In this document: positions 1 through 30,591 of the stretch, one piece after another
Position numbering within the stretch: the first letter of the stretch is position 1
Layout: each line of letters opens with the position of its first letter
From: a bacterium
GTDB taxonomy: Bacteria; Eisenbacteria; RBG-16-71-46
Reading direction: 5' to 3'
Length of the DNA: 30,591 nt
Assembly (NCBI GenBank): GCA_043779265.1
Contig: JAYWEM010000011.1
Coordinates: 1 to 30,591 of the forward strand
Notes under the pieces: model-generated
The model's input: only the letters and a program-made list of their open reading frames with translations
Databases searched by the model: none
What the model was told of the DNA's origin: nothing
Made by a program: the position numbers and the translations under genes

Positions 1-783
1 GCCGCGGCCCGCCCCGAGCACTCGGAGTACGTGCACCGCTTCCTCGCGCACCGCGGTGTGCGGGTGGAACTCAATGCCCGGGTCGATCGTGTGGAGCCGC
101 GCCGCGTTCATCTGGGCGACGGTCGTGCGCTCGACGGCTTCACGCTCCTCTGGACCGCTGGCGTGGCGCCTCCTGACGTCCTCCGTGGCCTTCCGGTCGC
201 TCATCACCGCGACGGCCGCGTGCTGGTCGATGAGCACTTGCGAGCCCGGACCGAAGACGGCGGAGTGCGGGAAGACGTTTTCGTGGCGGGCGATTGCGCC
301 GCCTCGGCCGATGCGGAGGGCGTCATGCAGCCGCAGTTGGCGCAGACGGCGATCGCGATGGGTGCGAGTGTCGGCGACTCGTTGGTGCGCATCGCCCGAG
401 GTCGGCCACTGTCCGCTTTCAATTGGCATCAGAGCGGCTACATCATCTCGCTCGGCAAGCACAGTTCGGTGGTCGAACTGTTCGGGCTTCCGCTTTCGGG
501 AAAGCTGGCCTGGCTCCTGTGGGCGGGAACGTACCTGGCCAAGATGGTGGGCTTGCGCAAGCAGATCGAAGTCGGGCTCGACCACCTGACCCACACCGTG
601 TTCGAGCATGACACGTCGCAGATCCTGAATCGTCGCGCGGTGCTCTCCGACGACGAATTGGATCTCTCTCTTGGGGAGTCGGGTTCGGACCCGCAACGGA
701 CGGTCCCGCTGCAGGATAGGCCCGCCCCCGAGCCCTCGGGCCGCCCTGGTCCTCATGCCGGAGCCCCCGCCGGCCGAGACTGA
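1..783 (+). CDS. Type II NADH dehydrogenase-like FAD-dependent oxidoreductase, C-terminal part (5' truncated by window edge)
   Basis: Frame 1 is open from base 1. Motifs LLWTAGV, VFVAGDCA, PQLAQTA, ISLG and SGKLAWLLW...YL are typical of the NDH-2 C-terminal half. Stop TGA at 781-783. Confidence 0.8.
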   Translation, partial: AAARPEHSEYVHRFLAHRGVRVELNARVDRVEPRRVHLGDGRALDGFTLLWTAGVAPPDVLRGLPVAHHRDGRVLVDEHLRARTEDGGVREDVFVAGDCAASADAEGVMQPQLAQTAIAMGASVGDSLVRIARGRPLSAFNWHQSGYIISLGKHSSVVELFGLPLSGKLAWLLWAGTYLAKMVGLRKQIEVGLDHLTHTVFEHDTSQILNRRAVLSDDELDLSLGESGSDPQRTVPLQDRPAPEPSGRPGPHAGAPAGRD

Positions 784-863
784 GCAGGGACCGGGGCCTC
801 GGCGGGCGGACGCCTGCCATGCATTCTCCGACTCTTCGACACACACACTCCCAAGGGGATTCG

Positions 864-2315
864 ATGGATTCCTTCGATCTCGTGGTCATCGGCAGCGGCC
901 CCGGCGGACAGCGCGCGGCGATCCAAGCGGCCAAGCTGGGCAAGCGCGTCGCGATCGTCGAGCGTCGCCACGAGATGGGTGGTGTGTGCATCAACACCGG
1001 CACCATCCCGAGCAAGAGCCTTCGCGAGGCGGTGCTCGACCTGTCGGGGAACCGGCAGCGCCGACTCTATGGTGAGGACTTCGCGCCGCAGCGGCGGCCG
1101 ACGATGTCCGACCTGCTCGCACGCGCGCAGGTGGTGATGAGCGCCGAGCGCGAGGTCATCCGCGCCCAGCTGAAGCGCAACGGCATCAAGCTCTATGAGG
1201 GCGATGGGCGCTTCGCGGCGCCGCACACGCTCCAGGTCGTCGATGGCGAAGAGATCCACACGCTCCAGGCGGCGCAAGTGGTGATCGCTGTGGGCACGGT
1301 GCCCGGACTCCCGAGCGGGATCGAGGTCGATCATCGTGTCGTGCTGACAAGTGACGATCTCCTCACGATGACCGATCTGCCGCGGCAGATGCTGGTCGTC
1401 GGCGCCGGGATCGTGGGCCTCGAGTACGGCAGTATGCTCGCCGCGCTCGGAGTCGAGGTGACGCTCGTGGACAAGCGGTCGCAGCTGCTCGACATGGTCG
1501 ATCGCGAGATCGTGGATGCCTTCTGCTACCACGCCCGCGAGAACGGCATGACGCTGCGGCTCGGCGAGGAAGTCGATCGCATCGAGACCGGCACGAACGG
1601 CCATGCGGTCGTGACGATGAAGAGCGGCAAGCGCACGGTGGCCGAGATGGTGCTCGTCTCCGCGGGGCGCGTCGGAGCGACTGCCGGACTGCAACTCGAG
1701 AAGTGCGGACTGACCTCCGATGACCGCGGTCGCATCTCCGTGGATGAGCACTATCAGACAGTCGTACCGCACATCTACGCAGTGGGCGACGTGGTCGGGT
1801 ATCCGGCACTCGCCTCGACCGGTGCGGAGCAGGGCCGGCACGCGTCGTGTCACATGTTCGGCGTCGAGACGCGCAGCATGCCGAAGTTGTTCCCGTTCGG
1901 CATCTACGCGATCCCCGAGATCAGTTGGGTCGGCGCCACCGAGGCCGAGCTGACGCAGCAGGGCGTGCCGTTCGAGACTGGCGTCGCGCGCTACAAGGAG
2001 ATCGCGCGCGGGCACATCCTCGGCGACGAGAATGGTCTGTTGAAGCTCGTGTTCCACATCGACACTCGCCAGATCCTCGGCGTATGGTGCATGGGAACCC
2101 AGGCTACCGAGTTGGTGCATATCGGGCAGGCGGTGATGGCGCTCGGCGGCACGCTCGACTACTTCGTCTCGAACGTCTTCAACTACCCGACGCTCGCGGA
2201 GTGCTACAAAGTGGCCGCACTCGATGGCTTCAACAAACTGCGCGACCTGGGAGCCGCCTCCCAGAGCTCGTCGCGCCCGGAGCCGACCACATGGGAGACG
2301 TCCGAGGAACACTGA
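864..2315 (+). CDS. sthA: Soluble pyridine nucleotide transhydrogenase
   Basis: FAD motif VIGSGPGG; GGVCINTGTIPSK (single Cys, CxxxxT rather than the CxxxxC disulfide); VGAGIVGLEY; C-terminal HIGQAVM...FNYPTLAECYKVAALDG. SD-like AAGGGG precedes ATG 864. Confidence 0.92.
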   Translation: MDSFDLVVIGSGPGGQRAAIQAAKLGKRVAIVERRHEMGGVCINTGTIPSKSLREAVLDLSGNRQRRLYGEDFAPQRRPTMSDLLARAQVVMSAEREVIRAQLKRNGIKLYEGDGRFAAPHTLQVVDGEEIHTLQAAQVVIAVGTVPGLPSGIEVDHRVVLTSDDLLTMTDLPRQMLVVGAGIVGLEYGSMLAALGVEVTLVDKRSQLLDMVDREIVDAFCYHARENGMTLRLGEEVDRIETGTNGHAVVTMKSGKRTVAEMVLVSAGRVGATAGLQLEKCGLTSDDRGRISVDEHYQTVVPHIYAVGDVVGYPALASTGAEQGRHASCHMFGVETRSMPKLFPFGIYAIPEISWVGATEAELTQQGVPFETGVARYKEIARGHILGDENGLLKLVFHIDTRQILGVWCMGTQATELVHIGQAVMALGGTLDYFVSNVFNYPTLAECYKVAALDGFNKLRDLGAASQSSSRPEPTTWETSEEH

Positions 2316-2710
2316 CGCTCGAGTCCATCGACTCGGGACTGCGATTCCGCGCCGAGTTCGGCTCGTTCCACCACATTCTCGACAGCGGCGAGCAAGCGGT
2401 GGGGCCATCGCCCCTGATGGCCCTGCTCGAGGCCCTGGCCGGTTGTGTGGCGATGGATGTGGTCAGCATCCTGCGCAAGAAGCGGCTCGTCGTAACCGAC
2501 TATCGCGTCGAGATGCTGGCCGAGCGCTCGGAGACGCACCCGAAGCGCTTCACGTCCGTCTCGCTGGTGCACCACGTCACCGGCCGTGCGATCGATCCCG
2601 CGACGGTGGCCGAGACGGTGCGGCTCTCCGATGAGAAGTACTGCTCGGTTCGCCACACGCTCGATCCCGCGCTGCGAGTGACACATCGCATCGAGGTGCA
2701 TCCGGCCTGA
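2291..2710 (+). CDS. OsmC/Ohr family protein (YhfA-like)
   Basis: GPSPLMALLEALAGC...MDVVSILRK and EKYCSV carry the two conserved Cys. GGAG precedes ATG 2291; overlaps the sthA end by 25 nt. Confidence 0.88.
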   Translation: MGDVRGTLTLESIDSGLRFRAEFGSFHHILDSGEQAVGPSPLMALLEALAGCVAMDVVSILRKKRLVVTDYRVEMLAERSETHPKRFTSVSLVHHVTGRAIDPATVAETVRLSDEKYCSVRHTLDPALRVTHRIEVHPA

Positions 2711-2850
2711 GTCCGGCCAGCCTCGCGCCGGCAGGCGGCGGGGATTACAGTCGCCCCCGGTCCAATCGCATCGCTCCCGACCTGCTGCCCGGGCGCGCGT
2801 CCATCACCTGCGCGGGCGGTAGGCTAGCGCTCACGTCCACGGGATCCACC

Positions 2851-4251
2851 ATGTCCGAGTTCCGCATCGAGAAGGACAGCCTCGGCGAGATGCAGGTGCC
2901 GGCGTCCGCCCTCTGGGGTCCGCAGACGCAGCGCGCCGTCGAGAACTTCCCCATCTCCGGGGCGCCGCTGCCTCCCTCGTTCATCCACACGCTCGGCCTC
3001 GTGAAGGCCGCTGCCGCCCGGGTCAACGCCTCGCTCGGGACGATCGATCCGGGCGTTGCCGCGGCCATCGAAAAGGCAGCACTCGAAGTGGCCGAGGGCA
3101 AGTGGGACGCCGAGTTCCCGATCGACGTGTTCCAGACGGGGAGCGGCACCAGCTCGAACATGAATGCGAATGAGGTCATCGCCCGCCTCGCCTCGAGGCA
3201 GTCGGGGCTCGCGGTCCATCCCAATGACCACGTGAATTTCGGACAGAGCAGCAACGACGTGATCCCGACGGTGATGCATGTGGCGGCCGTGGTGCGCATC
3301 GAGCGCGACCTGCTACCGGCGCTCGCCCAGTTGTGGAAAGCACTCGATGCGAAGTCGCGCGAGTTCCACGACGTGCTCAAGTCGGGCCGAACGCATCTGA
3401 TGGATGCCACGCCCATCCGGCTCGGTCAGGAGTTCTCGGGCTACGCCTCGCAGATCCAGCACGGAATCGCGCGGGTCCAGGCCACGCTGCCCGACCTGCG
3501 TGAGTTGGCGATCGGCGGGACTGCCGTTGGGACGGGGCTGAACACGCACCCGGAGTTCGGTCGTCGGATGGCGATGGAGATCGGCGCGATGGCGGGCACG
3601 CGGTTCTCGGAGGCGCCGAACCACTTCGAGGCGCAGGGGGCCCAGGATGGCGCGTGCTGGACGAGCGGCGCGCTCAATTCGGTGGCCGCGAGTCTGATGA
3701 AGATCGCGAATGACATCCGGCTCATGGCCTCGGGGCCGCGCTGCGGGTTGGGCGAGTTGCAGCTGCCCGCGATCCAGCCCGGATCGAGCATCATGCCGGG
3801 CAAGGTGAACCCCGTCGTGTGCGAGGCGGTGATCATGGTCGGCGCGCAGGTGATGGGCAATCACATGGCGATCACGGTCGGCGCGCAGTGGGGACAGCTC
3901 GACCTCAACACCATGCTCCCGATGATGGCGCGCAACCTGCTCGAGAGTATCCACCTGCTCGCGAACGCATCGCGTGTGTTCGCTGGCAAGGCGATCGACG
4001 GGCTGACGGCCGATGCGGAGGCCTGCCTCGCCTACGTCGAGATCTCGCCGAGCATGGCGACCGCTCTGAATCCTCTGATCGGCTATGACCAGGCCGCCGA
4101 GATCGCCAAGCGGAGTTTCCGCGAGCGTCGCCCGGTGCGCGAGCTGGCGAGCGAGATGACCTCGCTCAGCAAGGCCGAGATCGATGCCGCGCTCGACCCG
4201 GCGCGCCAGACCGAACCGGGGCTCGATCTGGGCGGCGGCGCGGGCGGTTGA
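2851..4251 (+). CDS. fumC: Class II fumarate hydratase
   Basis: QTGSGTSSNMNANEV, HPNDHVN, GRTHLMDATP (His-containing, fumarase-type) and the GSSIMPGKVNP signature. Confidence 0.93.
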   Translation: MSEFRIEKDSLGEMQVPASALWGPQTQRAVENFPISGAPLPPSFIHTLGLVKAAAARVNASLGTIDPGVAAAIEKAALEVAEGKWDAEFPIDVFQTGSGTSSNMNANEVIARLASRQSGLAVHPNDHVNFGQSSNDVIPTVMHVAAVVRIERDLLPALAQLWKALDAKSREFHDVLKSGRTHLMDATPIRLGQEFSGYASQIQHGIARVQATLPDLRELAIGGTAVGTGLNTHPEFGRRMAMEIGAMAGTRFSEAPNHFEAQGAQDGACWTSGALNSVAASLMKIANDIRLMASGPRCGLGELQLPAIQPGSSIMPGKVNPVVCEAVIMVGAQVMGNHMAITVGAQWGQLDLNTMLPMMARNLLESIHLLANASRVFAGKAIDGLTADAEACLAYVEISPSMATALNPLIGYDQAAEIAKRSFRERRPVRELASEMTSLSKAEIDAALDPARQTEPGLDLGGGAGG

Positions 4252-5261
4252 GCACGATGGATTGGTTGGCCGCCCACCGGTTGCCGGATCACGAGTGGCT
4301 CGCGAACCGGCTGTCGGAGGCTCGCAGCATCGTGTCATCCGCGGCGAACCGGACGCCGGTGATGCGCTCTCGCATGCTCGACGATCGTCTCGGGGCCGAG
4401 GTGTTCCTCAAGTGCGAGTTGTTCCAGCGTGGCGGGGCATTCAAGTTCCGAGGCGCATGGCATGCGATCTCGAGGTTGGAACCGGCGGCACGTTCGCGTG
4501 GCGTCGTGGCGTACTCCTCGGGGAACCACGCGCAGGCCGTCTCGCTCGCGGCACGCGAGTTCGGTATCCCCGCCACCATCGTGATGCCCTCGTCGGCTCC
4601 CGCCACGAAGATCGCGGCGACGCGCGGTTATGGAGCCGAGGTGCTGTTCCATGACCTGATCGGCGTGAGCCGCGAGGAGTTGTCCGAGCGCGTCTCGGCC
4701 GAACGCGGAGCCGTGCTGGTCCCGCCGTTCGATCATCCCGACATCGTCTGCGGTCAGGCCACCGCGGCTGCGGAGCTGTTCGAGGAAGTCGGCCCGCTCG
4801 ACTTGCTCGTCACGCCGCTCGGAGGCGGGGGGCTGCTCTCGGGCAGCGCACTCGCCGCGGCTGTGGATGGGCGGGGCTGCCAGGTGTGGGGCGTCGAGCC
4901 CGAAGCGGGGGATGATGGTGCGAGGTCGTTCGCGAGTGGCCGACTTGTGCGAGTCGAATCGCCTGACACGATCGCCGATGGGGCCCGAACGCCTTCGTTG
5001 AGCCCGCTGACGTTCGCGCTGGTCCAACGCTACGTCACGGGTGTGACGACCGTGCCGGATCCCGCTCTGATCTCAGCCATGAGGATCCTGTGGGAGCGTA
5101 TGAAGCTCGTGGTCGAGCCGACGGGGGCGCTGGGTATCGCCGCGCTCCTCGAGGGCCGACTGCCGCGAGGCGCAAGTCGCGTGGGCGTGGTCATCTCGGG
5201 CGGTAACGTCGACCTGGCGGCCGCAGGAGAGTGGTTCTCCCGGGAGACCGGGCTCTCCTGA
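4248..5261 (+). CDS. PLP-dependent serine/threonine dehydratase family enzyme (threo-3-hydroxyaspartate ammonia-lyase / serine racemase-like), no regulatory domain
   Basis: FLKCELFQRGGAFKFRGA (PLP lysine), SSGNHAQ, PLGGGGLLSG, DTIADG, ISGGN. Start is either TTG 4248 overlapping the fumC stop or ATG 4257. Confidence 0.88.
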   Translation: MSTMDWLAAHRLPDHEWLANRLSEARSIVSSAANRTPVMRSRMLDDRLGAEVFLKCELFQRGGAFKFRGAWHAISRLEPAARSRGVVAYSSGNHAQAVSLAAREFGIPATIVMPSSAPATKIAATRGYGAEVLFHDLIGVSREELSERVSAERGAVLVPPFDHPDIVCGQATAAAELFEEVGPLDLLVTPLGGGGLLSGSALAAAVDGRGCQVWGVEPEAGDDGARSFASGRLVRVESPDTIADGARTPSLSPLTFALVQRYVTGVTTVPDPALISAMRILWERMKLVVEPTGALGIAALLEGRLPRGASRVGVVISGGNVDLAAAGEWFSRETGLS

Positions 5262-5396
5262 AGGTTGCGCGGGAGCCAGACAGCCCGGTGGGGCTTCAAT
5301 CCGCGGCCGATCGACCGATACTCTGAGCGACGGGTGGCCTCCACCCGGTCGTGGCCACCGCCCCACTCCGCCCCAAGGGCCGAGGTCGACCGAAGC

Positions 5397-5813
5397 ATGC
5401 CAGACCTTCCCAACTCCCGAGTCCCGTCCGAATCCCCGAAGGCTCGCTGCCCCGAGGCGCTGGCCGGCGTGCTCGATTGGAAGGCCGCCGTCCGTCGGCT
5501 CGATGGGGATGAGGACTTCATGCACGAGTTGTGCAAGCTGTTCCTCGAGGAGGCTCACTCGATGCGTTCGAGGCTCGAGTCTGCAGTCGCATCCGAGGAC
5601 CTCGCCGTGCTGTTGCGCGCAGCGCACAACCTGAGGGGCGCGGGCGGGACGCTCGCAGCGACGCGGCTCACGGAGCTTGCGGAGTCGATCGAGAACCTGG
5701 CACACGAGGGCCGCTCGGACGAGGCTCATGCACTCGCGCCGACCATGCTCGTGGAGTTCGATCGATTGGTGGCGGCTCTGCTCCTCAGCCGCGAGGATCG
5801 CGCGGCCGCCTGA
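5397..5813 (+). CDS. Stand-alone Hpt (histidine phosphotransfer) domain protein
   Basis: LDW...RLDGDEDF...LF and AHNLRGAG (AHxLKG-type phospho-His motif) in a helical domain; start codon uncertain. Confidence 0.8.
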   Translation: MPDLPNSRVPSESPKARCPEALAGVLDWKAAVRRLDGDEDFMHELCKLFLEEAHSMRSRLESAVASEDLAVLLRAAHNLRGAGGTLAATRLTELAESIENLAHEGRSDEAHALAPTMLVEFDRLVAALLLSREDRAAA

Positions 5814-5826
5814 GTTGCAGTGCGGA

Positions 5827-7053
5827 TCAGTAGTCCTCGATCCCCGCCAGTCGGAGCGACTCACGAAGATCCGACTCGGTGTGCACGCCGAGTAACGTGT
5901 CCACGATGATACCGTCGCGGCCGATGACAACGGTCAGCGGGATCGATCGGGCGCCGTAGCGGTCCCCCACCGACCCGTCGCGGTCCATGAGCACGGGCAC
6001 GCGCACTCCGGTCTGGGTCAGGTACTGCTGGACCTTGGGCGTCTCCTCGCGAAGGTTCACCGCGAAGATCCGGACGCCTCGATCCTTCAGCGCCTGATGC
6101 GCCTGGTCGACGATCGGCATCCAACGGCGGCACGGTCCGCACCAGGTCGCCCAGAAGTCCAGGACCACGACCTGGCCCTTGAGCCCGGCGAGATCGACGG
6201 ATTCGCCATCGAGACCCTTGAGGTGGAAGTCCGCGGCCACCTGCCCATTCAGCGAAGGTCCGCTCGAGTCCGTTCCCAGCTTGCGCACGCGAACGCTGCC
6301 GGCAGGCGGGCGAAAGGCGAACAGCGAGTCGTGCGGCGCTGAACCAAGCGCGAGCGTCACCATGCGTCGATCGAGCACCGACGACATCGTTCCACGCTGC
6401 GGATGTTCGAGTGTGATCTCGGCGGAGTCGCGCACGACGAGTCCGGTGGCGCGGTCGATCCAGTGCGTGCGCGTCGAGGTCGAGATGCCGGAGGCGCTGG
6501 TGTCGGGCTCGTAGCGGACATCGACGCGGTCGCACTGCAGCACCCGATCGGCGAGCCGGAGCGTGTCACGGCCCGAACGTCGGCTGCTCCGCATGCCCTG
6601 AGTGAGCGGGGCCATGTCGAGCAACGGGTGGAGGGGTGAGCCATTGGGCTGGCCGATCATGTTCGAAGCGGACGCCGCCGACTTCATCGACTTCTGCGTG
6701 TACTGAGCGAGCATCGGCGCGTGGCTCCAGAGCGTGTCGCCATCGGAGAGGGTCACGGTGGTCATGTGCGGATTCGCCATCTCGCTGCGCGAGCGAGCCG
6801 ATGTCCGGTCGGCCGCCATGAGCATGGGTACCTCGAGTTTCTGGTCGAGTTGGCCGCCGAGGAGGTGCTGCGACAGTGCCACCTGGATCCGGTAGCGATC
6901 CGTCCGGTGGTGCCTCGCCAAGGCGGTGTCGAGCAGTGCGGCACCAGAGGCGTCGAGCCTGCTCGAAGCAGCGGACCGCTTGGCGGGCGCGGCATCGGCG
7001 GGGCCACCCACGAGCAGGGCGAGCAGCGGCAGCGAGGCGAGGTGGGTGCGCAT
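5827..7053 (-). CDS. Exported TlpA/ResA-family disulfide reductase with N-terminal LolA-like domain
   Basis: Signal peptide MRTHLASLPLLALLVGGPADA; LolA-like segment LSDGDTLWSHAPMLAQYT...WIDRATGLV...LFAFRPPAG; C-terminal VVVLDFWATWCGPC...SIPLTVVIGRDG. SD GAGGA precedes ATG 7053. Confidence 0.85.
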   Translation of the reverse strand: MRTHLASLPLLALLVGGPADAAPAKRSAASSRLDASGAALLDTALARHHRTDRYRIQVALSQHLLGGQLDQKLEVPMLMAADRTSARSRSEMANPHMTTVTLSDGDTLWSHAPMLAQYTQKSMKSAASASNMIGQPNGSPLHPLLDMAPLTQGMRSSRRSGRDTLRLADRVLQCDRVDVRYEPDTSASGISTSTRTHWIDRATGLVVRDSAEITLEHPQRGTMSSVLDRRMVTLALGSAPHDSLFAFRPPAGSVRVRKLGTDSSGPSLNGQVAADFHLKGLDGESVDLAGLKGQVVVLDFWATWCGPCRRWMPIVDQAHQALKDRGVRIFAVNLREETPKVQQYLTQTGVRVPVLMDRDGSVGDRYGARSIPLTVVIGRDGIIVDTLLGVHTESDLRESLRLAGIEDY

Positions 7054-7100
7054 CGTGGTCCTCATCTGAGGTGGCACGGACATCGGGGGCGGACAGTCTA

Positions 7101-7129
7101 CCGGACTCCACCCTGTGGGCGGAGTCCGG
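7101..7129. terminator. GC-rich inverted repeat downstream of pgi-like gene (possible terminator or operator)
   Basis: CCGGACTCC(7101-7109)...GGAGTCCGG(7121-7129), perfect 9-bp arms with inner CCC/GGG pairing; no U-tract. Confidence 0.4.
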
Positions 7130-7184
7130 AGCCTGTGAAGCCCACAACCGACCCGCGGCTCGGATGCCTCGGTCGTCGGTCCGA

Positions 7185-8879
7185 TCAGCGCAGGACGGCC
7201 GCGAAGGCCCGGGTCAGTCGCTCCAGCCCGGCATCGACCTCGGAGCCCAAGTGCACACGGAGCACGCGCCGACCACGCTCGGCGAGCACGTCGAAATCGC
7301 CGGCGGCCTGCGCGGCTCGCAGCACCGAGAAGCTGAACGTGGAGCCGGGGATCGCAAGCTCCCCCTCGTCGCAGGTCAGCTGCAGGAACACGCCCGTCGC
7401 GGGCCCACCCTTGTGCAACTGACCGGTCGAGTGGAGGAAGCGCGGGCCATAGCCGAGCGTCGTTGCGACACGCGCCCGGTCGCGGATGGCGAGGCGGAGT
7501 GTCTGTAGCGCGGCATGCCGGGCATCGGTTCGATGCACGTAGGCGAGGAGCGCGAAGTAGTCGGAGGGCTCGAGCCAGCTGGCCACGGCATCGGCCCACT
7601 GCTCGGCCGAGGCTCCCAGCGTCAACGTCACGGACTCGGGGAGGTAGGCGGAGAGCCCATCCGAGACAGCCGAGGCCACGCGCTCCGGGAAGCGCCCTGT
7701 CTGCGCGGTCACATCCAGGACGCGCTGAGTCGCGGCCTTGGCCGCCGAGACATCGGGCTCATCGAAGGGGTTGACCGCCATCGCGGCAGCCGCCGTCGCC
7801 GTCGCGATCTCCCAGCGAAGCATGTCGGCGCCGAGTGCCAGCAGGTCCGGAAGGCTCTCGCGCAGCACGGGATGCCCAGCGGCTTCCAGCGCATCGAGCG
7901 CGGTCGCTGTCGAAGCCGGCAGGTGGGGGGCGCCGATCGCGACGAAGACGCGGTCGTTGCCATAGTGGATGGGTGCCGCGAGCGGCTCCTCGGTCACCGG
8001 CAGGATGCCGACGCCGGACTTGCCCGTGCTCTCGGCCACCAACTGCTCGATCCACGTTCCGTACGAGGCGAGCGCGGGCGGCAGCACGAGCGTGAGCTTG
8101 TCGCGGCCCGCCTTCGCCAACGTCCCCAGGGCAGCACCCAGCTCGATGCCCGCACCGGAATCGGTCTCCAGATGACGCCGTTCGGAGATCGCCGCATCGA
8201 GCAGCTTCGCGACATCGATGCCGAGCAGGGCCGCGGGCACGAGCCCGAAGCGCGAGAGTGCGGAGTAGCGGCCGCCGATGTCGGCGGGATTGATGAAGGT
8301 CCGGCGATAGCCTCGGCTCGTGGCGAGCGCCGCCAGCGATGTGCCGGGATCCGTGATCGCGATGAACGCCTTGCCCGTGGAGTCACCGCGAACCGCCTGG
8401 ACCCGCTCCCAGAAGTAGCTCTCGAACGAGACGACTTCGAGCGTTCCGCCTGACTTGGAGGCGACCACGAACAGCGTGTGCTCGAGGTCGTGCGCGTCGG
8501 CCACGGCGCGGACTGCAGCCGGGGATGTGTTGTCGAGGATCGTCAGCTCGAGCGCGCCCTTGGCGACGCCGAACGTGAGTCGCAGCACCTCGGGCGCGAG
8601 GCTCGAGCCGCCCATGCCGAGGAGCACGGCGTGCGTGAAGCCCTCGGAGGCGACTTCGCGTGCGAACGCCGCGAGCGATTCGGCATCCGGACGCATCGCC
8701 GCCGGAGAATCGAGCCAACCGAGTCGGTTGGCGGCGACCTTGCGGTGCGCGGGGTCGTCACCCCAGATGCGGTCATCGTGCGCCAGGAGACGGCGACCGA
8801 TCTGCGCCTGCACCAGTCGTCCCAGAGTCTCGCGGACCGCCGCCTCGTGGACGCCCAGGCTCATCCGAAGTGCGCTCAT
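7185..8879 (-). CDS. pgi: Glucose-6-phosphate isomerase (type seen in Tal/Pgi bifunctional proteins)
   Basis: NRLGWL, LLGMGGSSL, VASKSGGTLE, ITDPGT, IGGRYSALS, EQLVAESTGK, NPFDEPDV, GPRFLHSTGQLHKGG. ATGA overlap with the tal stop. Confidence 0.88.
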   Translation of the reverse strand: MSALRMSLGVHEAAVRETLGRLVQAQIGRRLLAHDDRIWGDDPAHRKVAANRLGWLDSPAAMRPDAESLAAFAREVASEGFTHAVLLGMGGSSLAPEVLRLTFGVAKGALELTILDNTSPAAVRAVADAHDLEHTLFVVASKSGGTLEVVSFESYFWERVQAVRGDSTGKAFIAITDPGTSLAALATSRGYRRTFINPADIGGRYSALSRFGLVPAALLGIDVAKLLDAAISERRHLETDSGAGIELGAALGTLAKAGRDKLTLVLPPALASYGTWIEQLVAESTGKSGVGILPVTEEPLAAPIHYGNDRVFVAIGAPHLPASTATALDALEAAGHPVLRESLPDLLALGADMLRWEIATATAAAAMAVNPFDEPDVSAAKAATQRVLDVTAQTGRFPERVASAVSDGLSAYLPESVTLTLGASAEQWADAVASWLEPSDYFALLAYVHRTDARHAALQTLRLAIRDRARVATTLGYGPRFLHSTGQLHKGGPATGVFLQLTCDEGELAIPGSTFSFSVLRAAQAAGDFDVLAERGRRVLRVHLGSEVDAGLERLTRAFAAVLR

Positions 8880-10027
8880 CGTGCACCGCCCTGACCGGCC
8901 GCCAGCTCGCGCCGCTTGGACTCGAGCGTCGCGAGCAGGTCGTCATACGATTTGGCGAACGAGGCGACTCCCTCGCCCTCGAGTTCGGCGATCAGCGAAC
9001 CGACCGGGACGCCGAGCGCGACGAGACGCGGGAAGAGCGCGTTCGCCTCGTCCATCCCACGACGGATGCGGGTCTCGACCTCACCGTGGTCATTGAAGGC
9101 CTCGAGCGTGGCGGGCGGCACGGTATTCACCGTGTCGGGTCCGATCAGTTCCTCGAGGTAGAGCACATCGCGATAGGCGGGGTTCTTGGTGCTGGTCGAG
9201 GCCCACAGCGGCCGCTGGACGTGGGCCCCCTTGGCGACGAGCGCGCGGAAGCGGGGCTCCACGCTCGCACGTTCGAACGCCGCATAGGCGAGCCGCGCGT
9301 TGGCGACGGCGGCCTTGCCGCGCAGGCCCTCGAGTTCGCTGCGCTCGGTCGAGCCCGCGGGAAGCGTCGCGATGCGCTGGTCGATCGCAGCGTCCACCTT
9401 GGAGTCGACGCGCGAGATGAAGAACGACGCCACCGAGCGGACACGCGAGGGATCCCCACCGGCGGCCACGAGTCGCTCGAGGCCGCTGGCGTAAGCTTCC
9501 ATGACCTCCGCATAGCGGGTCAGCGAGAAGATGAGCGTGACATTGACGCTGATGCCGGCGGCGAGTGTGTCGGCGATCGCGGGTAGACAGGCGGCGGTCG
9601 CCGGGATCTTGATCATGACGTTGTCGCGCGCGACGGCGGCATGCAGTCGCTTGGCGGCTGCGGTCGTGCCCGCCGCGTCCTCGGCGAGTCGCGGGCTGAC
9701 CTCGAGGCTCACGCGGCCATCGAGCCCATGGCTCGAGTCGTACAACGGCCGCAGTCGATCGCAGGCCATCTGGATGTCCTCGATGGCGAGCGCCTCGAAC
9801 AGGCCCTCTCCCTCGAGTCCACGGGCGATGCCGGCGGCGATGGCGGTGTCGTAGTCGCTGCTCTTGGCGATGGCCTGCTGGAAGATGGTGGGGTTCGACG
9901 TGACGCCGACGACGCCGGCGTCGCGCAGCTGGGCATCGAACTCACCCGAAGTGAGATGCCCGCGACGGATGAAATCGAGCCAGATGCTCTGGCCGAGCGC
10001 GAGCAACTGATGGGCGCGGCTGGACAT
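8876..10027 (-). CDS. tal: Transaldolase (large type)
   Basis: GQSIWLD, GVTSNPTIF, VSLEVSP, NVMIKIPAT (Schiff-base Lys), NVTLIFS, SVASFFISRVD, QRPLWASTSTKNP. Strong SD AGGAGG precedes ATG 10027. Confidence 0.95.
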   Translation of the reverse strand: MSSRAHQLLALGQSIWLDFIRRGHLTSGEFDAQLRDAGVVGVTSNPTIFQQAIAKSSDYDTAIAAGIARGLEGEGLFEALAIEDIQMACDRLRPLYDSSHGLDGRVSLEVSPRLAEDAAGTTAAAKRLHAAVARDNVMIKIPATAACLPAIADTLAAGISVNVTLIFSLTRYAEVMEAYASGLERLVAAGGDPSRVRSVASFFISRVDSKVDAAIDQRIATLPAGSTERSELEGLRGKAAVANARLAYAAFERASVEPRFRALVAKGAHVQRPLWASTSTKNPAYRDVLYLEELIGPDTVNTVPPATLEAFNDHGEVETRIRRGMDEANALFPRLVALGVPVGSLIAELEGEGVASFAKSYDDLLATLESKRRELAAGQGGAR

Positions 10028-10204
10028 GGGAACCTCCTGTGTTCCGTGAGGTGGTGGCTCGAGGGTTCGAGCAGGCGAGTGCGGCGCGCGCGAGTGCGCG
10101 AGGCTCCCATGGCGTGTCATCGGCCCACAGCCGAGCCCGCTGCAGTGCGGTGCGCACCTTCGTCTCGGCGAGGATGCGGCGCAGCGGGCGAGGCTGCAAG
10201 TGGA

Positions 10205-11686
10205 TCAGCGACCGTAAATGCCGGTCAATGCGCGCAGTCGCTCGGCGAGCTCCGGCGAGGCCTGTCCGGAGATGAGGCGCCACTGCCAGTTCCCGCTTGC
10301 GCGACCGGGCAGATTCATACGCGAGTCGCTTCCCAGTGCCAGCACATCCTGCATCTGGGCGACGAAACTGTCGGCCACGGATGCGCTGCCGAGCCGGAGC
10401 AGATCCCACGCGATGTCCGATCCGTCGCGGGCCAGGTAGCTGCGGACATGATCGCGCTCGGCATCCGATGCGGTCGCCCACCATCCCGCGACCGGGTCGT
10501 TGTCATGCGATCCGGTGTAGGCGGCGCAATGAGCGGTTTCGAATCGGTGCGGGAGGAATGGGTTCTCGGAACCCGATCCGAACGCGAATGTGAGCACGCG
10601 CATGCCGGGGAACTCATGCCGATCGCGCAGTGCGAAGACCTCGGGGGAGACCTCGCCGAGATCCTCGGCGAGGATCGGCAAGGGGCCCAGGGCGGTCTCG
10701 AGCGCGTCGAACAGCGCCGAGCCCGGCCCTGGGACCCAGCGTCCCTTGCGCGCATCCGGGGCATCGGCCGGGATCTCGAAGTAGTTGTGGAATCCGATGA
10801 AGTGATCCAGTCGAACGCGATCGACGAGCGTGAGCTGCGTTCGCAGGCGCTCGATCCACCACGCGTAGCCCTCGTCGGCGAGACGATCCCAGCGGTAGAG
10901 CGGATTGCCCCACAGCTGACCGGTCTCGCTGAAGTAGTCGGGCGGCACGCCGGCCACCACGCTGGGTCGGCTTGCATCGTCCAGGAAGAACAGCTCGGGA
11001 CGCGACCACACGTCCGCACTGTCGTGCGCGACGAAGATCGGCGCGTCGCCCAGGATGGCGATGCCCTTCGAGTGGGCGTGCGCCCGGAGTTGCGCCCACT
11101 GGCGATGGAACAACCACTGCGCCACCTCGTGCACTCGGACGCGCGCGTGCAGTTCATGACGCGCGCGCGTGAGCGAGGCGGGCTCGCGCTGCCTCAGTGT
11201 GTCGTCCCAGTGCTCCCATGACCGGCCGCCATGCGCGTCTTTCAGAGCCGAGAACAGCGAGTAGTCCGCGAGCCACGGCTGGGCGGCGCGCCATGCGTCG
11301 AACTCGCCCTCGAGCGCCGGGTTCGAGGCGAGCGCTCCGCTCGCCTGCTCGAGCCAGGCCCAGCGCTGCGGAATCACCACGCCATAGTCCACGCGGTCCG
11401 AGGCGGCGACGATCACACCCTCGAGATCCGTCGGGCGGAGCAGCCCGTCTTCCACCAGTCGCTCGGGCGAGACGAGGAAGGGATTGCCCGCGAACGCGGA
11501 GAAGCTCTGATAGGGCGAGTCGCCGTAGCCGGTCGGTGTCAGCGGCAGGACCTGCCAGATGCGCTGTCCTGCGGCGTGCAGGAAGTCCACGAAGCGATGG
11601 GCCTCGGCTCCGAGGTCGCCGATGCCGAAGCGACCGGGAAGCGAGGTCGGATGGAGCAGGATGCCGCTCGAACGTGGGAATCGCAT
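10205..11686 (-). CDS. malQ: 4-alpha-glucanotransferase (amylomaltase, GH77)
   Basis: SGILLHPTSLP, WQVLPL, SPYQSFSAFAGN, AGVPPDYFSETGQLWGNPLY; catalytic motifs RLDHFIGF, AEDLG, YTGSHDND. Confidence 0.95.
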   Translation of the reverse strand: MRFPRSSGILLHPTSLPGRFGIGDLGAEAHRFVDFLHAAGQRIWQVLPLTPTGYGDSPYQSFSAFAGNPFLVSPERLVEDGLLRPTDLEGVIVAASDRVDYGVVIPQRWAWLEQASGALASNPALEGEFDAWRAAQPWLADYSLFSALKDAHGGRSWEHWDDTLRQREPASLTRARHELHARVRVHEVAQWLFHRQWAQLRAHAHSKGIAILGDAPIFVAHDSADVWSRPELFFLDDASRPSVVAGVPPDYFSETGQLWGNPLYRWDRLADEGYAWWIERLRTQLTLVDRVRLDHFIGFHNYFEIPADAPDARKGRWVPGPGSALFDALETALGPLPILAEDLGEVSPEVFALRDRHEFPGMRVLTFAFGSGSENPFLPHRFETAHCAAYTGSHDNDPVAGWWATASDAERDHVRSYLARDGSDIAWDLLRLGSASVADSFVAQMQDVLALGSDSRMNLPGRASGNWQWRLISGQASPELAERLRALTGIYGR

Positions 11687-11757
11687 TCAGCGCGTCTCTC
11701 GGAGGAGGTGGGGAAGTCGTCGCGGGGCTGCTCCGGTCACCCTCGCACGATTGACGA

Positions 11758-11786
11758 CGCCCCGCGAGCGCTCGGCTCGCGGGGCG
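11758..11786 (-). terminator. Perfect 12-bp hairpin between the thioredoxin-family gene and malQ
   Basis: CGCCCCGCGAGC(11758-11769), 5-nt loop, GCTCGCGGGGCG(11775-11786), about 22 nt after the upstream stop; weak U-tract. Confidence 0.55.
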
Positions 11787-11808
11787 CATCAACCCGTGGA
11801 GGGATCGT

Positions 11809-12447
11809 TCAGCTGGCGGTCTTGCGGAACTTGATCGTGCAGCCGAGCGCCTTGGTCTTCGACTCACCCACGGGCTTGCCCGCAGCGACCGCGACGACGG
11901 CATCCGAGAGCCAGCGGGCCTCGACGGCCTTGGCATCACGCGCGTTGTCATCGATGGCGCCGTGGTAGACGAGCTTGCCCTTGGCATCGAACAGGAACAC
12001 CTCGGGCGTGCGTGTCGCACCGAAAGCACGCGCGATGTCGGACGAGGCGTCGACGACGTAGGGGAAGCGAAGCCCGAGCTTCTTGGCGCGCTTCTTCATC
12101 TCGTCGAAGCCGTCCTCGGCATTCTGCGCCGGATCATTCGGGTTGATGGCGATGACGCCGATCCCGCTCTTGGCGGCGGCGTTGCCCACTTCGGCGATTC
12201 GCGTCTCCCAGTTCTTGACCCAGGGGCAGGCGTTGCACGTGAAGATGACGAGCGTGCCCTTCTTGCCGGTCGCCTTGGCGATGGTGAGCGACTTGCCATC
12301 GATGCCCTGCATCGGGACATCGGCCATCGGGGCCGAGGCGCCGAGTTCGAGCGCGGTCGGCGCGGTCGGCGCGGCCGTCTCCTGCGCCGAGGCGGGCACA
12401 GCCAGGAGTGCCGAGAGTGCGAAAGCGGTGAGCAGCGGATTCCTCAT
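11809..12447 (-). CDS. Exported thioredoxin-fold redoxin (AhpC/TSA, peroxiredoxin-like family)
   Basis: Signal peptide ending ASA; IFTCNACPWV, AINPND, FPYVVD, FGATRTPEVFLFD, YHGAIDD, GCTIK. SD AGGAGGA. Confidence 0.9.
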   Translation of the reverse strand: MRNPLLTAFALSALLAVPASAQETAAPTAPTALELGASAPMADVPMQGIDGKSLTIAKATGKKGTLVIFTCNACPWVKNWETRIAEVGNAAAKSGIGVIAINPNDPAQNAEDGFDEMKKRAKKLGLRFPYVVDASSDIARAFGATRTPEVFLFDAKGKLVYHGAIDDNARDAKAVEARWLSDAVVAVAAGKPVGESKTKALGCTIKFRKTAS

Positions 12448-12977
12448 GAGGGTCCTCCTTCTGGGGTGAGTGCCTTCTGGACTGCGTTCTCGAATCGAGC
12501 GGAGTCGGCGCTGCCTTCCCAGAACGCGCTCAGTCGACCCTCACGGTCGAACACGAGCGTCGCGGGAAGCGCCCCGCTCCACTGCGGATGAACCGAATCG
12601 ATGAACTCCTGGTCCTTCTCGCTCTTGATCCAACTGGTATCCGCATAGCCCTGCGACGCGAGGAAGGCCCGTGCCTCAGCGACCTGGTCGTCGAAGTCCG
12701 CGGATAGGAGCAACAGCCGGACGCGTCCCTCGTGGCGTGCGGATGTCGCGAGCATGGCCGGGAACTTCTCGCGGCACGGTGCACACCACGTCGCCCAGAC
12801 ACTGACGATCGTGACTTCGGCCGCGCCGTTTCGAGCGCGCTGCATCAGGCTCGCGCCGGTGGAGGCGATGACGGGAGGACCCGCGGGATCGACCGCAGCG
12901 ACGGCCGGGGCACGCTCGGCCCCGGGCGTGCAGCCCGTGAGCACGCCGAGCACGAGGATCGCAAGGAGAAGTCGCAT
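12444..12977 (-). CDS. TlpA-family thiol:disulfide oxidoreductase lipoprotein
   Basis: Lipoprotein signal MRLLLAILVLGVLTGC; VWATWCAPCRE; WSGALPATLVFD. ATGA overlap with the downstream redoxin gene. Confidence 0.85.
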   Translation of the reverse strand: MRLLLAILVLGVLTGCTPGAERAPAVAAVDPAGPPVIASTGASLMQRARNGAAEVTIVSVWATWCAPCREKFPAMLATSARHEGRVRLLLLSADFDDQVAEARAFLASQGYADTSWIKSEKDQEFIDSVHPQWSGALPATLVFDREGRLSAFWEGSADSARFENAVQKALTPEGGPS

Positions 12978-13079
12978 CCGAACAGCCTGCCGTCTTCGAC
13001 TCCCAGAATGTGTCCGGCCCACGTCAGGAGGATGGGAGCATCCCACCGACGCGGGCCGGGGCACGACGAGAGCGCGACC

Positions 13080-15082
<2,003 letters not shown>

Positions 15083-15086
<4 letters not shown>

Positions 15087-16093
15087 AGGGATCCTCCGGG
15101 TGAGGAAGTGGCGTGGAATCGCGTGGACGAGAGGGCACAGGTGGCGGCGCCCCAGACCGCGGTCTTGGGGTCGAGGACGACCGCGACGGGGATGCGCGTG
15201 AGCAAGGGGGAGAGGCGTCCCTTGTCGATGAAGCCCTGCATGAAGCCGCCGCGCTCGAGGAACGGCAGCACCTTGGGAGCGATGCCGCCGCCGATGAACA
15301 GTCCGCCCATCGCAAGCGCCTTCAGCGCGAGATTCCCCGCCTCGGCGCCGTAGATCTCGACGAATCGTTCGAGTGTCAGCCGGGCTCGCTCGCACGAGCC
15401 CTCGATGGCGGTCTCGGTGACGATCGCGGCCGGCTCGGTGGCACGATCGAATCGCATCGCCACCTCCTCGGGTTCGTGACCGCGCCGCGTCTCGCGGAAG
15501 AAGCGATAGAGATCGGCGAGACCCGGTCCCGAGAGCACGCGCTCGTAGCTGACGCGGCCGTACTTGGCGCGCAGCCAGTGGAGCAACTCGTCTTCCAGTG
15601 AGTCGCGCGGCCCGAAGTCGGTGTGGCCGCCCTCCGACGGGCTCGGGTGCCAGCGCGCGCCATCCCACGGAAGCAGCGCCTCGCCGAGGCCGGTGCCCGC
15701 GGCGATCAGCGCACGATTCGAGCGCAGGTTCTCGCCCGGCTGCAGGACGAGAAGGTCGCGCTCGCCGAGCGTCTCGAGTCCCCATGCGGTGGCCTCGAGG
15801 TCGTTGAGGAGGAGCACCTCGGCGCCGAATCGCTCGGCCATCGCCGGCCCATCGACATGCCACGGCAGATTGGTCGTGATGCAGCGATTCTCGGCGACCG
15901 GACCCGCGATTCCGAGCACCATGCGAGTCGGCATGACGCGGGCGCGTGCGAGGAAGGGTTCGATCAAGGACTCGAGCGACGCCGAACCGCGCGTCAGCAC
16001 CCGCTCCTCGAACTTGGGAGCGCGCGCGGATGCGCCTGGCTCGAACAGGGCCAGCTGCGCCTTGGTGCCGCCGATGTCGCCTGCGAGGATCAC
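15083..16093 (-). CDS. glk: Glucokinase
   Basis: ILAGDIGGTK, GIAGPV, TNLPW, LLNDLEA, AGTGLGEA, SEGGH, SYERVLSGPGL, IGGGIAPK. Start is GTG 16093 (MILAGD..., apparently leaderless) or ATG 16102. Confidence 0.93.
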
Positions 16094-16100
16094 GTTGGGC

Positions 16101-16106
16101 ATCCTA
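16101..16106 (-). promoter_or_regulatory. Putative -10 element for leaderless glk transcript
   Basis: Minus-strand TAGGAT lies 7 nt upstream of GTG 16093; no SD; -35 poor. Confidence 0.45.
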
Positions 16107-16137
16107 CTGGCGCACCACCCCATGAGCCAGTGGCCGG

Positions 16138-16166
16138 TTGTCCCGGATCGCGCTCGCGCCTAACGT
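16138..16166 (+). promoter_or_regulatory. Putative sigma70-type promoter for leaderless moeB transcript
   Basis: TTGTCC(16138-16143), 17 nt, TAACGT(16161-16166), 6 nt, ATG 16173; no SD. Confidence 0.55.
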
Positions 16167-16172
16167 CCGAGC

Positions 16173-17324
16173 ATGGCACGCACCCCTGCACCGCCGCTCG
16201 ACCACGCCGAGCTCCGCCGCTACGGCCGTCACGTCGTGATGCCCGAGATGGGTCTCGAGGGACAGCAGCGCTTGAAGCAGGGTCGCGTGCTGATGATCGG
16301 TGCGGGCGGCCTCGGCTCTCCCGCCGCGCTCTATCTCGCGGCCGCGGGCGTCGGCACGATCGGCATTGCCGACTTCGATGACGTGGAGGAGAGCAACCTG
16401 CAACGGCAGGTGGCACATGGGACATCGTGGATCGGTCGACCGAAGCTCGCATCCATCACGGCGCGCCTCACGGACCTGAATCCATTGGTGCGCGTCGTGC
16501 CGCATGCCGTCCGGATCGATCGGACGAATGCGCTCTCGATCCTCGCGGACTACGACGTCGTGCTCGATGGGGCGGATAACTTCGCGACCCGCTACCTCGT
16601 GAACGACGCGTGCGTGAAGCTCGGCAAGCCGGATGTGCATGGCAGCATCCTCCGATTCGAAGGGCAGGCGAGCGTGTTCGATGCCTCGCGAGGCCCCTGC
16701 TATCGATGTCTCTTCCCCGAACCGCCCCCAGCAGGCTCGGTGCCCTCGTGCGCCGAGGCGGGCGTGCTCGGCGTGCTCCCGGGCGTGATCGGCTCGATCA
16801 TGGCGACCGAGGCCATCAAGCATCTGCTGGGCGGTGAGGGCATGCTCGTCGGTCGGCTGCTTCTGTACGATGCGCTCGCGATGCGGTTCCGGGAGTTGAG
16901 CATCCGCCGGGACCCCGCGTGCCCGGCGTGCGGACCGGGTGGGCGAGAGGCCGAACTGCCGGACTACGAGGAGATCTGCGGCGTGAGCGAGAGCAAGACG
17001 ATTCTCGAGGACGAGATCACGGCCCGCGCGCTGTCCGACCGATTGGCGCGAGGGGAGCAGTTGGTGTTGCTCGACGTGCGCGAGCACGTCGAGTGGTCCA
17101 TCGGGCACCTTCCCGGCGCGACGCACGTGCCGCTGGGCGCACTCGCGACGCGCGTCGGGGAGCTCGACCCCACGGTGTCCACCATCGTCTACTGTCATCA
17201 CGGCGTGCGCAGTCGTCGCGCCATCACGTGGTTGGCGACACAGGGTTTCGCGCGACTCAAGAATCTGACCGGCGGCATCGATGCATGGTCCTCCGGAGTC
17301 GACCCCGAAGTGCCGCGCTACTGA
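16173..17324 (+). CDS. moeB: MoeB/ThiF adenylyltransferase fused to rhodanese (MoeZ/MoeBR type)
   Basis: RYGRH, IGAGGLGSP, DFDDVEESNLQRQ, DNFATRY, CYRC and CPAC Zn motifs, SCAEAGVLG; rhodanese LLDVRE...YCHHGVRS...GGIDAW. Confidence 0.92.
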   Translation: MARTPAPPLDHAELRRYGRHVVMPEMGLEGQQRLKQGRVLMIGAGGLGSPAALYLAAAGVGTIGIADFDDVEESNLQRQVAHGTSWIGRPKLASITARLTDLNPLVRVVPHAVRIDRTNALSILADYDVVLDGADNFATRYLVNDACVKLGKPDVHGSILRFEGQASVFDASRGPCYRCLFPEPPPAGSVPSCAEAGVLGVLPGVIGSIMATEAIKHLLGGEGMLVGRLLLYDALAMRFRELSIRRDPACPACGPGGREAELPDYEEICGVSESKTILEDEITARALSDRLARGEQLVLLDVREHVEWSIGHLPGATHVPLGALATRVGELDPTVSTIVYCHHGVRSRRAITWLATQGFARLKNLTGGIDAWSSGVDPEVPRY

Positions 17325-17349
17325 GTCCCCGCTCCGAGGAGACGTCTCG

Positions 17350-18810
17350 ATGGTCCACAACCTCTCCACGTTCTCGCGCTTGTCGGTTGCCGTGATCGCT
17401 GTCGCTGTGATCGCCGGGTGCGCGGTCAATCCGGTCACGGGAAAACGCGAACTCTCGCTCATCAGCGCGAACCAGGAACTCGCCATCGGCCGTGACGGAT
17501 ACGGCGCCACCGTGGCGGAGTTCGGACTCCTCGAGGATGCCTCGCTCTTCGCGTATGTCGACAGCATCGGGCAGGCGCTCGCGAAGCGTTCCGAACAGCC
17601 GGAGCTGGGCTGGCACTTCACCGTGCTCGACGACCCGGTCGTCAATGCCTTCGCGATGCCGGGTGGGTACATCTACATCACGCGCGGGATCCTCGCGCAT
17701 CTCCAGAGCGAGGCGCAGTTGGCGGGCGTGCTCGGCCACGAGATCGGCCATGTCACCGCGCGGCACGCGGCTCGCCAGATCACGCAGCAGCAATTGACCG
17801 GACTCGGAATCGGCATCGCGAGCATCGTCTCGGAGGATTTCCGGAGATACGGCGGCGCCGCGGAACAGGCGCTTGGACTCCTGCTGCTCAAGTACGGCCG
17901 TGACGACGAGAACCAGTCCGACCTGCTCGGAGTGCGCTATGCGACGGCGGCGAACTACGACCCACGTGAGATCCCGTCGACCTACGCGATGCTGCGCCGC
18001 ATCGGCGAGCGATCCGGTCAGCGACTGCCGTCGTTCCTCAGCACGCATCCCGATCCAGGCGATCGTGAGGTGCGTACCGCCGCGCTCGCGCGTGAGGCCG
18101 CCGCAGGCAAGACGGGTCTACTCATCCGCCAGCGGGCCTTCCTCGAGCGGCTGAAGGGCCTCGCCTATGGCGAGGACCCGCGCCAGGGCTACTTCGAGGA
18201 GTCCCGCTTCTTCCATCCGACGCTTGGCTTCGAGATGGGCTTCCCCGCGGGATGGCAGACCCAGAACTCGCGCGCCGCGGTCTCGGCGCAGTCGCAGGAT
18301 CGGAAGTCGATGATGCAGCTCTCACTCGCCACTGACGCTCGCGCGCTGTCTCCCGCGGAGTACGTCGCGGCGCTGCAGCGCGACGGCCGCATCGCCTCCG
18401 CACACGGCCGCTCCGAGACCATCGGTGGCTGGCCCGCCTGGACGGGTCGGCTGGCGCTGCCGGCGAAGGACGGCACGACGGTCACGATCCCCGCCGCCTT
18501 CGTGCGGCAGGCACCCGACCGACTCGTCCAGTTCATCGCGCGGGTCCCGGACGAGGCCGGGGAGCGGCAGATGCTGCAGGCGGTCCGATCGCTACGGCCA
18601 CTGATCGATCCAGCGCGGGCCCGGGCACTGCCCGCACGACTCGGGCTGGTGCCAGCCCCAGTGGCGGGGAGCTTCGAGAGCATCCACGGCCGCATCGGGG
18701 GGAACGGACTGACCCTGGCGGAGGCGGCGCTCCTCAATGGAGTGGAACCCGACGAGGGGGTCCAGGCGGGCGTCTGGATCAAGGTCGTGGAGCCCGCGAG
18801 ACTGCGCTGA
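17350..18810 (+). CDS. M48 family zinc metalloprotease lipoprotein with probable C-terminal LysM-like segment
   Basis: Lipobox IAGC followed by AVNPVTG; NAFAMPGG; HEIGH Zn motif; YGRDDENQSD; FLSTHP; C-terminal ALLNG...AGVWIKVV. SD GAGGAG precedes ATG 17350. Confidence 0.9.
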   Translation: MVHNLSTFSRLSVAVIAVAVIAGCAVNPVTGKRELSLISANQELAIGRDGYGATVAEFGLLEDASLFAYVDSIGQALAKRSEQPELGWHFTVLDDPVVNAFAMPGGYIYITRGILAHLQSEAQLAGVLGHEIGHVTARHAARQITQQQLTGLGIGIASIVSEDFRRYGGAAEQALGLLLLKYGRDDENQSDLLGVRYATAANYDPREIPSTYAMLRRIGERSGQRLPSFLSTHPDPGDREVRTAALAREAAAGKTGLLIRQRAFLERLKGLAYGEDPRQGYFEESRFFHPTLGFEMGFPAGWQTQNSRAAVSAQSQDRKSMMQLSLATDARALSPAEYVAALQRDGRIASAHGRSETIGGWPAWTGRLALPAKDGTTVTIPAAFVRQAPDRLVQFIARVPDEAGERQMLQAVRSLRPLIDPARARALPARLGLVPAPVAGSFESIHGRIGGNGLTLAEAALLNGVEPDEGVQAGVWIKVVEPARLR

Positions 18811-18824
18811 TCCGGCCGACGACG

Positions 18825-18859
18825 GGGGCTTCGCCCCAGCGCCCGAGGGCAGAAGCCCC
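18825..18859 (+). terminator. Possible terminator hairpin after the M48 protease gene
   Basis: GGGGCTTC(18825-18832) pairs with GAAGCCCC(18852-18859), plus inner GCCC/GGGC; no U-tract. Confidence 0.4.
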
Positions 18860-18932
18860 AGCTCCGAGGGCCCGTGGCGAGTGCTCGCGAGGCGCGATGC
18901 CCGGCGGTTCGATGCTGTTTGCATGGTTCTTG

Positions 18933-18957
18933 TAAGTCGTTGCCAAATAAATGGTTG
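18933..18957. promoter_or_regulatory. AT-rich patch with IHF-like site(s)
   Basis: TAAGTCGTTG reads CAACGACTTA on the minus strand (CAA-N4-TTR core of WATCAANNNNTTR). An adjacent degenerate inverted copy reads AAATAAATGGTTG. Located about 60 bp upstream of a -24/-12 element. Confidence 0.4.
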
Positions 18958-19013
18958 AAGCGAAGTTCGGCTCAGCCGACCGTGCAGGCGGCACGCTCGC
19001 GATGAACGCGCGC

Positions 19014-19030
19014 TCGGCACGTCCGGTGCA
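19014..19030 (+). promoter_or_regulatory. Putative sigma54 (RpoN) -24/-12 promoter
   Basis: TCGGCACGTCCGGTGCA versus consensus YTGGCACG-N4-TTGCW; GG(19016-17)-N10-GC(19028-29); 56 nt upstream of ATG 19087. Confidence 0.55.
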
Positions 19031-19086
19031 CTGGTATCCAGGTGATTCGACTGGGCGCTCGACGCCCCGACCCACTGGAGACCTCC

Positions 19087-19689
19087 ATGCACCGCCATCG
19101 GAAGTCGCTGCTTCGGACGTTGATCGCCCTCTCGGCTCTCACTCTGTGGGGTTGCTCGACCTCGACGCTCTCCATCCCCACGGCGCCCGAGAGTCTCGAA
19201 CGCTCCTCCGTCGCCAAGTGGGCTCCCGAGAGTGAGGGGATCCGCGCGGATACCACCCAGGGCCAGACCTCGACCACGCTGCCCACGCCTCGCGATACCG
19301 TCATCTCGGTGATCAGACCGGTCGCCGGAGAGCTGGGTGCGGTCCTCCAGGCGGGCTGTCTGCAGCTGCGCATCCCGCCCGGCGCGATCGCGGGCGAGGC
19401 CACGATCGAGATGAAGGTGCGTCCCAATGGGCGCGGTGTGGAACTCCACATCTACCCCGAGTCGCTCAACAACTTCCTCATCCCGATCGAGCTCCGCACC
19501 GACCTGAGCGCCATGCCCACCTCGGCGCGCACGAACGCCGGCTGGTTCTTCGTCGATGAGGGGACCGGGGATTGGCTCCTGCTGCCCGAATCGAGTGTGG
19601 ACCCGGTGACCGGGGTGCTCAGCGCGCCGCTCCATCACTTCTCGAAGTACGAAGTCGGCAATCGCAACCTGGGCAAGGCCGGATGGTGA
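19087..19689 (+). CDS. Hypothetical lipoprotein with ZU5-like beta domain and C-terminal HFS motif
   Basis: SD GGAG; signal MHRHRKSLLRTLIALSALTLWGC; S/T/P-rich linker; LQLRIPPGAI...F..PIEL...W...LHHFSKY pattern resembling ZU5-type domains. Domain call is by eye. Confidence 0.7.
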   Translation: MHRHRKSLLRTLIALSALTLWGCSTSTLSIPTAPESLERSSVAKWAPESEGIRADTTQGQTSTTLPTPRDTVISVIRPVAGELGAVLQAGCLQLRIPPGAIAGEATIEMKVRPNGRGVELHIYPESLNNFLIPIELRTDLSAMPTSARTNAGWFFVDEGTGDWLLLPESSVDPVTGVLSAPLHHFSKYEVGNRNLGKAGW

Positions 19690-19873
19690 ACCCGCGCGAG
19701 GCAGGTCCTCGCTCGTCCTGAAGAGGGACACTCCCCACACGCGCTCCGGGACCTGCCTCCCGGGGCGCGTCGTGCGTCCCCTTGATCGAGCCGCCACGCT
19801 CTCACAGGCGTCCAGACGTGGTCCAGTCGCTTGTGCGCGCTCGCGTTCGCCGCACGTTTGCACCTTGCTTCAC

Positions 19874-19903
19874 TTGACACACTGCGGACCGCGCATCTAG
19901 GTT
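19874..19903 (+). promoter_or_regulatory. Putative sigma70 promoter of the act operon
   Basis: Perfect TTGACA(19874-19879), 18 nt, TAGGTT(19898-19903); ATG of actA 10 nt downstream, no SD. Confidence 0.6.
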
Positions 19904-19913
19904 GCCGCCCGTC

Positions 19914-20462
19914 ATGAAGACAAGGATAGCTGCTCTCATTGCGCTCACGACGATCGCCATGGCGGCCGTCGCGCTCTCCCAGTCCTACAAGTCCACGCGC
20001 AGCGTGGCTGTCGAGCTCGGGATGAAGAAAGCTCCTGTGCAGCCGATCGCGTACAGCCATGAGCTGCACGCCGGTCAGCTCCAGATGGACTGCAAGTACT
20101 GCCACTACAGCACCACCAAGTCGAAGTGGGCGAACATCCCCGCGGTCAGTACGTGCATGGGCTGTCACGCGTTCGTCGCGACGGACAAACCCGAGATCCA
20201 GAAGCTCGCGGGCTTCTTCGAGCGCGGCGAGCAGGTGCCGTGGGTCAAGGTGCACGAGATGCCCGACCACGTGAAGTTCAACCACAAGCGTCACGTGCTC
20301 GCCGGCGTCGAATGCCAGACCTGCCACGGGCCGATCGAGACCATGCCGGTCGTGTATCAGTACAGCTCGCTCAAGATGGGCTGGTGCATCGACTGCCACC
20401 GCAGCAATCTCGACCATCCGACGCATCCGACCAGCATGGACTGCCTGATCTGTCACCACTAG
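19914..20462 (+). CDS. actA: Alternative complex III pentaheme cytochrome c subunit
   Basis: N-terminal hydrophobic anchor; PVQPIAYSHELHAG; five CxxCH motifs (CKYCH, CMGCH, CQTCH, CIDCH, CLICH); PDHVKFNH; LKMGWC. Confidence 0.92.
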   Translation: MKTRIAALIALTTIAMAAVALSQSYKSTRSVAVELGMKKAPVQPIAYSHELHAGQLQMDCKYCHYSTTKSKWANIPAVSTCMGCHAFVATDKPEIQKLAGFFERGEQVPWVKVHEMPDHVKFNHKRHVLAGVECQTCHGPIETMPVVYQYSSLKMGWCIDCHRSNLDHPTHPTSMDCLICHH

Positions 20463-20470
20463 AGGAGCGC

Positions 20471-23400
20471 ATGTCGGAGCCGAACGTCTTCCCACGTCGC
20501 GATTTCCTCAAGCTCGTCGGCCTCGGTGTCGCCGGCGCGGCCGCCGGCTGCGCCAAGCCGCCCGCCGATAAGCTGCTGCCGTACCTGGTCGCCCCCGAGT
20601 CGATCCTCCCGGGCGTCGCGTACTGGTACAAGAGCACCTGCCGCGAATGTCCGGCCGGCTGCGGCGTGAAGGTGAAGGCGCGCGAGGGCCGCGCGATCAA
20701 GATCGAAGGGGACCCCGATTCGCCGATCAGTCGTGGCGGACTGTGCCCCCGTGGGCAGGCGGCGCTGCAGGGGCTCTACGATCCCGATCGCATCCAGTCG
20801 CCGATGGTCCGCGAGGGCGATGCGTGGAAGACGATCACCTGGGATGAGGCCATCGCTCTCGTGTCCGAGAAGCTCGGCGCGGCGAGCGGCTCCGTTGTGG
20901 CGCTGACCGGATTCGAGTCCGGTTCGCAGCGCGCACTGTCTGCTGGCTTCGCCGGCTTGTTGGGCGGTCGCCACGTGATGTGGGAGCCGTTCGGCTATGA
21001 AGCCGTTCGCGCTGCAGCCAAGCGCACGTTCGGGATCGATGCGGTGCCCGAGTACGACCTCGCGGCCGCCCGCTGCATCGTGTCGTTCGGCACCGACTTC
21101 CTCGAGACGTTCGCCGAGCCGACCGCGCAGGCGCGCGGGTTCGCCGCGATGCGCTCCAAGCGCGACGATGGTTTCGGCCACTTCATCGCCGTCGAACCGC
21201 GACTGTCATTGACGGGCGCGAACGCCGACGAGTGGGTGGCGGTCAAGCCGGGTGGCGAGATGGCACTGGCGCTCGGCATGGCCCACGTCATCGTCGCCGA
21301 GGGCCTCGGGCCCGCAGCCGATCGCGGTGCACTGGCCTCGGCGGTGAGCGCGTTCACGCCCGAGCAGGTCGCGGCTCAGACCGACGTCCCGGCCGAGAGC
21401 ATCCAGCGCCTCGCGCGCATGTTCGCCAAGCAGTCGCCGAGTCTCGCGATCGCCGGCGGCATCGCGGCACAGGGTTCGCAGGCGACCGCACTCGTCGCCG
21501 CGGTGCATCTGCTGAATCACGCGGCCGGCAACGTCGGACGCACGCTCAAGTTCGAGCGGACACTCGACTACAGCGGTCTCGCCAGTTTCGCGCAGCTCGG
21601 TGACCTCGTCGCCTCGATGAGCTCCGGTCAGGTGGGTGCGCTCGTCGTGAACGGTGCGAACCCCGTACACGCGACGCCCGCGTGGCTCGCTGTCGCCGAT
21701 GCCATGGGCAAGGTGCCGTTCAAGGTGGCTCTCGCGACGTCGCTCGATGAGACCGCGGCGCTGTGCGATGTCGTGCTTCCCGTCAGCCACGCGATCGAGT
21801 GCTTCGGTGATGCCGATCACGTTCGCGGCGTGTGGTCGCTGCAGCAGCCCGCGATGCGCGCGCTGCCGATGTTCGATGCCCGCCCGTCGGGTGACGCACT
21901 GATCGCGATCGCCAAGGGCGCCGGCAAGGCGTCGGACTGGCCGGACACGTTCCACGATTACCTCCGTTCGAGGTGGCAGTCGCAGTACGGGCGCTTCGGC
22001 GCCGGTCGTGACTTCGACACGTTCTGGAACGCGGCGCTCCAGTCGGGCGGTGTGCACGAGGCCGCCTCGGCGCAGTCCGTGCGCTGGTTGGGCGCCCCGT
22101 CTTTCGACGCTCCGGTGCGCATCGGCGAGGGCGACTTCGCGCTGGTGATCACGCCGTCGAACAACTTCTACGACGGTCGCGGAGCCAACAAGGGCTGGCT
22201 GCAGGAACTGCCCGACATGACCAGCAAGACGGTCTGGGGATCGTGGGTCGAGTTGCACCCCGAAACCGCCAAGGCGCTCGGCGTCTCGAATGGCGATGCC
22301 GTGAAGATCGAGACCGCAGCCGGTTCGGTCGAGGCGCCCGCCTATCTCTACGCCGGCATCCGCAAGGACACGGTCTCGATCGCGCTCGGCCAGGGCCATA
22401 CCGGCTATGGACGCTACGCGAAGGATCGCGGCGTCAACGCCTTCGCGCTCGTTCCGCAGTCGACCGACGCAGCTTCCGGCGCGCTCGCCTTCCAGTCGGC
22501 CAACGCCCGTCTGTCGCGCGGCACGGCGGCGATGCCGCTCTACGAGCAGCAGCACGAGAAGAATCAGCATGGCCGTGCGATCGCGCAGATCATCCCGGTC
22601 GCGGCCTTGATGGGCGGCGCGGCAACTGGCGGCGCGGCAACTGGCGGCGCGCATGGCGACACCGGACATGCCGCTCCGGATGCGCATGGTCACGAGGGCG
22701 CGGCGGCGGGCAAGCCCGCACGCGACTATCCGGGTCACTATCCGGCGGGCGAGGGCGTCCACCACGTGCACCCGTCGCAGACGCGCCCGGGCAAGTACAC
22801 CGAGCCGATGGCCCGTCCCGAGGACTACCGTGAGCCGGTGCACGCGATGTCGGCCTACGTCGGCAAGCATCAGGTCCGCAGCCCGCGGCGCAATCCTGTC
22901 GATCAGGGTGACTACAAGAACGCCAAGCACCGCTGGGCGATGTCGATCGACCTGAACACCTGCACCGGCTGTGGCGCCTGCGTCGTCGGCTGTAACGCCG
23001 AGAACAACATCCCGGTCGTTGGCCCCGAGCTCGTCAAGCGCGGGCGCGAGATGTCGTGGATCCGGATCGATCGCTTCGAGGAGAAGCTGGAGCCAGGCCA
23101 CAGCGACGTCCGCTTCGTGCCGATGATGTGTCAGCACTGTTCGGATGCGCCGTGCGAGATGGTGTGCCCGGTCTATGCCACGTATCACAATCCCGAGGGA
23201 CTGAACGCGCAGGTTTACAACCGCTGCGTCGGCACCCGGTATTGCTCGAACAACTGCCCGTACAAGGTGCGCTCGTTCAACTTCTTCGATTACTCGGCGC
23301 CCGAGAAGACCACGTTCGCGTTTCCGCAGCCGCTCCACTGGCAGCTGAATCCGGATGTGACGGTGCGCTCGAAGGGCGTCATGGAGAAGTGCACGATGTG

Positions 23401-23662
23401 CATCCAGCGCATCCTGGACGGCAAGGGGACGGCGAAGGACGAGTCGCGCGCGGTGCGTGACGGTGAGATCCAGACCGCCTGTTCACAGTCCTGTCCGACG
23501 CAGGCGATCACGTTCGGCGACCTCGCCGACCCCGAGAGCGCCGTGCACCTGAAGAGCTTCGGTGAGCGCAAGTACTGGGTGTTCGAGGAGCTCAACACCA
23601 AGCCGGGCGTCACGTACCTGCAGCGCATCCAGCGCGACACGATGAACGGGGGCCACGCGTGA
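20471..23662 (+). CDS. actB: Alternative complex III ActB: molybdopterin-oxidoreductase-like domain fused to Fe-S ferredoxin domain; Tat lipoprotein
   Basis: SD GAGGAG; Tat motif RRDFLK and lipobox AAGC; WLQELPD; Fe-S motifs CTGCGACVVGC, CQHCSDAPCEMVCP, CVGTRYCSNNCPY (3Fe-4S type), KCTMC, CSQSCP; NPDVTVRSKGVMEKC. Confidence 0.92.
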   Translation: MSEPNVFPRRDFLKLVGLGVAGAAAGCAKPPADKLLPYLVAPESILPGVAYWYKSTCRECPAGCGVKVKAREGRAIKIEGDPDSPISRGGLCPRGQAALQGLYDPDRIQSPMVREGDAWKTITWDEAIALVSEKLGAASGSVVALTGFESGSQRALSAGFAGLLGGRHVMWEPFGYEAVRAAAKRTFGIDAVPEYDLAAARCIVSFGTDFLETFAEPTAQARGFAAMRSKRDDGFGHFIAVEPRLSLTGANADEWVAVKPGGEMALALGMAHVIVAEGLGPAADRGALASAVSAFTPEQVAAQTDVPAESIQRLARMFAKQSPSLAIAGGIAAQGSQATALVAAVHLLNHAAGNVGRTLKFERTLDYSGLASFAQLGDLVASMSSGQVGALVVNGANPVHATPAWLAVADAMGKVPFKVALATSLDETAALCDVVLPVSHAIECFGDADHVRGVWSLQQPAMRALPMFDARPSGDALIAIAKGAGKASDWPDTFHDYLRSRWQSQYGRFGAGRDFDTFWNAALQSGGVHEAASAQSVRWLGAPSFDAPVRIGEGDFALVITPSNNFYDGRGANKGWLQELPDMTSKTVWGSWVELHPETAKALGVSNGDAVKIETAAGSVEAPAYLYAGIRKDTVSIALGQGHTGYGRYAKDRGVNAFALVPQSTDAASGALAFQSANARLSRGTAAMPLYEQQHEKNQHGRAIAQIIPVAALMGGAATGGAATGGAHGDTGHAAPDAHGHEGAAAGKPARDYPGHYPAGEGVHHVHPSQTRPGKYTEPMARPEDYREPVHAMSAYVGKHQVRSPRRNPVDQGDYKNAKHRWAMSIDLNTCTGCGACVVGCNAENNIPVVGPELVKRGREMSWIRIDRFEEKLEPGHSDVRFVPMMCQHCSDAPCEMVCPVYATYHNPEGLNAQVYNRCVGTRYCSNNCPYKVRSFNFFDYSAPEKTTFAFPQPLHWQLNPDVTVRSKGVMEKCTMCIQRILDGKGTAKDESRAVRDGEIQTACSQSCPTQAITFGDLADPESAVHLKSFGERKYWVFEELNTKPGVTYLQRIQRDTMNGGHA
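22613..22651 (+). repeat. 15-nt in-frame tandem repeat (2.6 copies) within actB
   Basis: GGCGGCGCGGCAACT twice plus GGCGGCGCG, encoding GGAAT-GGAAT-GGA. Confidence 0.9.
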
Positions 23663-25032
23663 GCGCCCCGAAGTCGAACGTCGCGGTGCTCGATCCGGCG
23701 GATCCGGAGAACAAGCCGATCACCCAGAAGTCGTTGAACGACGACGTCTTCAAGATGATCAGCAAGCCGGGCAAGCTGTGGTGGACGATCTTCCTCATCG
23801 ACCTGCTCATCCTCGGCATCGCGCTCGGATTCGTGCGCAACTTGATCGTCCACGGATGGGGCGTCTCGGGATTCAACCGGCCGGTCATGTGGGCCGTGGA
23901 CATCACCAACTTCGTCTTCTGGGTCGGCATCGCCCACTGCGGCACGCTGGTGTCCGCCGTGCTCTTCCTGTTCCGCTCCCACTTCCGCCGCGCGGTCTAC
24001 CGCGTCGCCGAGGCGATGACGGTGTTCGGGGTACTGACGGCTGCGATGTTCCCGGCCATCCACACCGGCCGTCCGTGGTTCGATTACTGGTTGTTCCCCT
24101 ATCCGAACCAGCGCCAGTTGTGGGTCAACTTCCGCTCCCCGCTCGAGTGGGACGTGTTCGCCGTCAACACCTACCTGACGGTCTCGAGCATCTTCTTCCT
24201 CGTCGGTCTCATCCCGGATGTCGCGGCGCTGCGTGACCGGACCAAGAATCCCATCGGCAAGCTGTTGACCACGGTGATCTCGTTCGGCTGGACCGGCGCG
24301 AACTACCAGTGGAAGCACTTCTACGGTGCCTACCTGTTCTTCGCCGCCCTCGCCACGCCACTCGTCTTCTCGGTGCACAGCGTCGTCTCGTGGGACTTCG
24401 CGATGGCCCAGACGCCGGGCTGGCACTCGACGCTGTTCGCGCCCTACTTCGTCGCCGGCGCGATCTTCTCCGGTGTCGCGATGGTCATCAATCTGCTGAT
24501 CCCGATCCGATCGGTGTTCAATCTCAAGCACATCGTGACGATGGATCACATGGAGAAGCTGGCCAAGCTCGTCCTGCTGACCTCCACCATGGTCGCCTAT
24601 TCGTACCTGACCGAGTTCTTCATGGCCTGGTACGGGCCGAGCAAGGCCGAGCGCGATGTGTTCGTGTTCCGCGCGTTCGGCCACTACTGGTGGGCGTTCT
24701 GGATCATGTTCTCGTGCAACGTGATCATCCCGTTGGCTCTGTGGTTCAAGCCCGTCCGGCGAAACATGCTCGCCATGTTCATTCTGTGCATCTTCGTGAA
24801 CATCGGCATGTGGTTCGAGCGATTCACGATCATCGTCACGTCGCTCACACGCTCGTTCAATCCGGCGAACTGGTTCTATTACAAGATGAGCATCACCGAA
24901 GTGGCACTCATCGTCGGATCCTTCGCCTGGTTCTTCATGTTCTTCCTCGTGTTCGTCCGCGCGCTCCCCGCGTTCTCGGTCGCCGAGATCAAGGAGACGC
25001 TGCCACCCCCGCGACGGAGGACGCACGGATGA
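23659..25032 (+). CDS. actC: Alternative complex III NrfD/PsrC-like quinol-binding membrane subunit
   Basis: ITNFVFWVGIAHCGTLVSA, AEAMT, HTGRPW, NFRSPLEWDVFAV, SVHSVVSWDF, PGWHST, GMWFERF; GTGA overlap with actB. Confidence 0.93.
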   Translation: MSAPKSNVAVLDPADPENKPITQKSLNDDVFKMISKPGKLWWTIFLIDLLILGIALGFVRNLIVHGWGVSGFNRPVMWAVDITNFVFWVGIAHCGTLVSAVLFLFRSHFRRAVYRVAEAMTVFGVLTAAMFPAIHTGRPWFDYWLFPYPNQRQLWVNFRSPLEWDVFAVNTYLTVSSIFFLVGLIPDVAALRDRTKNPIGKLLTTVISFGWTGANYQWKHFYGAYLFFAALATPLVFSVHSVVSWDFAMAQTPGWHSTLFAPYFVAGAIFSGVAMVINLLIPIRSVFNLKHIVTMDHMEKLAKLVLLTSTMVAYSYLTEFFMAWYGPSKAERDVFVFRAFGHYWWAFWIMFSCNVIIPLALWFKPVRRNMLAMFILCIFVNIGMWFERFTIIVTSLTRSFNPANWFYYKMSITEVALIVGSFAWFFMFFLVFVRALPAFSVAEIKETLPPPRRRTHG

Positions 25033-25577
25033 TCGACAAACTGCTGGCGCCACTCCTGAATCCCAAGCCGCCCAAGTTCCATGGCGTCATGGGCATCTAC
25101 TACTTCGTCGATGATGCGGCGAGTTCGGTCACGGCGCTCCGCAAGGCGGGGCACACGCGCCTCACCGTGTTCTCGCCGGTGCCGCACCACGACATCGAGC
25201 ATGCGCTCGAGCAGGGGCCATCGCTTGTGCGCTGGATCACGCTGGTCGGCGGCATCCTCGGTTGCATCGGTGGCTTCGCGCTGTGCATCTACACGGTGCA
25301 GGCATGGCCACTGGTCATCGGCGGCAAGGAGTTGGTCTCGATCCCCGGCTTCGTCGTGATCGGATACGAGTCGATGATCCTGATCGCCGGTCTCAGCAAC
25401 CTGCTCGGCATGCTGGCGCTGGCTCGACTGCCGCAGATCAAAGCCGTTGCGCCCTACGATCCGCGTTTCCAGGAGGACCGCATCGGCATCTGGGTGCCGT
25501 GTGCCCCGGATGTCGCGCCGCGCGTCGCCGAGATGTTGAAGGGCCACGAGGCCGAGGAGGTCCAGGTCCATGCCTAG
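25029..25577 (+). CDS. actD: Alternative complex III subunit D (DUF3341-like)
   Basis: FSPVPHH, two TM helices, WPLVIGGK, YE..IL, YDPRF..DRIG; ATGA overlap with actC at 25029. Confidence 0.88.
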   Translation: MIDKLLAPLLNPKPPKFHGVMGIYYFVDDAASSVTALRKAGHTRLTVFSPVPHHDIEHALEQGPSLVRWITLVGGILGCIGGFALCIYTVQAWPLVIGGKELVSIPGFVVIGYESMILIAGLSNLLGMLALARLPQIKAVAPYDPRFQEDRIGIWVPCAPDVAPRVAEMLKGHEAEEVQVHA

Positions 25578-26136
25578 ATGGTTCCTCGTCGGACTTCTCG
25601 CTCTGTGGTCGGCCTCGTTCGAGCAGGGCTGCAAGGACGCCCAGCGCTCCCTGACTCACTTCGAGTACTACCCGATCCGCGACATGCGCCGCAGCATCGT
25701 GCTCGACCCGCAGCAGGTCGACCCGGTCACCGGTCTGCCGACCAATGCGCGCGGGCCCGATTCGCTCTCGGTCCCCACGATCGGTCGAGATGTCTACTTC
25801 GCCGATCCGGCCCCCTATGAGATCGCGGGCGCCAAGCTGAAGAACCCGATCGCGACGAGCGCGGGCTCCGTCGCGCGTGGCGACTCGCTCTTCCGGACGA
25901 TCTGCTCCACTTGTCACGGTAGCTCGATGGCGGGGGATGGCCCGGTCGCGGCCAAGTTCATCCCGCCGCCCGACCTGCTCGCGGAGAACTCGCGCGGTCG
26001 CACGGACGGTTTCATCTACATGTACATCCGTCACGGCGGCGCGATCATGCCGTCCTACGGCAACGCGACGACACAGCAGGATGGCTGGGACCTCGTGAAC
26101 TACATCCGCCACATGCAGAAGACGAGTCCGCGATGA
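25570..26136 (+). CDS. actE: Alternative complex III monoheme cytochrome c subunit
   Basis: Probable lipoprotein signal ending GC; DM motif; KNPI...RG..LF...CSTCHG; I.HGGAIMPSYG; W.LVNYIR. Confidence 0.88.
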   Translation: MPRWFLVGLLALWSASFEQGCKDAQRSLTHFEYYPIRDMRRSIVLDPQQVDPVTGLPTNARGPDSLSVPTIGRDVYFADPAPYEIAGAKLKNPIATSAGSVARGDSLFRTICSTCHGSSMAGDGPVAAKFIPPPDLLAENSRGRTDGFIYMYIRHGGAIMPSYGNATTQQDGWDLVNYIRHMQKTSPR

Positions 26137-27389
26137 GTCACGAGGCGATTCTCCGCGACATCGCGAGCAAGCTGCCCGTCACGCCGAACGTTCGGAAGCG
26201 TCAGATCTGGATGGCCTGCCTGGCCATCGGCATCGCGGCGTTCGCGTTCCTGCTGTTCACCAATCCGCTGCGGGCCTGGGGTGCGTGGGCGATCAACACG
26301 CTCTACTTCCTCGGCATCTCGATGGCGGGTATCGCCATCGCCTCCGCCATCCGGTTGTCCAATGGGCGCTGGGGTGGGCCGATCATGCGCATCGGCGAGT
26401 CGCTCGCGTCGTATCTGCCGGCGGGCATCGCCACCATGGCGGTCCTGTTGATCGCCGGCATCTGGACCTATCTGCCGTGGACCACGCATGTCGAGCCGAG
26501 GCAGGCGGCATTCCTCAATGTGCCGTTCCTGTTCATCCGAACGCTCGGCGGGCTCGCGCTGTTCTGGTGGCTGTCGCGCAAGCTGGTCCGGGTCTCACTG
26601 CGTCGTGATCTCCATCTGCTCAAGCCCTACGTGGCCGACTCGCTCAAGGCCGACTACGAGCGCATCGCCGGGGGATGGAAGGGCGACGAGGCCGAGGCGG
26701 CGTCCTACCGGCACGAGACGGCGCATCTGTCGCCGCAGCTCGCACTGCTGTTCGTCGCGCTGTTCACCGTGTTCGGTTGGGACTTCATCATGGCGCTGAC
26801 CCCCAACTGGGTGAGCGGCCTGTTCGGCTGGTGGATCTACGCGGGTGCATTCATCAGCGGCATCGCCGTGATGGCGTTCCTCGCGACCCAGCTGCGCACC
26901 AAGTACCGGCTCGAGGCTTACATCACGTCGAACATGTTCTGGGATTGCGGCAAGATCCTGTTCGCATGGTGCATCTTCTGGGCCTATCTCTTCTGGTCGC
27001 AGTACTTGCCCATCTGGTACGCGAACATGCCGGAGGAGACGTGGTGGGTGTTCCTGCGCTTCGAGGAACCGTGGCGGGGGCTCGGATTCCTGGCCTTCAG
27101 CCTGATCTTCGTGATCCCGTTCTTCGGGATGCTCAACAAGACGTCGAAGACCCATCCGCTGCTGTTGATGACGTTCTCGCTCATCGTGCTGGTCGGGATC
27201 TGGGTCGAGCGCCACGTGCTGGTGATGCCGTCGCTCAATCCCGACATCGTCTGGGTGGGGCTGCCGGAGATCGGTGTCACACTGGGCTTCCTCGGTCTGT
27301 TCGGATGGCAGGTGCAGGGCTTCCTGACCAAGTACCCGTGCGTGAAGGTGGTCGACGCGTTAGAGGCGCCCGGAGGCCACGGGCACTGA
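26133..27389 (+). CDS. actF: Alternative complex III membrane subunit F
   Basis: Many TM segments; FGWDFIMALTPNWVSGLFG; D.GKILFA...FWAYLFWSQYLPIWYANMPEET; ATGA overlap with actE. Confidence 0.9.
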   Translation: MSHEAILRDIASKLPVTPNVRKRQIWMACLAIGIAAFAFLLFTNPLRAWGAWAINTLYFLGISMAGIAIASAIRLSNGRWGGPIMRIGESLASYLPAGIATMAVLLIAGIWTYLPWTTHVEPRQAAFLNVPFLFIRTLGGLALFWWLSRKLVRVSLRRDLHLLKPYVADSLKADYERIAGGWKGDEAEAASYRHETAHLSPQLALLFVALFTVFGWDFIMALTPNWVSGLFGWWIYAGAFISGIAVMAFLATQLRTKYRLEAYITSNMFWDCGKILFAWCIFWAYLFWSQYLPIWYANMPEETWWVFLRFEEPWRGLGFLAFSLIFVIPFFGMLNKTSKTHPLLLMTFSLIVLVGIWVERHVLVMPSLNPDIVWVGLPEIGVTLGFLGLFGWQVQGFLTKYPCVKVVDALEAPGGHGH

Positions 27390-27404
27390 GCTTCGATTGC
27401 TCCC

Positions 27405-27446
27405 GAGGCGCCCGGGCACTCCCTCCGAGGAGCGTCCGGGCGTCTC
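27405..27446 (+). terminator. Long hairpin between actF and the tRNA (terminator or processing signal)
   Basis: GAGGCGCCCGGGCACTCC pairs with GGAGCGTCCGGGCGTCTC (17 of 18 pairs, including 2 G-U), 6-nt loop, followed by weak TGCTT. Confidence 0.55.
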
Positions 27447-27464
27447 TGCTTGGGGATGGCCTGT

Positions 27465-27551
27465 GCCGGGATGGCGGAATGGTCAGACGCAGCGGACTTA
27501 AAATCCGCTGGGCGCAAGCCCGTGCAGGTTCGAGTCCTGCTCCCGGTACCA
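27465..27551 (+). tRNA. tRNA-Leu (anticodon TAA)
   Basis: Acceptor stem GCCGGGA/TCCCGGT, discriminator A and encoded CCA; D arm GGCGGAATGGTCAGACGC; anticodon stem GCGGA-CTTAAAA-TCCGC; long variable arm GGGC-GCAA-GCCC; T arm GCAGG-TTCGAGT-CCTGC. Confidence 0.97.
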
Positions 27552-27645
27552 ACCCCAGGCGCCTGACGGATCGAGCCGCCGCTCGTCGGAGGCGGAGCGT
27601 CGGCCGATACCTCGATCGGGGCGATCCCCCGGGGAGGAGCGACGC

Positions 27646-28317
27646 ATGTCCATGAGCGGTTGGTCGGGCGCACTCTCGACGTCCTGGAAGCGGCACCGCT
27701 CGCTTCTGCTGCCCGCCTACCTGGGCGGCTTCGCCGTCTGTGCGATCGCGGCGTACGCGGGAGAGGGGCTCCACTACTACATCGACCTCCGCGACGGCAC
27801 TGGCCGATTCTCGGGCCTGATGTCGCTTGCCAGCGGGTTCGCCCTGCTCGCATTCGGCTGGTCGTTCCTGGCGGTCAGCCGCTCGCCTCTCGCACGCTCG
27901 AACCGATTCGCCTGGATCGGAGTGGGGCTGCTGGGCGTGATGCTCGCGTTCGACGAGGTGCTCCAACTCCACGAGGGGGCCGCCGCGATGATGGTTCGAG
28001 CGGGAGTGCCTGCTCCGTTCGGACTCGACTCGGATCTCTACATCTTCGGGGCCTACGCCGGCATCGCCGCGGTCCTGGCCTTGAAGCTGCGGCCGAGTCT
28101 CGGACGGCTTCCCGATCTGGCACTCCCCGCACTCCTCGCGATCGTCTTCTTCGCGCTCTCGCAGGGGATCGATCTGCTGCCCTGGCAGGCCTTCAGACAC
28201 GACCAGCAGCAGTGGGTGGGAGCAGCCGAAGAGGGCTCCAAGTGCCTCGGCAGTTGGAGCCTCGCGCTGCTCGGGCTGATCCTGTTGCAGTCGCCCGAGG
28301 CACGACGGACCGACTGA
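27646..28317 (+). CDS. Hypothetical multi-pass membrane protein
   Basis: SD GAGGAG; about 6 hydrophobic segments; membrane-proximal polar motifs FDEVLQLHE and AEEGSK. Confidence 0.7.
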   Translation: MSMSGWSGALSTSWKRHRSLLLPAYLGGFAVCAIAAYAGEGLHYYIDLRDGTGRFSGLMSLASGFALLAFGWSFLAVSRSPLARSNRFAWIGVGLLGVMLAFDEVLQLHEGAAAMMVRAGVPAPFGLDSDLYIFGAYAGIAAVLALKLRPSLGRLPDLALPALLAIVFFALSQGIDLLPWQAFRHDQQQWVGAAEEGSKCLGSWSLALLGLILLQSPEARRTD

Positions 28318-28330
28318 CGCAGGAATGCGA

Positions 28331-28366
28331 GAGGGCCCGACTTCTCTCGCGAGAGGCCGGGCCCTT
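28331..28366. terminator. Probable bidirectional terminator between convergent genes
   Basis: AGGGCCCG-A-CTTCTC-(TCGC)-GAGAGG-C-CGGGCCCT hairpin, followed by TCTGCTTC on + and CGCATTCCT on -. Confidence 0.65.
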
Positions 28367-28389
28367 CTGCTTCGTCTCGGTTCCGTTGA

Positions 28390-28626
28390 CTAGCCGCTGA
28401 GGATCTCGCCACCGCCCCTTGGTGCCTCGACCGGGCGTGCAGCCGGCTCCTCCGTCGGGGCTTCGCTCTCGGAAGGCGTGGAGGCCGGCGCCGTCGAGGC
28501 AGGCGGAGCCGCCTGACGCTTGGCCTGCTGCCACTGCCAGCCCGACCACGAGAGACCGAGCACCATCACGGTGAGAGCGGCGATCAGAAAGAAGCGGCTT
28601 CCGCTGGTCGAGGACTGTTCGGACAT
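28390..28626 (-). CDS. Small hypothetical single-pass membrane protein with Pro/Ala/Glu-rich tail
   Basis: Starts 2 nt after the pilX-like stop, with SD AGGAG inside the upstream gene end; TM segment FFLIAALTVMVLGLSW. Confidence 0.6.
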   Translation of the reverse strand: MSEQSSTSGSRFFLIAALTVMVLGLSWSGWQWQQAKRQAAPPASTAPASTPSESEAPTEEPAARPVEAPRGGGEILSG

Positions 28627-28628
28627 GC

Positions 28629-30278
28629 TCAGATCTCCTTCCAGGCCAGAGTACGGGCCGACGGGATGTTCGCGTTGAAGCGGGTGGTCGTGGGGTAGTA
28701 AGGCGGGATCAGGCCGCGGCGGTCGTAACGGAAGTTACGCGCGAAGCCGGTCTGCAGCGCTCCCGAGCTGTTGAACGTGAAGAAGGCGCCGTAGTAGCTG
28801 GCGACCACGCCACCACGCAGATTGAACGTGCCGCGCGGCGAGCCCGAGTTGTAGCTGTCCACACTGAACTCACCCGAACTGCCGGTCGCCATCACGTACG
28901 CATCGAGATTGCAGTTGCTCGGAGCGCTTGTCCCGACGCGCACACTGCCGTTGGTCGAGTAGAGACCGAGCACGTTGTTCGCGGCATCGTAGTTCTGCAT
29001 CGTGACATCACGCTGGACCACGATGTCGCCGATCGTGGCGATGAGCAGCTTCGTCCCGGTGGCGATCGCGGGCGGCGGCAGCCCGCTGACACGATCCGGA
29101 CCGCGAAGGTCGCTGATGCCGCCCGTCACGTAGAGTACGCCTCGCGGCGTGCCCGTGTAAGCGGTCACCGAGCCGGAACCCACCTGGATCGTCGTCGTGT
29201 TCGTGGTTTGGTTGACGGTGATGGTCTTCGTCGTCGAGCCCTGCACCATGCGGTAGTACTGAACGCCCGTGGCCGTGTCCGCCCACATCCGGCACTGGTC
29301 GAGCGAGCCCTGGACGTAGAGACCTCCCGTCAGGTTGGTCCCCGAGGTTGGCAGGTAGATGCCGTTCGCCGGAGTTCCGCTGCCCGAGGCGCCGATGGCC
29401 GTGTTGATCTGCGAGTTCGTCGGGGCGGATCCGGTCGAGGACATTCCGAGCGCGGCCGCCTGCTGGTTATAGGAGTTGGTCGGCAGCGGCACGTTGGGCT
29501 GGTTGCGGTCGAACCCGCCGTAGAAGTTGGGCGCGTCGAGTGTGCCGTTGTTGTTGGCGTTAAGCGTCTTCACGGTGCCGCCGCCATTGTAGTAGTCCGC
29601 CGTCGAGCTGACGCTCGTCACGTAGTCCTGGAACGTCGGCTTGTAGGCGAAGCGGAACTTCGTGTTCGTGTGCACGTGGCCGTCGAACGTGACGCTCGAG
29701 GTGAACCAGATGGCCGAGCCGCTCGCCGAGTTATGCGTGTTGGTGAAGATCAGGTAGTTGGAGAAGTTGCCTCGCGTCGCGCTGACGCGCAGGATCCCCT
29801 GCGCTTGGACGTTGCGGCGGCCCGTGTTGCCGATCGCGCCGGTCGACTGGATCGTGTAGAGGTAGTTGTAGACCTGCTGCGAGTCGGCGATCGTGCTGTT
29901 CATCCAGCGGATGCTCCCTGTCGCATTGAACGGAGGGTTCGTCGAGCTCACGGTCAGCGGGGCGCCATTGAACAGGCTGTCGGGCTGCGGGATCACCGGC
30001 CCAGTGGCGCCGCCGTTGGTCCACTGCGTGATCTTGGTCGCCAGCTGCGTGCCGGCGTAGTTGGCCAGCTGCTGCTGCTGCGTGCGCACGCCGGCGTCGG
30101 CGGCATAGAGCGAAGCCTTCGCGGTCTGGACGTTCGAGGAGACCGCCCGCTCGCCGATCGTCGTGCTCATGAACGTCACGACCATCACGCTGGAGAGGAG
30201 CACGACCAACACCGCCGCGACGAGCGCGATGCCGCGTTCGCTTCGAGTGGCCGAGAGAGGATCGGGGATGCGGGTCAT
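28629..30278 (-). CDS. PilX-like type IV minor pilin with large C-terminal beta-rich domain
   Basis: Class III signal ERG|IALVAAVLVVLLSS without Glu5; SLYAADAGV (PilX N-terminal motif); FDGHVHTN; C-terminal GF.RNFRYDRR...PPYYP...WKEI. SD AGGAG. Confidence 0.8.
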   Translation of the reverse strand: MTRIPDPLSATRSERGIALVAAVLVVLLSSVMVVTFMSTTIGERAVSSNVQTAKASLYAADAGVRTQQQQLANYAGTQLATKITQWTNGGATGPVIPQPDSLFNGAPLTVSSTNPPFNATGSIRWMNSTIADSQQVYNYLYTIQSTGAIGNTGRRNVQAQGILRVSATRGNFSNYLIFTNTHNSASGSAIWFTSSVTFDGHVHTNTKFRFAYKPTFQDYVTSVSSTADYYNGGGTVKTLNANNNGTLDAPNFYGGFDRNQPNVPLPTNSYNQQAAALGMSSTGSAPTNSQINTAIGASGSGTPANGIYLPTSGTNLTGGLYVQGSLDQCRMWADTATGVQYYRMVQGSTTKTITVNQTTNTTTIQVGSGSVTAYTGTPRGVLYVTGGISDLRGPDRVSGLPPPAIATGTKLLIATIGDIVVQRDVTMQNYDAANNVLGLYSTNGSVRVGTSAPSNCNLDAYVMATGSSGEFSVDSYNSGSPRGTFNLRGGVVASYYGAFFTFNSSGALQTGFARNFRYDRRGLIPPYYPTTTRFNANIPSARTLAWKEI

Positions 30279-30294
30279 GGGAAGTCTCCTCTTC

Positions 30295-30591
30295 TTAGAA
30301 GGTACGCGGACGGATCATCGCCCAGACGCTGTCCTGCAGCGTCGGGCGGCGCGCATCCCTGACACGCGTGGCGACTACGGGCACGATCATGCTGATTCTC
30401 GTCAGGTCCAACGGGTTGCGACTCCAGCTGCCATCGTCCAGCACATAGTGAACGCGGAAACCGTCCACGTTGTAGGCCACGACCTGCGGCGCGCCGCCGT
30501 TCTCGACCCGCACCAGCGCCGGGCGCCGGTACGTGAGCGAGTCGTACGTGTAGGTCGAGACGGTGACCTTGTAGACCGAGGAGCCGATGGC
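30295..30591 (-). CDS. C-terminal part of probable PilW-like minor pilin (5' truncated by window edge)
   Basis: Frame is open to the window end: ...YTYD...LVRVENGGAPQVVAYNVDGFRVHY...IRPRTF, a PilW-like C-terminal pattern, directly upstream of the pilX-like gene. Confidence 0.6.
   Translation of the reverse strand, partial: AIGSSVYKVTVSTYTYDSLTYRRPALVRVENGGAPQVVAYNVDGFRVHYVLDDGSWSRNPLDLTRISMIVPVVATRVRDARRPTLQDSVWAMIRPRTF

Follow-up and report, generated by a model that had tools for sequence, protein, structure and literature searches.

The window (the whole stretch of 30,591 nucleotides that was analysed) encodes a 200-residue lipoprotein whose last residues, GKAGW, are the same as those of a 16-residue micro-peptide encoded on another contig of the genome in front of a MASE9-HD-GYP gene, and relatives of the lipoprotein recurrently lie beside genes for MASE9 membrane sensors. 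On balance, we consider it somewhat probable that the lipoprotein, which is predicted to cut itself, is a carrier of the MASE9 peptide signal, that is, a caged and inducible source of the same signal as that of the micro-ORF. An initial annotation of this DNA had described the protein as a stand-alone module. This view had to be given up, as the family is tied genetically to MASE9 sensors and has its C-terminus in common with the micro-peptide. New with respect to that annotation are the [KR]AGW nature of the tail, the micro-ORF with the same end and the pairing with MASE9. For MASE9, a widespread sensor domain, a candidate ligand is a peptide of 5 to 16 residues ending in [KR]AGW, which is cheap to make. 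The occurrence of two unrelated carriers of one C-terminus in one genome permits a direct test of the idea.

Table 1. Features of the lipoprotein gene and its surroundings in the window
Feature	Position	Strand	Basis
ZU5/GAIN-fold lipoprotein gene, 200 aa	19087..19689	+	ORF, homologs, AlphaFold model
Lipoprotein signal peptide ending in lipobox LWG-C (Cys23)	19087..19155	+	sequence; Cys in 129/150 alignment rows; lipidation inferred
S/T/P-rich linker, residues 24-69	19156..19293	+	pLDDT 53-65; poorly conserved
ZU5/GAIN-B-like beta-sandwich, residues ~70-192	19294..19662	+	AlphaFold, structural matches
His184-Phe185-Ser186, predicted self-cleavage F|S	19636..19644	+	model, conservation; cleavage inferred from MAIN, PIDD, Nup98
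C-terminal fragment, 15 residues: last strand and free end	19642..19686	+	model, sequence
C-terminal GKAGW and stop	19672..19689	+	sequence; residues 198-200 pLDDT <50
Ribosome-binding site GGAG	19077..19080	+	sequence
Sigma-54-type -24/-12 promoter site, 10/11 consensus positions	19015..19029	+	motif scoring; assumed consensus
Presumed IHF-like element, ten bases identical upstream of the C175 paralog	18933..18942	+	12/63 regions vs 7/130 controls
M48 metallopeptidase gene, upstream	17281..18810	+	conserved neighbour; context only
Multiheme cytochrome c gene, downstream	19902..20462	+	conserved neighbour

The lipoprotein family, its fold and its tail

The 200-residue reading frame, the LWGC lipobox (encoded at 19144-19155) and the position of HFS 15 residues from the C-terminus all agreed with the initial annotation. 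A profile search yielded 2524 cluster representatives at E 0.001 or better, the best 150 of which are 78-392 residues long, and related matches were labelled Candidatus Eisenbacteria. For motif statistics, we used 257 family proteins, the best-ranked matches (the best 120 of 126 and the best 150 of 2524); a lipobox-like pattern was present in 221 of these, suggesting lipidation. Within a 150-genome sample of the phylum plus the genome of the window, 90 of 151 genomes had a family match (184 matches), and one paralog was found in the same genome, on contig C175. A metagenome scan with the single lipoprotein as query gave no match; with close relatives as query, five loci were detected. Searches of Pfam, NCBIfam and PDB sequences assigned no family to the lipoprotein. 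Pfam ZU5 (PF00791) matched neither it nor 14 close homologs; the tandem homologs P0249 and P0257 passed the cut-off.

An AlphaFold model from a 150-row alignment had pLDDT 94-98 over residues ~70-190, with strands at 73-80 and 85-89. The domain thus begins near residue 70 and not at LQLRIPPGAI, where its start had been placed originally. Among structural matches of the domain model, ankyrin ZU5 domains ranked best (Z 11.6, 10.6 and 10.1; best rmsd 2.7 with 119 aligned), GAIN domains of CD97 (Z 9.7), CELSR1 and BAI3 were found at Z 9.0-9.7 and UNC5b at Z 8.6, and Nup98 was low (Z 4.5). Foldseek gave the same entries on top (best E 1.3e-3). The ZU5 assignment, previously made by eye, was therefore upheld, and by modelled fold and motif the lipoprotein is a member of the ZU5/GAIN superfamily.

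In the model, HFS (184-186) forms the turn between strands 177-182 and 187-192, i.e., before the last strand. Residue conservation was assessed in alignment A2 (150 rows): H184 and F185 were each kept in 149 rows, S186 in 150 and Y188 in 148, so the site first noticed in a single sequence is almost invariant. In addition, HF[ST] was found no more than 45 residues from the end in 252 of the 257 best-ranked proteins. By analogy with YfkN, PIDD and Nup98, the lipoprotein likely cuts itself at F185|S186. In Bacillus subtilis YfkN, Edman sequencing located the cut at F|S within the HFS turn, and fragments of MAIN domains stay associated after cleavage (bioRxiv 10.64898/2026.05.12.724683). Self-cleavage at HF|S is likewise described for PIDD and Nup98, and continued association of the fragments for FIIND (PMC3210808). 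One carrier beside a MASE9 kinase has kept the W-tail and lost HFS, implying that self-cleavage is not always needed.

The tail itself was conserved at its very end. W200 was kept in 144 and G199 in 139 of the 150 rows of alignment A2, and the residues between the last strand and the motif varied in number and kind. We found that 235 of the 257 best-ranked proteins ended in [KR][ASGV]GW or [KR]ASW, 7 more had the motif followed by an extension and 15 had no motif; because the ranking profile contains the tail, these shares are an upper estimate for the wider family. Within this limit, the conservation of the GKAGW tail held. The motif lay 10-18 residues from the cut in 233 proteins, and this distance was 7-8 residues at some genome loci. 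Residues 198-200 had pLDDT below 50, which places the motif outside the confident fold; together with the variable spacing, this indicates that the fold, as modelled, does not depend on the motif. The same genomes also encode look-alike domains that fold in its absence. In the model, the last strand of the domain (187-192) is made up of the first ~7 tail residues, with 8 residues beyond it, so the cut alone would not free a peptide. Motif codons varied synonymously in 71 ZU5 genes and 30 micro-ORFs and all three stop codons were used, indicating that selection acts on the peptide. Among 2139 coding-like ORF ends of the genome, only the two ZU5 genes ended in [KR][ASG][GS]W.

Several variant forms were observed. 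Tandem two-domain proteins of ~300 residues (L129-L132; P0124, P0127, P0131, P0249 and P0257) retain HFS and the tail in their second domain alone, and four tandem two-domain ZU5 genes directly precede a stand-alone MASE9 gene. A separate clade (L110-L112) consists of ZU5-like lipoproteins without HFS and without the motif, whose genes keep the sigma-54 site and come after a gene for an 1100-residue protein with no Pfam match. In the literature covered, we found no description of this ZU5 family, of MASE9 peptides or of ZU5-MASE9 pairing; the text and supplement of Liao et al. 2014 and bioRxiv supplements, where such proteins may appear, lay outside that coverage.

Promoter, MASE9 neighbours and the micro-peptide

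Control by sigma-54, proposed in the initial annotation, is supported by a predicted -24/-12 site scored against a consensus that we assumed. Sites of the form GG-N10-GC with at least 9 of 11 positions were present in 54 of 63 ZU5 upstream regions and in 16 of 130 regions of other genes at the same loci; at 10 or more positions, the numbers were 35 of 63 and 8 of 130. These counts were restricted to ZU5 genes with an upstream gap of at least 100 nt, and the score thresholds were of our choosing. The genome encodes rpoN (E 3.8e-62). Where MASE9 came first in a pair, a sigma-54 site (score 9 or higher) stood in front of MASE9 in 6 of 7 stand-alone cases, and such a site preceded the micro-ORF in only 1 of 29 cases. 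The ten-base element farther upstream (Table 1) was taken by us to be IHF-like.

The gene order M48 peptidase - ZU5 - multiheme cytochrome was recurrent. Of 10 orthologous loci, 7 had a MASE9 gene between ZU5 and the multiheme cytochrome; the other 3 had none there, and neither had the window. The one long locus of the closest subfamily (L286) also had no MASE9 neighbour. The link of the window gene to MASE9 thus comes from family evidence and the common tail. A ThiF/MoeB-like gene precedes the M48 peptidase gene (16173-18810), and the two are fused in some relatives (894 residues in L035). The multiheme cytochrome gene is presumably the first gene of an alternative complex III-type operon; the respiratory operon occupies 19902-27389, of which the first gene was scanned, and a probable tRNA-Leu was seen by eye after it, near 27430-27520.

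The C175 paralog ends 5 nt before the gene for a 264-residue membrane protein that scored as MASE9 (PF20972, 28.3 bits; cut-off 24.3). From the 184 matches, we selected 80 surrounding regions, those of the best-scoring matches and of distant families; 78 had a called ZU5 gene, giving 83 genes. MASE9 adjoined 33 of these 83, in 32 loci and six families, and the next-commonest neighbour cluster reached at most 12 loci. The ZU5 gene came first in 23 pairs and MASE9 in 10, and some pairs overlapped (gap -4). Of 32 adjacent MASE9 genes, 30 were stand-alone without an output domain and 2 were fused to a histidine kinase; four other members of the MASE9 cluster, joined only through kinase domains, were left out of the pair count. 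The remaining 50 ZU5 genes had no MASE9 neighbour, and the motif was intact in 41 of them. With 2-3 MASE9 genes per genome, adjacency by chance should, by our own estimate, be well under 1%. On a quick tree, the pairing label needed at least five changes on well-supported branches, in the context of trees (quick or FastTree) that were poorly resolved.

Viewed from the other side, 48 of the 64 stand-alone MASE9 genes among the 74 matches listed had a ZU5 gene within 1.3 kb, a count that overstates the association because the MASE9 profile was built from ZU5-adjacent genes, which favours pairing, and because kin are not independent. Inspection of the 16 without a listed ZU5 neighbour revealed one intact and two broken ones. 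MASE9 was present in 89 of 90 ZU5-positive genomes but also in 137 of all 151, making it weak as co-occurrence evidence. A search of plasmids for MASE9 gave no match. A clade of three MASE9 kinases (support 98) was paired in all three cases with ZU5-like lipoproteins, which ended in GTADW, GTGDW and TGGWD; one of these lipoproteins was ZU5-like by profile (95.5%) and had a Gly/Ser/Ala stretch in place of HFS. Overall, 2 of 19 fused MASE9 kinases had a W-ended neighbour.

Some further features of these loci were noted. A ZU5-like lipoprotein gene without HFS and with a GTGDW end lies directly before a MASE9 kinase gene (L148:2293-2943). Broken or shortened ZU5 genes lie by intact stand-alone MASE9 genes in L109, L124 and L126, with the C-terminal motif still readable. 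An Ala-Ala end was present in 18 of 33 MASE9 proteins (L035-L114) and in 9 of 417 neighbouring proteins, and also in many MASE9 kinases; we assume a resemblance to ClpXP-type degradation tags. A DUF1611 gene and an enolase-superfamily (dipeptide epimerase-like) gene, a peptide-modifying pair, precede MASE9 kinases in L138-L140, L149, L150 and L154. In L117, L134 and L137, MASE9 without a ZU5 neighbour lies beside POT/OPT transporters, a family-5 binding protein or an Opp ATPase, which may be due to chance (3 of 40 loci).

On contig C65, a 16-codon micro-ORF with an AGGAGG site, which reads MELLLDMIELFGKAGW, is located in front of a MASE9-HD-GYP gene (L155:4878-4928; G000:C65, ~28877-28927, + strand) and has the same GKAGW end as the lipoprotein and its C175 paralog. 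The MASE9 N-terminus of the encoded protein scored 100.8 bits with our own profile and had no Pfam match. Among 79 micro-ORFs with AGGAGG in the genome, this was the only one ending in [KR][ASG][GS]W. Three products of the genome thus carry the motif, of which two are encoded next to MASE9. A micro-ORF of 12-17 codons ending in [KR]AGW was detected at all 30 of the best MASE9-HD-GYP loci, which belong to one family and include our genome. At 20 more distant loci, 11 micro-ORFs ended in [KR][ASG]GW, 3 had other Trp ends and 6 loci had none; at two of these 20 loci, the motif occurs in two or three copies. In a cross-phylum scan, MASE9 was present at 29 of 80 HD-GYP loci; 8 of the 29 (Eisenbacteria, Actinomycetota, Bacillota and Chloroflexota) had a micro-ORF whose product was hydrophobic and Gly-rich and aromatic at its end, and no micro-ORF was found at the other 21, including all 11 from Streptomyces and two that lacked upstream sequence. 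Five genomes reached via other loci had no KAGW-type match. NCBIfam had no model for 11 micro-peptides tested, with two weak Phr matches (E ~0.1).

We also compared tail and micro-peptide variants by eye: they matched in three lineages (PGKAGW; no Gly before RAGW; Thr or another non-Gly residue) and mismatched in at least four genomes, so that this comparison carries no evidential weight. Tandem Trp-motif micro-ORFs, in two or three copies as in multi-copy pheromone precursors, were observed at L186:1121-1231, L189:2362-2511 and L195. The C65 micro-ORF lies between MASE9-HD-GYP and a conserved hypothetical gene of 250-300 codons (no Pfam or NCBIfam match), an order kept across the phylum. In family f7, which has most ZU5-MASE9 pairs, both MASE9-HD-GYP loci examined (L194 and L200) were without the micro-ORF and without the upstream hypothetical gene.

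Proposed signalling and alternative explanations

The predicted structure of MASE9 (pLDDT 88.9) suggests a ligand-binding S-component fold. Its top 14 structural matches were all ECF S-components, at Z-scores (10.2-15.3) near the level that helical bundles can reach by chance, but from one coherent family; the best had Z 15.3 and rmsd 3.0 with 162 aligned, and Foldseek agreed with weak E-values. The predicted pocket contains an invariant Asn, invariant aromatic residues and the invariant TM1 Glu, a position occupied by E or D in 143 of 152 cases. The corresponding loops of S-components close the pocket on its outer side. In MASE9, the loop after helix 3 has ~3 K/R and almost no acidic residues and is, by parity, on the output-domain (cytoplasmic) side. 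Judging from K/R counts and the cytoplasmic output domain, the pocket may therefore face the cytoplasm, away from the exported lipoprotein. Conserved MASE9 residues are also mainly in the half assigned to the cytoplasm. A cytoplasmic pocket would suit the unexported acidic 16-mer, and the lipoprotein peptide would need release and import. Alternatively, the tail could bind elsewhere on MASE9.

In the mechanism we propose, the lipoprotein would be exported and lipidated and would cut itself at F185|S186. The last 15 residues would then stay in place as the final strand, to be freed by unfolding or degradation of the domain. A MASE9 membrane sensor would be the likely target of the freed peptide ending in GKAGW, and presumably also of the 16-residue micro-peptide, with an influence on c-di-GMP breakdown (HD-GYP) or kinase output. 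MASE9 is not encoded next to the window copy, whose targets would therefore be in trans, namely the C65 MASE9-HD-GYP protein or the C175 stand-alone MASE9. Stand-alone MASE9, having no output domain, would most likely be a peptide sink or co-receptor. With a pocket that apparently opens to the cytoplasm, uptake of the peptide may be necessary, as for Phr peptides; Opp-type binding proteins are encoded, the genome having three family-5 peptide-binding proteins. Some observations speak against this mechanism: the lack of a MASE9 neighbour for the window gene and for 50 of 83 ZU5 genes, the apparent position of the pocket away from an exported lipoprotein, the carrier without HFS, the 16 of 64 stand-alone MASE9 genes with no listed ZU5 neighbour, the small share of fused kinases with a W-ended neighbour, and the 21 of 29 cross-phylum loci at which no micro-ORF was found. 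A broader and more tentative reading, which we regard as a serious possibility, is a bacterial split form of adhesion-GPCR signalling. A sigma-54-controlled lipoprotein would keep a peptide agonist caged within its self-cleaved GAIN-like domain, of which the agonist forms the last strand, the freed [KR]AGW would be the missing MASE9 ligand, interchangeable with the micro-peptide, and envelope damage or force would be converted to c-di-GMP and two-component output.

It is also conceivable, but unlikely in our judgement, that nothing is released and that the whole or nicked lipoprotein serves as an accessory subunit of MASE9, to whose outer face it offers its C-terminal [KR]AGW, in analogy to the micro-peptide on MASE9-HD-GYP. 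Such a tethered partner would fit the persisting association of MAIN and FIIND fragments (bioRxiv 10.64898/2026.05.12.724683; PMC3210808), the 8 residues past the last strand in the window tail and the HFS-less carrier that keeps its W-tail beside a MASE9 kinase, and the overlapping, coupled gene pairs suit a fixed complex. However, 7-residue tails put the motif inside the last-strand span, where it could not reach a partner, and HFS is almost invariant. In addition, tandem motif copies in micro-ORFs suggest processing to short units, and the conserved MASE9 residues lie mainly on what appears to be the wrong side of the membrane for such contact. A third factor, such as a tail-specific protease, a transporter or a sorting enzyme, might read the motif of both lipoprotein and micro-peptide, with MASE9 only co-regulated. 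This would account for the 41 ZU5 genes that keep the motif without a MASE9 neighbour, and peptidase genes do recur nearby (M48 upstream here; M20 and aspartyl protease downstream in others), but we think it rather improbable given that no other neighbour cluster approaches the 32 loci of MASE9, that the tail variant follows the MASE9 clade and that two of only three motif-bearing products in the genome are beside MASE9 genes.

The S-component fold and the prevalence of adjacent MASE9 genes without an output domain (30 of 32) would also be expected if stand-alone MASE9 were an S-component-like importer of the released peptide instead of a receptor or sink. We consider this decidedly improbable, as stand-alone MASE9s group with kinase-fused ones (support 99), the single EcfT of the genome is beside a CbiM-like gene on another contig and the topology deduced for MASE9 is inverted relative to transport S-components. 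SecM and MifM, which are export monitors, provide a model for a signal acting in cis on translation: [KR]AGW-stop would stall or guide the ribosome and gate a downstream MASE9, with the lipoprotein as export monitor. Micro-ORFs are always upstream of MASE9-HD-GYP, ZU5 comes first in most pairs (23 of 33) and RAGW may be likened, on our assumption, to the RAGP arrest motif. Against this, the ZU5 gene follows MASE9 in 10 of 33 pairs, seven proteins have the motif and then an extension, internal repeats of it occur in some micro-ORFs, Lys prevails over Arg, no Pro follows and all three stop codons occur, so that such a role seems very improbable. Hardly any credence can be given to a purely structural tail (last strand and cap) of an ordinary surface lipoprotein: residues 187-192 do form the last strand, but the motif is modelled with low confidence at variable spacing and recurs on an unrelated 16-mer, the family is paired with MASE9, and look-alike domains do without it.

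Relation to known systems

In the GAIN domain of adhesion GPCRs, the strand after the cut (Stachel) is caged in the fold and is a signal once freed. The lipoprotein is similar in that a caged post-cut strand is the proposed signal, and its domain matches GAIN domains in structure (Z 9.0-9.7). However, the peptide comes from a separate gene and is not fused to a receptor, its conserved part is the C-terminal end and not the new N-terminus, and the proposed receptor has an S-component fold and not a 7TM fold. Phr/Rap systems and enterococcal lipoprotein-derived pheromones also have an exported precursor, a short mature peptide and possible re-import by Opp. Those systems depend on host proteases, their receptors are cytoplasmic RRNPP proteins and the signal sequence is the source of the enterococcal peptides, whereas here the peptide would be the C-terminus of a predicted self-cleaving domain and its partner a membrane sensor. 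Phr/RRNPP signalling as such was considered and rejected: the recurrent neighbour is MASE9, and a TPR gene was near only 2 of 80 loci.

For MASE9 (PF20972), the accessible text of Galperin and Chou (bioRxiv 10.1101/2021.11.05.467447) describes the HD-GYP fusion, names no ligand and suggests binding within the membrane; stand-alone or kinase-fused forms and a peptide or lipoprotein partner are not named in that text. 5TMR histidine kinases (PMC11109136) are, like MASE9, sensors of S-component fold with an extra N-terminal helix, and neither MASE9 nor HD-GYP is mentioned in the part of that article available. MASE9 differs from 5TMR in its proposed ligand, a peptide, and in an additional helix at the C-terminus, which, judged by parity and K/R counts, would invert the core in the membrane.

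The MAIN domains described by Brogan and Rudner, including that of B. subtilis YfkN, are alike in being a beta-sandwich with an HFS turn (bioRxiv 10.64898/2026.05.12.724683). Compared with these, the lipoprotein would be anchored by an N-terminal lipid, has no ectodomain, and its free piece would be short, C-terminal and linked to a sensor gene. Classification as a YfkN-type MAIN protein was rejected: such proteins have a C-terminal envelope anchor and an N-terminal adhesion or enzyme ectodomain, and the lipoprotein has an N-terminal lipobox and a free C-terminus. If our proposal is correct, the lipoprotein would be a microbial GAIN/ZU5 domain whose C-terminal fragment signals, a point listed as open in the same preprint.

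The predicted fold and the HF|S motif are also shared with PIDD, FIIND of NLRP1/CARD8 and Nup98 (PMC3210808) and with bacterial toxin ZU5 domains (PMC3482391); unlike these, the lipoprotein has no UPA or death domain, RHS filament or enzyme after its site. Assignment to ZU5-bearing polymorphic toxins, which combine an N-terminal ZU5 with a large SpvB/RHS protein, was likewise rejected, in view of the stop codon 15 residues past the site and the small size of the best 150 of 2524 matches. One distant match (L290) was of polymorphic-toxin type.
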